Shown: positions 1 through 64,000 of the stretch, piece by piece
Layout of the letters: every line of letters starts with the position of its first letter
Position numbering within the stretch: the stretch's first letter is position 1
From: an uncultured Candidatus Saccharibacteria bacterium
GTDB taxonomy: Bacteria > Patescibacteriota > Minisyncoccia > Phycocordibacterales > UBA5272
NCBI GenBank assembly: GCA_964510805.1
Contig: CAZEDG010000001.1
Coordinates: forward strand, 48,227-112,226
Reading direction: 5' to 3'
Length of the DNA stretch: 64,000 nucleotides
Notes under the pieces: generated by a model
Told to the model about the DNA's origin: nothing
What the model saw: only the letters and a program-made list of their open reading frames with translations
Databases searched by the model: none
Made by a program: the position numbers and the translations under genes

Positions 1-1
1 A

Positions 2-607
2 AACGAAGAATATCTCCTTGCTGTTTTTTATAAAGAGCTTTCCAGAGGGAGACTTCCGCACTACGAAGAGCTTAAGTTGCGTGGCCGAGGAGAGAAGATT
101 GTAAAGAAGCTTCTTGAAGAAATTCCCCATCATTATACCGGAGAACTTAAGGTTGAAGTTGATATGAAGGATGAAGGGGTTATGGTAGGTGATGCGCATC
201 TTATCGGGAAGATCGATCTTCTTGAGCAAAGAGACGGAATGTATACAGTGGTTGATTTTAAGACAGGTAAAGCTTTTTCTTCATGGGATTCTGCAGTGAC
301 TGATCTTGATAAGATTAAGTTACATAAGTACCGACAGCAACTCATCGTGTACAAACTACTTCTTGAGAATTCGATTCATTACAAAGGTACTCCTGTTGGT
401 AAGCTTGCGCTTAACTTTGTAGAAGAGGATGTGTTTACTGAACTTGTCCTTGATAGTGATGAAGTGGAAATAGAGAGAACGAAGAAGCTTATCGAAGCGG
501 TATATCACAAAATTGTCACACTACAGATTACGCCTGATCTCAGTAAGTATGAACCAACCTATAAAGGTATGAGGCAGTTTGAGGATGATTTGATTGATGG
601 TATGTAG
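2..607 (+). CDS. PD-(D/E)xK (RecB-like) nuclease domain, 5'-truncated at window edge; probably the C-terminus of a larger helicase-nuclease
   Basis: Frame open to position 2. RecB nuclease motifs GKIDLL, VVDFKTGK (D-x-K) and QQLIVY (QxxxY). Confidence 0.55.
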   Translation, partial: NEEYLLAVFYKELSRGRLPHYEELKLRGRGEKIVKKLLEEIPHHYTGELKVEVDMKDEGVMVGDAHLIGKIDLLEQRDGMYTVVDFKTGKAFSSWDSAVTDLDKIKLHKYRQQLIVYKLLLENSIHYKGTPVGKLALNFVEEDVFTELVLDSDEVEIERTKKLIEAVYHKIVTLQITPDLSKYEPTYKGMRQFEDDLIDGM

Positions 608-735
608 AATGAAGACTAGATGTTGGACGTTAGACTTTAGATATTAGAAAATACAGAAAACACAAAGAACGAAGCCCTCAGCTTTGCTCTAACTAATAAC
701 CAATTACGAATTACGAGTGGTATACTATCTTTACT

Positions 736-1611
736 ATGCCTGATAAATATTCTGCAGTGTGGGTATCTCATTCTTCGATGGGGGATTTTCTTAAATGTCC
801 ACGACTTTATTATCTTCATAACGTGTACAAGGATCCTAAAACTTTTCGTAAGATGACCATAGTAACGCCATACATGTCACTAGGTATCGCAGTACATAAT
901 GTACTCGAAGGACTTGGACAGTTCCCGTCTAACGAGCGCATGGATCGTGATCTTATTGCTTGGTTCAATGAAGAGTGGAAAAAAGTTTCTGGTCGGAAAG
1001 GCGGATTTCTTACAGAAGCACAAGACGAAGAGTTCAGGCTTCGTGGTGAGACAATGATACAGACCGCGATTGATAATCCACGTTTTCTTACCAATAAGCG
1101 AATCAAGCTTCCTCAAGGGAATATGCCTTGCAACTTCTATCTTTCTGAAGAAGATAATATTATTTTGAATGGTCTTGTTGATTGGATAGAATATCTTCCT
1201 GATGACACACTCCATGTGATTGACTTTAAGACAGGAAAGAATGAAGAGAGCGAATCATCAATGCAACTCCCTATTTATCTTCTTCTTTGTAATGCGCTTC
1301 AGAAGAGAAAAGTTGCCAAGGCGAGTTATTGGTATCTAGATGGTGACAAGATGGTAGAAAAGACTCTTCCTGACGAAAAGATTGCATACGAAGAAGTGCT
1401 CCGCACGGCAAAGAAAGTAAAAGAAGCAAGAGATAAAAAAGAATTTATATGTCCACAAGGAGATGGTGGATGTATGCACTGTAAGCCTTATGAAGCAATT
1501 CTCCGCCATAAAGAAGGCGAACACAATGAGGTTGAATATATAGGAGTTGGAGGGTTCAATCAGGATGTGTATATTATTGATAAAGAAAAAGGGATAGACA
1601 TACCATTTTAA
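736..1611 (+). CDS. Cas4/AddB-like PD-(D/E)xK nuclease with putative 4Fe-4S cysteine cluster
   Basis: N-terminal Cys (CPRLYY), GLVDWIE, VIDFKTGK, QLPIY (QxxxY), C-terminal CPQGDGGCMHC. Confidence 0.6.
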   Translation: MPDKYSAVWVSHSSMGDFLKCPRLYYLHNVYKDPKTFRKMTIVTPYMSLGIAVHNVLEGLGQFPSNERMDRDLIAWFNEEWKKVSGRKGGFLTEAQDEEFRLRGETMIQTAIDNPRFLTNKRIKLPQGNMPCNFYLSEEDNIILNGLVDWIEYLPDDTLHVIDFKTGKNEESESSMQLPIYLLLCNALQKRKVAKASYWYLDGDKMVEKTLPDEKIAYEEVLRTAKKVKEARDKKEFICPQGDGGCMHCKPYEAILRHKEGEHNEVEYIGVGGFNQDVYIIDKEKGIDIPF

Positions 1612-2315
1612 TGTACGATATACTTAGTATATTTAATAAGAAAATCTGTATGACACTACTTGGAAAATTTGTAATCGGGTCCTTTGCAATTCTTGTTGCT
1701 TCGGGTATCTTCTACGGTGTGATGTCGTATGTAGAACAAGATAATATTGCTTCACTTACAAAAAAAGAACAAAAGAAAGAAGAGGTTGTTGCAACATCAT
1801 CAACACCTACCGATGCGTCATCATCGGAACTTCTTGGGTTCGAGGCTACAGGTAATGGAACTTCTACCTTTCCTGTAGATCTTTCGGTTGATGCTTCTTC
1901 TACAAAACAAGCAACGTCATCAAAAAAATCCCCATCTAACAAAATTTCTTTTGTTGATTTTGTAAAGAAAGGAGGAGATTATAAGTGTGCGGTGACTCAG
2001 ACAGTTGCTAATATGACAAGCAACGGCACAGTGTATGTTTCGAATGATCTTGTAAGAGCAGAGTTCTCTACTTCCCTTGCAGGACAGACAATCAATACAA
2101 CAATGATTGCTCGCGATGGGTATACGTATACATGGACTTCAATGTCACAAGGTAAGGGGTACAAAGCAAAGATCACACAAGGTGCTTCTACTAATACAAC
2201 AAAAGCAACCTATACATGGAACGGGAGTCAGGTCGGAGAGTATTCATGTGATCCGTGGAAATTTGATAAGACGAAGTTTGACCTTCCAAAGGGTGTGACG
2301 TTTACGGAGATGTAA
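1611..2315 (+). CDS. membrane-anchored protein with S/T-rich linker, unknown function
   Basis: N-terminal TM helix, low-complexity S/T stretch; start overlaps upstream stop (ATGTAA). Confidence 0.4.
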   Translation: MYDILSIFNKKICMTLLGKFVIGSFAILVASGIFYGVMSYVEQDNIASLTKKEQKKEEVVATSSTPTDASSSELLGFEATGNGTSTFPVDLSVDASSTKQATSSKKSPSNKISFVDFVKKGGDYKCAVTQTVANMTSNGTVYVSNDLVRAEFSTSLAGQTINTTMIARDGYTYTWTSMSQGKGYKAKITQGASTNTTKATYTWNGSQVGEYSCDPWKFDKTKFDLPKGVTFTEM

Positions 2316-2362
2316 GGAATCGTTATTCGTAATTAGTTATTCGTAATTCGTGTAAAACAAGG

Positions 2363-2405
2363 AATCGCTACAAGGCGAATTCCTTGTAGCGATTTATTTT
2401 TGTTT
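2363..2405 (+). terminator. rho-independent terminator between convergent genes
   Basis: 13-bp stem aatcgctacaagg/ccttgtagcgatt, loop cgaatt, then a T-run. Confidence 0.6.
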
Positions 2406-2690
2406 AATGGGTCCGTATGGGATTTTCCCATCAAGATAGTCTTTTGGGTTCACGGTGATATTACCGTCACTAACTATTTGAGTAGTTTTTCTACGGTAAA
2501 CCCCGTTAGTATTTTGGTTCTTACAGACAAGAAGAACACTTTGTGGAACTTTTTCTCTACTAAGAGTATTATTGTATTCAACGGCAATAATTGAATTACC
2601 GTAGCCACAATTTTCTGGGTCTCTATCTTCGAAGATGCAAGCGCTTAGTGCGGTAGAAGTAATCAAAAGAACAACAAATGCTGTGTGCAT
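2394..2690 (-). CDS. small lipoprotein, unknown function
   Basis: Signal peptide with lipobox LSAC. Confidence 0.4.
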   Translation of the reverse strand: MHTAFVVLLITSTALSACIFEDRDPENCGYGNSIIAVEYNNTLSREKVPQSVLLVCKNQNTNGVYRRKTTQIVSDGNITVNPKDYLDGKIPYGPIKQK

Positions 2691-2813
2691 ATTGGGTCTC
2701 CAAGTGGAAAAACAGCTTTTATGATACTACAATATCTAGCAAAGTAAGTCAATTTTTGGTTATGTATTTCTCTAACCTCTAACGTCTAATATCTAAAATC
2801 TAGATATGCTATA

Positions 2814-3563
2814 ATGTCCAGTATGTTATATTGTTACGGAAAAAATCCTCTTCATGAAGCACTTAAGAAGCATGTCAAGACTCCATGCATTGAGAAGCTT
2901 TTTATTACAAAGCAAGCACTTCTCGAAAAAGATATTGCAAGTGCAATTGATCGTTACAAGCTTCCTTATACTGTTGTTACCCGTGAAGAGATTGAACATC
3001 AGGTGGGTAAGTCATCAGTACATCAAGGGGTGATGTTTACAGTGCATGAGAAATCCCTTTTTGTTCCACTTGATACGCTTCTTGTTGCATTAGAAAAGAA
3101 AGAGCGACCCCTCCTTGTACTTCTTGATGCATTAGAAGACCCGCACAACATCGGTGCAATTATTCGTTCTGCTCTTGCTTTTGGTGCAGATGGTATTATT
3201 CTCTCCCATCGTCACACAGGATCGCTTACAGGAACTTCTGTAAAAGCTTCTGCTGGCGCGCTTTTCCATATTCCTCTTGCGGAAGTAGTGAATACTAATG
3301 CTACACTTATTGCTCTTAAGAAGCGTCGTTTTTGGATATATGCGCTTGTAGGAGGAGGTGATACTTCGCTTACAAAGGTAGCTTTTGACAGTCCTTCTGT
3401 TCTTGTGGTTGGTAATGAAGGAGAAGGAATAGGGAAGAAGACGCTTGAGCACTCTGATTTTAGACTTTCTATTCCTATTACAAAAGAATGCGAATCGCTT
3501 AATGCATCAAATGCAACAGCTGTTGCGCTCTATGAATGGAGGAGGCAAAATAATGCAATATAA
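2814..3563 (+). CDS. rlmB: SpoU/TrmH-family RNA 2'-O-methyltransferase (RlmB-like)
   Basis: Motifs NIGAIIRSA, VVGNEGEGI, SLNASNATAVALYE. Confidence 0.75.
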   Translation: MSSMLYCYGKNPLHEALKKHVKTPCIEKLFITKQALLEKDIASAIDRYKLPYTVVTREEIEHQVGKSSVHQGVMFTVHEKSLFVPLDTLLVALEKKERPLLVLLDALEDPHNIGAIIRSALAFGADGIILSHRHTGSLTGTSVKASAGALFHIPLAEVVNTNATLIALKKRRFWIYALVGGGDTSLTKVAFDSPSVLVVGNEGEGIGKKTLEHSDFRLSIPITKECESLNASNATAVALYEWRRQNNAI

Positions 3564-3607
3564 TTATATTGTGTAAATCATGCATATTGCTAAATAAATG
3601 CTAAAAT

Positions 3608-4663
3608 GTGCCTATGATTAAGCGACTTACGAAGCATCTCTCGAATGATATTGGAATTGATCTTGGAACTGCTAATACACTCGTGTATCTTCGTGGAAGA
3701 GGAATTGTGATTAATGAGCCTTCTGTGGTTGCGGTGAATGCTAAGACTAATCGTGTTGTTGCTGTTGGTATCGAAGCGAAGAACATGATGGGAAGAACTC
3801 CGTCGCATATTCGTATTGTACGACCTCTTGTTGATGGTGTGATTTCTGATTATGAAGTAACGGAAGAGATGCTTAGTTATCTTATCAATAAAGCCAATGA
3901 GATTGATCGTAAGCCATTTCGTCCTCGTGTTGTCATCGGTGTACCGGTCGGAATCACCAATGTAGAGATGCGTGCTGTCTATGACGCTGCTAAGTCAGCA
4001 GGAGCAAGTAGTATCTTTATTGTAGAAGAACCGATGTCTGCAGCGATCGGTGTACACATGCCAATTCATGAACCAGTTGGAAGTATGATTGTTGATATCG
4101 GAGGAGGGACTACTGATATTGCTGTGATTGCGCTCTCAGGTATTGTACGAGCGAAAAGTCTTAAGGTTGCAGGAGATAAGCTTACAGAAGACATCATCTC
4201 GTATATGCGTGACGAGTTCAAGATGCTTATCGGAGAAAAAACAGGTGAGCATATCAAAATGACAATAGGGTCTGCACTTCCTGACGAAAACACTCAAGAG
4301 TTAAGCGTAAAAGGCCGTGATCTTGTAACAGGACTTCCACGAGAAGCAATTATTACTGACGTCGATGTACGAGAAGCGATGTATTCTTCTGTTGCGTCAC
4401 TTGTGGATGCGATTCGTGAAGTACTTGAGACTACTCCACCTGAAGTACTCTCTGATATTATGCATAAAGGTATCACTCTTGCAGGAGGAGGTGCGCTTAT
4501 TAGGAATTTACCTAACCTGCTCGAGATGCAACTCAAAGTTCCAGTTACTGTCGCTGATGATCCTCTCACTGCAGTTGCTCGTGGTACAGGAATTATTCTC
4601 GAACATCTTGATCGCTACAAGGATGTACTTATAGAAAACACCGATGACATATCATTTAGGTAA
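3608..4663 (+). CDS. mreB: rod shape-determining protein MreB
   Basis: IGIDLGTANT, DIGGGTTD; actin-like ATPase. ATG at 3614 is an alternative start. Confidence 0.9.
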   Translation: MPMIKRLTKHLSNDIGIDLGTANTLVYLRGRGIVINEPSVVAVNAKTNRVVAVGIEAKNMMGRTPSHIRIVRPLVDGVISDYEVTEEMLSYLINKANEIDRKPFRPRVVIGVPVGITNVEMRAVYDAAKSAGASSIFIVEEPMSAAIGVHMPIHEPVGSMIVDIGGGTTDIAVIALSGIVRAKSLKVAGDKLTEDIISYMRDEFKMLIGEKTGEHIKMTIGSALPDENTQELSVKGRDLVTGLPREAIITDVDVREAMYSSVASLVDAIREVLETTPPEVLSDIMHKGITLAGGGALIRNLPNLLEMQLKVPVTVADDPLTAVARGTGIILEHLDRYKDVLIENTDDISFR

Positions 4664-5438
4664 AAAAAGAAGATCACCATTAATCAAGTATGGGATAGCG
4701 AGCATGCTTATCATACTCTATGCTTTTTTTTGGCCTACCATAAAAAAAACACTCTACCCTCTATTTGAGCCTCTTGTAGTAAGCTATGCTGACTCTAAGG
4801 GGGCGCTTGGATTTTTCCCTACATTTATACAGACCTATGTTATTTCTCATAAAACTTTAGAAAATGAGAACACAGCACTTAAAGCTGTAATCGAAACACT
4901 TGAGAATCAGGTTGCCAAGCAAGACGCAGAACTTCGCGAGTATGGTCTTATTCATGACGAGAATGCAAGCAGTTCTTTTCCTGTAGAGGACAAACCTATT
5001 GTTATGTATCCACTTTCTCAAGATATTACGAAGTTGTACTCAAGCATTGTACTCTCTAAAGGTTTCAAAGACGGTGTTGCTGTTAATATGCTTGTTTCTG
5101 TAAAAGGAAGAAATGTTGTCTGTCGTATCAAGGAAGTATATCGATCTACCTCGCTCTGTGAACTACTCTCTTCGTACGGAGTGACTACAGAAGGGGTTAC
5201 TTCATCATCTTCGGTAACACTTACTCTCTCTGGTCGTGGAGGACATTACTTGGGAGACGTTGCAAGAGATACACCTATTACAGAAGGAGAAAAAGTATAC
5301 CTCCGTAGCAATCCAAGCCTTGTTCTTGGAACAGTAAGGCAGGTGCTCACTAATAATCAGGCAACGTCGTGGTATGTTTTTGTGGAGACTGTCTATAACC
5401 CGGTTTCCTCTTCCGTTTTTTATGCAGAACAGGAGTGA
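4644..5438 (+). CDS. mreC: rod shape-determining protein MreC
   Basis: Position after mreB; TM, coiled coil, beta-rich C-terminus. Confidence 0.65.
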   Translation: MTYHLGKKRRSPLIKYGIASMLIILYAFFWPTIKKTLYPLFEPLVVSYADSKGALGFFPTFIQTYVISHKTLENENTALKAVIETLENQVAKQDAELREYGLIHDENASSSFPVEDKPIVMYPLSQDITKLYSSIVLSKGFKDGVAVNMLVSVKGRNVVCRIKEVYRSTSLCELLSSYGVTTEGVTSSSSVTLTLSGRGGHYLGDVARDTPITEGEKVYLRSNPSLVLGTVRQVLTNNQATSWYVFVETVYNPVSSSVFYAEQE

Positions 5439-5601
5439 TGTTTCTAAAAAAAAGTATAGCTTTATCTCTATAGGTCTTTTCCTTGCATTTCTTTTTGATC
5501 TTTTTTTGGGGACAGAGAGACTCCCTATAGCCTCACTTCTTGTCTGTGGTATAGTAGGGGTATATGCGTTTATTTCGCCGTATATTTACAGACCGCGCTA
5601 G
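5422..5601 (+). CDS. small 2-TM membrane protein, possible truncated MreD
   Basis: Synteny only (mreB-mreC-X-mrdA); two hydrophobic helices. Confidence 0.2.
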   Translation: MQNRSDVSKKKYSFISIGLFLAFLFDLFLGTERLPIASLLVCGIVGVYAFISPYIYRPR

Positions 5602-7303
5602 GCGTGCTGCTTCTCATGAGATTAGTCCTGAGGATGTGTTCATTGATTCACAGAACCTCTCCTCGCTTAATCTTGACCAGATGGAAGGGCAACTTGAGAG
5701 ACCTCTTGGAAAACATGTTTTTTATATTGCGCTTTTTTTGATCATCCTTCTTGTTGGAGGTTTTTCGTATCGACTATTTGCTATGCAGATACTTGGAAGA
5801 GAGGAATATCAAGAGCTTGCAGATAATAATCATCTGAAGAAGATACCACTCTTTCCTCTTCGTGGTACGATTTCTGATCGTAATGGAAAGTTGCTTGCAT
5901 GGAATTCAGAGTACGAAGTAGGAAGCTCAACAGAAAAACAAAAAATTACCGATGATATTCCTCGTCGTGAGTATACAAGCGAAGGAGGCTTTTCTCATCT
6001 TCTTGGTTATGTAAGTTATCCTAAACGTGATCAGTCAGGTGTCTTTTGGCAAGATGAATACTTCGGTAAAGACGGCGTTGAAAAAGAGTATCAAAATGAG
6101 CTCGCTGGAGTAAAAGGTGAACGTATCATTGAGGTGACTGCAACACAATCAGTTGAGGCGCAGAATGTGGTGGTATATCCTTCGCACGGGGAGAATCTCA
6201 TGCTTACTATTGATAAAGATGTTCAGGCAAAACTCTACGAGGAGATGATTGCACTTTCTCATAAGGCAGGATTTACAGGAGGTTCTGGGGTGATTATGGA
6301 TGTACGAAATGGAGAAATTCTTGCGCTTACAAGTTTTCCTGAGTATGATAACAATCTCATTACGAATGCTAAGACAAAAGAAGACAAAACACGTGTAGCT
6401 GATGATCTTCTTGATAAACGTGGCAAGTTCATCAATCGCCCTGTACAAGGGCTCTTTACTCCAGGATCAACGGTGAAGCCTTTTTTTGCGTACGCTGCTC
6501 TTGCTGAAAATATCATTACTCCAGAAAAAAATATTTACAGTTCTGGAAAGCTTGTGATTAAGAACAGATATGATGGACCTGATACTGTTTTTCGTGACTG
6601 GAAAGCACATGGGTATGTGGATATGCGTAACGCAATTGCTGAGTCATCCGATGAATACTTCTATCAAGTAGGAGGTGGGTATCAAGACCAGCCTGGACTT
6701 GGTATTGCAAGACTTCATGAATATGCGACTAAGTTTGGCTTTGCAACAACAACGGGAATAGATTTACCTGGAGAGAATTATGGGCTAGTTCCTTCCCCAG
6801 AATGGAAGAAAAAAGTGTTTAACGAAGATTGGCTTTTGGGGAATACCTACCATTCATCAATCGGACAGTATGGATTCCAAGTTACTCCGCTTGAGCTTGT
6901 GAGAGCGGTTGCTTCGATCGCTAATGGTGGATACCTCGTAACTCCTCATGTGCTTAGACGGCTGGATACTGCAAGTACTTCGCTCTCACTTAATCAGTCT
7001 AAGCTTAGTGTGATTCAGGAAGGGATGCGTCTTGCAGTTACAAGTGATGGAGGTACCGCTAAGGCGTTACGAATTGATGATGTGCATGTTGCTGGTAAAT
7101 CAGGTACCGCAGAACTTGGCGTGAGTAAGCAGTTAGTGAACTCTTGGATTAGTGGATATTTTCCATATGAAAACCCAAGGTATGCCTTTGTAGTAATCAT
7201 GGAAAAAGGCGATAGACATAATCCATTCGGTGCAGTCGGTGCAATGAGAGAGGTATTACTTTGGATGAGAGATAACACTTCGTATACGAAGGCGGGGGAG
7301 TAG
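5564..7303 (+). CDS. mrdA: penicillin-binding protein 2 (elongasome transpeptidase)
   Basis: STVK (SxxK), SSD, KSGTA (KTG) motifs. Alternative start ATG at 5681 (MEGQLERP...). Confidence 0.85.
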   Translation: MRLFRRIFTDRARRAASHEISPEDVFIDSQNLSSLNLDQMEGQLERPLGKHVFYIALFLIILLVGGFSYRLFAMQILGREEYQELADNNHLKKIPLFPLRGTISDRNGKLLAWNSEYEVGSSTEKQKITDDIPRREYTSEGGFSHLLGYVSYPKRDQSGVFWQDEYFGKDGVEKEYQNELAGVKGERIIEVTATQSVEAQNVVVYPSHGENLMLTIDKDVQAKLYEEMIALSHKAGFTGGSGVIMDVRNGEILALTSFPEYDNNLITNAKTKEDKTRVADDLLDKRGKFINRPVQGLFTPGSTVKPFFAYAALAENIITPEKNIYSSGKLVIKNRYDGPDTVFRDWKAHGYVDMRNAIAESSDEYFYQVGGGYQDQPGLGIARLHEYATKFGFATTTGIDLPGENYGLVPSPEWKKKVFNEDWLLGNTYHSSIGQYGFQVTPLELVRAVASIANGGYLVTPHVLRRLDTASTSLSLNQSKLSVIQEGMRLAVTSDGGTAKALRIDDVHVAGKSGTAELGVSKQLVNSWISGYFPYENPRYAFVVIMEKGDRHNPFGAVGAMREVLLWMRDNTSYTKAGE

Positions 7304-7348
7304 AAGACGGCGTACATACATTTTTTAATGAAAAGAAAAATGAAAAGT

Positions 7349-7372
7349 GCGCGAAGCCAAGAGGCTTCGCGC
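7349..7372 (-). terminator. rho-independent terminator for the minus-strand gene 7415..7783
   Basis: gcgcgaagcc-aaga-ggcttcgcgc followed by a T-run on the minus strand. Confidence 0.55.
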
Positions 7373-7414
7373 ATGGTGTTCTTACTTGCCCGTTAGATAA
7401 CTAGGGCAGCCTCC

Positions 7415-7783
7415 TTAAACACTTCTTTGCTTGGTTGAGATTTGGATGAATGGTCCGGTAAGAGGTTCCTCAAAAACGCTATCGCAATTATTTTTGTAAA
7501 GTCTCGGCACTTCTTTACTCACTTGCTGGCCATCGCTTAAGCGTGGGTAAGAATACAAGAAAGGAGTACCTGTTCTGCCTGTACAACTAATACGTGCAAG
7601 TCCATTTCTGGATTCGTATTCGGGTACTACGATATTGTCCAACCCAACACTCAGAATGGTCTTTTGTGTTGGAAACGGTTCCTCTTTTCCTTCTCTTGAA
7701 AGGAAGAAGATACTAACAGTACCTCCGCACCTGACTGATTGTTGCATTTTTGAGTCTCTTTCTTTATGATAAGATCCACTCAT
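7415..7783 (-). CDS. hypothetical protein, possibly leaderless
   Basis: TTGACA-N17-GATAAT promoter with the -10 box overlapping the ATG; no homolog recognised. Confidence 0.3.
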   Translation of the reverse strand: MSGSYHKERDSKMQQSVRCGGTVSIFFLSREGKEEPFPTQKTILSVGLDNIVVPEYESRNGLARISCTGRTGTPFLYSYPRLSDGQQVSKEVPRLYKNNCDSVFEEPLTGPFIQISTKQRSV

Positions 7784-7862
7784 TATCCTGCACTAATTAA
7801 GTATATTTGTCAATATTTAACAACAATGAAGAGTGTGGTACAATGGTGAGCACACTTTATTT

Positions 7863-8318
7863 ATGGAATATCTAACCTTAGAAAAGAAACAATTATTAGA
7901 AGATGAGCTTAAGAATCTCAAGACGGTTCGCCGTAAGGAGATAGCTGACGCTCTTGAATATGCTAAAAGTCTCGGCGATCTCTCAGAAAACGCTGAGTAT
8001 CATCAAGCACGTGAAGATCAAGCCAACTGTGAGGATCGTATTAGTCATATTGAGCAAATTCTCAAGAATGCAGTGATTATGGAGTCATCTCTTTCAGGGG
8101 TGATACATGTTGGTTCTACTGTTACTGTGCTTAAGAAAGGAGAGAAGCAAGAGCGAACCTATGCTCTTGTTGGAAGTGAGGAAGCAGATTCAATTTCTGG
8201 AAAGATTTCTAATGAATCACCACTTGGACAAGCGCTTCTTGGAAAGAAGAAAGGCGACAAGGTAACAGTACATGCTCCAAAAGGAGAGATGGAATATTCT
8301 ATTGTTGGAATAGAATAA
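7863..8318 (+). CDS. greA: transcription elongation factor GreA
   Basis: N-terminal coiled coil plus C-terminal FKBP-like domain, typical GreA length. Confidence 0.85.
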   Translation: MEYLTLEKKQLLEDELKNLKTVRRKEIADALEYAKSLGDLSENAEYHQAREDQANCEDRISHIEQILKNAVIMESSLSGVIHVGSTVTVLKKGEKQERTYALVGSEEADSISGKISNESPLGQALLGKKKGDKVTVHAPKGEMEYSIVGIE

Positions 8319-8379
8319 GAAAGACGACAGAATACTGACTAGATTTTAGAGATTAGACTTTAGGTATTAGTTGGGCACA

Positions 8380-8420
8380 GAATACAAAGAGCGACGCCGT
8401 AGGCGTCGCTCTTTGTATTC
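8380..8420 (+). terminator. rho-independent terminator, conserved hairpin family
   Basis: 19-bp perfect stem gaatacaaagagcgacgcc / ggcgtcgctctttgtattc, loop gta, T-rich tail. Confidence 0.7.
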
Positions 8421-8601
8421 TTAGTTATGTTTTTGCTTTTTGTTTTCATTCTTCATTCCTCCCTCTTTTCCTAATATCTAAAGTCTAATATCTACTATCT
8501 AGTCTTGTGTCGACTAACTCCCCACAATTTGTTATGATGGCTGTATGAATGTATTATAGTGGTGACTAATTACGAATAACTAATAACGAATAACTATCCC
8601 T

Positions 8602-10059
8602 ATGGCATCCCTCGAAGAACTTAAGCAATCTCGCATAAAAAAATTAGAAGCGCTTAAAGAGCGTGGGTATGTACCGTATCCAAGCAAGGCCAAGACAACT
8701 CACACCCTCAAAGAGCTTACTCATTCTTTTGCTTCACTTGAAAGTTCTCACGAAGTTGTTACTGTAGCAGGTCGTGTCATGTCATCACGTGGGCAAGGCG
8801 CTCTTGTTTTCTTTGATCTCTACGATGGTACCGCAAGACTTCAGTCAGTAATTAAGCTTCCAGAGTCAGGGGAAGTTGCTCACGCTTTTTATAATGAATT
8901 TGTTGATATCGGTGATTTTGTTTCTGTGACAGGGACAGCTTTTGTCACCCGTTCAGGTCAACCAAGTATTCTTGTGTCAGAGGTTTCTATGCTTTCTAAG
9001 TCACTTCTTCCTCTTCCTGATAAGTATCACGGGATTCAAGATGAAGAGCTTCGTATGCGTGAGAGATATCTTGATATCCTTACTAACGGAGAGCTTCGTG
9101 ATCTTTTTGAAAAGAAGGCTAAGTTTTGGAATGTGGTGAGAACTTTTCTTGGTGAACGAGGATTTCTTGAAGTTGAGACGCCAACTATCGAAATTACAAC
9201 AGGAGGCGCAGAAGCAAGACCTTTCAAAACATATCACAATGATTTTGATCTTAACGTGTTTATGCGTATTTCGATTGGTGAACTTTGGCAAAAACGCCTC
9301 ATGTCTGCAGGATTTCCAAGAACATTTGAGATAGGGCGAGCATACCGTAATGAAGGTTCTTCACCGGAACATGTACAAGAATTTACTAACTGTGAATTCT
9401 ATATGGCGTATGCTAATTATGAGGATGGTATGAAACTTGTTGAGGAGTTGTATCGAAGAATTGCACAAGAGGTGTTCGGTACTACCATCTTTACGACACG
9501 TGGGCATACTTTTGACCTGTCAGAGGAATGGAGACGTGTTGACTATAGGGAAGAGATTCTTAAGCAGACAGGTATCGATATCATGAAAGCAACAGATGAA
9601 GAGATTGTTACTAAACTTCAATCACTGCATGTAAAGTATGACGGCACGAATCGCGAGAGACTTACGGATACACTTTGGAAATATTGCCGTAAGCATATTG
9701 CTGGACCTGCTTTTCTTATTAACCATCCGCTTCTTGTTGCTCCGCTTGCAAAAGCAAATGAAGACGGTGTTACTGCACAAATATTCCAGCCAATCTTAGC
9801 AGGAAGCGAAATTGGAAAGGGGTATAGTGAGTTAAATGATCCAATTGATCAACGTGAGCGCTTCGATAAACAGCAAGAACTACTTGCCTCCGGTGATGAA
9901 GAAGCTATGATGGCGGATGATTCTTTTGTTGAAATGCTCGAGCATGGTATGCCTCCTACATGTGGATTTGGTTTTGGTGAACGATTATTTGCTTTTCTTG
10001 TAGATAAACCAATTCGTGAAGTGCATATGTTCCCACTTGTAAAACCGAAAGGAGAATGA
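8602..10059 (+). CDS. lysS: lysyl-tRNA synthetase, class II
   Basis: Class II aaRS motifs; N-terminal OB anticodon-binding domain. Confidence 0.9.
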   Translation: MASLEELKQSRIKKLEALKERGYVPYPSKAKTTHTLKELTHSFASLESSHEVVTVAGRVMSSRGQGALVFFDLYDGTARLQSVIKLPESGEVAHAFYNEFVDIGDFVSVTGTAFVTRSGQPSILVSEVSMLSKSLLPLPDKYHGIQDEELRMRERYLDILTNGELRDLFEKKAKFWNVVRTFLGERGFLEVETPTIEITTGGAEARPFKTYHNDFDLNVFMRISIGELWQKRLMSAGFPRTFEIGRAYRNEGSSPEHVQEFTNCEFYMAYANYEDGMKLVEELYRRIAQEVFGTTIFTTRGHTFDLSEEWRRVDYREEILKQTGIDIMKATDEEIVTKLQSLHVKYDGTNRERLTDTLWKYCRKHIAGPAFLINHPLLVAPLAKANEDGVTAQIFQPILAGSEIGKGYSELNDPIDQRERFDKQQELLASGDEEAMMADDSFVEMLEHGMPPTCGFGFGERLFAFLVDKPIREVHMFPLVKPKGE

Positions 10060-10126
10060 AGAGTGAAGAGTGAAGTTAATACATAAATCCTAAATTAAAG
10101 ATAACAGATTACAGATAGAAGTACAT

Positions 10127-10155
10127 AAAGAGCGACACCGTAGGTGTCGCTCTTT
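10127..10155 (+). terminator. rho-independent terminator, same hairpin family with a compensatory base-pair change
   Basis: aaagagcgacacc-gta-ggtgtcgctcttt. Confidence 0.6.
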
Positions 10156-10294
10156 GTATTTACAACCTCACTCCTCATGCTTCTTGCCTCATTCTCTCCA
10201 CTATCCACACTTTTCTTTCTCTTTTTACTACAAAGTGGGGTATAATGGGTTCAAGTGGGGGGAAGTGGGAGATTTTCCACCACTTACGACCGTT

Positions 10295-10729
10295 ATGCTT
10301 ATCGGAAAGTACACACACGACCTAGATCCAAAGAAACGCCTCACTCTACCTTCAAAGTGGCGAAATGATCTTGGTAAAAAAGTTGTAGTGACAAGCGGTC
10401 TTGACGCATCGCTGTTTATTTTTCCGATACAAGAATGGGAAGTTGTTGCACAAAAACTTGCTTCATCTTCCTTTGGTAATCAAGATACTCGTAGCTTCAA
10501 TCGTTTTATCCTTGGTAATGCCTTCGAAACTGACGTAGATGCTTCTGGACGTATCGTGATACCTGATTCACTTAAATCATTCGCTCACCTTAGCGAAAAA
10601 GTTGTTCTCGCAGGAATGTATTCCCGTGTAGAACTCTGGGATGAAAAAGCTTGGGAAGCAAATATTTCTAAGGTTAACGGTGAAGCCGATATCTTAGCTT
10701 CTCGTTTAAGTGAGTTAGGAATCTTATAA
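10295..10729 (+). CDS. mraZ: transcriptional regulator MraZ
   Basis: Duplicated MraZ fold; first gene of the dcw cluster. Confidence 0.8.
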   Translation: MLIGKYTHDLDPKKRLTLPSKWRNDLGKKVVVTSGLDASLFIFPIQEWEVVAQKLASSSFGNQDTRSFNRFILGNAFETDVDASGRIVIPDSLKSFAHLSEKVVLAGMYSRVELWDEKAWEANISKVNGEADILASRLSELGIL

Positions 10730-10740
10730 TCCACTCTTGT

Positions 10741-11631
10741 ATGCATATCCCTGTACTTTTACATGAATCAATAGAGGGTCTTTCTATTAAGGGGGATGGT
10801 ATCTATGTTGATTGCACCACTAATCGTGGAGGCCACAGCGTAGAGATCGCTCGACTCCTTAACGAGAATGGCACGCTTATCTGTATCGATCTTGATCAGA
10901 AAGCCCTAGAGGAAGCGCGAGAAAAGATAGAAGCATGTAAACCAAAAGCAAAGCTACACTTCATCAACTCGAACTTCAGATTCTTAGAATCAATTCTTAA
11001 AGATCTAAAGATTTCCCATGTAAATGGAATTCTTGCAGACCTCGGAATTTCTTCACAGGAGCTTGATGATTCAGGAAGAGGGTTCACTTTTCGTTTTGAT
11101 GAACCGCTTCTTATGACATTCAATGATAAGCCTGCCGAAGATGAGACGACCGCGTATGACATTGTTAACTGTTGGAGTGAATCAACAATAGCTGATGTAC
11201 TCTTCGGATTCGCAGATGAGCGTTATTCGAGACGTATTGCAGAAGCAATTGTTAAGCAAAGAGAAGTTACTCCAATTAAGACAACATTTCAGCTTGTAGA
11301 AATTATCAAAAACGCAGTCCCTGCACTCTATCGTCATCGAAAGACCCACTTCGCAACAAAAACATTCCAAGCGCTTCGTATGGCAACGAATGACGAGATA
11401 GGGAGTATCAATGATTTGATCGACCAATTCCCAAAAATTCTCGCATCCTCAGGCCGTGCCTGTGTCATTACTTTTCATAGCACTGAAGACAGGATTGTTA
11501 AACATAAACTCCGTTTTCATGGAGATACGCTTAGGATGATTAGCAAAAAAGCAATTATTCCAAGCGACGAAGAAATCAAAGAAAACGCAAGAGCGCGTAG
11601 TGCACAACTAAGAATCGTAGAAAGAATTTAA
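10741..11631 (+). CDS. rsmH: 16S rRNA m4C1402 methyltransferase RsmH (MraW)
   Basis: MHIPVLLHE N-terminus; SAM-dependent methyltransferase motifs. Confidence 0.9.
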   Translation: MHIPVLLHESIEGLSIKGDGIYVDCTTNRGGHSVEIARLLNENGTLICIDLDQKALEEAREKIEACKPKAKLHFINSNFRFLESILKDLKISHVNGILADLGISSQELDDSGRGFTFRFDEPLLMTFNDKPAEDETTAYDIVNCWSESTIADVLFGFADERYSRRIAEAIVKQREVTPIKTTFQLVEIIKNAVPALYRHRKTHFATKTFQALRMATNDEIGSINDLIDQFPKILASSGRACVITFHSTEDRIVKHKLRFHGDTLRMISKKAIIPSDEEIKENARARSAQLRIVERI

Positions 11632-11656
11632 CAACCATAGACCAAAAAAGCACATT

Positions 11657-11974
11657 ATGAACACAACATACAACGTAAAACACTTGCAGGAAAAAGGGGC
11701 ACATCTTATGCTTGCTTCTCTTGTTGTGTTGGCGCTTGTATATTGTGGAATTATTCTTTCGCTAGTGTTTTCTGTAATTGAACGTAAACAAAACACCATT
11801 GCATCTCGTGAACTTTCTTCAGAATTAAGTGCGCTTGAAGCAAAGTATGCAAATACTGTAGCGTCGATTTCTGATGCTGATCTTACTGCTCACGGATTTA
11901 AGCATGTAGATAACGCAACATTTGCTGTTCGCAAAGACGATATCGCAAGTTATACTGTGCTTTATGCACGCTAA
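11657..11974 (+). CDS. FtsL-like small bitopic division protein
   Basis: Single TM plus coiled coil; position between rsmH and ftsI. Confidence 0.4.
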   Translation: MNTTYNVKHLQEKGAHLMLASLVVLALVYCGIILSLVFSVIERKQNTIASRELSSELSALEAKYANTVASISDADLTAHGFKHVDNATFAVRKDDIASYTVLYAR

Positions 11975-13715
11975 CGTTTCTCCTTCTCCTCTTACAAAAG
12001 ATCAAGAATTAAGATCTAAGGATCGAATTGATCTTATTCTTTTCTTTTGGATACTTTTTGCTCTTGTTATTCTCGGTAGAGCTTTTTATATTCAAGTACT
12101 TAAACATGAGTACTATACTGATCTGGCAAGCAAGCAGTACGTATCTAAGATACCGATTAACTTCGATCGTGGGAATATTTATTTTGGCGAACGAAAAGGT
12201 GCGCCTGTTCCTGTGGCTCAACTTACTACACGATATCGTATTGCCATTGACCCAACTCAGATTAAAGATAAAGAGGCTTTGTATCGGGAATTAAGTAAGG
12301 TACTTACACTTAACCATGATGAGTTTATCCAAAAAGCAAGTAAGATAAATGATCCCTATGAAGAAATAGCAAAAGATGTCTCACAAGAAGACACTGTACT
12401 TCTTAAGGCAAAACGACTTAAGGGTGTGACGTATGCTAAAGATAACAAAAGAACATATCCTCAGGACAGTATTGGAGCAAAACTTGTTGGATTTGTTGGG
12501 AGTAATGGAGTCACGACACGAGGGCAGTATGGCCTTGAGCGATATTATGACGATGTTCTTTCTCGTAAGAGTAATGACATGACGGTTAATTTTTTTGCAG
12601 AGTTGTTTACCGACATTAATTCTGCAATTGTTTCTAATGCGGACAAGCAAGAAGGGGATATTATTCTTACGATAGATGCAGAAGCAGAGAGAGCGCTCCA
12701 TCAAACACTTCTTGAGACAAGAGAAACATGGAAATCAGATACAATCGGTGGAATTATTATGGATCCTAAGACAGGAAGAGTGGTTGCAATGGACGCACTC
12801 CCTACATATGATCCAAATATGTTCACTGAAGTAAAAGATGCCTCTCTATTCGTAAACCAAAATGTTTCCGGTGTGTACGAGATGGGAAGTATTATTAAGC
12901 CTATCACTGTAGCCTCCGCACTTGATTCACAGGCAGTTAATGAAGCGACAACATATAACGATACAGGGTTTAGAGATCTTGATGGCTACAAGGTACGTAA
13001 CTTTGATGGTAAACCTCGTGGACCAGGAACAACAATTCAAACCATTCTTGATAAGTCACTTAATGTCGGTATTGTGTTTTTGGTAGAAAGATTAGGCATA
13101 AAACAATTTCAAACATATTTTAAAAAATTTGGTATCGGTAGTGAGACTGGAATTGATCTTCCAAGCGAAGCAAGTGGACTTACAGATAACTTAGAGAGTA
13201 AGGTTTTTGTTGATAACGCAACTGCGGGATTTGGGCAAGGAATTGCTATTACTCCTATACAGACGATACGAGCTCTTGCCGTGCTTGGTAATGGAGGCAA
13301 GCTTGTCTCTCCTCATGTTGTTGATAGTATTGTCTATCAAAATGGCGATGTGAAGAAACCTGATTTTGGTGAGGATGAGCAAGTTATTGATCCAAAAACA
13401 AGTGAGACTATTTCTCGCATGCTTGTCCATGTGGTTGATCATGCACTTAAGAATGGTACTTACAAAATGGACCACTATACAATCGCAGCTAAGACAGGTA
13501 CTGCACAGATGGCAAAACCAGGAGGCGGATATTACGAAGACAGGTACCTCCACTCATTTTTCGGATATTTTCCAGCGTACGATCCTAAGTTTATCGTTTT
13601 CTTATTCCATACGTATCCAAAAGGTGCCGAGTATGCGTCCGCGACGCTCACTGATCCTTTCTTTTCTCTTGTAAAATTCCTGATTAGTTATTACGAGGTC
13701 CCACCGGATAGGTAG
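11964..13715 (+). CDS. ftsI: penicillin-binding protein 3 / FtsI-type transpeptidase
   Basis: SIIK (SxxK), KTGTA motifs; dcw synteny. Confidence 0.8.
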   Translation: MHANVSPSPLTKDQELRSKDRIDLILFFWILFALVILGRAFYIQVLKHEYYTDLASKQYVSKIPINFDRGNIYFGERKGAPVPVAQLTTRYRIAIDPTQIKDKEALYRELSKVLTLNHDEFIQKASKINDPYEEIAKDVSQEDTVLLKAKRLKGVTYAKDNKRTYPQDSIGAKLVGFVGSNGVTTRGQYGLERYYDDVLSRKSNDMTVNFFAELFTDINSAIVSNADKQEGDIILTIDAEAERALHQTLLETRETWKSDTIGGIIMDPKTGRVVAMDALPTYDPNMFTEVKDASLFVNQNVSGVYEMGSIIKPITVASALDSQAVNEATTYNDTGFRDLDGYKVRNFDGKPRGPGTTIQTILDKSLNVGIVFLVERLGIKQFQTYFKKFGIGSETGIDLPSEASGLTDNLESKVFVDNATAGFGQGIAITPIQTIRALAVLGNGGKLVSPHVVDSIVYQNGDVKKPDFGEDEQVIDPKTSETISRMLVHVVDHALKNGTYKMDHYTIAAKTGTAQMAKPGGGYYEDRYLHSFFGYFPAYDPKFIVFLFHTYPKGAEYASATLTDPFFSLVKFLISYYEVPPDR

Positions 13716-13746
13716 CATTTCATTTTTTCTGATATAGTAAGGCAAT

Positions 13747-15201
13747 ATGCCCATCAATCCTTCACGTGTTCGCACGCTTTCATCATCTTCTTATAAAGAA
13801 GGTGTTGTGGTGTATCAGATGGGGAGAGATTTGCGTGCACATGATAACGATGCGCTACTTTTTGCGCAAGAGCTTGCACATAAAGGCAAAGCACAACTGA
13901 TTGTTACCTATGTGATCTGGAATTATATGTGGGAAGGTGCAACACGAAGGTTCTATGATTGGGTCATTCTTTCACTTCAGGAAATAGAAAAAACGTTGCG
14001 CGCGCATAACATCCCGCTTATGATTGTCTTTGAAGAAAAGAAACTTTTTGAAGACTCGAAGAGGATTCCTGTACCGCCTTCTGTTGGTGCGGTCGTGATT
14101 GATCAGATGCCTCTTCGCTACATGAGACGATGGAAGTCGTTATTCTTAGAAAATAATCCCCATGTTCCTCTTTATGAGGTTGATGCGCATAACTGTGTGC
14201 CGACCTGGGAGGCCTCTTCTAAGGAGGAATTTTCTGCAAGAACAATACGACCCAAGCTTCACAAGAAGCTTCCTGATTTTTTGGAAGAGTTTGACACGCT
14301 TCTTGTACACGAGTATGGTTCACTTGATACTTTTCCTCCTATTGATTGGAAAGAAGTCAAAGAAAAGATTGTGTGTAATGAAAAGATACACGGCGTTGGA
14401 GGCTTTTCTCCTGGTGAACAAGAAGCAAAGAAAATGCTCGAGTATTTTCTAGAACATAAATGTAAAGGATATGAACATGATCGTAATGATTTTACAAAAG
14501 ACGGACAGAGTAATCTCTCACCATATATTTCTCATGGTAATCTTTCACGAAGAAGAATTCTTCTTGAGCTTTGTAAAAAAGAAAAATGCACACCGGAAGA
14601 ACTTTTTTCACCGCGTGCTAATGGTTCAAATGGAGCTATGGGGTCAGTTGCATCATTTGTTGAAGAGTGTTTTGTAAGAGCTGAGCTTGCTGAAAATTTT
14701 TGTTATTATAATGAGAACTATGATAGGGTAGAAGGTTTTAAACCGTGGGCACAAGAGACTCTGCGTGCAAGAAGACAAGATACGCGCGCGTATTGCTATG
14801 CAAGAGAAGTATTTGAAGAAGCTCGTACCCATGACTTGCTGTGGAACTCCGCACAAAGAGAGCTTATTCTTACAGGTAAAATGCATGGTTATCTGCGCAT
14901 GTATTGGGCGAAGAAAATTCTCGAGTGGTCAAAGGATGAGCATGAAGCGCTTAGGGTTGCGAATTATCTTAATGACACTTACGAATTAGACGGGAGAGAT
15001 CCTAACGGGTATGTTGGCTGTGCTTGGAGTATAGGCGGAGTCCATGATAGACCGTGGTTCCCTAGGCCAATATTTGGCACTATCCGCTACATGGCAGAGA
15101 GTGGCGTAAAGAAAAGAGGGGATATACAGCTCTATTGTGATACATATCGTGATAGCGACATTGATAAGCAACAAAGCTTATTGTATACCATTCCCAATTA
15201 A
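13747..15201 (+). CDS. phr: class II CPD deoxyribodipyrimidine photolyase
   Basis: C-terminal FAD-binding region with YLRMYWAKKILEW, similar to class II photolyases. Confidence 0.7.
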   Translation: MPINPSRVRTLSSSSYKEGVVVYQMGRDLRAHDNDALLFAQELAHKGKAQLIVTYVIWNYMWEGATRRFYDWVILSLQEIEKTLRAHNIPLMIVFEEKKLFEDSKRIPVPPSVGAVVIDQMPLRYMRRWKSLFLENNPHVPLYEVDAHNCVPTWEASSKEEFSARTIRPKLHKKLPDFLEEFDTLLVHEYGSLDTFPPIDWKEVKEKIVCNEKIHGVGGFSPGEQEAKKMLEYFLEHKCKGYEHDRNDFTKDGQSNLSPYISHGNLSRRRILLELCKKEKCTPEELFSPRANGSNGAMGSVASFVEECFVRAELAENFCYYNENYDRVEGFKPWAQETLRARRQDTRAYCYAREVFEEARTHDLLWNSAQRELILTGKMHGYLRMYWAKKILEWSKDEHEALRVANYLNDTYELDGRDPNGYVGCAWSIGGVHDRPWFPRPIFGTIRYMAESGVKKRGDIQLYCDTYRDSDIDKQQSLLYTIPN

Positions 15202-15295
15202 CGGTATTAAAAGTGGTCCAAAAATCTACAAAAGGCAATGCTGTACTTTTTTATAAAATATGGTATAATTATTATCTCAGTACTCTCCATTACTT

Positions 15296-16570
15296 ATGAA
15301 AAATACATCTCCAAAAAAAACATTCTCAGGTTCCGCTAAAGGTCATACTCGCAAGAGCGCTAGTTCAAAGTATGGCAAAAGTTACACTACTTCAGAAAGA
15401 AAAGAACGGCCTGCACAGCGTCCTTATGTTCGTGATACTAAGTATGGCGCTAACGCTAAGTCTTCTTCATACCGTGGAAAAGATTTTCGTGAAGAACTAG
15501 AAAGAAAGAGAGACGAAGGGCCTGTCTATGCAAAAAAGTTTACACCACGAATTTATTCGTCGTCAGCATCATCTTCATCAAAGTCTGCGTATAAAAGTGA
15601 TAATCGTACCGCGTATAAAGAAAAGAACGAGCGCCTTTCTACTGCAGATCAATTCAGGTCACGAACACCTTCTCGTTTGATGAAGAAACCAGACTATAAG
15701 GATAAAGGTGTAAGTACAAAAAGATCAAAATTTACCCATGACTCAAAGAGTGTGGACAGTAAAACTTTGCATACTACTAATAACTCTCTACCTTCCAAAC
15801 ATGATACTTCTTGGGGAGGTGTTGCGACATGGTATGACGACCATCTTGAGAAGAGTAAGGATACATACCATGAGAAGGTGATCTACCCAGGCCTTCTCCG
15901 TATTCTTGGTGATGTAGAGAAGGTAACGCTTCTTGATCTTGCGTGCGGGCAAGGGCAGTTCTCTCGCAGGGTGGCAGAGAAAGGGGCTACAGTGACAGGT
16001 GTTGATCTTGGTAAAGAGCTCATCACTCTTGCAGAAGAAGCAAATGTAAGTCTTTCCAAAAAGGCAACAAAGGTTACGTATTATAACGGTAGCGCAGATG
16101 ATTTGTACATGCTTAAAGATAATTCTTTTGATGCTGTTGTCTGCGTGCTTGCACTTCAGAATATCGAACAGCTACAGAAGACTGTAGGAGAAGTATCTCG
16201 AGTCCTTAGAGATGGAGGAACATTTACTTTTGTACTCAATCACCCTTCTTTTAGAAATCCAAGAAACACAAGATGGTCATATGATGAGGATGAACATGTG
16301 CAGTATCGACGAGTTGATGAGTATATGAGAGAGTCGTCAGTTAAGATTGATATGACACCAGGAAATGCTAAGAATAAAAAATACACTGTTTCTTTCCATA
16401 GACCACTCCAAGTATATGTGAAGGCTCTTAGTAAATGTGGGCTCATGATTACCTCGCTTGAAGAGTGGGTAAGTCATAAAGAAAGCGAAGAAGGACCACG
16501 ACAACTTGCTGAGAACAGGTCAAGAAAAGAAATACCTCTCTTTATGTGTATTTCCACGAGGAAGGTATAA
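15296..16570 (+). CDS. class I SAM-dependent methyltransferase fused to a ~170-aa K/R/S-rich disordered N-terminus
   Basis: LLDLACGQGQFS (motif I), DAVVCVLAL, GGTFTFVLNHP; highly basic low-complexity N-terminus. Confidence 0.6.
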   Translation: MKNTSPKKTFSGSAKGHTRKSASSKYGKSYTTSERKERPAQRPYVRDTKYGANAKSSSYRGKDFREELERKRDEGPVYAKKFTPRIYSSSASSSSKSAYKSDNRTAYKEKNERLSTADQFRSRTPSRLMKKPDYKDKGVSTKRSKFTHDSKSVDSKTLHTTNNSLPSKHDTSWGGVATWYDDHLEKSKDTYHEKVIYPGLLRILGDVEKVTLLDLACGQGQFSRRVAEKGATVTGVDLGKELITLAEEANVSLSKKATKVTYYNGSADDLYMLKDNSFDAVVCVLALQNIEQLQKTVGEVSRVLRDGGTFTFVLNHPSFRNPRNTRWSYDEDEHVQYRRVDEYMRESSVKIDMTPGNAKNKKYTVSFHRPLQVYVKALSKCGLMITSLEEWVSHKESEEGPRQLAENRSRKEIPLFMCISTRKV

Positions 16571-16695
16571 AAAATTCCTTTTTGTAAGAGGTGAAAGAAC
16601 TTAAGTATTACATCCCTATTTTCTTTATTGTCAAGGATTTGAAAAAAATAACATGATTCCCTCTATGTCTATCTCATGGTATAATTTCAAGTACT

Positions 16696-17367
16696 ATGAA
16701 AAAAATGTCACAATTCTTTAGAACCCCACAAGGGAAGTTCTTGGGTGGTATTGCTATAATTATTATTGCATTGTTTGGGTATTATTTTGCTTCTGATGGA
16801 TCAAAGAGTGCTCCTGTAGATGTGCCAGTTGTGAGTGTTGAAGATCATCTTCGTGGCGCTAAGGATGCGCCTCTTACACTTGTTGAATTCGGTGACTTCC
16901 AGTGTCCTGCATGTGGTGCGTATGAGTCTATTGTGCGTCAAGTTCTTGCTGATAATACAGGAAAGGTAAAGATTGTCTTCAAACATTTTCCTCTTACTTC
17001 GATTCACCGTAATGCACTTCTTAGCGCTAAGGCATCAGAAGCTGCATCGCTTCAGGGTAAGTTCTGGGAAATGCATGACATGCTCTATGATAAGCAAAGT
17101 GAATGGGGAGAGTCTCTCATGGCTCGTGATCTTATTCTTAATTATGCAACAACACTTCGTCTTGATCTTACTAAGTTCAAAGCTGATCTTGAGAATAAAG
17201 CAATAGAAGAAAAGATTCTTGCACAGCTACGAGAAGGAACACGTCTTGGTGTACAAGGAACTCCTACTTTTTATTTAAATGGAGTCAAGCTTGATCCTAG
17301 TGATACTGCGGGTGTAGAAACCTTCAATAAGACAATTAAGTCCGCACTCGCTAAACCAATCGAGTAA
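16696..17367 (+). CDS. DsbA-family thiol:disulfide oxidoreductase, membrane-anchored
   Basis: CPAC active site, N-terminal TM, thioredoxin fold. Confidence 0.7.
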   Translation: MKKMSQFFRTPQGKFLGGIAIIIIALFGYYFASDGSKSAPVDVPVVSVEDHLRGAKDAPLTLVEFGDFQCPACGAYESIVRQVLADNTGKVKIVFKHFPLTSIHRNALLSAKASEAASLQGKFWEMHDMLYDKQSEWGESLMARDLILNYATTLRLDLTKFKADLENKAIEEKILAQLREGTRLGVQGTPTFYLNGVKLDPSDTAGVETFNKTIKSALAKPIE

Positions 17368-17372
17368 TACGT

Positions 17373-17606
17373 ATGATAAAAGAATTTCTCCTCAAACAGG
17401 CGGTAAAGCATGGTGCCAAAAATCTCCCAAAGGATCAAGCGGAGATGCTCCAGTCTGCTGTAGAAAAGAACCCAGAACTTTTTGAAAAGATTGCAAAGGA
17501 TATTGAAGCACTCAAAAAATCAGGCAAACCAGAGATGTATGCAGCGATCGATGTAATGAAAAAATATCAAAAAGAGTTACAAGAACTTTTTGCAAAACCT
17601 TCTTAA
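17373..17606 (+). CDS. small helical hypothetical protein
   Basis: ORF only. Confidence 0.25.
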   Translation: MIKEFLLKQAVKHGAKNLPKDQAEMLQSAVEKNPELFEKIAKDIEALKKSGKPEMYAAIDVMKKYQKELQELFAKPS

Positions 17607-17627
17607 GATAGATTTCGTCTTAATACA

Positions 17628-17660
17628 AAAAATGCACATTAATGTGCATTTTTTGTTTGC
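17628..17660 (+). terminator. rho-independent terminator
   Basis: atgcacatt/aatgtgcat palindrome followed by TTTTT. Confidence 0.55.
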
Positions 17661-17693
17661 TTGGAGTTATCCACACTTCGTTCTATTGAATTA

Positions 17694-17705
17694 GAACAAT
17701 CGTTC
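17694..17705 (+). promoter_or_regulatory. Cheo-type LexA (SOS) box GAAC-N4-GTTC
   Basis: GAACAATCGTTC 16 nt upstream of lexA; overlapping second half-site GTTCTATTGAATTAGAAC. Confidence 0.5.
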
Positions 17706-17720
17706 TAGTATGCTCAAGAT

Positions 17721-18284
17721 ATGAGAGACGAAGAAAAACTTACACATTTTTATAACGAACACAGACGCATGCCGTCGTACGAAGAGATGAAAGAGCTCTT
17801 CGATGTCGCTTCCAAGAATACCGTATCCTACCGAGTAAACAAGCTTATCGAAGAAGGGTTTCTGGTTAAGGAAGACGGCAAGCTCTTCTTAGCGGAGATT
17901 GGCACAGTGCTTCGATTGGGGACTGTACAAGCTGGATTTCCTACTCAAGCAGACGAAGATGTTGCGACAGAACTTCTCTCGCTTGATGACTTCCTGGTTG
18001 ATCGAAAAGGTTCAACATACATGCTCGAAGTTGTCGGAGAGTCTATGATAGAAGCAGGTATCTTAGAAGGGGATCTCGTTCTTGTAGAAAAAGGCAGAAC
18101 TGCAAGAAAGGGAGATATCGTGCTTGCCCTTGTCGATCATGAGTATACGCTTAAGTATCTCGATCAAGAAAAAGGTAAACCAGTACTTATTCCCGCCAAT
18201 AAAAAGTTCAAAAAAATCTACCCCAATCCAAACACACTCAAGATAGAAGCAGTACTCAAAGCAGTTATTAGAAAGTATCGTTAA
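17721..18284 (+). CDS. lexA: LexA repressor (S24 peptidase)
   Basis: AG cleavage site in VQAGFP; GESM catalytic Ser; Lys dyad region. Confidence 0.8.
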   Translation: MRDEEKLTHFYNEHRRMPSYEEMKELFDVASKNTVSYRVNKLIEEGFLVKEDGKLFLAEIGTVLRLGTVQAGFPTQADEDVATELLSLDDFLVDRKGSTYMLEVVGESMIEAGILEGDLVLVEKGRTARKGDIVLALVDHEYTLKYLDQEKGKPVLIPANKKFKKIYPNPNTLKIEAVLKAVIRKYR

Positions 18285-18495
18285 CAAGAGCTATCTCTCT
18301 AAAAACACTATGAAATTTTTTAACTACACTATTGAAGTCAAGCAAGCAGATCAAGTGATTAAACAAAGCGAACTCATCCATATCAGTAGAATTGGAGACT
18401 TCGCAAAAAGAATCGCCTAAAAAAGTATTAACCATCAACCGCTTCCTTGTATTTACCAATTACTAATAACGAATTACTAATAACCATTAACTAAC

Positions 18496-18939
18496 ATGTC
18501 CTCCCGCGCAATCATTCGCCTCACTCTTCTTAATAGAGAAACCTTCACCCTTAACTATAGTCGTCGTATGTACGCAATCATAAGGAGGTACACTCCTTCT
18601 GCTCAAGAAGGTGGTAAGAATGAGTGCTTTGCAGAGCTTACCGGTCTTAGAACATTTTTCAAGATGACGTACCAAGAAATTGCTAAGAAGATAGCAGGTG
18701 ATATTAAGCGAGAGATCGGCCATGAATGCACGCTAACGGTTACTTCTCCTACACGATACGATTCGCTACAAAGGAAAGACACCAAGAAAAGGAGTATTAG
18801 CACCTACTCAGAAATTAATACTCTTTTTGCTGGCAAAAAAGTATCTAGTATACAAAAGCGAGCACTTGCAGAAGTAACGACAGCACTTAAGAAGCGTCGG
18901 GTAAGGCTTACTGTTCCTTTTATCGGTAAGGTTAAGTAA
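18496..18939 (+). CDS. hypothetical basic protein; start uncertain
   Basis: ORF only; internal Met at 18568 and 18666 are alternative starts. Confidence 0.25.
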   Translation: MSSRAIIRLTLLNRETFTLNYSRRMYAIIRRYTPSAQEGGKNECFAELTGLRTFFKMTYQEIAKKIAGDIKREIGHECTLTVTSPTRYDSLQRKDTKKRSISTYSEINTLFAGKKVSSIQKRALAEVTTALKKRRVRLTVPFIGKVK

Positions 18940-19075
18940 TTCTACACGTTATGTCGCGTACACTTGTCATGAAATGTCTTCTCGTATGGTTAGCTACTCT
19001 TGTATAATGTTGATGATTGTTTGGAAACCTAAAGTTTATAAACATTAATTACTATGATAGTGTCCTAACAAAAAA

Positions 19076-19108
19076 GCGCTAAGAAGAGAAGTTCTTTCTT
19101 AACGCTTG
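19076..19108 (-). terminator. rho-independent terminator for gene 19126..19554
   Basis: agcgctaagaa/ttcttaacgct hairpin with a T-run on the minus strand. Confidence 0.45.
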
Positions 19109-19125
19109 TGTCCGCTTTCTTTTTT

Positions 19126-19554
19126 TTACGCAACCGATTCGAAACAAGAAAGCTTGTGAAGCCTCTCCTTTACATTGAGAGCTATTCTTTCAGGGGTTTC
19201 CTCTTCCTTTGTATTAAGGAAGATAATTTGTTTTTCGGTTAATCCTAGGAAACTAAGTGGTTGTTTCATCAAGTCTTGTCTAACTTGTGGTGCTGTCGAT
19301 TTTTTTGAAGCTCTCGGTATCGATCCTCCAAATAGCCAAGACAATCTGCCGATCACAACAATGACATTGTTTGATTCCTGATGAGATATGACCAACTCCA
19401 GTGTTCCAAGGTTAGTGGAAGTATAGAGTATTTCTTCGACACCAAGATCACCTTTTTGTCTCTCAAGAGCAGAATATTTCGCTGTTCTCTGTGAGCGTGA
19501 TATGTCATCTGCACAGATGACAAGAGTAGGACGGTTCGTGTTGGGGTGACGCAT
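19126..19554 (-). CDS. hypothetical protein
   Basis: ORF only; Rossmann-like pattern LVICADD...VIVVIG. Confidence 0.3.
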   Translation of the reverse strand: MRHPNTNRPTLVICADDISRSQRTAKYSALERQKGDLGVEEILYTSTNLGTLELVISHQESNNVIVVIGRLSWLFGGSIPRASKKSTAPQVRQDLMKQPLSFLGLTEKQIIFLNTKEEETPERIALNVKERLHKLSCFESVA

Positions 19555-19744
19555 GGATAACCTCCTTATGGTTGGTAATTACATTGAAGAACAAAAGCAG
19601 TCTCCACTATATACGATAGAAGAAATTATTGCAAACAGAAGGTTGATGATTAGTGGTTTTATCTATGCTAGAATACTCGCACTAAGATACAATGACCGTC
19701 ATTGCGGACCCATTGCAATGACGGTCATTGTGTCTCATCTATCT

Positions 19745-20785
19745 ATGCTCAAGCAGTATCAGTACACAATACAAGAGAAGTCCATTCGGAAAGAACCGCT
19801 TAATGAGCGGGATACTTCGAGGATTTTTGTCTATGATACTGCGACTGATACGATCACTTTTGATTATTTTTACAACCTTGCGAAATATACTCCTGAGCAC
19901 ACCCTTCTTGTGCTTAATGACACAGGCGTGATTCCTGCACGTGTTACATTCAAAAAACAAACAGGGGGCAAAGTGAAAGGCCTCATTCTCCTAAACGAAG
20001 GACTTACAGAAGAAGGCGAGGTTGGAGCTATTGTTGATCGTAAGATTACTCCTGGTCAAGATCTGTATATTGATTCTCATCATTTCAAGGTGACAAGACA
20101 AGAAGAATCTAAGTTTTTTCTTAAGCCAATGTTTGCTGAGACTATAAGCGAAGTCCTCTTACATCACGGTACTACACCAACACCCCCATATCTTGGTAAG
20201 CAATCACTTGACGAAGAATCGCTTCGCACTAGGTATCAGACGATTTTTTCAAAAGAAAAGAAATCAGTCGCAGCGCCTACTGCGTCACTTCATTTTACTG
20301 AAAGAGTTTTTGCAAGATTAAAAGAAAAAGATGTTACAAGTGCATATATAACGCTTGATGTTGGTCTTGGGACTTTTGCAGAAGTAAAAGAAGAGCAAGT
20401 GCAGTCAAGAACGCTTCATAAAGAGCATGTCTTCATCTCAAGTGAAACTTGTAAGCAAATACAAGAACAAAAAAAGAATCGGAGGCCTGTGCTTGCAGTT
20501 GGAACAACTGCAGTAAGAACGCTTGAGTCACAAAAAGATCATATTCTTCAAGGTGTTGGATCGTATCAAGGTGATACATCGTTGTTCATTCTTCCTCCTT
20601 ATGATTTTAAAATTGTCGATCATATGATTACTAATTTTCATGTACCAGGATCAAGTCTTATGGCGCTTGTTGATGCTTTTCTTTTGCACAAAAAAGCAAA
20701 AAGAAGAATTCTCGAGCTTTACGAAGTCGCACAACAAGAAGGATTCACTTTCTACTCCTTTGGTGATTCGATGGTGATTATCTAA
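19745..20785 (+). CDS. queA: S-adenosylmethionine:tRNA ribosyltransferase-isomerase QueA
   Basis: Full-length similarity to QueA. The longer ORF from 19553 overlaps a divergent gene start, so Met at 19745 is preferred. Confidence 0.8.
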   Translation: MLKQYQYTIQEKSIRKEPLNERDTSRIFVYDTATDTITFDYFYNLAKYTPEHTLLVLNDTGVIPARVTFKKQTGGKVKGLILLNEGLTEEGEVGAIVDRKITPGQDLYIDSHHFKVTRQEESKFFLKPMFAETISEVLLHHGTTPTPPYLGKQSLDEESLRTRYQTIFSKEKKSVAAPTASLHFTERVFARLKEKDVTSAYITLDVGLGTFAEVKEEQVQSRTLHKEHVFISSETCKQIQEQKKNRRPVLAVGTTAVRTLESQKDHILQGVGSYQGDTSLFILPPYDFKIVDHMITNFHVPGSSLMALVDAFLLHKKAKRRILELYEVAQQEGFTFYSFGDSMVII

Positions 20786-20880
20786 ATATTTTACCCGAAC
20801 CGTAAGTATGGACATAAACATAATTATATGTTATATTATACCCCCTACACATGGTGTGTAGTTTTTTGCGGAGTAAAACC

Positions 20881-21123
20881 ATGAGCGCAAGTTCTAACGA
20901 TCAAGGCAAGACGGTAGATGTAACGCTTCGTCTTTCTGTGGAATTACATCAAAGGTTGCTTGCTTTGCAAGCAACGGTGCAATCAAAAGATCTCGGAGAA
21001 GTTTCTCAAAATGCTTATCGCCTTTACGAGGCAATGGTTAACGAAGCAGAAGCAGGGGCTGAATTTTTTATCAAACGAAAAGGAGATGATGCTCCTGTTC
21101 CGCATGAAGTTTTTCAGAAATAA
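20881..21123 (+). CDS. small ribbon-helix-helix-like protein (orphan antitoxin/regulator-like)
   Basis: TVDVTLRLSVELHQRLLALQA beta-strand/helix pattern; GGAG 7 nt upstream. Confidence 0.3.
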   Translation: MSASSNDQGKTVDVTLRLSVELHQRLLALQATVQSKDLGEVSQNAYRLYEAMVNEAEAGAEFFIKRKGDDAPVPHEVFQK

Positions 21124-21261
21124 TCGAGGTATGAGCACGGGAAAGGCATTAACATCTCTCCCGTGTTTTATTTTTTTATACTCAAATTACTTTTTATGGT
21201 ATGATGTCTCGTACCTGTATCTCTATCTATTAACCATTAACTATAAACTATTAACCACAGT

Positions 21262-22383
21262 ATGTCTCTCTCCATCGGAATTGTCGGTCTACCAAACGTT
21301 GGTAAATCAACACTTTTTAACGCCATCACTAAGAAGTCTGTCCCTGCGGATAACTATCCTTTTTGTACTATTGACCCATCAGTTGGTCTTGTTGCTGTGC
21401 CTGATGAACGACTTGAAGTGCTTTCTCGAATGAGCGGATCGAAGAAACTTATCCCTGCAGTTGTTGAGTTCGTAGATATCGCAGGTCTTGTAAAAGGTGC
21501 AAGTGAAGGGCAAGGGCTTGGTAATCAGTTCCTCTCTCATATTCGCGAGACAGATGCTATCGCACAAGTGGTGCGTATCTACGAGAATGGTGACCTTATC
21601 CATGTGGAAGGTACTGTTGATCCTGTACGCGATATCGAAATCATTAACATGGAACTTATTCTTGCGGATCTCCAGACTACAGAAAAAAGACTACAGACAA
21701 TAGAAAAAGATGTTAAACGTGGAGATAAAGATGCTCTTAAGTTTAAAGAACTTTTACTTACAATAAAAACAACACTTGAAGGTGAGAAGCTTGCTCATAG
21801 TATTTCTTTTGATGAAGAAGAGAAGAAGATTGTGCGCGAGCTTCACCTCATCACCATGAAGCCTTTTCTTTATGTGCTTAATAAGCAGTCAGGCGGTAAG
21901 AATCTTGATGAGATGAACTCTAATCCTACGGGCGGGGAACCTGATGATCGTTTCAAGAAGTTGCTTACTTATTTTAGAGATAATCATGCCAAGTATGTGA
22001 TTGTTGACGCGAAGATAGAAGATGAGCTTAAGGAATTTGAAGGAGAAGAAAAAGAGATGATGCGTCATGAGCTCGGTGCGCATGATAATGGTGTGGATGG
22101 TCTTATTAGTGCTGGCTATCAACTTCTTGGTCTTGAAACATACTTAACAACAGGGGAGATGGAGACAAGAGCATGGACTATCAAGAAGGGGTCTTCTGCG
22201 CCAAAGGCGGCATCTGCGATACATAGTGATTTTGAGCAGAAGTTCATTCGAGCAGAAGTTGTTGCGTATACAGATCTTGTGAGTGCGGGGAGTTTTGCAG
22301 AAGCAAAGTCACGAGGACTTCTTCGTACCGAGGGTAAGGAGTATATTGTGAAGGATGGTGATGTGATTGAGTTTAAAATTTGA
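21262..22383 (+). CDS. ychF: ribosome-binding ATPase YchF (Obg-family GTPase)
   Basis: GIVGLPNVGKST; TGS domain at the C-terminus. Confidence 0.9.
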   Translation: MSLSIGIVGLPNVGKSTLFNAITKKSVPADNYPFCTIDPSVGLVAVPDERLEVLSRMSGSKKLIPAVVEFVDIAGLVKGASEGQGLGNQFLSHIRETDAIAQVVRIYENGDLIHVEGTVDPVRDIEIINMELILADLQTTEKRLQTIEKDVKRGDKDALKFKELLLTIKTTLEGEKLAHSISFDEEEKKIVRELHLITMKPFLYVLNKQSGGKNLDEMNSNPTGGEPDDRFKKLLTYFRDNHAKYVIVDAKIEDELKEFEGEEKEMMRHELGAHDNGVDGLISAGYQLLGLETYLTTGEMETRAWTIKKGSSAPKAASAIHSDFEQKFIRAEVVAYTDLVSAGSFAEAKSRGLLRTEGKEYIVKDGDVIEFKI

Positions 22384-22480
22384 TTTGAAGGTCTTGATGT
22401 AAGTGTGCTACACTCTATGGTGGCTGGTCCTCGTATATGAAAAGAAGAGGATTAGCGTAAGGAAGCGCAGTGAAAGCCTC

Positions 22481-22530
22481 AAGCAGGTACCAGACCTCTC
22501 GGTCGGTGCCTGCTTTTTTCTTTTGTTTTG
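22481..22530 (+). terminator. rho-independent terminator after ychF
   Basis: 11-bp stem aagcaggtacc/ggtgcctgctt (one G-U pair) followed by TTTTTTCTTTTG. Confidence 0.5.
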
Positions 22531-22683
22531 TGTGAGTGTTTTATAAGTAACTGTGGATAACTCTTGAGGAAAATTTGCGTAAAGATGTATAGACATGCTA
22601 GTATTTCTGTTAGACGTTCTTTTGCAAGCGATTGCAGTTTTTCGTAAGCGATTGACGTCTGCGGTAGACAACAGGAGTAAAGC

Positions 22684-22797
22684 ATGAACAACTTCGGCCA
22701 CTCCATGATCGGCAACGCCGGCTACATCGACACCGGCCAAAGTGGCTTCGCCACCACGACCGACATCAACGCGACGATCAACGGCGCCAACAACTGA
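22684..22797 (+). CDS. GC-rich 37-aa ORF with strong C3 codon bias (MNNFGHSMIGNAGYIDTGQSGFATTTDINATINGANN)
   Basis: AGGAG SD 8 nt upstream, its own terminator at 22865-22900, about 60% GC against about 38% surroundings. Confidence 0.3.
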   Translation: MNNFGHSMIGNAGYIDTGQSGFATTTDINATINGANN

Positions 22798-22864
22798 AGG
22801 GCGAACATGCCCATCAAGATCTTGTTCCTTAGAACCATAAGCTGTGTATCAGCCTAAGGAACTC

Positions 22865-22900
22865 AACCCACCCCTCAAAAGGTGGGTTCGACTTTTTATA
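22865..22900 (+). terminator. rho-independent terminator
   Basis: acccaccc-ctcaaaa-gggtgggt followed by a T-run. Confidence 0.55.
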
Positions 22901-22973
22901 TAGACCTTACATAAGGAGTGTGAAATAAAATCCGTGCTAGGATGGTAGTAAGGAATAAGCCTCATATTGTCAT

Positions 22974-23537
22974 ATGCAATCACTCTCTATAGCACATACT
23001 GACGAAGCCTTGGTAGAAGAAATATACCAAGGTGACAAGGAGCTCTTCGGGGAGCTTATTGATAGGTATGAGGCAAAACTTACAAGATACGTAAGAAGGT
23101 TCACACAAGAAAAAGATGATATCGACGATATTGTACAAACCATTTTTGTAAAAGCGTATACCCATCTTAACAGTTTCGATACTTCTCGTTCATTTAATAG
23201 TTGGATTTATCGTATTGCTCATAATGAGAGTGTGACGTATCTTAAGAGAAAAGGGGAAGAGAAGGTTTCTTTTATTGACTTTGATACCTTCTTCCCTCAT
23301 CCTTTTGCAAAAGAAGAATCAGATGCCCTTGCACTCTCCAATGAGCAGAAGAAACTTCTCGAAAGTTCACTAAGTAAACTTCCTCCTAAGTATCGCGAAG
23401 TGCTTGTACTTTATTTCTTCGAAGAGATGTCGTACGAAGAGATACGTGAAGTGCTCCATATACCTACCTCAACGGTAGGAGTTCGTTTAAGAAGAGCGAA
23501 GCAAGCGCTCGAGGCATTATTACAACAATACGTATGA
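22974..23537 (+). CDS. ECF-family RNA polymerase sigma factor (sigma-24 type)
   Basis: Sigma-70 region 2 and region 4 (SYEEIREVLHIPTSTVGVRLRRA) patterns. Confidence 0.8.
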   Translation: MQSLSIAHTDEALVEEIYQGDKELFGELIDRYEAKLTRYVRRFTQEKDDIDDIVQTIFVKAYTHLNSFDTSRSFNSWIYRIAHNESVTYLKRKGEEKVSFIDFDTFFPHPFAKEESDALALSNEQKKLLESSLSKLPPKYREVLVLYFFEEMSYEEIREVLHIPTSTVGVRLRRAKQALEALLQQYV

Positions 23538-24292
23538 AAAAACAAATTTCTCATCTCAAAGAAACTATTTTACATAAGGTAACTCATGATTCTATCTCTA
23601 TGATACCGAGATGGAAGTTCGTGATGTACTCACTTTTGTTTATTTTTGCTGGCCTCTTTGTAGCTGGGGTTGTTATTTTTTGTCTTAGTCTCTTTTTGTT
23701 CGTGCTTTCTTCTCATGGAATGCTCCATCTTTCTTTCTTTGATTTTGTTGCGATGCTTATGACGATCAAAGTACTTCCAGCTCTTCTTCTTATATTCACA
23801 TTGATTCTTGTTGGTGTGCTCCACATGATTGCAAGAAGATACACCGTAGCTTTCAGATGGCCTCTCCTTAGTGTATTTCTCCTCATTTCTATGGTGGCTG
23901 TTGCGCTTAGTTATTTTGTGAGTGAGACACCTCTTCATACTCATGTTAGAAATTTTGCACGAGGTCATCATGTGGGGATGATGGAGCATATGTATGACAG
24001 ACCTCATGATATTCTGCCAGGAAGACCTGATGTAATTCGCGGAGAAGTGCTGAGTGTGGCAAGTTCTTCTTTTCGAATAAGGGCTTTTGATGGAAAAGAA
24101 TTTCTTGTAAATGCTTCTCGTACGGAAGAGTATTCACCTTCTTTGCTTTCCCAACTGCAAGCAGGTGATGATGTAACAGTATTTGGCTCGTTTACACAAG
24201 ATGGAGATACTTTTGATATGCTTCTACTACGTGCTCATACTGTACAGTCATCAATGATGATGCGACAAGAATTTGCTCCTCCTGTGAAATAA
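23534..24292 (+). CDS. putative membrane anti-sigma factor
   Basis: Translationally coupled to the sigma factor (ATGA overlap); four TM helices. Confidence 0.4.
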   Translation: MKKQISHLKETILHKVTHDSISMIPRWKFVMYSLLFIFAGLFVAGVVIFCLSLFLFVLSSHGMLHLSFFDFVAMLMTIKVLPALLLIFTLILVGVLHMIARRYTVAFRWPLLSVFLLISMVAVALSYFVSETPLHTHVRNFARGHHVGMMEHMYDRPHDILPGRPDVIRGEVLSVASSSFRIRAFDGKEFLVNASRTEEYSPSLLSQLQAGDDVTVFGSFTQDGDTFDMLLLRAHTVQSSMMMRQEFAPPVK

Positions 24293-24480
24293 AAGAAGTG
24301 TCAAAAGGTATTAGTAAGTGTAGGAAGGAATTGCTCCTATGCGCAGAGTTGCATACTCTTCCTGCTTAGTTTTTGTAAAAGTTGTAGTATCTCTATATCG
24401 GTACAACAGACACAGAGTTTTTTCCTTGGAGATTTACGACACAAAGACTTATTTATTCTTAACACTGAACTTATATATTT

Positions 24481-24942
24481 ATGAAAAAATCATTACAAAA
24501 AATTGGCATGGTAAGTGCACTATCACTCGCATCTTTTTCTGTACTTTCTGCTTCTGCTATGGGAATGCCTTACATGATGAACAATGCTACACCTGATGAA
24601 ATCGCAACAAGGCAGACACAGATGTTCACGAGTCAGGCTTCACTTATTGGTGCGACTGTGGATGAAGTAAAGAATGCTTGGGCAAGTGGGAAGGATTTTA
24701 AAACGCTTGCACAAGAAAAAGGAATCACAGAAGAACAGCTTCGTACAAAAATGGAAACCAAGAGAACCGACGAGATGAAAACCACACTCGCAACTCTTGT
24801 AAGTAAAGGAGTTATTACTCAGGCGCAAGCAGATAAGAGGCTTGCAACCATGAGTGCAAAGGCAAGTAACGAAAAAGGCGCAGGCAAGCGCGGAAGGGGA
24901 CATATGTCCGGCTTCACAGGAATGATGGGAGGAGGGTTCTAG
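24481..24942 (+). CDS. secreted helical hypothetical protein
   Basis: Signal peptide; K/E-rich helical repeats. Confidence 0.35.
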   Translation: MKKSLQKIGMVSALSLASFSVLSASAMGMPYMMNNATPDEIATRQTQMFTSQASLIGATVDEVKNAWASGKDFKTLAQEKGITEEQLRTKMETKRTDEMKTTLATLVSKGVITQAQADKRLATMSAKASNEKGAGKRGRGHMSGFTGMMGGGF

Positions 24943-24988
24943 TTATTGCTTGTGTAAAAAATTCTACACATATTGATCTATCTTTTAC

Positions 24989-25030
24989 AAAACCATCACA
25001 CACAGAAGTGTGATGGTTTTGTTTTTTTTG
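24989..25030 (+). terminator. rho-independent terminator
   Basis: aaaaccatcacac...gtgtgatggtttt followed by a T-run. Confidence 0.6.
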
Positions 25031-25132
25031 CAAAAAAAGAGGAGATGGTGTACTATCGATGAGTATCTTTGTCGAAGTATGGCTAAACCAGAACTATTTG
25101 TTTTGGTCGCTCTATAGTAAGGAGAAAGAATC

Positions 25133-25522
25133 GTGATTGATCAAGGCATTCGTATTTATCTTCAAGATGTTTCGCTTTCAGTCAAAGAAGAAGTCGTTAG
25201 TTCTGCAAAAAGAGCAATTCAAGGCGTAGAAAACGCGGTGAGAGCTTCTCAGGAGTCTGATGAACTATATTTTTCTTTCGAAGAGATTCGTATTAACTCT
25301 TACCCTCTTGATAAAAGGGAAGTTAATACTGTTGAAGTTAGTGTCTCTTTTCATTCTTCGCTTTCTTCTGACAGGAAGAGTTCAAAAACTGTTGCCTATG
25401 TTTACAGAAGAAACAGGGCTTGTACGGAAACTTCTATGGCGAAGCAAGTTTTTGACGCAACAGCACAACTTGCTCTTGCTCTTGCAGATGAAGTTCTTTT
25501 GAAGGATCTGAAGGCTATATAG
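25133..25522 (+). CDS. hypothetical protein
   Basis: ORF only. Confidence 0.3.
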   Translation: MIDQGIRIYLQDVSLSVKEEVVSSAKRAIQGVENAVRASQESDELYFSFEEIRINSYPLDKREVNTVEVSVSFHSSLSSDRKSSKTVAYVYRRNRACTETSMAKQVFDATAQLALALADEVLLKDLKAI

Positions 25523-25624
25523 AACAAAATACAAAGAAGCGCCACCGGGTAATCCGTGAGCGCTTTTGTTTTATTTCTCCAAAATCTGTATAATGAGAGG
25601 TATACTATCTTAATCTTTTTTTGT

Positions 25625-27544
25625 ATGACTGTTAATGAAATTAGACATAAGTTTCTTCGCTATATGGAGAGCAAGGGGCATGTAGTTGTTCCTTCTGCTT
25701 CCCTTGTTCCGGAGAATGATCCAACGACACTCTTCACAGGAAGTGGCATGCAACCGATGCTTCCGTATCTACTAGGGCAACCTCATCCACTTGGCACTCG
25801 TATTGCTGATTCTCAGAAGTCTTTTCGTTCACAAGATATTGAGGAGGTGGGTGATAATCGTCATACAACATTCTTCGAGATGCTCGGTAATTGGTCTTTT
25901 GGTGATTATTTTAAAGAAGAAGAGATTAGATGGATGTTTCATTTTCTTACGGAAGAATTGAAGCTTAACCCTGAGAATCTTTATATTACTTGTTTTTCGG
26001 GGAATGATGCGCTTAATGTGCCAAGAGATACTTTTTCGGCTGAGTTGTGGCAGAGGCTTTTTTCTGCAAAAGATATTGACGCGCTCATAAGTGATACACC
26101 AGAACTTGGAATGAAGTCAGGTGAGAGAATCTTTTATTATGGAGAGAAGAAAAATTGGTGGAGTAGATCAGGTGTGCCACAGAATATGCCAGAAGGAGAG
26201 CCTGGTGGTCCTGATTCTGAGATGTTCTATGATTTTGATCCTGATGCAAAGAAAGGAATGCATGCGAGCTCTCAGTGGGCACATGAGCCATGTCATGTGA
26301 ACTGTGACTGCGGAAGATTCCTTGAGGTTGGTAACAATGTCTTTATGCAGTACAAGAAAGCTGAAGGAGGTTTTAAAGAGCTTCCTCAAATGAATGTTGA
26401 TCATGGTTCTGGTCTTGAGCGCTACGTGTCTGCGGTTCGTAATGATCCGGATATTTTTAATATTGATGTTTTTGATATTCCAAAAGAAGTGATTAAACGT
26501 CTCTCAAATCATCCATACGAAGAGAGTGCACAGGTTATGTACGCGTATCGCGTAATTCTTGATCATATTAGGTCAGCCACATTTCTTATTGGGGATGGTG
26601 TTATGCCTGGCAATAAAGATCAGATGTACTTCGTACGTCGTCTGGTAAGACGCGCAGTTCGGTTTGCGCGCAATCTTGGAATTGAAGTTAATTTTACTCG
26701 AGAAATTGCTAAGGCTTTTATTTCTGTGTACAAGGATGCGTATAGCAATCTTGGAGAAGGAGAAGAACAGATTCTTTCTGCTCTTGATAAGGAGGAATCC
26801 AAGTTCCGTGTGACCCTAGAAAAGGGTATGAGAGAGTTCGAGAAGATTGCAAAGGATCATATCTCCGGTAAGGACGCCTTTGACCTCCTTCAGTCATATG
26901 GTTTTCCTATTGAGCTTACAGAAGAACTTGCATACGAACGAGGGCTTCAGGTAGATAGGGTTGGTTTTGAAGAAGAAAAGAAAAAGCACGCAGAGGAGTC
27001 TCGTACTGCGTCTTCTGGTAAGTTCAAAGGTGGCCTTGGAGGGGACGGTGATATGGAAGTGAAGTATCATACTGCGACACATCTCCTTCACGAAGCGCTT
27101 CGTCAGGTGCTCGGTGAATCAGTTGCTCAGAAGGGGTCGAATATTACACCCGAGCGACTTCGTTTTGATTTTTCTTTTGATCGTAAGATGACAGATGAAG
27201 AGAAGAAGCAGGTAGAGGATATTGTTAATAGTCGTATTCGTGATGCGCTTCCTGTTACTCGCGAAGAGGTGAGTATTGATGAGGCAAGAGCTCTTGGAGC
27301 AATCGGATTATTTGGAGATAAGTATGGTGATACAGTAAGTGTGTATCGCGTAGGGTCAGGTAAGAGACGAGGAGAGGGAAGTCTTTTCTCGATTGAGTTC
27401 TGTGGTGGGCCTCATGTAGAGAACACGCGAGAGCTTGCCGTGTCACTCCTTCCTAACGGAACGATGCTTGAAGATGTCTTTAAGATCGCAAAAGAAGAAG
27501 CAGTATCTCAAGGTGTAAGAAGAATCAAGGCGGTGCTTCAATAG
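25625..27544 (+). CDS. alaS: alanyl-tRNA synthetase, short form lacking the C-Ala domain
   Basis: N-terminal catalytic similarity (FFEMLGNWSFGDYFK); editing HxxxH (HTATHLLHEAL) and CGGPH. Confidence 0.85.
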   Translation: MTVNEIRHKFLRYMESKGHVVVPSASLVPENDPTTLFTGSGMQPMLPYLLGQPHPLGTRIADSQKSFRSQDIEEVGDNRHTTFFEMLGNWSFGDYFKEEEIRWMFHFLTEELKLNPENLYITCFSGNDALNVPRDTFSAELWQRLFSAKDIDALISDTPELGMKSGERIFYYGEKKNWWSRSGVPQNMPEGEPGGPDSEMFYDFDPDAKKGMHASSQWAHEPCHVNCDCGRFLEVGNNVFMQYKKAEGGFKELPQMNVDHGSGLERYVSAVRNDPDIFNIDVFDIPKEVIKRLSNHPYEESAQVMYAYRVILDHIRSATFLIGDGVMPGNKDQMYFVRRLVRRAVRFARNLGIEVNFTREIAKAFISVYKDAYSNLGEGEEQILSALDKEESKFRVTLEKGMREFEKIAKDHISGKDAFDLLQSYGFPIELTEELAYERGLQVDRVGFEEEKKKHAEESRTASSGKFKGGLGGDGDMEVKYHTATHLLHEALRQVLGESVAQKGSNITPERLRFDFSFDRKMTDEEKKQVEDIVNSRIRDALPVTREEVSIDEARALGAIGLFGDKYGDTVSVYRVGSGKRRGEGSLFSIEFCGGPHVENTRELAVSLLPNGTMLEDVFKIAKEEAVSQGVRRIKAVLQ

Positions 27545-27590
27545 ATAGATGAGATAGATGGTAGATTTTAGACGTTAGATATTAGAAAAG
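27541..27590 (+). repeat. seven tandem TAGNNNN heptads (TTAG-type stop repeat)
   Basis: atagata gatgaga tagatgg tagattt tagacgt tagatat tagaaaa, immediately after the alaS stop. Confidence 0.7.
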
Positions 27591-27594
27591 AAAA

Positions 27595-27623
27595 AAGGCG
27601 CGACCGCAGGTCGCGCCTTTTTT
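27595..27623 (+). terminator. bidirectional rho-independent terminator
   Basis: aggcgcgacc-gca-ggtcgcgcct, A-run upstream and T-run downstream. Confidence 0.7.
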
Positions 27624-27628
27624 GAAAC

Positions 27629-28186
27629 TCAGTCACCCCATGTAAGGTAAAACTTCGGCTTGTTGTGTTCAGGACATGCGTTGTTTGTACAACCGAAGAC
27701 ACCGAATTGGGTATAGTGAACGGCTGTAGTTCTCATATTTTGCATGTAGTAATCTTCTCGAGCTTTGTTTTCTTTTTCCCACGCTTTTCTCATTAGCGTT
27801 GGACAGTCTTCTCGTTCCTTACCTGGGAAATGCCAGAGAGTGAGAGGGTTATTACACCAAAGACAAAGTGCTGGAGTTTTTTCAACAGTTTCTTCTCTGA
27901 AGCACTTTTTACAGATTCTGCTGATATCAAAGACGCCGGTGGCGTATTTCCTATTACCGTCGCGGTCTCGGTAGAAGAGTTGTGTCCATGCGTGGTCACA
28001 ATCTGCTCTCATAGCTTCAACGGTTTCTTCTAGTCCCTGTATCTGTTCAAGGTGCTCCTGTATCTTTTTGAATGTATTTCGTATGTTTCGATCTGTTGGT
28101 CTCTTTGATGGCTTAGAAAGAGCGTAGCCACGGAAACTTACATACCTTGAATAGCGTTGTCTTCGGTTAGACATTCGGTTAGACAT
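27629..28186 (-). CDS. Cys-rich zinc-ribbon protein with basic N-terminus, unknown function
   Basis: CKKC-x11-CLWC ribbon plus CDH and C-x4-C-x2-H; N-terminus MSNRMSNRRQRYSRY. Confidence 0.4.
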   Translation of the reverse strand: MSNRMSNRRQRYSRYVSFRGYALSKPSKRPTDRNIRNTFKKIQEHLEQIQGLEETVEAMRADCDHAWTQLFYRDRDGNRKYATGVFDISRICKKCFREETVEKTPALCLWCNNPLTLWHFPGKEREDCPTLMRKAWEKENKAREDYYMQNMRTTAVHYTQFGVFGCTNNACPEHNKPKFYLTWGD

Positions 28187-28297
28187 GGTGTATCCTTTCC
28201 GTATTTACACATCGGCTATTGATCCACTGCAATACTATCACAATTAGGTTTATTTTCCACTACCAACTATCACTACTTAGTTATATACTCAAAGTAT

Positions 28298-28693
28298 ATG
28301 GACCGACCATCTGCTTCTTTTCTTTCTATCGCTGTAAGTGATACATCAACGCTTGTTAATTATGTCGTTGATGGGCATGTGCTTGTTTCTCATGTGCATC
28401 CTGTTGGGTATAAGCATATAGAAGCAGAGGGGATGGGGGTGATCGCTTCTTCTAAACTCGTCGACGGAGTGCTTTATGTGCTTGAGTTTATTTCTCTATA
28501 CGATCGTATTCCTACAGATTTTAGATTAGTGGCATCTCGATATGCTCCGTGGGTCGGTGAAGTAATAGAAAAAGCATCTTATTCACAGTTCTTCACAAAC
28601 GGTGCTCCAATAAGTGTTACACTAGAAGGTGTAAAAGACGTTCCTCTCTCATATGCAAGACATTCGCAAACCATACACTCGTTCAAGGTCTAA
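28298..28693 (+). CDS. hypothetical protein
   Basis: ORF only. Confidence 0.3.
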   Translation: MDRPSASFLSIAVSDTSTLVNYVVDGHVLVSHVHPVGYKHIEAEGMGVIASSKLVDGVLYVLEFISLYDRIPTDFRLVASRYAPWVGEVIEKASYSQFFTNGAPISVTLEGVKDVPLSYARHSQTIHSFKV

Positions 28694-30062
28694 CGATGAT
28701 CTTCATTCTCGTATAGAACGCTTCGACTTATCACACAAAAATCGTGATGAGTATGATGATTCGTACGAAGATGATCCTGTACGTATCCCTGTTAAGCGAC
28801 AGCGTCGTGATATTCATGGTATGGATATGTATCCAAGCAGACGTATGGATAAAGATGAAGAGCTTTACGAGGACGAAGGGCTATATGACGACAGAAGATC
28901 TTCACATGGACGCGTTCCTTCTCGAAGAAGAAGGATTTCTCTTGGAACGGCAGGTTCTCTTCTTGGGGTTATTTTGTTTGTTGCTGGTATTGTGCTATAT
29001 ACCTATGTTTTTGATAGTGCGACTATCACACTTACACCTAAGTATAAAGATATTCAAGATGTTGGAAAAACATTTGTTTTCTCAAAAGAAGGCGTCGACG
29101 CGTCAGGGATTCCTTTTGTTGTAGAAACAACCTCTCTTTCAAAAACAAAAACCTTACCACTCTCCGAATCTCGAAAAGTCGAGTCCAAGGCTACAGGAAA
29201 GGCAATCATTTATAATAATTATGATGGAAATACTCAGAAGTTAATTAAAAATACCCGTTTCGAGTCGTCTAAAGGTAAGATTTATCGTATTAATCAGTCT
29301 ATCGAAGTTCCAGGCAAGAAAGGGGATACTCCCGGCAGTGTTGAGGTTACGTTATATGCAGATAGTGCTGGCGCTGAGTACAATATTGACTCGACGACAT
29401 TTAGTATCCCTGGATTCAAAGGAACTTCACGCGAGAGTGCTTTTTATGCTAAGACTAAGTCGGCTATTTCTGGAGGTTCTTCAGGCACCATGTCACTTCC
29501 TTCTATTTCTGATCTTAATTCTGCAAAAGATTCTCTTGCGCTTGAACTTAAGCAAAGCATCCAAGATGATCTTCATAAGATCAAAAAAGACGGCTACATT
29601 CCTCTCTATTCTTCTGCTGAGATCGCTTATTCAGATAATGAAGAAGATATACGTAAAGGGGTTACTGATAGCTATAAAGTAACAGCTACTGCATACGTCA
29701 TGTTGGCAGATGCTTCAAAGCTCGCAGAGGCGCTTGCAAAAACATTTGGTGATTATGATGGAGGTGCTGTGCGACTTCTTTCTTCAGATGGCCTCTCTTT
29801 TACAAGAAAACAAACTGATGCAATTAATGGAGCAAACACCATTTCTCTTTTAGTTGACGGTAAAGCGAGAGTTGTCTGGGTAACTGATAGCGACGCAGTA
29901 AAAAGTCTTGTGCAGGGCAAAGAAAGGGATATGTTTAAAGGACTTATGAAGACAGTAAGCTCTGTCGATAGTGCCGAAATAAGCTTCTCACCAATGTGGC
30001 TTACACACTTCCCAGATACACGTTCTAAGCTAACCGTGACAGAATCTCTTCCAAAGCGTTGA
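28653..30062 (+). CDS. bitopic membrane protein: highly charged disordered N-terminus, one TM, large extracytoplasmic domain
   Basis: Overlaps the upstream ORF by 40 nt, so the start may be an internal Met. Confidence 0.4.
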   Translation: MQDIRKPYTRSRSNDDLHSRIERFDLSHKNRDEYDDSYEDDPVRIPVKRQRRDIHGMDMYPSRRMDKDEELYEDEGLYDDRRSSHGRVPSRRRRISLGTAGSLLGVILFVAGIVLYTYVFDSATITLTPKYKDIQDVGKTFVFSKEGVDASGIPFVVETTSLSKTKTLPLSESRKVESKATGKAIIYNNYDGNTQKLIKNTRFESSKGKIYRINQSIEVPGKKGDTPGSVEVTLYADSAGAEYNIDSTTFSIPGFKGTSRESAFYAKTKSAISGGSSGTMSLPSISDLNSAKDSLALELKQSIQDDLHKIKKDGYIPLYSSAEIAYSDNEEDIRKGVTDSYKVTATAYVMLADASKLAEALAKTFGDYDGGAVRLLSSDGLSFTRKQTDAINGANTISLLVDGKARVVWVTDSDAVKSLVQGKERDMFKGLMKTVSSVDSAEISFSPMWLTHFPDTRSKLTVTESLPKR

Positions 30063-30115
30063 TAATCCTTTTATTTTCTGGTACACTTAAGACCTCTTAT
30101 CTAAAACAGTAGAGT

Positions 30116-30334
30116 ATGGATGATCATAACGACGATATAGAAACTATAGAAGGACGTGTCATTGAAGCGCTCCCAAGCACTCTCTTTCGTATTGAGCTTG
30201 CAGGAGGTAAGACACTTATCTCTTATCTTGGTGGTCGTATGAGAGTACACAAGATCAAGGTGCTTGTTGGAGATAAAGTTATGGTCCAAATAGATCCATA
30301 CGGAGGCAAAGGAAGAATAGTAAAGCGTCTCTAG
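30116..30334 (+). CDS. infA: translation initiation factor IF-1
   Basis: 72 aa with an S1-like OB fold; 72/72-aa match in pattern to IF-1. Confidence 0.9.
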   Translation: MDDHNDDIETIEGRVIEALPSTLFRIELAGGKTLISYLGGRMRVHKIKVLVGDKVMVQIDPYGGKGRIVKRL

Positions 30335-30452
30335 ATAAAAATAGACCCTAGAAATTATGGTATTTTTTAATACCTAAGATCTAACATCTATTGTCTAGTC
30401 CCGCAGATTTGCATTATTTATTAAGGTGTAGTATAATTTAACCCACATTTCT

Positions 30453-30566
30453 CATGAAAGTACGATCATCAGTAAAGACAATTTGTTCAAAGTGTCAGAT
30501 GCTTAAGCGAGGCGGAGTTCTTCGTGTTATTTGTGAGAACCCTAAACACAAGCAGGCACAAGGATA
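30453..30566 (+). CDS. rpmJ: 50S ribosomal protein L36
   Basis: [37 protein letters not shown]; below the ORF-track length cutoff. Confidence 0.8.
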
Positions 30567-30610
30567 ACCTTATAACCACCTACAAGTATTTAGTAAAAAA
30601 TTATTAGCAT

Positions 30611-30991
30611 ATGCGTATATCAGGTATTACACTCCCAGAAAATAAAAGACTCGAAATCGCTCTTACTGCGGTTTACGGTGTTGGACGCCCACGAGCCAAG
30701 ATGATCATTGAGAAACTTGGTCTTGATATGGGTATGAAGACAACCGAGCTTACTCCTGAACAGGAGAACCTCATCCGTCGCGAGATCGAGCAGTTCAAGA
30801 CAGAGGGTGATCTTAAGCGTGAAGTTCAACAGAACATTAAGCGTCTTAAGGACATCAAGGCATACAGAGGTGTCAGACACGTACGTCACCTCCCTGCACG
30901 CGGTCAAAGAACTAAGACTAATAGCCGTACAGTTCGTGGTAACGTTCGTCGTACGATGGGAAGCGGACGTCGTAAGACTGAGAAGACCTAA
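30611..30991 (+). CDS. rpsM: 30S ribosomal protein S13
   Basis: Full-length similarity. Confidence 0.95.
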   Translation: MRISGITLPENKRLEIALTAVYGVGRPRAKMIIEKLGLDMGMKTTELTPEQENLIRREIEQFKTEGDLKREVQQNIKRLKDIKAYRGVRHVRHLPARGQRTKTNSRTVRGNVRRTMGSGRRKTEKT

Positions 30992-31020
30992 AAACTAATC
31001 GCACTAACACAACTACTATT

Positions 31021-31455
31021 ATGGGAAAGAAACGTATCGTAAAAAAGAATAGTTCAGGAGTAGATAGCGCGCTTAAAGCACGTTCACTTGCTAAAGCTGT
31101 TAAGAAGAAAGTTGTTGAAGGAACTCTTTTTGTTGAGTCAACCTACAACAACACTCGCCTTTCACTTGCTGATAGAAGTGGTAATGTACTTGCTTGGTCT
31201 TCATCAGGAGCTCTTGGTTTCAAGGGTGCGAAGAAGGGCACACCTTTCGCTGCGTCAAAGATCGGAGAACTTATTGGAGAAAAAGCACAACAGATCGGCA
31301 TTAAGGAAGTTGATGTTGTCGTCAAAGGTGTAGGATCTGGTCGTGAATCTGCAATTAGAGGTTTCTCATCTTTTGGTGTAGAAATTGTTTCTATTACTGA
31401 CAAAACCCCAGTTCCTCACAACGGACCTAAGCCTCCTAAGCCACGTCACGTCTAA
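31021..31455 (+). CDS. rpsK: 30S ribosomal protein S11
   Basis: Full-length similarity. Confidence 0.95.
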   Translation: MGKKRIVKKNSSGVDSALKARSLAKAVKKKVVEGTLFVESTYNNTRLSLADRSGNVLAWSSSGALGFKGAKKGTPFAASKIGELIGEKAQQIGIKEVDVVVKGVGSGRESAIRGFSSFGVEIVSITDKTPVPHNGPKPPKPRHV

Positions 31456-31474
31456 ATTATTTTTATAAAAGTAT

Positions 31475-32095
31475 ATGAGTAGAATCACATGTAAAACTTG
31501 TCGCCGTCTCGGAGAGTCACTTTGTGGCCGTGAGAAGTGTGCTTACAAGAAGCGTTCATACGCTCCAGGAAAGCTTGATAGTGAAAGAAAGCATCGTTCA
31601 GGTGTTTCTGAATACGGTGAACAACTTCGCGCTAAGCAAAAAATGCGTATCACTTACGGTCTTATGGAGAAGCAGTTCTCTATGTACGTTAAGCGTGCAA
31701 CTCTTAAGCATGAGGTAGGTGAGGGTGCAGTAGCTCCTTCTCTTAAGCTTATGCGTCAGCTCGAGTCACGTCTTGATAACATGGTCTTCCGTGCAGGTTT
31801 TGCTTCTAATCGAGCACTTGCAAGACAGCTTGTTTCTCATGGTCATATTACTATCAATGGTCGTCGTAACACAATTGCTTCTCATCAGGTAAAAGTTGGT
31901 GACGTGCTCGCTATCCGTGAGGGTAGTAAGTCATCTAAACTCTTTACCGGTTTAGAGGAGAAGTTGGTTGCGTTTGCGCCTAGCTACGTGCTTACTGTTG
32001 ACCCTAAGACTTTTAAGGCTACAGTTAAGGCAGAAGTTCGTGAGGTTGAACAAATGTTCGACATCCAAAAAGTGTTCGAGTTCTACTCTAGATAG
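31475..32095 (+). CDS. rpsD: 30S ribosomal protein S4
   Basis: Full-length similarity; S4 domain. Confidence 0.95.
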   Translation: MSRITCKTCRRLGESLCGREKCAYKKRSYAPGKLDSERKHRSGVSEYGEQLRAKQKMRITYGLMEKQFSMYVKRATLKHEVGEGAVAPSLKLMRQLESRLDNMVFRAGFASNRALARQLVSHGHITINGRRNTIASHQVKVGDVLAIREGSKSSKLFTGLEEKLVAFAPSYVLTVDPKTFKATVKAEVREVEQMFDIQKVFEFYSR

Positions 32096-32242
32096 TGGTT
32101 TTTGTAGGGGTATTTCTTACAAATACTTGATATTCAATTAACACAGACTTGCATTTTTTGCAATTTTGGGTTAGAATAAAGCAACTTTACTTATAAAGTG
32201 CATAATTGGTGCGTCACTATTAGTACTAAGGTTTCTTAATCA

Positions 32243-33220
32243 TTGCAAACATATATGTCTTCACATTCTATTATTTTGCCATCAAAACCAAAAATTGTTA
32301 AGGAAGATTCAGTATCAGGTGTGTATGAAATCGACGGACTTTACCCAGGGTATGGACATACTCTTGGTAACTCGCTTCGTCGTATCATTCTTTCATCTAT
32401 TCCTGGAGCTTCGATTACAGCTTTGTCAATTGACGGGGTTAAACATGAGTTCTCGACAATCGATGGAATTAAAGAAGATGTGATTTCTATTATTCTTAAT
32501 CTCAAGAAGACACGTTTTAAGCTTCATGGTGATGATGCTCAGAAGGCTACTCTTCATATCAAGGGAGCTAAGACTGTTACTGCTACAATGATTACAACCC
32601 CAAGTCAGCTTGAGGTTATGAACCCTGATCAGTACATTTGTGAATCAACTGCAAAGGATATCGATATTGCTATCGAGATTACTGTAGAGAAAGGACTTGG
32701 ATATGTTCCTAAGGAGGTACTTCAGAAAGAGAAGGCTGATATCGGAACTATTTTCCTTGACGCATCATTTACTCCTATTCGTCGAGCTAGTTACGAAGTA
32801 GAAAACATGCGTGTTGGTGATCGTACTGACCACAACCGTCTTCGTGTTGCTATTGAGACTGACGGAACTATCTCTCCTCGTGAGGCTCTCGAAGGCTCTA
32901 TTCATACCATGATTACTCAACTTCAGTCTATTGTTGGTTTCCGTGAGCAACATATCGAGATCGTTAAGGATCAGGTTGTATCTCCAGAAGACTTTGCAGG
33001 TGATGATGTTGAAGTGACTGACGCAGGAAAGGTGAAGATAGAAGACCTTGGTCTTTCTACTCGCACAGAGAACGCTCTTGTTACTGCTTCTATAAGAACA
33101 GCAGGAGGTCTTGCTCGTAAGTCTGAAGAAGATCTACTCTCAGTAGATGGTCTTGGAGAAAAGGGTATTGGAGAGATTAAGAAGGCACTTGCAGGGCTTG
33201 GGCTTACACTTAAGGCATAA
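32243..33220 (+). CDS. rpoA: DNA-directed RNA polymerase subunit alpha
   Basis: Full-length similarity. Confidence 0.95.
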   Translation: MQTYMSSHSIILPSKPKIVKEDSVSGVYEIDGLYPGYGHTLGNSLRRIILSSIPGASITALSIDGVKHEFSTIDGIKEDVISIILNLKKTRFKLHGDDAQKATLHIKGAKTVTATMITTPSQLEVMNPDQYICESTAKDIDIAIEITVEKGLGYVPKEVLQKEKADIGTIFLDASFTPIRRASYEVENMRVGDRTDHNRLRVAIETDGTISPREALEGSIHTMITQLQSIVGFREQHIEIVKDQVVSPEDFAGDDVEVTDAGKVKIEDLGLSTRTENALVTASIRTAGGLARKSEEDLLSVDGLGEKGIGEIKKALAGLGLTLKA

Positions 33221-33262
33221 ACGTTTTTACAGAAAGAATTCCTTAATTATCGATATACGAGT

Positions 33263-33616
33263 ATGAAACATCATAAAGCATTCAGAAAATTCGGAAGAGA
33301 GAAGAATGAACGTAAAGCGTTCGTTCGAAGTCTCATTATTAACCTTGTTCGTCATGGTAAGATCGAGACAACACTTGCTCGCGCAAAAGAGATTCGTCCT
33401 ATGGTAGAGCGTCTTGTTACCCTTGCTAAGGATGACACTGTGGCACGTCGTCGCCTCATTATGGCTCGTCTTCTTAATCAAGAGATCGAGGTAACTAAGC
33501 TTTTCAAAGAATACGCTCCTAAGTTCAAAGAGGTTCCTGGTGGCTATACTCGTATTATCAAGCTTCCTACACGTCTTTCTGATGGAGCAGAAAAGGCTGT
33601 AATCGAATTTGTATAA
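33263..33616 (+). CDS. rplQ: 50S ribosomal protein L17
   Basis: Full-length similarity. Confidence 0.9.
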   Translation: MKHHKAFRKFGREKNERKAFVRSLIINLVRHGKIETTLARAKEIRPMVERLVTLAKDDTVARRRLIMARLLNQEIEVTKLFKEYAPKFKEVPGGYTRIIKLPTRLSDGAEKAVIEFV

Positions 33617-33632
33617 TTTTTATTTAACTACT

Positions 33633-33977
33633 ATGAATCACACAATTGACGCATCAGGAAAAGCTCTCGGAAGACTCGCATCAGAAGTTGCGGCACTTCT
33701 TAATGCAAAGGACAGTGTTAACTTCGTGAAAAATCGTGTGGCAGATATTACTGTTACCGTTACTAACGCAAGTAAACTAAAAGTTACCGGTAATAAGATG
33801 AACGAAAGCGTTCATAAGTCATACTCAGGATACCCAGGAGGTTTGAAAGAGATGCCTCTTAAGTATGTTGTAGAAAAGAAAGGCTATAAAGAGCTTATTA
33901 CTCATGCGGTTATGGGTATGCTCCCAAAGAACCGTCTTCAGAGTATCCGCATTAAGAATCTTATTATCAAAGACTAG
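33633..33977 (+). CDS. rplM: 50S ribosomal protein L13
   Basis: Full-length similarity. Confidence 0.9.
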   Translation: MNHTIDASGKALGRLASEVAALLNAKDSVNFVKNRVADITVTVTNASKLKVTGNKMNESVHKSYSGYPGGLKEMPLKYVVEKKGYKELITHAVMGMLPKNRLQSIRIKNLIIKD

Positions 33978-34000
33978 CTTATTTTTTATAACTTACCCCT

Positions 34001-34408
34001 ATGTCAGTAGAAACAAAAAATCGTTATATTGAAGCAGTTGGTCGTCGTAAGACTGCGGTTGCTCGTGTACGTATCACACCTTCAACAAAAGCTTCTTTTC
34101 TTATCAATGAAAAAGATGTAAAGGATTATTTCCCTACACATGAGCTTCAGACTATCTCACAAGAAGCTATCTCTAAGTCAGAGATTGGTGAGAAGTTCAC
34201 TGTTACTGTTCATGTAAATGGTGGAGGTATCCATGCGCAAGCAGAAGCGATTCGTCACGGTCTTGCAAGAACTCTTGTTCTTCGTGATGAACAAGTGAAG
34301 AACGCTCTTAAGAAGCTTGGCTTCCTTAAGCGTGACCCTCGTCAGGTTGAACGTAAGAAGTTCGGTCTCAAGAAGGCTCGTAAGTCTCCAACCTGGTCAA
34401 AACGATAG
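34001..34408 (+). CDS. rpsI: 30S ribosomal protein S9
   Basis: Ends with the conserved ...KKARKSPTWSKR. Confidence 0.9.
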   Translation: MSVETKNRYIEAVGRRKTAVARVRITPSTKASFLINEKDVKDYFPTHELQTISQEAISKSEIGEKFTVTVHVNGGGIHAQAEAIRHGLARTLVLRDEQVKNALKKLGFLKRDPRQVERKKFGLKKARKSPTWSKR

Positions 34409-34530
34409 CAAAACTATCCCATCTACTTTGTCGAAACCCCGATTTTGTCGGTCGTCGTACTACCAAGTACGACTTCCTCCAAAATCGGGGTTTCTTCGCG
34501 TATACGGGCAGTTTTGTATCGTTTTGTGTA
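34397..34530 (+). mobile_element. ~130-nt MITE-like element overlapping the last rpsI codons
   Basis: Terminal inverted repeats caaaacgatagcaaaac / gttttgtatcgttttg around a long nested hairpin (gaaaccccgattttg...caaaatcggggtttc). Absent from the downstream duplicate copy. Confidence 0.35.
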
Positions 34531-34613
34531 AGCGTTAAGAGTTTCGCTTTACTTATATTTTCAAAAACACTTATCATTTTACGGTTAAGTGGTTTTGTTA
34601 TATATTTAAATAT

Positions 34614-36074
34614 ATGAAAAAATCTTTTTCTGTTTCATTAATCTTGTTTGTAATGTTATTTGCTTTAGTGACTATTGTTTATATTGTAAATAAAAATAAC
34701 ATTAGAGAACTCTGGGCTGATACCACGAAAGGATTGGTAGGGGCTAAAAAAATACAAGCATCAAGTTCTGCTGAAAGTAGTTCTATTTCTACTGCTGTAG
34801 AAATAGAAAACCCTGAATTGAGGACTGATTTAGTGCTAATGAACCAAATAACAGTTAATGCTAAAATAGAAAACCTTGAAGAAGCAAGTGATGCCGCAAA
34901 AGCATATTTAGGTACAATTTTATTGCTGTCTTCTGGGGATATTGCTTATATAGTTAAAGCTAATCATAAAAGCTCATTATTTTTAAATAATGAAAAGCTG
35001 AAAGAAGAAGGCGTTTCTTTTGTGAAAGAAATAGCAAAAAATTTAGTATATCTCGTTACTGATTTTAAAAATGATCAGGAGTTTTTATTTTTTGGAAGAA
35101 ATTGGGTAGTAGTGGCACCAACAGGACTTTTCACTATCTCTGACGTGCAAGAAATAGATGGTGATATTTCCTATGTTTTTAATAGTAAAAATTTTCAACA
35201 AAAAATCCTTTTTTATAAAGGAAAGAAAATTATAGAAGCCCCATATATAAAAAATGTTAAAAAAACAAGTGGCGGTTTCTCATATATAACTTCTGAAAGC
35301 AGAAAAATCGGAGATACCTTGTTTTATAATGATCAAAAGGTTCTCTCTGCTCATGAAATTCTAAGTTATTTAGAAGTTGGAGATAAACTTGCTTATGTTA
35401 CTTTTGGTTATCTCGACAAGGAACATACTCCAAGTGAAGGGTTTTTTGCTAGTGATTACACAACGAAAGAAACTCTTTTTTATGATGGTAAAAAAATTAT
35501 TACAGATGATTCTATAGAGATATATAACATCTCTAACAAGTTGGCTTATGTGGTAAGTACTAAATATGGTAAAAAAAATCTTTTTTATAATAATAAAAAA
35601 ATAGTAACTGCAGATAATATTACTGATATTAAACCAGTCGGAAATAAGATATCTTATGTTATAAGTGATTATAACGCTGACAAGAAGAAGCTTTTTGTTG
35701 GAGATGATCTTATTGTTACAAAAAATAATATAAATTATATAGATTATATTAATGTTAAAGAAATTAATGGTAAAATCCTTTATAGTGTTCGAGATAATTT
35801 GACAGAAGATATTGTAACTTTTTATGACTCAGAAATGATTGGATCAAATATTGATTTCATGAAAATAATTTCAAGTAATATTGATAACGGACTTTGTTAT
35901 ATTATTTTTGATAAAACCACTCTGAAAAATAGCCTTATGTGTAATAAAAAAATAATAACAGAAAATGTAAGTGATTTTAGGGTGAGTGATATCTCTTCTT
36001 CTACATTTTTTATTTTAAAAACAGAAGAAACAGCAAGCTCTACAATTTTATCAGTTTATAGATTAACTTTATAA
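34614..36074 (+). CDS. membrane-anchored tandem-repeat (beta-propeller-like) protein, very AT-rich
   Basis: N-terminal TM; about 8 repeats of roughly 40-45 aa with core K.LFY.GKKI.T...I....KL.YV; GC much lower than flanks. Confidence 0.5.
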   Translation: MKKSFSVSLILFVMLFALVTIVYIVNKNNIRELWADTTKGLVGAKKIQASSSAESSSISTAVEIENPELRTDLVLMNQITVNAKIENLEEASDAAKAYLGTILLLSSGDIAYIVKANHKSSLFLNNEKLKEEGVSFVKEIAKNLVYLVTDFKNDQEFLFFGRNWVVVAPTGLFTISDVQEIDGDISYVFNSKNFQQKILFYKGKKIIEAPYIKNVKKTSGGFSYITSESRKIGDTLFYNDQKVLSAHEILSYLEVGDKLAYVTFGYLDKEHTPSEGFFASDYTTKETLFYDGKKIITDDSIEIYNISNKLAYVVSTKYGKKNLFYNNKKIVTADNITDIKPVGNKISYVISDYNADKKKLFVGDDLIVTKNNINYIDYINVKEINGKILYSVRDNLTEDIVTFYDSEMIGSNIDFMKIISSNIDNGLCYIIFDKTTLKNSLMCNKKIITENVSDFRVSDISSSTFFILKTEETASSTILSVYRLTL

Positions 36075-36078
36075 AAAT

Positions 36079-36176
36079 CAGGCTCGTAAGTCTCCTACAT
36101 GGAGCAAGCGTTAAGATATCGCTTTACTTATATTTTCAAAAACACCTTGTACATGTAAGGTGTTTTTGGTTTTAAA
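36079..36176 (+). repeat. direct-repeat copy of the rpsI 3' end (ARKSPTWSKR-stop) plus the intact rpsI-type terminator
   Basis: Matches 34374-34396 plus 34531-34600, including coding remnant ggctcgtaagtctcctacatggagcaagcgttaa and terminator aaacacctt-gtacatgt-aaggtgttt. Confidence 0.6.
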
Positions 36177-36265
36177 TTTGACGAACTTACTTAAAAAGTG
36201 TAGTGTATTTACTACATCCTAGTACCTGGATGGGTTAATTGAGCGGATGCTCATAAGGAGTGGAA

Positions 36266-36790
36266 ATGTTTGCTTTCTTCAAGAAACCTTTTGAACCACA
36301 GAAGAGTCAGAATCAAGGAGATTATGTAGGAGATTTTGATAAATGGATTCAACGTAAGAATGCTGTTATAAAACGACTGCTAGAAGATTTTCCTTGGCTT
36401 TGGGCGGTTAATAACCATTATAACAGAGATGATGGTGACCGTATCAAGGTGAATCAGGACATGTCGGACCTTAAGTTGGTTCTTTCCCAAAATTCAGACA
36501 AGACAGGTTTTTTGCTTTGGTCTGTAGCAAGTCATTTTTGTGACAGTTTTAACGTCCTTGTCAAATGTCATGAACGTCAAGAAGGAAAGATCTGGTCTGA
36601 AGCGATCACTCAACAAAGTTACGGCCATAGAAATATTCTTTATTTGGTTTCTGTTGATTGGGGATCTTCTGGTCATGGAATAACTATTTTTCGGCATCCT
36701 GAAAAACAATGTTTGGATGAAGTTATCCAACAGGTTTGTGATCTTCATGGTGTCAACGCTAGACGATTGATATCTTCTGACTTTGTTTGA
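36266..36790 (+). CDS. hypothetical protein
   Basis: Strong AAGGAG SD 5 nt upstream, which is unusual in this window; terminator follows at 36803-36838. Confidence 0.35.
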   Translation: MFAFFKKPFEPQKSQNQGDYVGDFDKWIQRKNAVIKRLLEDFPWLWAVNNHYNRDDGDRIKVNQDMSDLKLVLSQNSDKTGFLLWSVASHFCDSFNVLVKCHERQEGKIWSEAITQQSYGHRNILYLVSVDWGSSGHGITIFRHPEKQCLDEVIQQVCDLHGVNARRLISSDFV

Positions 36791-36802
36791 TTTTTAAGAA
36801 TC

Positions 36803-36838
36803 AACCGCACGGAACCTTCCGTGCGGTTTGCTTTTTTA
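36803..36838 (+). terminator. rho-independent terminator
   Basis: aaccgcacgg-aaccttc-cgtgcggtt followed by TGCTTTTTT. Confidence 0.6.
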
Positions 36839-36975
36839 GAGGTTCTTGACATTTTTTTCTAAATACATTATACACATAGAGTACCCGAATAACTGACAGA
36901 AAGACACGATTGACAGACTGATTGCCGTAAAGTATTTTGATTATTAATTTTTACAATTGAAAATTTAGAATTGAT

Positions 36976-37572
36976 ATGAATGATGACCACAATGAAAAAA
37001 TTCTAGATGTTTCAGAAGAGGGGAATCCTACAGAGGACGATGTTTCTTTTGAAGAAGTGAATGAAGATGGTGAGCAAGATGTTCGAGCTAAACTTAAGAA
37101 GTTACAGGACAAGATCAAGCTACTTGAGCAAGAAAAGCAAGACTACCTAGATCAGAGTGTTCGCGCTCGTGCAGATTATGCTAATTATAAAAAAGAAGTA
37201 GAAGCACTTCGTATAAGTGATCGCAAGTTTGCAACGAAGCGATTTATAGAAGAATTACTTCCTGTTCTTGATGCCTATGATATGGCTCAAGCTAATAAAG
37301 AAGCTTGGGAAAAAGTTGATCAAGGGTGGCGTATTGGTATTGAGTATATTTTCTCACAATTTCGTTCCATTCTAGAAAAAGAAGGAGTGCAACAATTTGG
37401 AAAAATTGGCGACATGTTTGACCCAATGCTTCATGAGACGATGCAGTCTGTTTCTGTTGAGAATGAGAGTGATAACGATAAAGTAGTTAAAATTCTCCAG
37501 AATGGCTACAAGATGCATGATACTATTTTGCGTCCAGCTCGTGTCCATATTGGTCACTACACTAAGCAGTAG
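36976..37572 (+). CDS. grpE: nucleotide exchange factor GrpE
   Basis: Coiled coil followed by a C-terminal beta domain (ILRPARVHIG). Confidence 0.85.
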   Translation: MNDDHNEKILDVSEEGNPTEDDVSFEEVNEDGEQDVRAKLKKLQDKIKLLEQEKQDYLDQSVRARADYANYKKEVEALRISDRKFATKRFIEELLPVLDAYDMAQANKEAWEKVDQGWRIGIEYIFSQFRSILEKEGVQQFGKIGDMFDPMLHETMQSVSVENESDNDKVVKILQNGYKMHDTILRPARVHIGHYTKQ

Positions 37573-37620
37573 ATTTTTTCTATTAACTATCAACCATTAA
37601 CTATTAACTGAATTTATATT

Positions 37621-39501
37621 ATGTCAAAAATTATCGGAATCGATCTTGGAACAACTAACTCAGCAGTTGCGATTATCGAAGGCGGACAGCCAAAAATTAT
37701 TGAGAACCTAGAAGGTAACCGTACAACCCCTTCTGTTGTTTCTGTTAACAAGAACAATGAACGTTCTGTAGGGCAGATTGCGAAGCGTCAGGCTGTGACT
37801 AACCCTAAGGATACCGTATACGGTGTTAAGCGCTTTATGGGGCATTCATATTCTGACAAAGAGGTACAGTCTGATATTCCTCGTGTGCCGTATGCAATCA
37901 AAAAAGGTGACAACGATGGAGTGCTTATTACTCTTGGTGGTAAAGATCTTCGTCCTGAGGAAGTTTCTGCGATGATTCTTCAGAAGATTAAGGCTGATGT
38001 TGAGGCTAAGCTTGGGGAGAAGGTGACAGAAGCGGTAATCACGGTTCCTGCGTACTTCAATGATACCCAGCGTCAAGCTACTATTGATGCAGGTAAGATA
38101 GCTGGTCTTGATGTTAAGCGTATTATTCCTGAACCAACAGCTGCAGCGCTTGCGTACGGCTTCAACTCACAGAAGAATGAGAAGCTTGCAGTGTATGACT
38201 TCGGAGGAGGAACTTTTGATATTTCTATTTTGGAAGTAGGTGATGGTGTTGTTGAGGTTAAGTCTGTCGACGGAGATTCTCATCTTGGTGGTCGTGACAT
38301 TGATCAGAAGTTTGTGCAGTATATTGCAAGTGAGTTCAAGAAGGATCAGGGTATTGATATTACCGGAGACCCTCTTGCGCTACAGCGTCTTGATGAAGCT
38401 GCGGAGAAGGCAAAGCATGAACTTTCTACACAGATGGAAGTGGAGATTAATATTCCATTTATTACCTCAGGAGCAGATGGACCTAAGCACCTTCTTATGA
38501 AGATGACACGTGCAAAGCTTGAGGAACTTGCGAAGGAATTCGTAGATCGTTCTATTGAGATTACACGACGAGCACTCGAAGCTTCTCCATTTAAGAAAGA
38601 AGAGATCAATCAGATCGTGATGGTTGGAGGCCAGACAAGAATGCCGATGATCGTAGAAGCGGTTAAGGCGCTCTTCGGCAAGGAACCTAATCGTTCTATT
38701 AATCCAGATGAAGTAGTTGCTCTTGGCGCAGCAGTACAAGCAGGAGTACTTCAAGGGGATGTAAAGGATGTACTCCTTCTTGACGTGATTCCACTTTCTC
38801 TTGGTATTGAGACTATGGGTGGTGTTGCAACTAAGCTTGTAGAAAAGAACACAACTATTCCAACTGCTAAGTCACAAGTGTTCTCAACTGCATCAGATAA
38901 CCAGACTTCTGTTGAGATTCATATTACACAAGGTGAACGTCCACTCGCTTCTGATAATAAGTCACTCGGACGGTTTATTCTCGATGGTATTCCACCTGCA
39001 CCACGCGGTATCCCTCAAGTAGAAGTAACCTTTGATATTGATGCAAACGGTATCCTAAATGTTAAAGCAAAGGACAAGACTTCAGGTAAGGAACAGTCTA
39101 TACGTATCGAGGCTTCATCTGGTCTTTCTGATGATGACATTAAGCGTATGCAACAAGATGCTGACGCTCACGCCGAAGAAGATAAGAAGAAGATGGAACT
39201 TATTGAGACTAAGAACATGGCTGATGCTATGGTCCATACCGCTGAGAAAGCGCTTCGTGACGCAGAAGGTAAGATTCCTGATACGCTTAAGACCGAAGTA
39301 GAGAAGTCTATTGCTGATCTTAAGAGCTCAAAAGATTCTACTGATATCGAAGTAATCAAGAAAGCAACCCAATCTCTTTCAGATACCATGATGAAGATCG
39401 GTGAAGCAATGAAGACTTCGAATGATAATGCTACACAGACTGAATCACAGGCAGAGGGTTCTACCGAAGAACCAAAAACTGACGGAGAAAAGCAAAGCTA
39501 A
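37621..39501 (+). CDS. dnaK: molecular chaperone DnaK (Hsp70)
   Basis: [18 protein letters not shown]; full length. Confidence 0.95.
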
Positions 39502-39517
39502 TTCTATTTTTTGAAAC

Positions 39518-39550
39518 AAAAAACCAATCTCAATGTAGGTTGGTTTTTTG
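39518..39550 (+). terminator. bidirectional terminator shared by dnaK and the reverse-strand cassette
   Basis: aaaaaaccaatct-caatgt-aggttggtttttt. Confidence 0.65.
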
Positions 39551-39593
39551 TTATGTACATAAAAAGAAAAAGCAGTGTAGAGGGTGTTAATCT

Positions 39594-39821
39594 CTACACT
39601 GCTTCACATTCAATGCCAAGTGCGTGAAGATCTTCTATGGTGAAAAATGAATCTTCGCGTGCTAGGCTTGTTACAATGTTAATTATGTTGATAAGTGACC
39701 TGCCGTTCCTAAGAGGGGCCGTGAACTCCGCTTGACACCTCCTCACACCATAGAAGGTTTGCTCGTCATCATCTTTTCTTGAAATGACGGGTATCCTATG
39801 TCTCATAGCATACCCAGACAT
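39594..39821 (-). CDS. hypothetical 75-aa protein (cassette gene C)
   Basis: ORF only; no SD. Confidence 0.25.
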   Translation of the reverse strand: MSGYAMRHRIPVISRKDDDEQTFYGVRRCQAEFTAPLRNGRSLINIINIVTSLAREDSFFTIEDLHALGIECEAV

Positions 39822-39849
39822 TACATAGTTAAAGAGTTGAGTTGTCGCG

Positions 39850-40326
39850 TCAGCAATAGCAGATCCAGAAGAAGTATTCCAAGAAGCTTTTTTCCTTGCT
39901 CGGTATCTCCCCCCGCAGAGCCTCGTTTTCTTCCAAGACAGTTTCGATGAATACCTTCATAGGGTTAAAGAAATCAAGCTCTTGAAACTCTTCATGACAA
40001 AACTGTCCACGAAGAATTACTTCCGATAGGAAAATTCTCCCTCGTGTTCTGCTGTTCCCATTTTTGAAAAGAGAGACACAGAGCGCGAGTTTTAGTTCTT
40101 TATCAGAGAAACCGTAACTTGAGCGTATTCTTGTTGGGATAAAACTCGAAGCTTTCTCACCTTCTACATTAGATAAGAATGCTTCCCGTGGAACACGAAG
40201 TTTCTCAGGAGGCAAGACACAAGCGATGACAAGATGTGCCTTCGTATTTTGTGCTTGGAAAAGAAAAGCATCTTCTCGTACAGTGGTCCCTTTAGGATCC
40301 ACCGCATCACACATAAGTGTTTGCAT
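39850..40326 (-). CDS. hypothetical 159-aa protein with a C-terminal R-x4-H motif (cassette gene B)
   Basis: TTGACT-N17-TAGTAT promoter and AGGAA RBS upstream of ATG at 40326. The ORF-track extension to 40620 would run through a terminator and overlap gene A, so it is rejected. Confidence 0.35.
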   Translation of the reverse strand: MQTLMCDAVDPKGTTVREDAFLFQAQNTKAHLVIACVLPPEKLRVPREAFLSNVEGEKASSFIPTRIRSSYGFSDKELKLALCVSLFKNGNSRTRGRIFLSEVILRGQFCHEEFQELDFFNPMKVFIETVLEENEALRGEIPSKEKSFLEYFFWICYC

Positions 40327-40400
40327 GGCAGTATTCCTAAAATGAGCTATTATTTGCATACTAACTATTTTTTTGTAGTTAGTCAAGTTTTTAGAGGGGT

Positions 40401-40432
40401 AAAAAAACATGCACGGAGTTGTTCCGTGCATG
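40401..40432 (-). terminator. rho-independent terminator after gene A
   Basis: catgcacgg-agttgtt-ccgtgcatg with a T-run on the minus strand. Confidence 0.5.
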
Positions 40433-40444
40433 TGGTGATTGGCT

Positions 40445-41242
40445 TCAGATAACCCCAAGATTCCTGAGGAACCTTTCATCAAAAGCAAGGCCTTCACCAA
40501 GAAGAATGGAATAAAGGTTTGCATTGTTGATAAATGAAGCAGGGAATCTGAGTCCGGTGAATTGAGGTGATCTTGCCCCACTTTTGTCGAAAGCAATAAA
40601 GAGCTTGCTTTCCTCCCCAAATATCGTGTCCCTATGAATTTTTATGGTAGGTATACCTATTCTTATAGCATGCTCTTTGCATGATAGATCGAATAGCCTT
40701 CGAAATAATCGCACAAGATATTCAAACCTTCTTCTTGTTCTTTCCGTAGGGTTAGAAGATGGTTTTGTTGTGGGTTGTATTACTACCCCTTCTCTTGTGA
40801 GACGAGATATAAACGTGTTTTCCCACATCATAACAAGTTCTGTGAGTTGTTCCTGCAGTTCCTCTTCTTCAAGTTTTTCAAAATGAGTAAGAAGAAGTGA
40901 GTCAGTGTTGATTTCATGTCTTGTTGCAAAAATCTCTACTGTAGAACTTGCTCCTTCTTTGTAAGGAAACTCTTTCAACACAACAAGGCAGTCATTTACC
41001 GCATCTTTTTCAAAAAAGCAATCCTGGAAAAACCTTCCAGTAAAACGAGGAGTGCCTGCTTTTGTTTTTAACTTACCTCGTTGTATTGCCGAAAGAAATT
41101 CCTCACCACGAATTACCGGACGATAAGGAGCTTTATTAACGAGAAAGAGTCGCACACTTTCTTCTGTGTATTCAACCGCAAAAGCAAAATCAGTGTTTAT
41201 TCCATTGCTAAAGCCAAGCAAAGAGGGGAGAATTGTGTTCAT
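40445..41242 (-). CDS. hypothetical 265-aa protein (cassette gene A)
   Basis: ORF only; host-like composition; contains IHRD and FD motifs about 16 residues apart. Confidence 0.4.
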   Translation of the reverse strand: MNTILPSLLGFSNGINTDFAFAVEYTEESVRLFLVNKAPYRPVIRGEEFLSAIQRGKLKTKAGTPRFTGRFFQDCFFEKDAVNDCLVVLKEFPYKEGASSTVEIFATRHEINTDSLLLTHFEKLEEEELQEQLTELVMMWENTFISRLTREGVVIQPTTKPSSNPTERTRRRFEYLVRLFRRLFDLSCKEHAIRIGIPTIKIHRDTIFGEESKLFIAFDKSGARSPQFTGLRFPASFINNANLYSILLGEGLAFDERFLRNLGVI

Positions 41243-41390
41243 GTTGCCATCTCTATTTGAAGTTTCAAGGGGGTTTTCTTTCTATTCTGTAGAAAATAGA
41301 AAGAATCTGAGATAACACTACAACAAAATACGTTACAGGTCAATTATTTTCTTGCCTCTTTTTGTAAACATGCTAGTATAGATACTATCT

Positions 41391-42482
41391 ATGTCAAAGA
41401 ATTATTATGATGTTTTGGGAGTTGGTAAAAGCGCTTCAAAAGAAGAAATTAAGAAGGCGTTTTATAAATTAGCAGCGAAATATCATCCAGACAAAAAAGG
41501 TGGAGATGAAGCTAAGTTCAAAGAGGTTAATGAAGCATATCAGACACTCTCTGATGATAAGAAGCGTAAGGAATACGATACCTACGGACAGACCTTTAAC
41601 GGAGCAGGAGGAAACGGAAACGGCTTCGGAGGGTTTGGGGGCTTCGGTGGATTTAATCAAGGAGACTTCAGCGATATGCAGTTCGATTTCGGTGATCTTG
41701 GCGATATCTTTGGTGATATGTTCGGAGGTGGTTTTAGCGGTGGATCTCGTCAGAAGAGAGGGAGAGATATCTCTCTTGAGATTGATGTGCCTTTTACTGA
41801 AGCAGTGTTTGGTACTGAGCGTACGGTAATGATTACAAAAGTTTCTACATGTGAAGTATGTGATGGTACAGGAGCAAAACATGGAAGCAAGAAAAAAACT
41901 TGTGCTACTTGTAACGGTCAAGGAAAGATGCACGATGTAAAGAAAACATTCATGGGTAATTTCCAGACAGTAAGGACTTGTACTACTTGTAACGGTGTCG
42001 GGCAAGTTCCTGAAGAGCGTTGTTCTACTTGTAAAGGTAACGGTGTCTACAACAAGCGTGAAGATGTGGTTATCTCAGTTCCTGCAGGTATTTCAAATGG
42101 TGAAATGATTAGAATGACAGGAATGGGAGAGGCTATTGCTCAAGGTGTCTCAGGAGATCTGTATGTAAAGGTAAACGTGATTTCTCATAAGCTTTGGAAA
42201 AGAGAAGGACATGATCTTGTTATCAATCACGAGATCAAGCTCACTGATGCGCTTCTTGGTGTAAGTCATACTATTGATGGACTTGATGGTCCTATTACTA
42301 TCGACGTGGCACCAGGTGCTCAGCCAGGTGAGACATTACGTGTAAAAGGTCGAGGTGTCCCTCATGTTCATGAAAAAGGAAGAAGAGGGGATGCGCTTGT
42401 GAAGCTTCATATTGCGATGCCTAAGAAACTTTCCAGAAAAGCAGAGAGCTACATCCAAGGTCTTCGTGAAGAAGGACTATAG
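41391..42482 (+). CDS. dnaJ: molecular chaperone DnaJ
   Basis: J-domain with HPD, G/F-rich region, four CxxCxGxG repeats. Confidence 0.9.
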
Positions 42483-42572
42483 TATCTGTGGGTAATTCTA
42501 CAAGAAAACACAAAGTGCATTGCTTTGTGTTTTCTTTTTGTTAGACTATTTTATATATCAACAAATAATTAA

Positions 42573-43985
42573 TTGCTTATGATTCTTGCAATATCAGTGC
42601 TTGTGTATGCGCTTGTAATGATTTTGATCGGTGTCTACGCTGCGCGAAAGGTGAAGAACTCAGAGGATTATGTGCTTGCTGGGAGATCGCTTCCTTTTTA
42701 TATGGCACTTTCAACAGTGTTTGCAACGTGGTTTGGAAGTGAGAGTATCTTGGGTGCTGGAAGTAAGTTCGCAGAAGGAGGGTTCTCTAATGTGCTTGAA
42801 GATCCTTTTGGGGCAGGGCTTTGTCTTATTATTTCTGGTATCTTTTTTAATAGGAAGTTGTATCGCCTTAATTTTCTTACTATCGGTGACTATTTCAAGG
42901 ATCGTTACAATACAATCATTGCACTCTTCCTATCATCTGTGATTATTGTGAGCTACTTCGGATGGGTTGCTGCGCAGTTCCTTGCACTTGGAGTTGTACT
43001 CCATACGATTATTCCTATACTCTCTATCACTTCATGGGTGATAGTTTCTGCTGTTGTTGTCTCATGTTACACCGTACTTGGAGGCATGGTCTCAGTTGCG
43101 CTTCATGATACGGTACAGTCTGCGATTATTCTTATTGGTCTTCTTGCTATTCTTGTGTCAGTTCTTCCTCTTGTAGGCGGTGTCTCAGGATTCTTCGAGA
43201 TTGTTCCTCCAGGACACCTTGATATTTTTCCTAAGACTGATTCCATGCTCGCGTGGGTTGTGTTCTTTACTGCGCTTATGACGCAAGGCTTCGGAAGCAT
43301 TCCACAACAAGATATTTATCAACGTGCTATGAGTGCTAAGAATGAAAAGGAAAGTATGCTTGCTTCTGTCTTCGGGGGGTTGCTTTATTTTACAGTAGTA
43401 ATGATTCCTATCATGATTGCAACGATTGCAGGGCATCTTTATCCAGAGATACTTAAGAATGATTCGCAACTTCTTATCCCGACACTGATTCGTGAGCATA
43501 CAAGTGCGCTTCTCCAGATACTTTTCTTTGGCGCACTCATCTCAGCGATTTTGTCTACCGCATCCGGTGCACTTCTTGCACCAGCAACACTTCTCTCCGA
43601 AAATATTATCAAACCTTTCTTCAAGGAGATGAGTGACAAGCTTCGTATGTATATTATTCAGATCGGTGTGATTGTGGTTGCTATCGGTGGAGTTTTTCTT
43701 GCATATAACCCTGACGCACATATTTATGAACTTGTTGGAAGCGCATATTCTATTACTCTTGTTGCTGGATTTGCACCACTTGCTTTTGGCCTCTATTCTT
43801 CTCGAGTTAATAGTTTTGGAGCTTTTGTTTCTATCGTGTTCGGAGTATCTACATGGCTTCTTGCTGACAAAGCCGGAACCGCAGTACCTAGTACTTTTAT
43901 AGGTTTTATGTTTTCTATTATAGGTATTATTGTTGGATCCTACGCGGGAAGATTTATTGAAAAGGAAGAGAAGCTAATTAAATAA
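42573..43985 (+). CDS. sodium:solute symporter family transporter
   Basis: About 13 TM helices; similar to the SSF family (PutP/PanF-like N-terminus). Confidence 0.7.
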   Translation: MLMILAISVLVYALVMILIGVYAARKVKNSEDYVLAGRSLPFYMALSTVFATWFGSESILGAGSKFAEGGFSNVLEDPFGAGLCLIISGIFFNRKLYRLNFLTIGDYFKDRYNTIIALFLSSVIIVSYFGWVAAQFLALGVVLHTIIPILSITSWVIVSAVVVSCYTVLGGMVSVALHDTVQSAIILIGLLAILVSVLPLVGGVSGFFEIVPPGHLDIFPKTDSMLAWVVFFTALMTQGFGSIPQQDIYQRAMSAKNEKESMLASVFGGLLYFTVVMIPIMIATIAGHLYPEILKNDSQLLIPTLIREHTSALLQILFFGALISAILSTASGALLAPATLLSENIIKPFFKEMSDKLRMYIIQIGVIVVAIGGVFLAYNPDAHIYELVGSAYSITLVAGFAPLAFGLYSSRVNSFGAFVSIVFGVSTWLLADKAGTAVPSTFIGFMFSIIGIIVGSYAGRFIEKEEKLIK

Positions 43986-44006
43986 TCTAAAAAACGTGAC
44001 CAAATA

Positions 44007-45008
44007 TTGTGTGGTATACTTTTGACTATGGAAAAGAAAAAAACTCTTGTATCAGGCATTCAATCAAGTGGTACCCTCCATCTTGGAAATTATTTTGGTG
44101 CAATGCGTCAGAATATTACTCTTTCAAATAGTGGAGAATTCGATGCCTATATTTTTATTGCAGACTATCATTCGATGACGAGTCTGACTGATAGAGAAGC
44201 TCGCCGTACGAGCACATTTCAACTTGCGTGTGCCTACCTTGCATGCGGTCTTGATGTTTCAAAAGTAACACTCTTTAGACAGTCTGATGTGCCACTTCAT
44301 ACTGAACTTGCTTGGATGCTCTCGACAGTGACGCCAATGGCGATGCTTGAGTTGGCTCATTCATATAAAGATAAGCAAGCAAAAGGTCTCGAGACAAATG
44401 TAGGACTCTTCACGTATCCTGTGCTTATGGCGTCAGATATTCTTATGTATAACGCAGATGTAGTGCCTGTTGGTAAAGACCAGATTCAACATATCGAGAT
44501 GACTCGTGAGATTGCGGGTAAGTTTAATCGTGCGTATAATATTGAACTTTTCAAAGCACCAAAAGAATACGTAATTGGAGATGTTGCGGTTGTGCCAGGA
44601 ACAGATGGGCAGAAGATGAGTAAGAGCTATGGTAATGTGATTCCACTCTTTGGAACTGATGAAGAAATTAAGAAGGCTGTGATGGGTATTGTAACTGATA
44701 GTGCCCGCCCAGAAGACAAGAAGAATCCAGATGAGAATAGTGTTTATAAGATTCATACACTTTTCTTAAATGAAGAAGAGGGTAGAGTATTACGTGCACG
44801 CTACGAAGAAGGTGGGCTATCGTACAAGGAAGCAAAAGAATCTTTGCTTGCAGATCTTCTTCGCTATATTGGTCCAATGAGAGAAAAGTATGACTACTAT
44901 CAAACGCACCAAGAAGAGGTCTATGCAATTTTAGAAGAAGGCAAGAGAAAGGCAAATGAGAAGGCAGAGAGGATGATGAGGGAGGTGAGGGGCGTGGTGG
45001 GGTTATAG
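44007..45008 (+). CDS. trpS: tryptophanyl-tRNA synthetase
   Basis: TLHLGNY (HIGH-like) and KMSKS. Confidence 0.9.
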   Translation: MCGILLTMEKKKTLVSGIQSSGTLHLGNYFGAMRQNITLSNSGEFDAYIFIADYHSMTSLTDREARRTSTFQLACAYLACGLDVSKVTLFRQSDVPLHTELAWMLSTVTPMAMLELAHSYKDKQAKGLETNVGLFTYPVLMASDILMYNADVVPVGKDQIQHIEMTREIAGKFNRAYNIELFKAPKEYVIGDVAVVPGTDGQKMSKSYGNVIPLFGTDEEIKKAVMGIVTDSARPEDKKNPDENSVYKIHTLFLNEEEGRVLRARYEEGGLSYKEAKESLLADLLRYIGPMREKYDYYQTHQEEVYAILEEGKRKANEKAERMMREVRGVVGL

Positions 45009-45065
45009 TAGTATCATCATATTTTTTTAAAAGAAAGAATAAAAAAATACAGTAAGTTTTTAAAT

Positions 45066-45287
45066 ATGAAAAAATATCAAAAGGTTAAAATTATTACGCT
45101 GTTCATAATCTGTTTTAGTGCTTTACTGCTTGTCTCCGCACTTTATTTTTCTGGAGAAAATTGGGCGACTGCTAACTTGAGTTGGGATTTTCCTGTGACA
45201 CAGTCTAAACTAACTTTTGCTGATAAAATTTTTTTCCCGATTTTAACGTTGCTGTACAAGATTGCTATTTTCTTACACATCCCATAA
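45066..45287 (+). CDS. small membrane protein
   Basis: ORF only; one or two TM helices. Confidence 0.25.
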   Translation: MKKYQKVKIITLFIICFSALLLVSALYFSGENWATANLSWDFPVTQSKLTFADKIFFPILTLLYKIAIFLHIP

Positions 45288-45299
45288 ATTCATTTTCTC

Positions 45300-45512
45300 T
45301 TTTTTGAGATTGAGTTAACTTGTTTACTTTATGCAAAGTGTGTTAGTATGATCTAAGCGTTGATGGAACTGACAAATCCGGAGCCTTATTTAATAAAAAC
45401 AAGAGTGGTCACACTAAGTGGCAAGGTACGGTGGCACCGCGGTTCCCGTAATCGTCCGTACATAGAATACTTCGTAGTTTTGTGAAGTGCTCTATGTACG
45501 GACTTTTACTTT
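45300..45512 (+). promoter_or_regulatory. T-box riboswitch leader for aspS
   Basis: Conserved T-box sequence AGGTACGGTGGCACCGCGG (45424-45442); terminator ccgtacatag/ctatgtacgg (45456-45501); candidate GAC specifier in aactGACaaat. Confidence 0.6.
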
Positions 45513-46925
45513 ATGACTAGAATATATTGCAAGGACCTTTCTTCACATGTTGAACAAGAGGTGACTGTACAGGGTTGGATCGATGTGCGTCGTGATCAGG
45601 GGAAGATGATCTTCCTTGATCTTCGTGATGTAACAGGGAAGGTGCAAGCAGTTGCTCTACCTTTTCACACAGAAGCAAAAGAAGTTGCTGAGAAGGTTCG
45701 CCCTGAGTGGGTTGTTGAGGTTAAGGCTAAGGTTAATAAGCGTCCAGAGAAGAATGTCAAAGCAGATACCCTTAATGGTGACATTGAGCTTGAAATTCTT
45801 ACTATCACAATTCTTAATGAGGCAACCACCCCAGCATTTGATATCTCAACTAGTGGTTATGAGGTAAACGAAGAAGTAAGACTTGAGAAAAAGTATCTTG
45901 ATCTTCGTCGAAAGAGACTTCAAGATAATGTGATTATGCGACATAAGGTAATTAAGATGATTCGCGATGAGCTTGATAAGCAGAACTTTTTTGAAATAGA
46001 GACACCACTTCTTACTAACCCGACACCCGAAGGATCACGGTCATATCTTGTGCCTTCGCGTATTTGGCAGGGGAATTTTTATGCACTTCCACAATCACCA
46101 CAACAGTATAAGCAACTTCTCATGTCTTCTGGATTTGAACGATACTTCCAGATTGCAAAATGTATGCGTGATGAGGATACTCGTGGTGATCGTCAACCAG
46201 AGTTCACTCAGATGGACCTTGAGATGAGTTTTGTGAAGCGCGAAGATGTAATGAGGGTGAATGAAGAATTGCTTATTACAATCGTACAAAAACTTTTCCC
46301 TAAGAAGCGTATTCAACAAGTGCCGTTCCCTGTGTTTACCTATAAAGAGGTGATGGAGAAGTATGGATCTGATAAGCCTGATATTCGTAATGATAAGAAT
46401 GATCCTGATCTTCTTGCATTCTGTTGGGTTGTTGATTTTCCGGCATTCGAAAAGACAGGAGAAGATAACGTGGACGGGACAGGAGAGTGGACCTTTACTC
46501 ATAACCCATTCACTGGTGTCAAAGATGAATGGAAGCAGTCGCTTCTTGAAAAAAAGAATATTGCTGATATCGTATCAACACAGTATGATGTTGCACTCAA
46601 TGGGTATGAGATTGGTGGCGGTGGAATACGTCTTCATGATCCTGCAATGCTTCGCAAAGTGTTCGAGATTATGGGGTATGATGATGAACGCATCGAAAGA
46701 AACTTCGGGCACATGCTAACCGCGCTTGGCTCAGGCACTCCTCCACACGGAGGTATTGCGTGGGGGCTTGATCGCTTCCTTATGATACTTCTTAATGAGC
46801 CTAATATTCGCGAAGTAATGGCATTTCCGAAGACAGGTGAGGGTAAGGACCTCCTCATGCAGGCTCCGGCCCCTGCAAGCCAAAAAACCATGCGTGAGCT
46901 TGGTATAGAAGTGAAGGGGAAGTAG
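45513..46925 (+). CDS. aspS: aspartyl-tRNA synthetase
   Basis: Class II motifs (FFEIETP, RDED, GGGIRLHD); short bacterial/archaeal-like form. Confidence 0.9.
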   Translation: MTRIYCKDLSSHVEQEVTVQGWIDVRRDQGKMIFLDLRDVTGKVQAVALPFHTEAKEVAEKVRPEWVVEVKAKVNKRPEKNVKADTLNGDIELEILTITILNEATTPAFDISTSGYEVNEEVRLEKKYLDLRRKRLQDNVIMRHKVIKMIRDELDKQNFFEIETPLLTNPTPEGSRSYLVPSRIWQGNFYALPQSPQQYKQLLMSSGFERYFQIAKCMRDEDTRGDRQPEFTQMDLEMSFVKREDVMRVNEELLITIVQKLFPKKRIQQVPFPVFTYKEVMEKYGSDKPDIRNDKNDPDLLAFCWVVDFPAFEKTGEDNVDGTGEWTFTHNPFTGVKDEWKQSLLEKKNIADIVSTQYDVALNGYEIGGGGIRLHDPAMLRKVFEIMGYDDERIERNFGHMLTALGSGTPPHGGIAWGLDRFLMILLNEPNIREVMAFPKTGEGKDLLMQAPAPASQKTMRELGIEVKGK

Positions 46926-46929
46926 GTTT

Positions 46930-46959
46930 AGGGAGTGAGGAATGAAGAATGAGGAATGA
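46930..46959 (+). repeat. (GAATGAG)n heptad repeat (TGA-type stop repeat)
   Basis: gagtgag gaatgaa gaatgag gaatgag directly after the aspS stop. Confidence 0.7.
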
Positions 46960-46968
46960 GGTTGCAAG

Positions 46969-46997
46969 AGAAGAGCGACGCCGTAGGCGTCGCTCTT
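46969..46997 (+). terminator. rho-independent terminator, conserved hairpin family
   Basis: gaagagcgacgcc-gta-ggcgtcgctcttc. Confidence 0.65.
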
Positions 46998-47077
46998 CTT
47001 AACTTTGATTGACAAAAAGTATTATATTATGTAGTATAATTATTAGTTTTGGGAATCAAAAAATGGAAGGAACCAAA

Positions 47078-47392
47078 ATGTTCAAGATTTTTGCTATGCT
47101 TTTTGCAACCCTGCTTTCTTTTTCTTCTTCTGCACAGATTTTTCCAGAAGACAAGAAAAAGGAAGGGTCACTTGTGATTCTTGAGTACATTGTTTCTCAA
47201 GAGAACATAACATGTAAACGAGTAATCAAAAAAATCAAAAAAGCCCCAGAGCTTACGGAAGAGCAGTGCAACTCATTGATTGCTTCTTTCCGAAAGAAAG
47301 CAAAAAAGTTTTTGCGAGGAGATAGGTTGGCTTATGTCTTCTCTGGAGAGACTAACGGTTGGGTTTTTGAATCCGCCGAGACACAAGGATGA
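47078..47392 (+). CDS. small secreted protein
   Basis: Signal peptide MFKIFAMLFATLLSFSSSAQ. Confidence 0.35.
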   Translation: MFKIFAMLFATLLSFSSSAQIFPEDKKKEGSLVILEYIVSQENITCKRVIKKIKKAPELTEEQCNSLIASFRKKAKKFLRGDRLAYVFSGETNGWVFESAETQG

Positions 47393-47409
47393 TATCACCA
47401 TCGAAGAAG

Positions 47410-47444
47410 TAGGCCCGCTACGCAAAGCGGGCCTTTGTTTTTTG
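47410..47444 (+). terminator. rho-independent terminator
   Basis: aggcccgct-acgcaa-agcgggcct followed by TTGTTTTTTG. Confidence 0.65.
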
Positions 47445-47459
47445 TGGTAGTATAGAAAT

Positions 47460-48602
47460 ATGTCCATACGTAAGCATAGTAGTATTTTTGTGCTCATTTT
47501 TCTTTCACTAAGCACTTTTTCTTATGGTGCCTCTTTTGAAAAAGGTGCGTGGATTCCTTATTGGAAAAAGACTGAAGGTGCGAGTACAACGCTTCCTAAT
47601 CTTGATGTGCTTACACAAATAAGCCCCTTTGCATATGAATTACAAAACGATGGCACAATTAAGAACGCTCTTAAGATAGAAGAAGAGCCTTGGACTTCTC
47701 TCATCGCTGAAGCAAAGAAAAAGAAAGTAAAAGTCTATCCAAGCATTCTTTCATACCCAAACTCTTCTTCCGAGAAAAAAGCGGTATATACACTTCTCTC
47801 TAATAAAAAGAAACGACAAGCCCACGTAAAAGCAATTGTTGCACTTGTGAAGAAAAATAAATTTGATGGCATTGATATTGATTACGAAGCTAAGATTGCT
47901 GAAAGTAAGCCTTATTTTTCGGCGTTTCTTACAGAGCTTTCGACAGCGCTTCATAAAGAAAAGAAGCAACTTATTTGTACTATTGAGCCACGCACCCCGC
48001 CAGATAGTAGGTATGCCACCACTTCCAAAGAAGTGCTTTCAAAGGTTGAATATGCAAATGATTACAAAGTAATTGGTAAGGCATGTGACCAGGTGAGACT
48101 TATGGCGTATGATCAGATGACTGATGATGCGAAGCTTACTAATCAGTATAAAGATACAGGTACTCTCTATGCGCCGGTTGCTGATATCGAATGGGTAAAA
48201 AAAATTATTACGGTAGCGCTTTGGGATATCCCTGCAAAAAAAATTATCATTGGTGTACCAACCTACGGATACAAGTATGAGATCAAGACTTCCACGTCAA
48301 CAGGAGGGTATCTCTATAAAAAGATTGGTTCCATGAATTATAATTACTCAGTTGAGCTTGCTAAGAGTACAGGACAATCTCCTACACGTAATCAAGCAGG
48401 CGAACTTCATTTTGTCTATTCAACATCAACCGGAGTAAATGGTGAAGCGCTTGGTTCATATAAGCAATATCTTGTCTGGTATTCTGATGCGCAAGCAATT
48501 CTTGATAAGATAAAACTCGCAAAACTGTATAAGTTAGGCGGTGTTGTTGTTTTTAAGATAGATGGAGGAAATGACCCAAGAGTGTTCGAAGTTTTGAGAT
48601 AG
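47460..48602 (+). CDS. secreted glycoside hydrolase family 18 (chitinase-like) protein
   Basis: Signal peptide; DGIDIDYE catalytic motif (DxxDxDxE). Confidence 0.7.
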   Translation: MSIRKHSSIFVLIFLSLSTFSYGASFEKGAWIPYWKKTEGASTTLPNLDVLTQISPFAYELQNDGTIKNALKIEEEPWTSLIAEAKKKKVKVYPSILSYPNSSSEKKAVYTLLSNKKKRQAHVKAIVALVKKNKFDGIDIDYEAKIAESKPYFSAFLTELSTALHKEKKQLICTIEPRTPPDSRYATTSKEVLSKVEYANDYKVIGKACDQVRLMAYDQMTDDAKLTNQYKDTGTLYAPVADIEWVKKIITVALWDIPAKKIIIGVPTYGYKYEIKTSTSTGGYLYKKIGSMNYNYSVELAKSTGQSPTRNQAGELHFVYSTSTGVNGEALGSYKQYLVWYSDAQAILDKIKLAKLYKLGGVVVFKIDGGNDPRVFEVLR

Positions 48603-48665
48603 TATTAGTTTTGGTTTTGCCCTATCAACAAAGTAAGTGTATCTACATGAGGTATACTAGAGGTA

Positions 48666-49607
48666 ATGGAATTTACTATAAAATTAGACCGTTTTGAGGG
48701 GCCTTATACTAAACTTCTTGAACTTATTGAGGGGAAGAAGCTTTCTATCACCGAATTTTCTCTTGCACAGGTTGCTGATGAGTACATTCTGTATATTAAG
48801 AGTCTTCCAAAAAAAGATACGGTAGATATTTCTCAGTTTATTGTTGTTGCTTCCACGCTTATGCTGATGAAGGCAAAGTCTCTTTTGCCTGGTGTTGAGT
48901 ATACAGAAGAAGAAGAGAAGCAGATACACGATCTTGAATTTAAACTTGAGCTCTACAAATTACTTTCACAAGGTGTCGCTTTAATCAATAAAGAATATAA
49001 TAAAATGCCTTTGTATACGAGGTCATATGTGTTTCCTAAAGATGTGCATGTTTTTGTTCCAGATGAGAGAGTTACTCCTGTGTTTCTTCAGTCGATTATG
49101 TCGCTTACACTTCAGTCGTTTGTTGTCCCTAAAAGTCTAGTAAAAGTAGATGTTGAACAAGCGCTCCGTATTGAAAATGTGATCGAAAACCTTCTTGAAC
49201 GTATCCAGAAGGTTGATGTTGTAAAACTTTCCACGCTCGCAGGTGACGGCAAGACAAAAGAAGAACAGAAAAAAATTCTCATTGTCTCTTTTATTGCACT
49301 TCTCGAACTTGTGAAGTCAGGAAGGGTTGATGCTCATCAAGATGCATCCGGTGATGTTACGATTACCTCTTCTTCTCAAGAAAATGTTTCTCCTAATAAA
49401 GAAGAAGACGCACAACACGAAGAAGAGAATATAAAAGAAAGCGCTCCTTCTTTGGTGGTTTCTACACCAGAAGCAAGTCCTTTACCTGCCCCTCCAAGCT
49501 CTACACAAGGAGAAGAAAAAGAGAAGGTGACAAAAGAAGAATCACAAGAATTGCAAGGAGTAGAGACTGCCCCTCTTTCTACCCAAGGTCTATCAACTAC
49601 CTCATGA
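48666..49607 (+). CDS. scpA: segregation and condensation protein A
   Basis: N-terminal ScpA similarity; low-complexity acidic/S/T C-terminal tail. Confidence 0.7.
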   Translation: MEFTIKLDRFEGPYTKLLELIEGKKLSITEFSLAQVADEYILYIKSLPKKDTVDISQFIVVASTLMLMKAKSLLPGVEYTEEEEKQIHDLEFKLELYKLLSQGVALINKEYNKMPLYTRSYVFPKDVHVFVPDERVTPVFLQSIMSLTLQSFVVPKSLVKVDVEQALRIENVIENLLERIQKVDVVKLSTLAGDGKTKEEQKKILIVSFIALLELVKSGRVDAHQDASGDVTITSSSQENVSPNKEEDAQHEEENIKESAPSLVVSTPEASPLPAPPSSTQGEEKEKVTKEESQELQGVETAPLSTQGLSTTS

Positions 49608-49629
49608 TACACTAAGAACATATATATAT

Positions 49630-50136
49630 ATGCTCGAAAAAGTTATTACACTACTATTTCTTTCAGGAGATCCTGTTCCTCTCAAGAAGTTGGCGGATTT
49701 TCTTGGTATTCAAAAAGAAGAAATTGTTCAGAACCTTCCCTTTGTTACTTCTGAGTTAGAAAAGATAGGGCTTACCCTCATGGTGAGCAATGACGGTGTT
49801 GCAATCACAACTAAACAAGAACAGGCAAGTTTAGTTTCTTCATGGACTAAGCTTGATTTAGAGGGGGAGCTTACACCTGCTTCTCTTCAAGTGCTTGCAC
49901 TTGTTGCATATCTTGGCTACCCTACAAGAGAACAAATTTCGTATATACGTGGCGTACAGTCTTCTCAGTCAATACGCACCCTTGCTGTCAGAGGGCTTAT
50001 CACGCGAGTAGGAGAAGTGTGTTCGCTTACAAGTGAAGCACTCAAGCATCTTGGTGTTACAAAAATTGAAGAATTACCAGAATATCAGAAGATGCACACA
50101 GAACTTCTTGCTAAGTTACAAGAGAGGACGCTCTAG
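49630..50136 (+). CDS. scpB: segregation and condensation protein B
   Basis: Tandem winged-helix domains; follows scpA. Confidence 0.8.
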   Translation: MLEKVITLLFLSGDPVPLKKLADFLGIQKEEIVQNLPFVTSELEKIGLTLMVSNDGVAITTKQEQASLVSSWTKLDLEGELTPASLQVLALVAYLGYPTREQISYIRGVQSSQSIRTLAVRGLITRVGEVCSLTSEALKHLGVTKIEELPEYQKMHTELLAKLQERTL

Positions 50137-51086
50137 TGTCTATTATTTTTTTGTGTATGAACCACTATCATCCAAAACATGAGCGCGTGACCTATATTGC
50201 CTTATTCGGTTCACTTATTTTTTCTTCGGTGGTGATTGTTCTGTGCTCGGTCCTTCTTACAATCCTTTACGGTTATCCTGTTATCTCTCAAAAACCTTCA
50301 CAACATCAAAAAGATTCTTCTCTTACGTTTACCACAACTGCTTTTGAACAAGTGCCTGTCTCTGCAAAGGCTTATGTGGTATATGATCTTCTTACCGGAA
50401 CAGTAATTGCTTCTTCTCATGCAACAGACACTCTCCCTCTTGCAAGTATTACTAAGGTGATGACAGCAGTGACCGCAGTAAGACATAAAGATGCCTTTCC
50501 ATCTGTAGTTATTACTCCAGATGCAATTGAAGGCGGGTATGATCTTGGTTTAAAAAAAGGACAAGTATGGAACCTTGATGAACTTCTTAAATATACACTT
50601 GTTTTTTCTTCCAATGATGGAGCTCATGCTGTTGCAAAAAATTATAAAGGGAGTTCTTTTGTTGACGTTATGAACACCGAAGCAAAGAATCTTAAGCTTG
50701 GGCTTACTTTTACAGACCCTGCAGGTCTTGATGAACATGGAAAGATTGGAGGACTTGGTTCGGCACTTGATGTTGCTAAGCTTTTTGGGGTTGCGCTTCA
50801 AGAAATTCCTGACATATTAGATGCCACAACAAAGAAACGCCAAAACTTTACTGTTAATAAGACAAGGATTGTGGGTATTCCAAATACTAATCAAGAGATA
50901 GAATTATATCCAGGTGCTGAAGGCTCGAAGACAGGGTTTACTGATCTTGCAGGAGGAAATCTCGGTGTTGTGGTAGATGTAACACTTGGAAGACCTGTGG
51001 TAATAGTGGTCCTTGGTTCTACAAGGGAAGGGAGGTTTAGGGATGTACAGGCACTTTACACAGCCCTTATTAAAAGTGTCCAGTAA
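50136..51086 (+). CDS. dacA: D-alanyl-D-alanine carboxypeptidase (S11, PBP5/6-like)
   Basis: SITK (SxxK), SSND (SxN), KTGFT (KTG). Confidence 0.75.
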   Translation: MSIIFLCMNHYHPKHERVTYIALFGSLIFSSVVIVLCSVLLTILYGYPVISQKPSQHQKDSSLTFTTTAFEQVPVSAKAYVVYDLLTGTVIASSHATDTLPLASITKVMTAVTAVRHKDAFPSVVITPDAIEGGYDLGLKKGQVWNLDELLKYTLVFSSNDGAHAVAKNYKGSSFVDVMNTEAKNLKLGLTFTDPAGLDEHGKIGGLGSALDVAKLFGVALQEIPDILDATTKKRQNFTVNKTRIVGIPNTNQEIELYPGAEGSKTGFTDLAGGNLGVVVDVTLGRPVVIVVLGSTREGRFRDVQALYTALIKSVQ

Positions 51087-51116
51087 GCCATTCTTTTATG
51101 CTATAATAGCGATTGT

Positions 51117-52190
51117 ATGTCTATGCTTTCTCTTGACCCAATTAAAGTACTTTTTCCTGCAATTATTTCGTTTCTTTTTGGTATTCTTGTGGCACCAACA
51201 GTGATACGTGTGCTTGAGCATTTTAAGGTTTGGAAAAAGAAAAGTGTCAGTAAGACAATCGATGGTAAGGAAGCGTCTATTACTGCAACGCTTCATAATG
51301 ATGAGGAGCGACATCTTCTCCGTATGGGGGGTATTGTTGTATGGCTTTCTGTTTTTGTAACAGCAATTGTCGTGTGGCTTCTCTCTAAGTTACATCCGAC
51401 GCTTCTTACTGAGAAACTTGATTTTATTTCTCGTAAGCAGACATGGCTACCACTTATGGGTATGCTAGTAGGAGCATGTGTTGGTGGTCTTGATGATCTT
51501 CTTGTGTCTCGTGTATTCAAACAAGTAGGGAGTTACGTAGGAGGAGGTCTTTCCTTTCCTGTGCGACTCTTCGCGGTTTCTTCTATGGGGCTTTTTGCAG
51601 GGCTTTGGTTTTATACTAAGCTAGGAGTATCCTCGGTGTATGTTCCTTTTTATGGAGACTTACATTTAAGCGGGCTTATTTTTATCCTCTTTTTTGTTAT
51701 TGTTACTGTTGCGCTTTTTTCAACAAGTGTTATTGACGGTATTGACGGTCTTTCTGGTGGTATTTTTTCTGCTATCTTTTCTGCATATGGTGCGATCGCG
51801 TTTACACAACATCAGATTGATATTTCAGCGCTGTGTTTTGTCATCGCGGGAGCAATTATGGCATTCTTGTGGTTTAATATTCCACCAGCTTCTTTTATGA
51901 TGGGTGAGACAGGGATTATGGCAATACTGCTTGCACTTTCTGTCATTGTGTTTCTCACTAATGCGGTACTGTACTTACTTGTTATCGCTTTTCCTCTCAT
52001 TGTTACAACGTCCTCAGTAATACTTCAACTCTTTTGGAAGAAATTTTTTAAGAAGAAACTATTTTTGGTTGCACCACTTCATCACCACTTTGAGGCTAAG
52101 GGTTGGCCTAGATATCGCATTGTAATGAGATATTGGGTTGTGTCATATATGTGTGCTATTCTTGGTGTCGTCTTAACGCTTATAAGCTAA
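51117..52190 (+). CDS. mraY: phospho-N-acetylmuramoyl-pentapeptide transferase MraY
   Basis: GGLDDLL, IDGIDGLSGG, PLHHHFE motifs. Confidence 0.8.
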   Translation: MSMLSLDPIKVLFPAIISFLFGILVAPTVIRVLEHFKVWKKKSVSKTIDGKEASITATLHNDEERHLLRMGGIVVWLSVFVTAIVVWLLSKLHPTLLTEKLDFISRKQTWLPLMGMLVGACVGGLDDLLVSRVFKQVGSYVGGGLSFPVRLFAVSSMGLFAGLWFYTKLGVSSVYVPFYGDLHLSGLIFILFFVIVTVALFSTSVIDGIDGLSGGIFSAIFSAYGAIAFTQHQIDISALCFVIAGAIMAFLWFNIPPASFMMGETGIMAILLALSVIVFLTNAVLYLLVIAFPLIVTTSSVILQLFWKKFFKKKLFLVAPLHHHFEAKGWPRYRIVMRYWVVSYMCAILGVVLTLIS

Positions 52191-52195
52191 CGAAT

Positions 52196-53299
52196 ATGCT
52201 AGGCAAGGTCGACAAACCTCTTCTTTTTACGATACTTATTTTGTTATTAAGCGGTCTTGTACTCTTCGGGTCTGCTGCACTTGGAGTGCTTGCAAGTAAT
52301 GAAATCAAGTTCTTTTCAGTGATTAAGAACCAGCTCGTATTTGCTCTTTTTGGAGGAAGCATTGCTCTTTATGTGGGAATGAGTATCCCTTATCGTCTCT
52401 ATGAGAGGTTTGCATACGTGCTTTTTTTCTTTGGATTACTTGTTACCGCGCTTGTGTTTGTACCTGGTCTTTCTCGATACCATGGAGGTGCACACAGGTG
52501 GATTGATATAGGGCCACTCTCTGCACAACCAAGTGAACTTCTTAAATTTGCTCTCATTGCAATCGTTGCATACTGGTGTACAAAGTATCGAAGCGCTTTT
52601 AAAGATTGGAGGTACGGATTTCTTCCATACCTTATTGGTATTGCGTTGGTAAGTGCACTTCTTCTTGCTCAGCCAGATTTTGGAACATACCTTGTCATGA
52701 TTGCTTCTTCTTTTATTACGTATTTTGTCGGTGGTGCAAGAAAAAAACATATACAGTGGCTTTTTTTCTGTGGACTTTTTGGATTTATGTTATTGCTCGT
52801 TGTGAGACCGTACATGCTCGAGCGAGTTAAAACATTTTTTAATAATAGTCACGACCCGAGAGGTTCTTCTTGGCAACTTAATCAGTCCCTTATTGCTCTT
52901 GGAGGAGGAGGGTTAACTGGAAGAGGTCTTGGGCAGAGTGTGCAGAAGTTCAACTATCTTCCTGAACCGATCGGGGACTCTATTTTTGCAGTTCTTGGAG
53001 AGGAGATTGGGTTCATGGGAAGTGTGTATCTTATTATGCTTTATGCTATAGTAAGTATGCGGGGGTATGGGATTGCTAAGCGTTCTTCTACTCAATTTGG
53101 GCGTCTGCTTGCCACTGGATTAACTTCTATTATTCTTGTGCAAGCAACACTTAATATCGGTTCAATGCTTGGACTTTTGCCACTTACCGGGGTACCGCTT
53201 CCTCTTGTTTCTCATGGTGGAACGGCGCTTATGGTAGCACTCTTTGAGCTTGGGGTACTTCTTAATATTTCAAAATCAAATCACGAACAGTATCTATGA
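52196..53299 (+). CDS. ftsW: SEDS-family peptidoglycan glycosyltransferase FtsW/RodA
   Basis: Ten-TM SEDS topology; synteny mraY-ftsW-murG. Confidence 0.8.
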   Translation: MLGKVDKPLLFTILILLLSGLVLFGSAALGVLASNEIKFFSVIKNQLVFALFGGSIALYVGMSIPYRLYERFAYVLFFFGLLVTALVFVPGLSRYHGGAHRWIDIGPLSAQPSELLKFALIAIVAYWCTKYRSAFKDWRYGFLPYLIGIALVSALLLAQPDFGTYLVMIASSFITYFVGGARKKHIQWLFFCGLFGFMLLLVVRPYMLERVKTFFNNSHDPRGSSWQLNQSLIALGGGGLTGRGLGQSVQKFNYLPEPIGDSIFAVLGEEIGFMGSVYLIMLYAIVSMRGYGIAKRSSTQFGRLLATGLTSIILVQATLNIGSMLGLLPLTGVPLPLVSHGGTALMVALFELGVLLNISKSNHEQYL

Positions 53300-54402
53300 A
53301 AATTGCACTTACAGGAGCAGGGGGAGGACATTTTTATCCGCTTATTGCGGTGGCTGAACGTGTTCAAAAAGAAGCATTTGCTCAGAACCTAGAACAGCCG
53401 GAAATTTTCTTTTTTTCTGACAAGCCATACGATGAGCAAGCGCTCTATTCAATATCTTGTAAGTTTATCGAAATACCAGCAGGAAAGCTCCGTGTTTATT
53501 TTTCTCTTCAGAATATAGCAGATCTTTTTAAGACAGCGTATGGGTGTCTTGTGGCACTTGTTAAGATGTATTCTATTTATCCTGATGTTCTTTTTGCAAA
53601 AGGTGGTTATGCGAGTTTCCCTGTGCTTGTCTCTGCGCGCATTCTCTCGATTCCTGTTGTAGTCCACGAAAGTGACACTGTTCCGGGAAGGACAACTAAG
53701 TGGGCAGGAGGATTCGCTACCCGTGTCGCTGTTTCGTATCAAGAAGCTTCTCGTTTTTATCCAAAAGAAATTGTTGCTTTAACAGGGCAACCTATTCGTG
53801 ATGTTGTGCTACCTCCTCATGATTTTACTAAGACGTATACAAAAAAAGACCGCCCTACTATCTTAGTCCTCGGGGGTTCACAAGGGAGTCAGACAATTAA
53901 CAATGCCTTTCTCAAAATTCTCCCGGCACTTCTTTCTACTTATGATATTGTGCATCAAGCAGGTAAAGATAATCTTGATGAGGTAAAAAAAGTAACAGAA
54001 GAGCTTCTCAAGGATCATCCATATAAAGATCATTACTATGTAGAAGGATTTATTGATGTCGCACTTCTCTATCCAAAAATCGATATTGTGATTACACGCG
54101 CAGGGTCTTCCATGTTCGAGATGATTCTTTGGAGAATTCCTATAATTGCTATCCCTATTCCCGAAACAATCAGTAGAGATCAGCGAACAAATGCATATAC
54201 AATAGCATCTCGTGGTCTTGCAACGGTGATTGAAGAAAATAATTTAACCCCAAACATCTTAACTCAGGCGATTACACGTATCTTGGAAAATCCTGATATT
54301 TATAATAGTATGATAAAAAAGGCTGAAGAATTCGAATATGTAAGAAACTCCGCTACTGTAATAGCTCGCGAACTCATCAAGATTTCCTTAAGTCATAAGT
54401 AA
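53296..54402 (+). CDS. murG: undecaprenyldiphospho-muramoylpentapeptide beta-N-acetylglucosaminyltransferase MurG
   Basis: TGAGGGHFYP and GGSQGS motifs. Confidence 0.85.
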   Translation: MKIALTGAGGGHFYPLIAVAERVQKEAFAQNLEQPEIFFFSDKPYDEQALYSISCKFIEIPAGKLRVYFSLQNIADLFKTAYGCLVALVKMYSIYPDVLFAKGGYASFPVLVSARILSIPVVVHESDTVPGRTTKWAGGFATRVAVSYQEASRFYPKEIVALTGQPIRDVVLPPHDFTKTYTKKDRPTILVLGGSQGSQTINNAFLKILPALLSTYDIVHQAGKDNLDEVKKVTEELLKDHPYKDHYYVEGFIDVALLYPKIDIVITRAGSSMFEMILWRIPIIAIPIPETISRDQRTNAYTIASRGLATVIEENNLTPNILTQAITRILENPDIYNSMIKKAEEFEYVRNSATVIARELIKISLSHK

Positions 54403-54412
54403 TACACATATC

Positions 54413-55855
54413 ATGTCATCAGATTTTTCAAAAAAAGTAGTTACACGTTTTGCCCCTTCACCAACAGGGTTTATGCATGTAGGTGGTGCACGAACTGCTA
54501 TTTACGCTTGGGCGTATGCTAAGAAGCATGGAGGTACGTTTATTCTCCGCATTGAAGATACCGATAAAGAAAGACAAGTAGACGGCTCAATTGAGCATAT
54601 TGTCGAGACACTGAAGTGGCTTGGTATTACTTGGGATGAAGGTGTAGAGAAAGGTGGTCCTCATGCTCCTTATCTTCAATCAGAGCGTTTAGATACTTAC
54701 AGAGAGTATGCACTTAAACTTATAGAAAAAGGATACGCGTACCCTGATCCATATTCTCTCCAAGAAATTGATGCTCTTAGAAAAAAAGCAGAAGAAGAGA
54801 AAAGAGTTTTTTTGTATCGTGATCATCGACCAGAAAAAGTAGGGGAGTGGGACGACAAGACAACACTTCGTTTTAAGGTTCCAACAGTAAAAAGTTTTAC
54901 TTGGGAAGACGCAGTGCGAGGAACACTTTCTGCAGGAGAAGAAGCGCTTGATGATTTTATCCTTATCAAAAGTGACGGATATCCTACCTATAACTTTGCA
55001 CACATCATTGACGACCTTCTTATGGGGGTTACTCATATTATGAGAGCTGACGAGTTTATTGCGTCTACTCCTAAGTTTTTGTCTTTATATGAAGCTCTTG
55101 AAATTACTCCACCGGTATTTGTAACACTTCCTCCTATTCTTGGTCCTGATGGTCACAAAAAATTAAGTAAGCGTGATGGTGCAAAAGATATCCTTGAATA
55201 CAAAAAAGAAGGATATCTTCCTGATGCTATTGTTAACTTCCTTGCGTTTCTTGGATGGAACCCAGGAGGGGAGAAGGAGGTCATGACAAAAGAAGAACTT
55301 ATTAACGCCTTTAGTATCGAACGTATTCACACAGGTGGCGCAAAGTTAAATGATGAGAAGCTTACCTGGTTTAACAAAGAACATATTAAGCTTCTTTCGC
55401 AAGAAACGCAATTAGCGTATGTTAAGGAATACCTTCCTCTCTATGAAGAGTCTTTTCTTAAGAAGCTTCTTCCTACTATTGTCGACCGAATTGCTTATTT
55501 TGGAGAGCTTGTAGAGATAGAAAAAACAGAACTCCACTTCTTCCTACAAGCGCCGATATTTAATGTAGAATCTACACAAAAAGTGATATGGAAAAATGGC
55601 ACAAAAGAAGAAACAGTAAAGCACCTCACATACCTCAAAGAAATTGTCTTGTCTAAGGAATTTTCTACGGTAGAAGAAGTAAAAGAATTACTTATGCCAT
55701 ATGCAGAATTACATGGTAAAGGTAATGTCTTGTGGCCACTTCGTATGACACTTTCAGGGCAAGAAAAATCTATTGATCCTTTTACTATTCTTTTTGTGTT
55801 AGGTGGTAATGAAACAGCAAAGAGAATTGATCACGTGCTTCAATTTTTGGTATAA
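54413..55855 (+). CDS. gltX: glutamyl-tRNA synthetase
   Basis: PSPTGFMHVGG (HIGH) and KLSKR (KMSKS). Confidence 0.9.
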   Translation: MSSDFSKKVVTRFAPSPTGFMHVGGARTAIYAWAYAKKHGGTFILRIEDTDKERQVDGSIEHIVETLKWLGITWDEGVEKGGPHAPYLQSERLDTYREYALKLIEKGYAYPDPYSLQEIDALRKKAEEEKRVFLYRDHRPEKVGEWDDKTTLRFKVPTVKSFTWEDAVRGTLSAGEEALDDFILIKSDGYPTYNFAHIIDDLLMGVTHIMRADEFIASTPKFLSLYEALEITPPVFVTLPPILGPDGHKKLSKRDGAKDILEYKKEGYLPDAIVNFLAFLGWNPGGEKEVMTKEELINAFSIERIHTGGAKLNDEKLTWFNKEHIKLLSQETQLAYVKEYLPLYEESFLKKLLPTIVDRIAYFGELVEIEKTELHFFLQAPIFNVESTQKVIWKNGTKEETVKHLTYLKEIVLSKEFSTVEEVKELLMPYAELHGKGNVLWPLRMTLSGQEKSIDPFTILFVLGGNETAKRIDHVLQFLV

Positions 55856-55875
55856 CCACATACGTACTATATTCC

Positions 55876-57183
55876 ATGAACCGCTCTTTGTATATTCTTA
55901 TCATATGTCTTGTCTACACCATCTACCATGGTCCATTAGAGCGTGTTGTTGCACAAGAGGCAACACAGAACATGGAGCAGACCGCTGATCAATTAAAAGG
56001 TAATCTTGATCAGCTTTCTAAACAGATCAAAGATCTTGATGCTGAGATTAAGGCCTATACTACAAAGATCAGTAAGACTCAAGGAGAAGCTAAGACTCTC
56101 AAGCAAGCACTTGCAAAGCTAGAAGAAAGGAGAAAAGGTCTTGCAAAAGATATTGCGTATACAAAACTTCGAATTACAAAAGCAGAAGAAAATATTTCTT
56201 TCACAAAAACAAAAATTAAGAATACAGAAGATATTCTTGAGAGAACAAGAGCATCTCTTTCTGAATCCCTTCGTGTTCTTGTTCGTAACGAAAGCACACT
56301 TCCGCGCTTCATTGATGCGCTTGGAAATGGAGCTCACATCTCTGATTCTTTAGATACCGCAAAGAGAACTACTGATATTACTCAAGCAATTAACGAACGA
56401 GCGAGAGCTCTTGTTGATGTAAAGACATCACTCGCTATCCAAAAAGCATCGTATGAGCAGAATAAAAATACACTCCTTGATCTTAACGAAACACTTACCG
56501 AGCAAAAACATTTGGTAGAAGAAACTTCTAAGGATAAGAGCAGTCTCTTACAACAAACTCAAAGCAAAGAATCTGCATATCAGAAATTAGTTGCCGAACG
56601 TAAGAAGAAGAAAGGTGATCTTGAAGCTGAAATGTCTGACATCGAAGCAAAACTAAAAACAATTGTTGATGTGAGCAAGCTTCCTAAATATGGATCAGGG
56701 GTTCTTAAGTATCCGCTTACGAATCCAATCATTACGCAGTATTTTGGTAATACTCCTTTTGCTAGTCAAAATCCACAAGTGTATAACGGTTCTGGACATA
56801 ACGGTATTGATTTTGGTACTCGTGTAGGAACGCCGATTCTCTCAGCGCTAGAAGGAACGGTTCTTGGAACAGGTAATACCGATGCTTCATGTTCTGGAGT
56901 TTCTTATGGTAAATGGGTGCTTATAAAACACCCAAATGGTCTCACATCTCTTTATGCGCACCTTTCTTCTATTCTTGTCAAAGAAGGAGATAGAGTTGCC
57001 ACATCACAAAAGATTGGTCTCTCAGGTAATACAGGGTACAGTACCGGCCCTCATCTTCATTTTACAGTGTATGCATCGGACGTTGTTCAGATTACAAGTT
57101 ATCGAAGTAAGGTATGCGGTACTAATATGACTATGCCAGTTGCTCCTCGTGCAGGATATCTTAACCCGCTTACCTACTTGTAG
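55876..57183 (+). CDS. M23 (LytM) peptidase with N-terminal coiled coil, EnvC-like
   Basis: Signal/TM, long coiled coil, GHNGIDFG...HLHFTV M23 motifs. Confidence 0.8.
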   Translation: MNRSLYILIICLVYTIYHGPLERVVAQEATQNMEQTADQLKGNLDQLSKQIKDLDAEIKAYTTKISKTQGEAKTLKQALAKLEERRKGLAKDIAYTKLRITKAEENISFTKTKIKNTEDILERTRASLSESLRVLVRNESTLPRFIDALGNGAHISDSLDTAKRTTDITQAINERARALVDVKTSLAIQKASYEQNKNTLLDLNETLTEQKHLVEETSKDKSSLLQQTQSKESAYQKLVAERKKKKGDLEAEMSDIEAKLKTIVDVSKLPKYGSGVLKYPLTNPIITQYFGNTPFASQNPQVYNGSGHNGIDFGTRVGTPILSALEGTVLGTGNTDASCSGVSYGKWVLIKHPNGLTSLYAHLSSILVKEGDRVATSQKIGLSGNTGYSTGPHLHFTVYASDVVQITSYRSKVCGTNMTMPVAPRAGYLNPLTYL

Positions 57184-57213
57184 AACTCTCTAGAACTTTT
57201 TATACTAAGTAGT

Positions 57214-57321
57214 ATGATTACCTTAACAACACCAGCAACAATTCTCTGCTTTCTTATCGCGTTTATAATAGGGGGCTTAGTAGGGGGTATAGGGGCTTGG
57301 AAGCTTGTTGAAGCTAAATAA
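57214..57321 (+). CDS. 35-aa single-TM hydrophobic peptide
   Basis: MITLTTPATILCFLIAFIIGGLVGGIGAWKLVEAK; TATACT -10 upstream; paralogous to the next ORF. Confidence 0.3.
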   Translation: MITLTTPATILCFLIAFIIGGLVGGIGAWKLVEAK

Positions 57322-57327
57322 ATCGCC

Positions 57328-57429
57328 ATGCTTACTTTTACCATACCCGCATTCATACTTTTCTTAGTAACTTTTTTTTGTGGAGGTATTATTTTTGGTG
57401 TATGGATACTTCTCTATAAAATTAAATAA
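57328..57429 (+). CDS. 33-aa single-TM hydrophobic peptide, tandem paralog
   Basis: MLTFTIPAFILFLVTFFCGGIIFGVWILLYKIK; begins 6 nt after the previous stop. Confidence 0.3.
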   Translation: MLTFTIPAFILFLVTFFCGGIIFGVWILLYKIK

Positions 57430-58229
57430 AGTAGTTAGGATTTTTTGAATTAAAAAGAATCAGAAGAGATAGAATAATACTCAGTACTTAAGTTGTTGTG
57501 GGCATAGAGCGGAAAAGCTAGGTAAAGGCTTCTTTTGTGGATATAATGTCGTAAAAGATATATTGTGCGACATTAGCTATATATAAAACCCCTGCCAAAA
57601 ATATAAGAAAAACCATACAAAATAAAGGAGTTATGTTTTGTCTCTTACCTTAACATTTTGTTATTTTTTCACACCAGCACACTACCCTGCTGTTCATTAC
57701 TTTTTTAGCATACTTCTTTTTAGTATTGTTTAAATGAATTTGGATTACCTACTACCAGATCCTTCAAGCTGTTCATCGTGGCCCGCCCTTGATTCTGTGA
57801 CCCTAAGGATGCTACATATTCAAGAATAGAGTCATAGGATACTATACCCTTAGTGGCGTATGAGGCTTTTTAGGTTAGATTAAGTATATATAGGCTTCTC
57901 TACTTGATACATTCTATGAACACCAAAGATCCTTATAAGGCTTCATTGTATATAGTTTACCCTCCGTTAACTTCCTCATTCTTTATTAGAAAATTTTATT
58001 CGTGTATGTTTTTTTGTTTAAAGGTTTATAGAATATTATTTTCATTGTATGAACCTTCAGCTCACTTTCTGGGTGTTGGACAATTAAGACCTTTTACCTC
58101 TAAGTTATGTATAAGACAAAACCTACTACAAACTATTAGATAAAACACAATAGTTTATTTTATATTATAAAATAAAGAAAATAGTTGAGATTGCTCTAGA
58201 TCTTGATTTTTATTGCTTAAGGTTCTTGC

Positions 58230-58832
58230 TTGTGCTATAGTTCCGAGATAAAGTTCTTTTTAGCAACCTACATGAATGGAGGTTTTGCGATGGATCACAA
58301 GTTTCTAGAACTACGGGGTAGAATTCTTACACCTTACAACAAGACTCCTGAAGAGATGTTGGAGTTCCCCTTCCTTGTCTCTATTGTTGGCTCGTACCGA
58401 AGAGGAGTTTTTTTTCAGACATCACTGCTAGCTTCTCTCCTTTTTGAACTTTCAGATGTTGGCTACCGAGGATATTTTTTCTTCACAAGAGACCCATTTG
58501 TTGAAGGTGATCAAACACTTCCGCAAGGATGGTCTACTGACGCCGTGCGAACGGTACTGGAAAAATCTATTCCTTTGATCTGGAATGAATATAGTCTTGA
58601 TATCAGTGATTTCGGGTATCAGACATTTCTTTGGATGCTAAATCATAACTCTTTCTCCGCCGGAGATCCTCAAAACCCTGTCACTGACACAAGAGAAGTA
58701 TCTGAGATGGGTGAGAAGATGAGGAGTCTCCTCGAACAAGAAGGAGTCATCAGAACAGAGGACGTGCAGACCAGTCATGCAGATCTTCTGATTAAAAGAA
58801 TTCAACGTGACACCTATCGGGTACGTCACTAA
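58230..58832 (+). CDS. hypothetical protein; start uncertain
   Basis: ORF only; internal Met candidates are MNGGFAMDHK and MDHKFLEL. Confidence 0.3.
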   Translation: MCYSSEIKFFLATYMNGGFAMDHKFLELRGRILTPYNKTPEEMLEFPFLVSIVGSYRRGVFFQTSLLASLLFELSDVGYRGYFFFTRDPFVEGDQTLPQGWSTDAVRTVLEKSIPLIWNEYSLDISDFGYQTFLWMLNHNSFSAGDPQNPVTDTREVSEMGEKMRSLLEQEGVIRTEDVQTSHADLLIKRIQRDTYRVRH

Positions 58833-58834
58833 AA

Positions 58835-58870
58835 AACAACCAAACGGGGGCGCTTGGTTGTTTTTCTTTT
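58835..58870 (+). terminator. bidirectional rho-independent terminator
   Basis: aacaaccaa-acgggggcgc-ttggttgtt flanked by A- and T-runs. Confidence 0.6.
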
Positions 58871-58876
58871 ATAAAT

Positions 58877-60142
58877 TTATTCACAATTCCCTTTGAATGT
58901 CGCAAGAAGTTCTTCTGTTGTGATGATAGAGCTTTCTCCTCCTTTTCTTTCTTTGAGCTCAACTCCCCCTTGTGCAAGTGATTTTTCTGATACAACTACA
59001 CGCATAGGGATACCAATGAGATCACTATCAGCAAATTTTTCACCAGCACTTAAGTCTCGATCATCAAAGAGGACTTCAACACCCCTCTTGGTCAAAGTAC
59101 TGTAGAGTTCCTCTGCTTGCTTGTATGCATCAGTATCTTTATTTTTTGCAAGTGTAAGAAGATGAAGCGAGAATGGAGCAACTGCTTCTGGCCAAACAAG
59201 ACCTTTATCGTCAGCCAGAACTTCAGCAATGACTCCCATGACACGTGCAGGACCGATTCCGTAAGAACCCATCCAGACAGATTGTTTCTGACCTTGCTCA
59301 TCTTGGTAGTAGAGATCAAGCGCACCAGAAAATCTTGTTCCGAGGTTAAAGATATTTCCTACTTCAGAAGCTTTTGCAACTCTAAGGTCAGACATCGCTA
59401 CACCGAGATCAGCAAGAACTTCATCCACTAGAACTTCTTTGTTGATTGCAATTTTTTTACCATCATGAATATAAATTTCATCTTCGCCTGCGTCACAGAT
59501 GGTTTGGAATTCATGAGAATATTTAGAAAAGATACCACCAGAAGCAAAGGTAACATAGGTCATATTTCCGATGCCTAGTCGATTAAATATCTGCACATAA
59601 GCATTCTTTACTTTTTCGTAGTAAGTTTCTTGCGCTTCTTGTGAGGTACAAAAAGAGTACAGATCTTTCATGATGAATTCCCTTGTTCTCATGATTCCAG
59701 ACTTTGCACGTGTCTCATTTCTAAATTTTGTTTGGAATTGATATACGTATCGAGGAAGCTCCTTGTAGCTACGAACAAAGTTCTTCATCATTGCCGTAAT
59801 TGGTTCTTCGTGGGTAACGCCAAGACCAAGAACTGTTTCATTTTTGAGTTTTGTTTTGAACCATACATCAACGACATCGTCACTCCATCTTTCGGTTTGT
59901 TCCCATACTGCCTTATCTTGCAGTGCAGTCATACTTATCTCTTGACCGCCTATAGCATTCATCTCTTCTCTTATGATTGAAATTATATTGTTAAGTGTTC
60001 TAAGACCAAGAGGAAGAAAGGCATACACCCCTGCCATTTCTTTATGAATAAAACCGGCACGGATAAGAAGCTCGGCGTTCTTGGATGTTTCGTCAGAAGG
60101 AGCTTCTTTTCTTGTTTTTGTAAATAAATGTGATTGTCTCAT
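58877..60142 (-). CDS. proS: prolyl-tRNA synthetase, short form without editing insertion
   Basis: Class II aaRS core with C-terminal anticodon-binding domain; full-length ProRS similarity. Confidence 0.9.
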   Translation of the reverse strand: MRQSHLFTKTRKEAPSDETSKNAELLIRAGFIHKEMAGVYAFLPLGLRTLNNIISIIREEMNAIGGQEISMTALQDKAVWEQTERWSDDVVDVWFKTKLKNETVLGLGVTHEEPITAMMKNFVRSYKELPRYVYQFQTKFRNETRAKSGIMRTREFIMKDLYSFCTSQEAQETYYEKVKNAYVQIFNRLGIGNMTYVTFASGGIFSKYSHEFQTICDAGEDEIYIHDGKKIAINKEVLVDEVLADLGVAMSDLRVAKASEVGNIFNLGTRFSGALDLYYQDEQGQKQSVWMGSYGIGPARVMGVIAEVLADDKGLVWPEAVAPFSLHLLTLAKNKDTDAYKQAEELYSTLTKRGVEVLFDDRDLSAGEKFADSDLIGIPMRVVVSEKSLAQGGVELKERKGGESSIITTEELLATFKGNCE

Positions 60143-60175
60143 ATGTGTAGTAGATTAAGTGTAGCAAAAAGATTG

Positions 60176-61285
60176 CTAACCTTTAAGGTCATGTATTGTT
60201 ACGATGATAAGGAGAAGGAGAAGAAGTGAAAAACCGACCACATTGACCCAGGAGTAATACTTGAAAGGAACTTTCTTACGAATGATACTTTCGATAAGTA
60301 CTACCACAATTCTTCCTCCATCAAGTGCAGGAAGCGGTAACGCGTTGAAGATAGCAAGGTTAATAGAAAGAACTGCAACAAGCGTAAGTACCGCAACATA
60401 TCCATATTCACTTGTCTCACCAACAATCTTTGCGATACCGACAGGACCAGAGAGTGAGTCAATAACGTTCTTACCAGAAAAAGCAGAAGTGAGCACATCC
60501 TTAAGTCCTGTAAACGTCATAGAAGTCATTGTGACTGTCTTCGTGTACCCAAGCTCTACCGCTTCAAGGAAAGTTGTCTTTACTTCTCCAACTTGTTCTA
60601 CGGCAATGCCAAGCGCTTTCTTGTTTTCTAGGATTCCATATACCGCTGCGACCGTTGTCTTCTTGTCTTCTCCGTTTGGAGTTCTGTAGGTAATAGCAAA
60701 TGCATTATTTTGGTTTTTACTAATGAAAGTAATGAGTGATGTTGCTGTCGTAAGTTTTGCATCCTCACCATTACTTTTCATTGAAAGAATAATTGACCCA
60801 GGAACAATACCCGCCTTAAAAGCAGGACTTTCTTTGGAGACCTCCGTTACCATGATGTATGACTTGGTAACTCTTGCTCCAAACACAGGATCATCAACAC
60901 TTACTTGTACAGTGCCATAAGAAATACCAATGAAGAGACATAACGCCAAAAGCATGTTCATGGTGACACCTGCAATAAGCACAATGAACTGAGCCCAAGA
61001 AGGACGATTACCAAAAGCTCGAGGGTTATTGTGTGCACCATGAGCTTTCTTGTCATCTTCGGTTCCGTTTTCTCCAAAGATGGAAACATAGCCACCAAGA
61101 GGGATAGCATTAATCGCATACAGTGTCTCACCTTTTTTTATTCCAAAAAGCCGTGGAGGAAAACCAAAAGCAAATTCATCAACTCTCATACCAACAAGCT
61201 TAGCGGCGATGAAGTGACCGAATTCGTGCACAATAACAAGTACAAGTAAAATACCAATAAAAAGGAGCATTGCAGTGAGTGACAT
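60176..61285 (-). CDS. rseP: RseP-like site-2 protease (M50 zinc metalloprotease with PDZ)
   Basis: HEFGHFIAAK (HExxH) in TM1; PDZ domain; LDGG motif. Confidence 0.85.
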   Translation of the reverse strand: MSLTAMLLFIGILLVLVIVHEFGHFIAAKLVGMRVDEFAFGFPPRLFGIKKGETLYAINAIPLGGYVSIFGENGTEDDKKAHGAHNNPRAFGNRPSWAQFIVLIAGVTMNMLLALCLFIGISYGTVQVSVDDPVFGARVTKSYIMVTEVSKESPAFKAGIVPGSIILSMKSNGEDAKLTTATSLITFISKNQNNAFAITYRTPNGEDKKTTVAAVYGILENKKALGIAVEQVGEVKTTFLEAVELGYTKTVTMTSMTFTGLKDVLTSAFSGKNVIDSLSGPVGIAKIVGETSEYGYVAVLTLVAVLSINLAIFNALPLPALDGGRIVVVLIESIIRKKVPFKYYSWVNVVGFSLLLLLLIIVTIHDLKG

Positions 61286-61397
61286 AATGGTTACTATTCT
61301 ATCATATTTTAAAAAATATTTCTAACAAAAACTTGACATAAATAAAAAATAGTTTAGTATTGACGATCGGATTGTTCAACTTTTTAGGAGTGTCCCC

Positions 61398-61949
61398 ATG
61401 AAAGTTTTTGTTTGCCGGTATTTCCTGAAACTTCTATGCCTTTTCCCTTTGCTCTTTATTTTTGAAGTCCAAGGAAAAGAAGGTAATAGACTCCCTGCTC
61501 CTGTGATGCCTCAGCAGATGCAAGGTGTTCCACAGATACAGGTTTCTGGTTACGCTGTTGAAGTTTCTGTTAAACATCTTGTTTGTCAGATCAATAAGGA
61601 AGAAGGTTACCCTCCGTATAACATTGTTAGGTCCAATCGACCTGATAGGATTCTTGAGGATCTTGCTTTAGTTCGTGACTGTGTTCGTAAAGTACAACAG
61701 AAATTTAGTGTGTATAAAGGTGGTAATATACCAAGAGTTCTTACTCCTATCGCACTAGCTTTTCAAGGGCAGTTTAATTTACTGATTTGTCGAAAATGGC
61801 AGACAGGAGAAACAGACACACTGCTTGAGTTTTCTTTACCTTGGATTGCTCAAGATGAAATATTTGGATATTTTAATCTGTATAGTATTACAAAATGTCT
61901 TGACAGTGTAAAACTATTGGATGAAACATTCGAGAACAAGAAATTTTAA
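61398..61949 (+). CDS. secreted hypothetical protein
   Basis: Signal peptide; no recognised domain. Confidence 0.35.
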   Translation: MKVFVCRYFLKLLCLFPLLFIFEVQGKEGNRLPAPVMPQQMQGVPQIQVSGYAVEVSVKHLVCQINKEEGYPPYNIVRSNRPDRILEDLALVRDCVRKVQQKFSVYKGGNIPRVLTPIALAFQGQFNLLICRKWQTGETDTLLEFSLPWIAQDEIFGYFNLYSITKCLDSVKLLDETFENKKF

Positions 61950-61998
61950 AACAAAACAAATTTAAAAAAGAGCTTCCTGTGAAGACTCTTTTTTTCTT

Positions 61999-62553
61999 TT
62001 ACTCCCCCATGATCTCAGTTTCTTTTTTTGAAAAGAGATTTTCGAGTTCTTGATTTGTTGCGTCAACAATTTTTTGCATCTCGTCTCTGTGAGCTCGCTT
62101 ATCATCCTCACCGTAGAGACCTTCCTTTGCTTCTTGATCAATTTTTTTGTTTGTTTCTTCTCGTACTGATCGTATACGTACACGAGCTTCTTCTAATCTT
62201 TCTTTGAGAAGTTTTACAAGCTTAGCTCTTGTTTCTCCAGTGAGTGCCGGAAAATGTACACGAAGTCCTTCTGCGTCAGATGAGACAGAGAGACCAAGAT
62301 CAGCTTCATTAATGGCTCGCTCCATTGAGCTAACAAGTGTTTTGTCCCAAGGAGAGACACGTATAGTACGAGGATCTTCTATTGTGATACTTCCTGCGTG
62401 AGCAAGTGGTGTGCGTGCGCCATACATATCAATGTGTACCATGTCGAGCACTTGAGGCGTTGCTCGCCCTGTCTGTATCGTTTTGTACTCATTTTTGAGC
62501 CAGTCGATAATCTTTGCTTTTTCTTCTTCTACCTGAGTAAAGTTGTATGTCAT
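61999..62553 (-). CDS. frr: ribosome recycling factor
   Basis: Full-length Frr similarity from Met at 62553; the longer ORF to 62706 is not supported. Confidence 0.9.
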   Translation of the reverse strand: MTYNFTQVEEEKAKIIDWLKNEYKTIQTGRATPQVLDMVHIDMYGARTPLAHAGSITIEDPRTIRVSPWDKTLVSSMERAINEADLGLSVSSDAEGLRVHFPALTGETRAKLVKLLKERLEEARVRIRSVREETNKKIDQEAKEGLYGEDDKRAHRDEMQKIVDATNQELENLFSKKETEIMGE

Positions 62554-62587
62554 AAGTATAGGGTTATTTTGTAGGTTTGATTGTACC

Positions 62588-63289
62588 TTAGCTTGTGTAT
62601 TTAGGCAATACAAGCGAGGTGTATTCAAGGAGAGTCTTAAGTGAGGAAGAAGGGTCTTTTGCATAAGAAGCAAAAGAAAGGACCAGAAGTTGATGATGTG
62701 TGTCAAACGTATTTCTTACCATGTACTCAAAGAGCATCAAGAAAAATTTCTTCCCTTCTTCTCTATCTTTACGCCCCTCCTCATCTTCTTTTGTAAGAAG
62801 TTTTTTTATATATGGTAAGTCCATACGATCAAGTGGTTCTGTTGCTAGAAATGTTGCTATGTTTTTTTCTTCTAAAAAATTTTCGTCAATTACATGTTCT
62901 TCGAGACGAGAAAGAAGTGTTGGAAGTAGTGATTCTTTATTGGAGGTGATGAGTATAAAAGAGACGTTTTGTGGAGGTTCTTCTAATGTCTTTAGGAGTG
63001 CGTTCTGTGCTTGTTCTGTGATTGTGTGAAAAGAAATAATTGCACGCTTGTGTCCGCTATGAGGAGTTATTGCCCAAGCGCTTAAGCTTCGTGCGCTCTC
63101 TATATCGAGAACTGTTTTTTCGAGAAAAAGATTTGAGAGTGATTCTTTGGTATCATTTTTAAAAAGAGAAGAAGCATATTCCTTACGACAAGGATGAAGA
63201 ATAAGTGTCGCGTGATGAGTAATCTCTAACATTATGGTATCTAGTATATCAAGATGCTTTTGTGTTGGCGAAGAATAGAAAGCGTGCAC
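62588..63289 (-). CDS. holB: DNA polymerase III delta'-like clamp-loader subunit, short with degenerate P-loop
   Basis: ALLKTLEEPP and LLPTLLSR (sensor) motifs. Confidence 0.55.
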   Translation of the reverse strand: MHAFYSSPTQKHLDILDTIMLEITHHATLILHPCRKEYASSLFKNDTKESLSNLFLEKTVLDIESARSLSAWAITPHSGHKRAIISFHTITEQAQNALLKTLEEPPQNVSFILITSNKESLLPTLLSRLEEHVIDENFLEEKNIATFLATEPLDRMDLPYIKKLLTKEDEEGRKDREEGKKFFLMLFEYMVRNTFDTHHQLLVLSFASYAKDPSSSLKTLLEYTSLVLPKYTS

Positions 63290-63306
63290 ACACTTCCTAT
63301 CTCTTT

Positions 63307-64000
63307 TTATCTCTTAGCGAAAATCCTACGCTTATAGGTGTCGAGGTGCTCGAGGGCAATACCTGTTCCTTTTGCAACACAATAGAAGGCGTCGTCTGCA
63401 AGTACTGCTTTTACTCCGGTACGTCTTTCAACAAGATCAGGAAAATGTCTAAGCATCGAAGATCCTCCTGACATAATAATACCGTTGTCGATAATATCTG
63501 ACGCAAGTTCAGGTGGAGTCTCTTGAAGCACATCGCGAATTGCTTTGATCATCATCTTAAGCTCTTTGTCGATCGCTTTCACAATCTCGTTAGTTCTAAT
63601 CTCAACAGTACGAGGAAGTCCAGCGATGAAGTCACGACCTTTTACTTTGAGGACAAGTTCATCTTCGATTGGAAGAGCAGAGCCAATCTTAATCTTAATA
63701 TCTTCCGCTGTCTGGTCGCCGATTGCGAGGTTGTATGTCTTCTTTACATAGTCGATAATTGCTTGGTCTACTTTTGTACCTGCACACTTAACAGAAGTAC
63801 TACATACGATACCTCCAAGAGAAATTACAGCAACGTCGGTTGTTCCTCCTCCAATATCTACAATCATTCTTCCTTTTGCTTCATGAATAGGGATACCGGC
63901 ACCGATCGCTGCTAAGATTGGTTCTTTTACTACGTAGGCATTTCTTGCGCCAGCCTTAAGCGCAGCTTCGATTACAGCACGTCTCTCTGTAGAAGTAACT
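63307..64000 (-). CDS. mreB: second MreB-family actin homolog; N-terminus beyond the window edge
   Basis: MIVDIGGGTTD and C-terminal MreB similarity. The minus-strand frame stays open to position 64000 with MreB N-terminal motifs. Confidence 0.8.
   Translation of the reverse strand, partial: VTSTERRAVIEAALKAGARNAYVVKEPILAAIGAGIPIHEAKGRMIVDIGGGTTDVAVISLGGIVCSTSVKCAGTKVDQAIIDYVKKTYNLAIGDQTAEDIKIKIGSALPIEDELVLKVKGRDFIAGLPRTVEIRTNEIVKAIDKELKMMIKAIRDVLQETPPELASDIIDNGIIMSGGSSMLRHFPDLVERRTGVKAVLADDAFYCVAKGTGIALEHLDTYKRRIFAKR

Follow-up and report, generated by a model that had tools for sequence, protein, structure and literature searches.

The hairpin at the stop codon of rpsI is a member of an uncatalogued family of rod-shaped elements that have an almost invariant tip and lie at the stop codons of unrelated housekeeping genes. 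It was found in the window, the whole 64,000-nt stretch of DNA analysed. We searched with one exact-match pattern of the tip, TCGGTCnnCGTACTA..AGTnCGnCT, and obtained 13 genome loci and 8 metagenome loci, where about 3 chance matches were expected in the genome scan. Because the census rests on this single pattern, the diversity and conservation of the family are seen with a search bias. About 20 further rods come from other CPR lineages, a Firmicutes MAG (four copies), Nitrospiraceae and Desulfobacterales, covering at least four phyla. All pattern loci except L026 fold to the same rod, and they score 47-68 bits with a covariance model of the apex (R1), versus 21.7 bits for L026. Across 21 sequences, 20 columns of the apex are invariant, but most of these positions were fixed by the search pattern itself. 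Members are 120-135 nt long, or about 216 nt in a Nitrospira-type version, and fold at -36 to -75 kcal/mol. The CATCTnCTTTGT // TTCGCGTAT loop motifs or their relatives were seen in further family members.

These matches bear on the plainest alternative, an ordinary but unusually long, lineage-specific terminator whose tip resembles sequences elsewhere by coincidence. The element does occupy the position of an operon terminator, and relatives have long terminators at this site. However, the 20 further rods share both the tip and the loop motifs, far above the chance expectation, and loops are conserved while stems covary. The family matches effectively refute this explanation, which we regard as barely credible.

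Structure and stability of the rpsI hairpin

The sequence-only reading described a 134-nt segment at this gene end with terminal inverted repeats, a 15-bp stem and an inner stem. All of these are present in the sequence. The segment covers 34397-34530, between the rpsI TGG codon and AAGCGTTAAG (the agcgttaag block), and the inner stem is gtcgtact/agtacgac. The hairpin proper (Table 1) is a rod with about 50 bp of pairing. Its AT-rich basal helix P1 is copy-specific: the last four codons of rpsI (34397-34408) form the 5' strand, and the 3' strand is their complement. As first read, the gene ends TGG TCA AAA CGA TAG, and a second, downstream copy of the gene end (copy 2) has AGC AAG CGT TAA. The R1 model matches the window once, at 34436-34491 (56.4 bits, E 8e-14).

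Table 1. Features of the rpsI hairpin and its surroundings in the window
Feature	Positions	Strand	Description
rpsI (ribosomal protein S9, 135 aa)	34001-34408	+	ORF; Pfam PF00380 Ribosomal_S9, E 3.9e-39
Whole element	34398-34526	+	129-nt imperfect hairpin; rod of 3 helices with conserved internal loops, based on folds
P1 5' arm	34398-34414	+	caaaacgatagcaaaac; G34408 (third base of TAG) bulged
5' internal-loop region	34415-34432	+	tatcccatctactttgtc; motif CATCTnCTTTGT recurrent in family
P2 5' arm	34433-34447	+	gaaaccccgattttg; variable sequence, pairing always kept
Conserved apex	34448-34479	+	TC-GG-TC-GTCGTACT-acca-AGTACGAC-TT-CC-TC; family signature common to several phyla
P2 3' arm	34480-34494	+	caaaatcggggtttc; 15-bp stem with 34433-34447
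3' internal-loop region	34495-34510	+	ttcgcgtatacgggca; motif TTCGCGTAT / TCTCCGCGCC recurrent in family
P1 3' arm	34511-34526	+	gttttgtatcgttttg; complement of rpsI gene end
Remnant 1 of older rpsI end	34530-34597	+	aagcgttaag ... cgctttactt ... caaaaacac; from alignment to copy 2 and fold
ORF486, orphan gene	34614-36074	+	23-30% GC, N-terminal hydrophobic segment, no Pfam family
Copy 2, displaced older rpsI 3' end	36080-36145	+	nt 373 to stop: ..TCT CCT ACA TGG AGC AAG CGT TAA
Intact intrinsic terminator	36136-36169	+	15-pair stem, then T run; now 3' of ORF486

RNA folding, proposed earlier as a check, gave a structure far more stable than a generic terminator. The gene-strand RNA with its flanks folds at -69.7 kcal/mol, compared with -35.0 +/- 3.7 for shuffled sequences (z -9.4), and none of 200 shuffles was as stable. 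The opposite-strand RNA reaches -74.6 kcal/mol (z -12.4). RNA folds of the window element span -63 to -75 kcal/mol with z of -9 to -12, and DNA folding of the two strands gave -39.6 and -43.1. An assembly error had also been a concern. The region is base-for-base identical to the window in two contigs from other samples (L001 from JGI and L002 from ENA), so the hairpin is not an assembly error.

Related Parcubacteria carry homologous hairpins at the rpsI stop (L009/L013 and L012), and other relatives have plain terminators there. In the comparison of the window with L009, the 52 pairs are 99% paired and 11 of them are compensated double changes. When the pairing partners were slid by 1-3 columns as a control, the compensated count dropped to 0-1. 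P2 holds 7 compensated double changes, and the S, K and R codons in the P1 5' arm hold 3 compensated changes. Differences affect 3 of 28 loop columns versus 27 of 104 paired columns, and the 5' internal loop is invariant except for a single substitution (column 21, in a CCC/GGG helix). The Nitrospira-type version, seen in two unrelated contexts, has 13 compensated pairs. Compensated pairs in both sets together with nearly invariant loops are the pattern of a structured RNA, although DNA palindromes can also keep their arms complementary by template switching. We also considered read-through of the TAG codon, as the frame stays open for 43 codons across the hairpin in the window and L009. This was rejected because the compensated stem changes give non-conservative amino acid changes and P(open) is about 0.13.

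Distribution of the family

Homologous elements at gene 3' ends elsewhere, which had been suggested as something to look for, do exist, both at different loci of the same MAG and in other phyla. The reading as a discrete hairpin of a repeated family therefore holds, with homologues at the rpsI stop in relatives and some 20 rods elsewhere. Flanking genes could be called at 12 loci, counting rpsI, and the element adjoins or overlaps the stop codons of unrelated genes (UDG, thiC, lemA, Fe-ADH, fabH, rpsL, POR, rplF, tuf, and an M16 peptidase or zincin gene). One copy is located in the 23S-5S rRNA spacer. Of the independent loci, 12 have the element in the orientation of their flanking genes and 2 in the reverse one (P = 0.013), and two copies are antisense to their genes.

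The family is absent from the catalogues that we consulted. Rfam 15 gave no family at gathering score for the whole window and 20 loci, and focused Rfam searches (E up to 10) gave chance-level matches only. A full-text literature search with the tip sequence (both strands, as DNA and RNA) returned an unrelated primer only, and keyword searches for similar elements returned nothing relevant.

The element had been labelled MITE-like. The label is only partly right. Multiple copies do occur at unrelated loci, but conservation lies in the centre and not at the ends, neither a consistent target-site duplication nor a transposase was found, and the copy number is low. A true MITE would be a non-autonomous DNA-level transposon served by a transposase elsewhere in the genome. 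The RNA effect would then be incidental, and the stop-codon position would reflect tolerated insertion sites only, or an AT-rich or TA target. Such mobility is consistent with diverged copies at unrelated loci within one MAG (four contigs of the Firmicutes MGBC125362 and three of GFS_12994), with the occurrence of both orientations, and with L025 and L030, which lie at different genes and are the only copies with a common outer 5' arm. The gap between ADH and priA in Firmicutes points the same way by presence, absence and a footprint: it measures 148 nt with the element and 20 nt in 88%-identical relatives, which keep the element's 5' end TGTCAATAAACGCT. There the upstream ADH ORF reads into the element and stops inside, as an ORF running into a MITE could, and the outgroup has a different C-terminus. 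However, only one empty site was recovered (L062), and it resembles a footprint left by deletion more than a site before insertion.

Other properties of the copies also speak against a MITE. Shared terminal inverted repeats are not conserved: the outer stems vary from copy to copy within one genome and do so with compensation (TTAGGCTG/CAGCCTAA, GGATG/CATCC, AGGGCTG/CAGCCT), and the three GFS_12994 copies are unrelated beyond the core. A TA..TA reading is possible at several copies but is uninformative within a palindrome, where TA is its own complement, and the copies have no consistent target-site duplication. There are only 1-4 copies per genome. The 64-kb window contained no extra copy by 15-mer, pattern or covariance model, and the covariance model found none in 36 loci. 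No transposase, recombinase or RAYT-like ORF was seen among the scanned window ORFs, minus-strand and unknown ORFs included. BLAST gave no match of the window element to plasmids and phages or of the Firmicutes element to plasmids, and the tip pattern had 0 matches in viral contigs. A near-identical tip across phyla is also hard to square with a transposase site in the middle of the element. We consider a true MITE unlikely.

Comparison with known palindromic elements

The closest likeness is to ERIC (IRU) of Enterobacteria and Yersinia. ERIC sequences are 127-nt imperfect palindromes in transcribed intergenic regions of operons. Their central core is conserved and they are found in either orientation; within mRNA they fold, and their effect on its stability depends on the orientation. 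The family shares the size, the rod fold, the operon or gene-end location, the conserved centre and both orientations. As in ERIC and Correia elements, palindromes of 120-135 nt lie between operon genes and in an rRNA spacer and fold as RNA hairpins, and they are probably transcribed. The differences are also clear. The family has 1-4 copies per genome, whereas ERIC has tens to hundreds, and it spans CPR, Firmicutes, Nitrospirota and Desulfobacterota, whereas ERIC is confined to one family. The basal stem here is copy-specific and can be made of the upstream gene's last codons, and a TA duplication could not be made out among the copies. We know of no similarity between the tip and the ERIC or Correia consensus.

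Correia elements (CREE/NEMIS) of Neisseria and RUP/BOX of Streptococcus are small co-transcribed hairpin repeats that can supply stops or terminators and are RNA-processed. Their terminal inverted repeats are conserved, and they have TA duplications, a high copy number and a genus-restricted range; the family, in contrast, has variable ends and a conserved tip. Rickettsia palindromic elements (RPE) of about 100-150 nt coexist with coding sequence by inserting in frame and adding a peptide segment. The Firmicutes ADH and the rpsI codons in the stem are similar, but the family lies at the stop codon and gives at most the last few codons. REP/BIME/REPIN elements, mobilised by RAYT, are extragenic palindromes at gene ends; they can fold into long hairpins and make the upstream mRNA more stable. 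The flanks of REPINs are conserved ~25-mers with a 5' GTAG-type signature around a variable loop, which is the reverse of the family, and the scanned window ORFs include no RAYT gene. With intrinsic terminators the element shares its position directly 3' of the stop codon and its P1-like arms. It differs by about 50 bp of pairing instead of 5-15, by internal loops and a tip conserved across phyla, and by an inconsistent U-tract. The 3' flanks of family members have no consistent T run and a clear U-tract is missing after most copies, which sets the element apart from classical intrinsic terminators. A terminator scan of the region called only the hairpin at 36136-36169 and not the element.

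In general, ERIC, Correia, REP and RPE are genus-level, high-copy small palindromic repeats with conserved ends. The family differs from all four by its low copy number, by a tip that is near-invariant across phyla and by stems that drift with compensation. Several resemblances noticed by eye were dropped because they were limited to one or two members or did not fit the pairing. These were a hammerhead core (UGAUGAG..CGAAUC, L020), the K-turn, the sarcin-ricin loop (AGUACG..GACCG), SRP domain IV, 6S RNA, the Y RNA Ro site, the RSF1010 oriT nick region, the 16S 3' end, parS and CIRCE.

Strand preference of the fold

The functional molecule may instead be encoded on the strand opposite rpsI, as a small structured or cis-antisense RNA or a folded single DNA strand. 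The recognised features would then be purine-rich loops (tandem G.A pairs beside GG/CC). The opposite strand is more stable by 7-20 kcal/mol in 12 of 13 members, and alifold of the Nitrospira-type alignment on both strands gave -103 kcal/mol for it versus -85 for the gene strand. Isolated mismatches on the gene strand are A.C in 16 cases versus G.T in 6. The gene strand has a constant pyrimidine excess, and its unpaired positions are all pyrimidine, hence purine on the other strand. The mismatch types and loop composition would better suit a functional molecule of the opposite strand, RNA or single-stranded DNA, and together with the folding energies they lean to that strand as the active one. 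The Nitrospira-type copies, which lie in promoter-containing intergenic regions rather than at gene ends, also fit this idea.

However, the folding energy model in itself favours purine-rich loops. In the Nitrospira-type set the two strands have equal numbers of G.U, and between the window and L009 the one-sided changes are to U.G on the gene strand. No promoter-like site for the opposite strand was found at the window copy, in a promoter scan of little informative value. In the fabH-fabK or rpsL operons, an antisense gene would run against operon transcription. A functional molecule on the opposite strand therefore seems improbable to us.

Proposed role of the element

Our preferred explanation, which we hold tentatively and with a little less than even confidence, is an element of the ERIC/Correia-like palindromic type, low in copy number, conserved at its centre and transcribed at gene ends. 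The rod would be transcribed with the rpsI operon and form a very stable fold right at the stop codon. It may end, process or shield the transcript 3' end, and it would insulate rpsI from the foreign ORF486, which has a promoter-like site of its own (34548-34577). A putative conserved factor probably binds at the conserved loops and tip, which would explain why these stay constant while the stems drift with compensation.

It is also possible, with distinctly lower probability, that the core is a cross-phylum module, made of RNA or folded single-stranded DNA, that colonises gene-end hairpins at their tips and is bound by a universal factor or spreads by an undescribed mechanism. The module would consist of two tandem purine-purine mismatches around GG/CC on one strand, together with the tip helix CGUACU/AGUACG and the loops CATCTnCTTTGT // TTCGCGTAT. 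For its spread, the basal stem might be built from the target's own sequence, either by inverted flank copying or by microhomology exchange between terminator arms.

The family is placed precisely at stop codons, and often the gene concerned serves translation (rpsI, rpsL, rplF, tuf and the 23S-5S spacer). This siting, the conserved tip and the compensated stems point to a conserved partner or activity not yet named. The organisms that carry the family have an almost unknown non-coding repertoire, and the family is a candidate for a new motif in it, of RNA or of single-stranded DNA.

History of the rpsI gene end

The sequence-only reading held that the element synonymously recodes the SKR-stop end of rpsI, or has target specificity for it. 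Neither idea was supported. L003, whose rpsI is 98% identical and which is without the element, reads TCA AAA CGT TAA followed by a plain terminator, and L045, also without it, ends TCT AAA CGA TAA. TCA/TCT AAA/AAG CGN are thus ordinary codon choices in relatives without the element, copy 2 is a displaced older end, and the element probably did not recode rpsI. Since the family elsewhere adjoins the stop codons of many unrelated genes, it is not rpsI-specific. SKR-stop codons also enter the stems of core-less plain terminators in L008 (about 30 pairs) and L043 (a 32-bp perfect stem). The P1 arms resemble the A-tract/T-tract arms of the relatives' bidirectional terminators, and plain terminators at the site share P1-like bases.

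An rpsI-specific element with its own recoded SKR-stop, which inserts or homes without destroying the essential C-terminus, would account for some of the facts. Homology between the hairpins of the window and L009 extends to GATAG-CAAAA, and both have TAG, whereas all hairpin-free relatives examined have TAA. Remnants of an older gene end or hairpin arm remain behind both hairpins, and SKR-stop by chance has P = 1.3e-5. However, in L012 the core sits after an unchanged AGT AAG CGT TAA. Near-identical rpsI alleles have their differences concentrated in the last 12-80 nt (P = 6e-6), which indicates that the rpsI end and the downstream hairpin were swapped together by recombination. The breakpoints of this exchange lie 20-80 nt upstream, inside rpsI, and not at the Trp/Ser junction. 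The family is also present at many other genes, and we hold an rpsI-specific element to be very unlikely.

The preferred explanation, the ERIC/Correia-like element, includes a sequence of replacements at this site. Homologous recombination among related strains would replace the hairpin together with the last 20-80 nt of rpsI in a single block, a step partly shown by the allele comparison. Successive replacements would have pushed older gene ends downstream and left the remnants at 34530-34570 and 36080-36145. The SKR-stop codons co-vary with the opposite arm of the gene-end hairpin, as in the plain terminators of this clade. In the first remnant, the gene-end part (34530-34570) lies directly 3' of the hairpin and is followed by a degenerate terminator-like hairpin. 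Copy 2 was correctly noticed, but it extends over only the last 35 nt of rpsI (33 nt coding, then TAA) and about 30 nt of downstream sequence, and it comes after a 1.5-kb insert. It includes what was once the base of a long hairpin, now collapsed (AAGCG ... CGCTTTACT). Copy 2 is an older gene end displaced by the insertion of a foreign orphan gene, not the state just before hairpin insertion, and the intact terminator that overlaps it is the original rpsI terminator.

The inserted gene, ORF486, lies in sequence of 23-30% GC, compared with about 42% in the surroundings, and looks foreign. Variable orphan genes also follow the rpsI hairpin in L009 and L012, and the rpsI-grpE gap is a cargo hot spot. 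These genes raise the idea of an attC-like structure-specific recombination site, where the folded bottom strand is the recombinase substrate and cargo is inserted alongside, which would explain the variable genes 3' of rpsI. attC sites are imperfect palindromes, 57-141 nt long, that lie at the stop codon of the preceding ORF or overlap it, and their bottom strand folds better. The element matches in size and stop-codon position, and the strand opposite the ORF folds better here too. On the other hand, the R''/R' boxes (RYYYAAC / GTTRRRY) are missing: the window has GCAAAAC ... GTTTTGT, where only AAC/GTT fit, and L009 has CAAAAAT ... ATTTTTG with neither. attC has a variable centre and a conserved base, the reverse of the family. 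Most copies lie between housekeeping genes of operons, usually with no cassette, cargo likewise follows plain terminators (L004, L035, L045), and the scanned window ORFs include no integrase. Only two homologues of ORF486 turned up in 5.8e9 proteins. Neither adjoins rpsI or a hairpin, and a link between the hairpin and this cargo gene was rejected. We find an attC-like site very unlikely.

This locus illustrates how recombination can rebuild the end of an essential gene several times over while the universally conserved S9 tail is kept. The nested displaced gene ends are a useful marker of homology-anchored foreign-gene insertion in CPR genomes.

The hairpin at the rpsI stop codon

The window comes from a Parcubacteria/Paceibacterota-like CPR bacterium and carries a ribosomal-protein cluster (rpsD, rpoA, rplQ, rplM, and rpsI), with grpE and dnaK further on. 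The hairpin that the sequence-only reading had described at the rpsI end is present, with its arms, middle stem, and tip helix. As RNA, the element with its flanks folds at -69.7 kcal/mol vs -35 +/- 3.7 for shuffles (z -9.4), with -74.6 (z -12.4) for the complementary strand. The DNA folds of the two strands are -39.6 and -43.1. An assembly error, the alternative raised by that reading, is excluded because the element region is 100% base-identical in two contigs from other samples and other assemblers (L001, JGI; L002, ENA).

Features of the window discussed in the text
Feature	Position	Description
rpsI	34001-34408	3' end reads TGG TCA AAA CGA TAG
Imperfect palindrome (rod)	34398-34526	129 nt; outer arms caaaacgatagcaaaac and gttttgtatcgttttg
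Middle stem	34433-34447 with 34480-34494	15 bp, perfect
Tip helix		8 bp, gtcgtact/agtacgac
rpsI-grpE interval	34409-36975	variable gene content
Shorter rpsI-end remnant	34530-34570	AAGCGTTAAGAG..CGCTTTACTT..CAAAAACAC
Promoter-like site	34548-34577	for ORF486
ORF486	34614-36074	486 aa; between hairpin and copy 2
Copy 2	36080-36145	second, partial rpsI end
Intact terminator	36136-36169	3' of copy 2
176-aa ORF	36260-36790	between displaced rpsI end and grpE
gacTAGATgTTgGAcgTTAGACtTTAGATATTAGaaaa motif	617-658, 8337-8381, 27555-27596	~35 nt, TAG/TTAGA-rich
gacTAGATgTTgGAcgTTAGACtTTAGATATTAGaaaa motif, inverted	8471-8504
Terminators with AGAGCGACGCCGTAGGCGTCGCTCT	8379-8421, 10120-10160, 46963-47003	common GC core

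Homologous rods in relatives

We compared contigs encoding S9 proteins 80-99% identical. Most have a plain terminator after TAA, and two alleles have a homologous rod. The L009/L013 allele reads TGG TCT AAG AGA TAG CAAAAAT...ATTTTTGTATCTCTTAGA, and in L012 a rod comes after AGT AAG CGT TAA, the base of this rod pairing with AAGCGTTAA. All three rpsI alleles, that of the window included, have the conserved tip. Over 52 pairs aligned between the window and L009, pairing holds in 99% of cells, and 11 pairs changed on both sides, seven of them in the middle stem and three within the Ser, Lys, and Arg codons; sliding the pairing partners by 1-3 columns reduced this count to 0-1. Differences fall in 3/28 unpaired vs 27/104 paired columns. 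The stems drift with compensation and the loops stay constant. Palindromes can keep their arms matched through template switching, so compensation alone cannot tell RNA from DNA. That mismatches and loops are conserved speaks for selection acting on a single strand in folded form.

Origin of the Ser-Lys-Arg-stop codons

The sequence-only reading proposed an rpsI-specific element that recoded the Ser-Lys-Arg-stop end, which we now consider very improbable; four observations stand against it. First, the window-type codons are ordinary choices: the element-free L003, 98% identical in rpsI, ends TCA AAA CGT TAA, and L045 ends TCT AAA CGA TAA. Second, the rpsI end travels together with its downstream sequence. 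Five of the 12 differences between L009 and L012 (408 positions) lie in the last 12 nt (P = 6e-6). L035 and L043 differ at six positions, four in the last 12 nt and all within the last 19, read from the 3' ends (P = 6e-6), and all eight differences between the window and L003 are 3' of nt 327. This clustering indicates allele exchange by recombination with breakpoints in the last 20-80 nt.

Third, plain terminators also use these codons. The L008 stem has ~30 pairs with two mismatches and takes in GAGTAAGCGTTAA (-39.3 kcal/mol), and that of L043 is a perfect 32-bp stem taking in GGAGTAAGCGCTAA (-52.1); the L003 terminator does not involve the codons. Counting the rod alleles too, five alleles therefore pair Ser-Lys-Arg-stop with a downstream arm; they use four or five codon sets and may have or lack the conserved core. 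Fourth, L008 (..ACTTCATGCGAAG..) and L012 (..ACTTCATCTGC[core]..GCATCTAAAG..) have P1-like arms (P1 being the basal stem) and nine junction nucleotides in common, and the core sits at the tip of a gene-end hairpin of the L008 kind. This likeness fits either core insertion into an existing hairpin tip or core loss leaving a plain hairpin. On the other side, the stop codon is TAG with a bulged G in both window-type alleles and TAA in all hairpin-free relatives examined, which probably reflects common ancestry of the window-type hairpin allele.

The terminator stems at L043:1560-1640 and L008:4385-4460 are unusually long, reaching coding sequence up to the Ser codon; the former extends two bases into the Trp codon. 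A mere long terminator is nevertheless extremely improbable as an account of the rod, which lacks the U-tract of a classical intrinsic terminator.

A family of rods at gene ends

Searching for copies elsewhere, as the first reading had suggested, revealed rods in other CPR lineages and other phyla. A single exact-match pattern, TCGGTCNNCGTACTAN{2,4}AGTNCGNCT, matched 13 loci in species-representative genomes (~3 expected by chance) and eight metagenome contigs; one exact pattern per large collection biases this census in diversity, copy number, and tip conservation. All matches fold a rod of the same kind except L026, located within an ORF, to which the tip covariance model gives 21.7 bits. 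Members score 47-68 bits. In the window the model finds exactly one copy, and 64 other loci yield no more. P1 is copy-specific, AT-rich, and 5-19 bp long; a 5' loop motif, CATCTnCTTTGT, faces TTCGCGTAT or TCTCCGCGCC; the second stem is variable; and the tip reads TC-GG-TCnn-CGTACT-loop-AGTACG-nCTy-CC-TC. CPR hosts are Saccharibacteria and Kerfeldbacteria, and two unclassified glacier-stream MAGs are taken to be putative CPR from gene content and base composition. Other hosts are Desulfobacterales, an uncultured mouse-gut Firmicutes MAG (four rods on four contigs), and Nitrospiraceae.

Outside the Nitrospira type, rods start within a few bases of, or overlap, the stop codon of unrelated housekeeping genes, which bears out the suggestion that homologous elements sit at other gene 3' ends. 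Confirmed neighbors are a UDG-family gene, thiC, lemA, an iron alcohol dehydrogenase (ADH), fabH, rpsL, a POR subunit, rplF, and tuf. A Kerfeldbacteria copy (L022:4983-5038, minus strand) lies on the rRNA strand in the spacer of 23S (ends 5184) and 5S (4320-4436). At 12 independent loci TCGGTC lies on the coding strand, at two on the opposite strand (P = 0.013); the rods at these two, next to M16 peptidase and zincin genes of a single MAG, still abut the stop.

The Firmicutes ADH-priA gap is 148 nt with the element and 20 nt in 88%-identical relatives. The short gap starts TGTCAATAAACGCT, which is the element's 5' end (TGTCGATAAACGCT in other copies), and ADH ends Cys-X-stop in both arrangements and RLAL-stop in the outgroup. 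The retained 5' end and the shared C-terminus indicate that the last ADH codons and the stop came from the element, whose later loss left this footprint. The junction records both gain and loss.

The Nitrospiraceae version is branched and ~216 nt long, has 13 compensated pairs, and is present in two unrelated contexts; it resembles a free-standing RNA gene or a leader more closely than a gene-end element. It has an extra 5' branch hairpin (L027:1197-1420, L028, L029; L019, L032, L033) and lies ~190 nt upstream of tRNA-Glu(CUC) or upstream of a protein gene, each adjoined by a divergently oriented gene.

No Rfam family matches the element, and membership failed for every one; plasmids, phages, and viral contigs gave no match, and the literature search found the tip sequence in no paper. 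Features of ERIC, Correia, RPE, REPIN, and attC elements were taken from established knowledge. In the way it works, the element is closest to ERIC, Correia, and REP elements, all of them extragenic palindromes that are transcribed and lie at gene ends; the REPIN conservation pattern is inverted relative to ours. What is distinctive is a center near-invariant across phyla combined with copy-specific bases, which the host gene's own last codons can form.

Our tentative preference, at somewhat under an even chance, is a palindromic module of the ERIC/Correia kind that is transcribed, forms a rod, takes the position of the gene-end hairpin, and acts on the upstream transcript's 3' end. The rod would be a barrier, processing site, or terminator there, a putative conserved partner would hold loops and tip constant, and homologous exchange of the gene end would spread it within lineages. 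A pure DNA MITE is unlikely: conserved termini and a demonstrable duplication are lacking, no transposase was seen among the window ORFs scanned, and copy number is low.

Possible strand preference

The reading in which the functional molecule, RNA or single-stranded DNA, is the strand opposite the genes is rather improbable. Fold, mismatch, and composition data lean toward that strand. It folds 7-20 kcal/mol better in 12/13 members, and isolated mismatches on the gene strand are A.C 16 vs G.T 6 (P = 0.05). In every member, C exceeds G by +6 to +17 and T exceeds A by +5 to +16 on the gene strand, so unpaired positions are all pyrimidines there and purines on the other. The opposite-strand tip, GA-GG-RAGn-CGUACU..AGUACG-nnGA-CC-GA, surrounds GG/CC with two tandem purine-purine mismatches, a pattern typical of loops in functional RNAs. 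However, the energy model itself favors purine-rich loops, and one-sided changes between the window and L009 give U.G on the gene strand. G.U counts are equal on the two strands in the Nitrospira alignment, and no antisense promoter is evident at the window element. Better folding of the opposite strand also recalls the bottom-strand bias of attC, and an attC-like recombination site is very unlikely: the attC boxes do not fit, the conservation pattern is inverted, and no integrase was found among the window ORFs scanned. The MITE and opposite-strand readings are not fully exclusive of the transcribed gene-end module.

Gene-end remnants and other repeats in the window

Copy 2 duplicates only the last 35 nt of rpsI, plus ~30 nt of downstream sequence; its coding part is 33 nt from nt 373, then TAA (..AAG TCT CCT ACA TGG AGC AAG CGT TAA). 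A second, shorter remnant lies between hairpin and copy 2, and each folds into what was once the base of a long hairpin, now collapsed (AAGCG ... CGCTTTACT). The simplest history, from this anatomy, would be serial replacements anchored by homology within rpsI and joined illegitimately on the right, each shifting the preceding rpsI end downstream. TATTTTAATGCTTACAAAATGCTTTACATA, 3' of the L009 hairpin (L009:4530-4580), matches the L012-type hairpin over its 3' arm and the sequence downstream (L012:2110-2150), so L009 too carries an older-hairpin remnant, nested as in the window.

ORF486, an orphan, has 23-30% GC vs ~42% in its surroundings and matches no Pfam family. A search of 5.8 billion proteins turned up only two homologues (42% and 38% identity), neither adjoining rpsI or a hairpin. 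At this locus the rod might also insulate rpsI from this foreign ORF, which has its own promoter-like site. A hydrophobic segment lies at the N-terminus of the protein, and a periodic motif (..LFY.gKKI...) in its interior. MAG GFS_5796, the source of one homologue, also has a hairpin element at lemA-htpX. In this clade the rpsI-grpE interval is a hot spot of gene variation (0 to 5 ORFs, most of the genes unannotated; the window, L004, L005, L008, L009, L012, L035, L045, L055, and L056), even among strains with identical S9 protein. One lineage has an MFS transporter there, and the window has a lineage-specific 176-aa ORF with no Pfam family.

The gacTAGATgTTgGAcgTTAGACtTTAGATATTAGaaaa motif lies directly 3' of three plus-strand ORFs, just ahead of their terminator hairpins, and may represent a multi-frame stop module or a second gene-end element family. 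Two copies in inverted orientation flank a terminator and ~50 nt at 8337-8504. The AGAGCGACGCCGTAGGCGTCGCTCT terminators are 76-100% identical, which points to one repeated hairpin rather than independent evolution.

Follow-up and report, generated by a model that had tools for sequence, protein, structure and literature searches.

A 28-bp dif-like site and two overlooked membrane-peptide genes in the likely replication-terminus gap of a Paceibacteria chromosome

The locus described here lies within a 64-kb stretch of DNA, referred to below as the window. On its left, MurG and GltX precede a gene encoding an M23 (LytM-type) peptidase, which closes a cluster of cell-wall and division genes and is the last large gene of the plus-strand side. 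The N-terminal part of the encoded protein gave weak matches to coiled-coil-type families in Pfam. On its right, a block of minus-strand genes opens with proS and continues with an RseP-like M50 protease, RRF, and HolB. The features of the locus are as follows.

55876..57183, plus strand: gene for a coiled-coil and M23 (LytM-type) peptidase (Pfam PF01551 at residues 307-400, E 1.2e-28)
57201..57206, plus strand: TATACT, a -10-like hexamer 7 nt 5' of the pepA ATG, read from the sequence
57214..57321, plus strand: pepA, encoding a 35-aa single-pass membrane peptide, MITLTTPATILCFLIAFIIGGLVGGIGAWKLVEAK
57328..57429, plus strand: pepB, a pepA paralogue encoding 33 aa, MLTFTIPAFILFLVTFFCGGIIFGVWILLYKIK
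57546..57573, plus strand: dif-like site, ATGTCGTAAAA-GATATA-TTGTGCGACAT, consisting of two inverted 11-bp arms (left, 57546-57556; right, 57563-57573) and a 6-bp centre (57557-57562)
57574..58130, no strand assigned: AT-rich, ORF-poor spacer with conserved short islands
57591-57594 and 57639-57647: island i, CCCC and TGTCTCTTA
approximately 57836-57849: island ii, AGGATACTATACCC
58131..58160, no strand assigned: island iii, AACTATTAGATAAAACACAATAGTTTATTT, with the consensus AACTATTAGATATAGCAGAAAGTATAAAT in relatives
58290..58832, plus strand: 180-aa gene without relatives, between island iii and proS
58877..60142, minus strand: prolyl-tRNA synthetase gene (proS), from the ORF list and Pfam gene calls

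The interval 57184-58229 (1,046 bp) is the largest in the window without an ORF of at least 100 aa, the next largest being approximately 500-550 bp, and its GC content of 28-35% compares with 38-44% in the flanks. An earlier, sequence-only reading of this DNA had called the gap exceptional and AT-rich, a description which these figures support. Its statement that some 800 bp of the gap hold no ORF of 60 aa or more requires correction, as a TTG-initiated ORF of 79 aa (57904-58143, plus strand) lies inside. This ORF has relatives in none of the related loci and no PHROG match, and is therefore probably not a gene. A known gene broken by a frameshift, the outcome which the same reading had set against itself, finds no support, tblastx against all loci having matched nothing. 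The gene 3' of the gap more likely starts at the ATG at 58290, corresponding to the 180-aa form in the protein database, so that the non-coding stretch spans 57430-58289 (860 bp). A homologue search among 5.8 billion proteins retrieved the 180-aa protein itself alone, and it matched no Pfam, NCBIfam, or PHROG family. Different, unrelated ORFs occupy its position in L003 and L012 (184 and 203 aa, respectively), while most relatives carry none; proS is kept to the right of the 28-bp site in 14 relatives.

Both pepA and pepB are real, conserved, and unannotated membrane-peptide genes, as their fixed length and coding-type substitutions attest. Their products are 50% identical, with 16 invariant columns, and the pepB consensus reads M(I/L)TFTIPAF-TM-G...G.W....K.K. 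Orthologues of pepA were found at the same position in 10 other loci, with pairwise differences distributed over the three codon positions as 32/21/47%. The corresponding distribution for pepB is 33/18/49%, and 15 of its 18 orthologues stop directly after codon 33, the others measuring 32, 34, or 36 aa. One or two tandem copies follow the M23 peptidase gene directly in at least 24 related species; in distant relatives, their position is taken by proteins of 78-119 aa with an N-terminal transmembrane helix. An exhaustive profile search of 1.84 billion representative proteins returned one true relative (P0001, 45 aa), and no match in Pfam, NCBIfam, or PHROGs was judged credible. In the JGI annotation of the identical contig, a 60-aa antisense ORF (57174-57356, minus strand) is called in place of the peptides. 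Most related loci also have TATACT, placed 6-10 nt 5' of the ATG of their first peptide gene, and no Shine-Dalgarno sequence lies between the hexamer and the pepA ATG in the window. Given this proximity, the pepA mRNA would be leaderless or nearly so. The sequence-only reading had thus correctly placed two tandem paralogous ORFs, encoding hydrophobic peptides with one transmembrane segment, behind a TATACT -10 element. It had also undertaken to abandon the peptides should relatives fail to conserve them, and relatives do keep them.

The same reading fared less well in likening the peptides to type I toxins or bacteriocins, an identity we regard as quite improbable. A length of 33-35 aa, one hydrophobic helix, a basic C-terminus, and tandem paralogy would suit such peptides, but only size and hydrophobicity fit when distribution is taken into account. 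Type I toxin peptides are accompanied by adjacent or overlapping antisense RNAs and show a patchy, often multi-copy distribution. Here, the genes are syntenic in all of the species noted above, in a fixed place after the M23 gene although the M23 proteins are themselves just 53-78% identical across species. Such fixed synteny points to vertical inheritance, which is apparently how pepA and pepB are transmitted, and not to the patchiness typical of type I toxins. An antisense RNA was not evident at the peptide locus in consensus promoter scans, and no leader or double-glycine motif, modification enzyme, transporter, or immunity gene lies nearby. The peptides appear to be expressed from the TATACT promoter. 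We tentatively place their action in the envelope beside the cell-wall hydrolase, a functional link to the peptidase for which position is the sole tie. They are presumably unrelated to the dif-like site except by position. Their description adds a small membrane-peptide family, overlooked by standard gene calling, beside a cell-wall hydrolase gene.

The remainder of the gap, which had been described as gene-free, is not featureless. Its main feature, overlooked in the sequence-only reading, is a 28-bp palindromic site at the strand-switch point. Pairing is possible at ten of the 11 arm positions, with one G:T pair among them, around an asymmetric centre, and the site has the 11-6-11 architecture of a dif core. 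In the window it occurs once, even when three mismatches are allowed. Among 38 related loci retrieved with the M23 gene as anchor, the 28-mer is near-invariant in 33, with one copy each in the same orientation relative to that gene; it is further present, at one copy per contig, in at least 120 metagenome contigs, all such copy numbers being counted on locus fragments and contigs. Its degenerate pattern is CG[TC]AAAAG[AG]TATATTGTGCGAC. Conservation drops sharply at approximately 26-28 bp, also in loci whose adjacent M23 proteins share just 37-50% identity. Identity to the site in the window is 97% in the right arm, 97% in the centre, and 86% in the left arm, and the right arm does not compensate for the changes seen in the outer left arm of L035, L036, and L037. 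Uncompensated changes and uneven arm conservation fit a protein-bound DNA site and not an RNA stem. We also note that one public assembly breaks exactly at the 28-mer.

These changes bear on the suggestion, again from the sequence-only reading, that the gap may hold ncRNA. The palindrome and its surroundings might be read as a promoter with a small structured ncRNA or riboswitch-like leader, which would start at the GTCG...CGAC hairpin and run for approximately 100-200 nt rightwards, with a possible pairing between its loop and downstream sequence (TAAAAGA/TCTTTTA). Consistent with this, nhmmer alignments reach 100-200 nt past the core in close relatives, TATAAT-like hexamers flank the 28-mer, and the 13 closest sequences all have TGTC(T)TTTA, complementary to part of the palindrome, approximately 70 nt downstream of it. 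However, distant genomes conserve just the 28 bp, the left-arm changes are uncompensated as described, and there is no conserved downstream gene to regulate. Folding energies are no better than those of shuffled sequences (z +0.33 and +1.30), and RNAalifold, applied to the plus strand right of the site, predicts the palindrome alone; zero compensatory pairs were found in that region or in island iii on the minus strand. A scan of the whole window against Rfam at gathering score was negative, and relaxing the threshold to E<=10 for 57100-58400 brought up nothing above chance level. Neither tRNA nor tmRNA was found by ARAGORN, and a scan for consensus promoters and terminators returned sites no more frequently than in shuffles. 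We consequently hold a structured RNA at the palindrome to be very improbable.

Beyond the 28-mer, the spacers separating the site from proS in 10 close relatives are 588-801 nt long, at 25-33% GC, and contain the same short islands. The window and 12 close relatives share island iii, in the plus orientation and 528-736 nt rightwards of the site, while matches to a looser form of its pattern in L013 and L071 are probably due to chance. A hairpin flanked by runs of A and T adjoins island iii in 4-5 of these 13 sequences. Island and hairpin together were considered as a minus-strand sRNA of approximately 65 nt with a TATACT promoter, and rejected, since this arrangement fits 4-5 of the 13 and not the copy in the window; RNAalifold found no consensus structure for island iii on the minus strand. 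Also rejected as a conserved protein was a mini-ORF beginning at (A/T)TG-TCT-TTT in island i, which measures anything from 4 to 38 codons depending on the species.

The cumulative G-C of the window reaches its maximum at 57567, inside the 28-mer. ORFs of the left flank total 47.6 kb on the plus strand against 4.2 kb on the minus strand. Of the 28 2-kb bins up to 56 kb, 26 have a positive GC skew (range across bins, -0.014 to +0.217). Right of the site, the minus strand carries the first genes. Comparable asymmetries were seen in two independent sets of loci, in the same fixed orientation, on short flanks over which gene orientation and GC skew are confounded. In the M23-anchored loci, genes on the plus and minus strands amount to 255.5 kb and 7.9 kb in the left flank, and to 45.9 kb and 89.0 kb in the right. 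The contigs retrieved by the site pattern alone give 243.9 kb and 28.3 kb on the left, and 90.8 kb and 241.3 kb on the right, with a mean skew of +0.066 and -0.042, respectively. Thirty loci extend for 4 kb or more on both sides of the site; among them, the median distance between site and skew maximum is 7 bp, and in 19 this distance stays within 1 kb.

In L037, which derives from a complete chromosome of 617,472 bp, the site lies at approximately 305.7 kb, or 49.5% of its length; this speaks for a terminus only on condition that the origin is the first position of the record. The pattern is not uniform. Genes of the window return to the plus strand approximately 6.9 kb to the right of the site, where skew is mixed, and right-flank genes are all on the plus strand in L014, L015, L018, L019, and L038, yet skew still drops there. 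Convergent genes and a cumulative skew at its maximum, not its minimum, led us to reject a replication origin. We consider the gap most likely to be the terminus region of a chromosome of the candidate phyla radiation (Paceibacteria).

A further indication of function is provided by two viral contigs. In both L058 and L062, a 5.4-kb inovirus prophage lies between two copies of the site in direct repeat (2193-2220 and 7606-7633 in L058; 2060-2087 and 7492-7519 in L062). One copy is full, while the second retains the centre and right arm and has a degenerate left arm. The segment encodes a Zot-like ATPase and a rolling-circle Rep, and Pfam and/or PHROGs identified no recombinase among its seven ORFs of at least 77 aa on the gene strand. 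The 28-mer hence serves as an attachment site for recombinase-less elements in these two contigs, though not in the window. What links these contigs to this lineage is the common site sequence. A BLAST search of the 28-mer against GenBank phages returned no significant match. Integrative elements which exploit Xer recombination, filamentous phages among them, have been described (PMC5666396, PMC7307601), and Roux et al. (2019) reported inoviruses in the candidate phyla radiation, in a main text that does not contain the word 'dif' (PMC6813254).

Of the three contents which the sequence-only reading had proposed for the gap, an integration hotspot therefore comes closest, in that the gap holds a dif-like site used by inoviruses in other contigs; no such phage insertion was seen in the window. 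A decayed mobile element, its remaining proposal, finds less agreement. The AT-rich stretch and the 180-aa gene could together be the remnant of an element integrated at the site, and this might hold alongside a dif function. In L058 and L062, the segments of approximately 400 bp which adjoin the two site copies on the right are mutually related, and their 77-78-aa ORF has been lost behind the second copy of L058; this suggests that remnants of earlier insertions pile up beside the site. Low GC content, the absence of relatives of the 180-aa gene, and the unrelated ORFs which replace it in L003 and L012 agree with such a history. However, no second dif-like half-site occurs at up to four mismatches in 57000-59200, and neither the 79-aa ORF nor the 180-aa gene is of an element type recognized by PHROGs. 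The stretch shows no similarity to any viral locus, and 57574-58876 found no match in 186 loci by tblastx or blastn. In 12 relatives, moreover, the first ~560 nt of the spacer are syntenic, with corresponding length and the same three islands, and variation is limited to the segment between island iii and proS. We view an element remnant as possible, though not likely.

Sequence comparison with known sites is less favourable to a dif. Defined dif sequences include those of E. coli, GGTGCGCATAATGTATATTATGTTAAAT, and B. subtilis, ACTTCCTAGAATATATATTATGTAAACT (PMC3025954), and the survey in which they are given covers 16 phyla, none of them in the candidate phyla radiation. The 28-mer matches the B. 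subtilis dif at 18 of 28 positions, that of E. coli at 16, and that of F. alni at 12. Ten other positions of the window also reach 18 of 28 against B. subtilis, a background level, and similarity to these three sequences was rejected as a scanning criterion since it fails to single out the 28-mer. The canonical TTATGT.AA.T arm is absent, with TTGTGCGACAT in its place. Resemblance to experimentally defined sites, which would be looked for in the XerD arm above all, does not exceed background. This weakens the case for descent from the canonical dif, and not that for a dif-like function. Our literature search found no paper linking dif to a candidate phyla radiation lineage.

Recombinase genes offer a similarly mixed picture. 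A tblastn search of the window with E. coli XerD found no Xer recombinase, the query being validated by its match to L102, and none of the 20 window ORFs scanned against Pfam is an Xer, an integrase, or FtsK. In L102, a 309-aa protein with SAM-like and catalytic integrase domains (PF02899 and PF00589) is encoded 290 bp from the site. Its best NCBIfam matches, XerC (242.6 bits) and XerD (239.1 bits), lie below the curated cut-offs, and it scores about equally for XerC, XerD, and XerA. Xer-like genes also occur within approximately 1.5 kb of the site in L127, L080, L152, and L142. An adjoining Xer gene is nonetheless the exception, at 5 of approximately 150 chromosomal loci.

Background-level similarity to the canonical dif and the missing Xer gene in the window leave room for another kind of DNA-binding protein, as does the tyrosine recombinase encoded near the site in the viral contigs L042 and L061. 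The 28-mer might accordingly be a fork-arrest, Ter-like site, a terminus-organising site, the attB of element-encoded integrases, or another terminus or regulatory protein site, and not an Xer substrate. Known fork-arrest and terminus-organising sites are multi-copy, whereas the 28-mer is single at each locus. Xer-family genes do adjoin it in several chromosomal contigs, and a recombinase-less inovirus between full and half-degenerate direct-repeat sites is the signature of integration mediated by a host Xer. On balance, another binding protein seems unlikely to us.

We believe that the 28-mer is probably the chromosome dimer resolution (dif) site of this lineage, situated in the terminus region of Paceibacteria. 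The locus would be the meeting point of both replication arms of a small chromosome of the candidate phyla radiation. Xer-type tyrosine recombinases would, we infer, bind the two inverted arms and exchange strands across the 6-bp centre, and recombination at the site would turn chromosome dimers into monomers at cell division. As the 28-mer is invariant and always available, integrase-less filamentous phages are proposed to insert there. The ~860 bp around it may be non-coding terminus DNA with three clade-conserved islands, into which a lineage-specific gene without relatives would have been inserted between the last island and proS. A plain dif does not account for the three islands. More speculatively, and with considerable doubt, the 28-mer may be a new dif, diverged in sequence, of Paceibacteria and other lineages of the candidate phyla radiation, and one Xer recombinase might suffice for its nearly symmetric arms. 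On this view, the conserved AT-rich spacer of ~550-700 nt and its three invariant islands would form a functional part of the terminus, with accessory recombination-control sequences, fork-arrest sites, or a short minus-strand RNA originating from island iii as its possible contents, and filamentous phages of these ultra-small bacteria would lysogenise through the system.

Were the dif assignment correct, the motif would mark the replication terminus in uncultivated bacteria known almost only from metagenome-assembled genomes, and could help in checking the completeness and orientation of assemblies. It would likewise offer a concrete substrate for testing dimer resolution in ultra-small bacteria, and would explain how filamentous phages without an integrase lysogenise them.

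Several known systems provide points of comparison. Small hydrophobic bacterial peptides, including type I toxins and small membrane-protein regulators, share with pepA and pepB their length of 33-35 aa, one transmembrane helix, a basic C-terminus, a G-x-x-x-G-like motif, and a tendency to be missed by gene callers. The present peptides differ in being strictly syntenic, in many species, with the gene for a cell-wall hydrolase, in the invariant N-terminal M-x-T-F-T-I-P-A-F, and in matching no Pfam or NCBIfam family. The filamentous phages CTXphi, VGJphi, TLCphi, and XacF1 exploit host Xer recombination. Like the element in L058 and L062, they lack an integrase and lie between a bona fide site and a direct repeat degenerate in one arm, and that element is also inserted, as such phages are, where flanking genes converge.

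The closest parallels are with the dif sites themselves. The XerC/XerD sites of E. coli and B. subtilis resemble the 28-mer in their 28-bp length, two inverted 11-bp arms, and AT-rich 6-bp centre, in the single copy seen at each locus, and in lying at the shift in GC skew where the replication arms converge. In both, one arm is better conserved, an Xer gene is sometimes near, and the site is used by integrase-less phages. Palindromic positions are, however, the inner ones in the canonical dif and the outer ones (GTCG/CGAC) in the 28-mer, in which the inner positions differ. With arms this close to symmetry, a single Xer recombinase may suffice, as with XerS/difSL of streptococci and lactococci, XerH/difH of Helicobacter and Campylobacter, and archaeal XerA/dif. 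While difSL measures 31 bp in contrast to the 28 bp described here, xerS and xerH adjoin their sites, much as a recombinase gene lies 0.3-1.5 kb from the 28-mer in L102, L127, L080, L152, and L142.

The GC content of the window, a genome fragment, is ~39%, and the genomes related to it are metagenome-assembled and carry the labels Paceibacterota, Patescibacteria or Parcubacteria. The AT-rich stretch behind pepB is the largest interval of the window without an ORF of at least 100 aa, and lies in the following gene order.

Genes for MurG, then GltX: left of the M23 peptidase gene
55876-57183: coiled-coil M23 peptidase, after GltX
57214-57321: pepA, 35 aa, after the M23 peptidase
57328-57429: pepB, 33 aa, after pepA
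Between pepB and the 180-aa gene: non-coding stretch
58290-58832 (+): 180-aa gene
Genes for ProRS, RseP-like protease, RRF and HolB, all (-): right of the 180-aa gene

The sequence-only reading had described two hydrophobic peptide ORFs behind a TATACT hexamer, followed by ~800 bp of gene-free AT-rich DNA. This finding is real and its description largely accurate, but its key feature, a dif-like 28-mer, was overlooked. Both ORFs exist as given and are 50% identical, and TATACT is present at 57201-57206. The gap is AT-rich as claimed, but not free of ORFs of 60 aa or more, since it contains a 79-aa TTG ORF (57904-58143) for which a search found no relatives anywhere. Elsewhere in the window, a low-GC island (34001-36000, 31.7% GC versus ~40%) holds a 486-aa ORF (34614-36074) with no Pfam match.

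Among 38 related loci, fetched via the M23 protein at 36-78% identity, at least 24 have the M23 stop immediately followed by one ORF of 31-38 aa or by two in tandem, with the consensus M(I/L)TFTIPAF, a hydrophobic helix and G...G.W....K.K. The stop falls right behind codon 33 in 16 of 19 pepB-type sequences, the remaining three being 32, 34 and 36 aa long. Pairwise differences at codon positions 1/2/3 amount to 33/18/49% in the pepB type (n=19) and 32/21/47% in the pepA type, a bias which constitutes a coding signature; pepA and pepB are real genes. The TATACT hexamer recurs in related loci 6-10 nt ahead of the first peptide ATG, with no Shine-Dalgarno, and from this spacing and absence we infer that the peptide mRNA may be leaderless or near-leaderless.

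The peptides match no Pfam or NCBIfam model, the exact pepA sequence has no record as a called gene, and when 1.84 billion representative proteins were searched with a profile, one true relative emerged. In the JGI annotation of the identical contig (Ga0490044_000384), a 60-aa antisense ORF is called at 57174-57356 (-) and both peptide genes are missed. The family is thus unannotated. In more distant relatives (loci L026-L036) the place behind the M23 gene is filled by proteins of 78-119 aa with an N-terminal transmembrane helix (e.g. MMNQQGGLIKLIILIIVVIFILSYLG...) and no Pfam family match. The distribution of the peptides is syntenic and their inheritance apparently vertical, which fits poorly with the type I toxin and bacteriocin readings raised earlier. 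Going by position alone, our best guess is that they act in the envelope alongside the M23 peptidase; they form a genuine, uncharacterised small membrane-protein family.

When 57430-58875 was compared against related loci, one short segment was 85-100% identical in nearly all of them, and ungapped stacking placed abrupt conservation edges around GTCG[T/C]AAAAG[A/G]TATATTGTGCGAC[A][T]. The window's copy, ATGTCGTAAAA-GATATA-TTGTGCGACAT (57546-57573), is single even at 3 mismatches; its two arms, 11 bp each and inverted, flank an asymmetric 6-bp centre. In a comparison of 33 loci with this copy, identity is 97% for the right arm, 97% for the centre and 86% for the left arm. Outer left-arm changes in three loci (L035, L036 and L037) are uncompensated on the right, and in 118 metagenome copies variation at position 2 is independent of that at position 27; the 28-mer therefore behaves as a protein-bound DNA site and not as an RNA stem. 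In the Logan assembly of SRR12487046, the organism's contigs break exactly at the 28-mer (L002 ends at 57574 and L187 starts at 57546, a 29-base overlap), likely because an identical 28-mer is common to several co-occurring genomes or because the junctions are variable.

A replication terminus, as opposed to an origin, is recognised by convergent gene orientation combined with a skew maximum. Window ORFs left of the 28-mer total 47.6 kb on '+' versus 4.2 kb on '-', and the next genes to its right are on '-'. Of the 28 2-kb bins up to 56 kb, 26 show positive GC skew (values run from -0.014 to +0.217), and cumulative G-C over the 64 kb peaks at 57567, inside the 28-mer, on a broad plateau. In 33 M23-anchored loci, where the 28-mer is always single and constant in orientation, '+' and '-' ORFs total 255.5 and 7.9 kb on the left and 45.9 and 89.0 kb on the right; left skew is positive in every locus, and right skew falls wherever the right flank is usable. 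The corresponding totals in 120 contigs retrieved through the 28-mer pattern, with one copy apiece, are 243.9 and 28.3 kb on the left and 90.8 and 241.3 kb on the right, with mean skews of +0.066 and -0.042. For 30 loci flanked by 4 kb or more on either side, the median distance from the 28-mer to the local skew maximum is 7 bp. These position data carry caveats: orientation and skew are confounded where flanks are short, five loci have '+' genes left and right of the site, and in an independent contig of the same organism genes revert to '+' 6.9 kb right of the site. In L037, which comes from a complete 617-kb chromosome, the 28-mer lies at 49.5% of that chromosome's length, which fits a terminus if the record starts at the origin and is suggestive only.

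Gene content right of the 28-mer varies by lineage while the left side (M23) is constant, making the site a synteny breakpoint. Right-of-site ORFs (L026:4762-5964, L028:2328-3548, L029:7625-8818, L022:7643-9322 and L024:7262-8782) were labelled by eye; the right-side contents include putative Cas4-like proteins that have a cysteine motif at the C-terminus, a P-loop NTPase of ~500-560 aa that looks helicase-like, MarR-like and DoxX-like proteins, and unique ORFs.

Some filamentous phages borrow host XerCD at dif. The 19-mer core of the site is present in 26 IMG/VR viral contigs, two of which contain the site twice, as direct repeats separated by 5.4 kb (L058:2193-7633 and L062:2060-7519). The first copy is full-length; in the second, GATATA and TTGTGCGAC are retained but the left arm (CGCACAAAAAA or TGTACAAAAAA) is unrelated. 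Between the copies lie genes for a Zot-like ATPase (PF05707, phrog_197), a rolling-circle replication initiator (PF23343, phrog_3419) and a DUF2726 nuclease-like protein, and Pfam and/or PHROGs identified no recombinase among the seven gene-strand ORFs of at least 77 aa; the genes outside the element encode MurG ('+') and a DUF3048 protein ('-'). This inovirus-like prophage layout is that left by XerCD-borrowing phages at dif. The ~400 bp right of both copies are mutually related, which suggests that leftovers of earlier insertions persist beside the 28-mer; a 77-78-aa ORF therein is lost behind the second copy in L058.

Using an E. coli XerD sequence as query, tblastn found no relative in the 64-kb window and full-length relatives near the 28-mer in several contigs. 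In contig L102, an Xer-family tyrosine recombinase gene (1775-2704, +) lies 290 bp from the 28-mer (1465-1492), flanked by phosphotransacetylase and gyrA genes; its product has SAM-like and catalytic integrase domains, and its top NCBIfam scores (XerC, XerD, XerA) are all under curated cut-offs. Xer-like genes also occur near the 28-mer in L127, L080, L152 and L142.

The spacer between the 28-mer and proS, the ProRS gene, is not random filler: it spans 588-801 nt at 25-33% GC in 10 close relatives and shares three short islands, which recur in L003-L012, L021 and L040 while the rest is unalignable.

57591-57647: island i, CCCC and TGTC(T)TTTA, within ~85 nt of the 28-mer
~57836-57849: island ii, TAGAGGATACTACCTACGTCT-like block, mid-spacer
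58131-58160: island iii, AACTATTAGATATAGCAGAAAGTATAAAT, near the proS end

In several species, island iii has a hairpin beside it, bordered by runs of A and T. On both strands, the island and spacer region lacked covariation and any consensus structure, and spacer folding stability is ordinary; a candidate minus-strand small RNA at island iii fits just a subset of the species. At 57638-57733 (+), and at its counterparts in relatives, a start codon is fused to the conserved TGTCTTTTA ((A/T)TG-TCT-TTT, 'MSF...') with AAGGA ~10 nt upstream; with lengths of 4 to 38 codons across species, it resembles a leader mini-ORF and not a protein gene. The window, L003 and L012 each have an ORF of 180-203 aa between island iii and proS, unrelated to the other two, so the variable, insertion-prone part is 58165-58870 and not the DNA adjoining the 28-mer. 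A homologue search found no relatives of the window's 180-aa gene.

No published dif site for this bacterial group turned up in the literature searched, and the word dif is absent from the main text of an inovirus survey reporting candidate phyla radiation hosts (PMC6813254); the 28-mer, its connection to phages and the family of peptides all appear undescribed so far. Against seed dif sequences taken from PMC3025954, the segment TATTAACTGAATTTATATTATGTCAAAA at 37602-37629 (+) is similar to the XerD arm of canonical dif (TTATGTCAAAA) and reaches 22/28 when a match to any of three seeds counts; just upstream of dnaK and well within the positive-skew region, its likeness is probably due to chance. 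The 28-mer itself matches B. subtilis dif at 18/28 positions and E. coli dif at 16/28, and ten other window positions also reach 18/28 against the B. subtilis sequence. Its similarity is thus at background, and the assignment is not based on it but on architecture, conservation, copy number, position, phage use and recombinase adjacency, from which we consider it quite probable that the gene-free stretch belongs to the replication terminus and harbours the dif site of this lineage.
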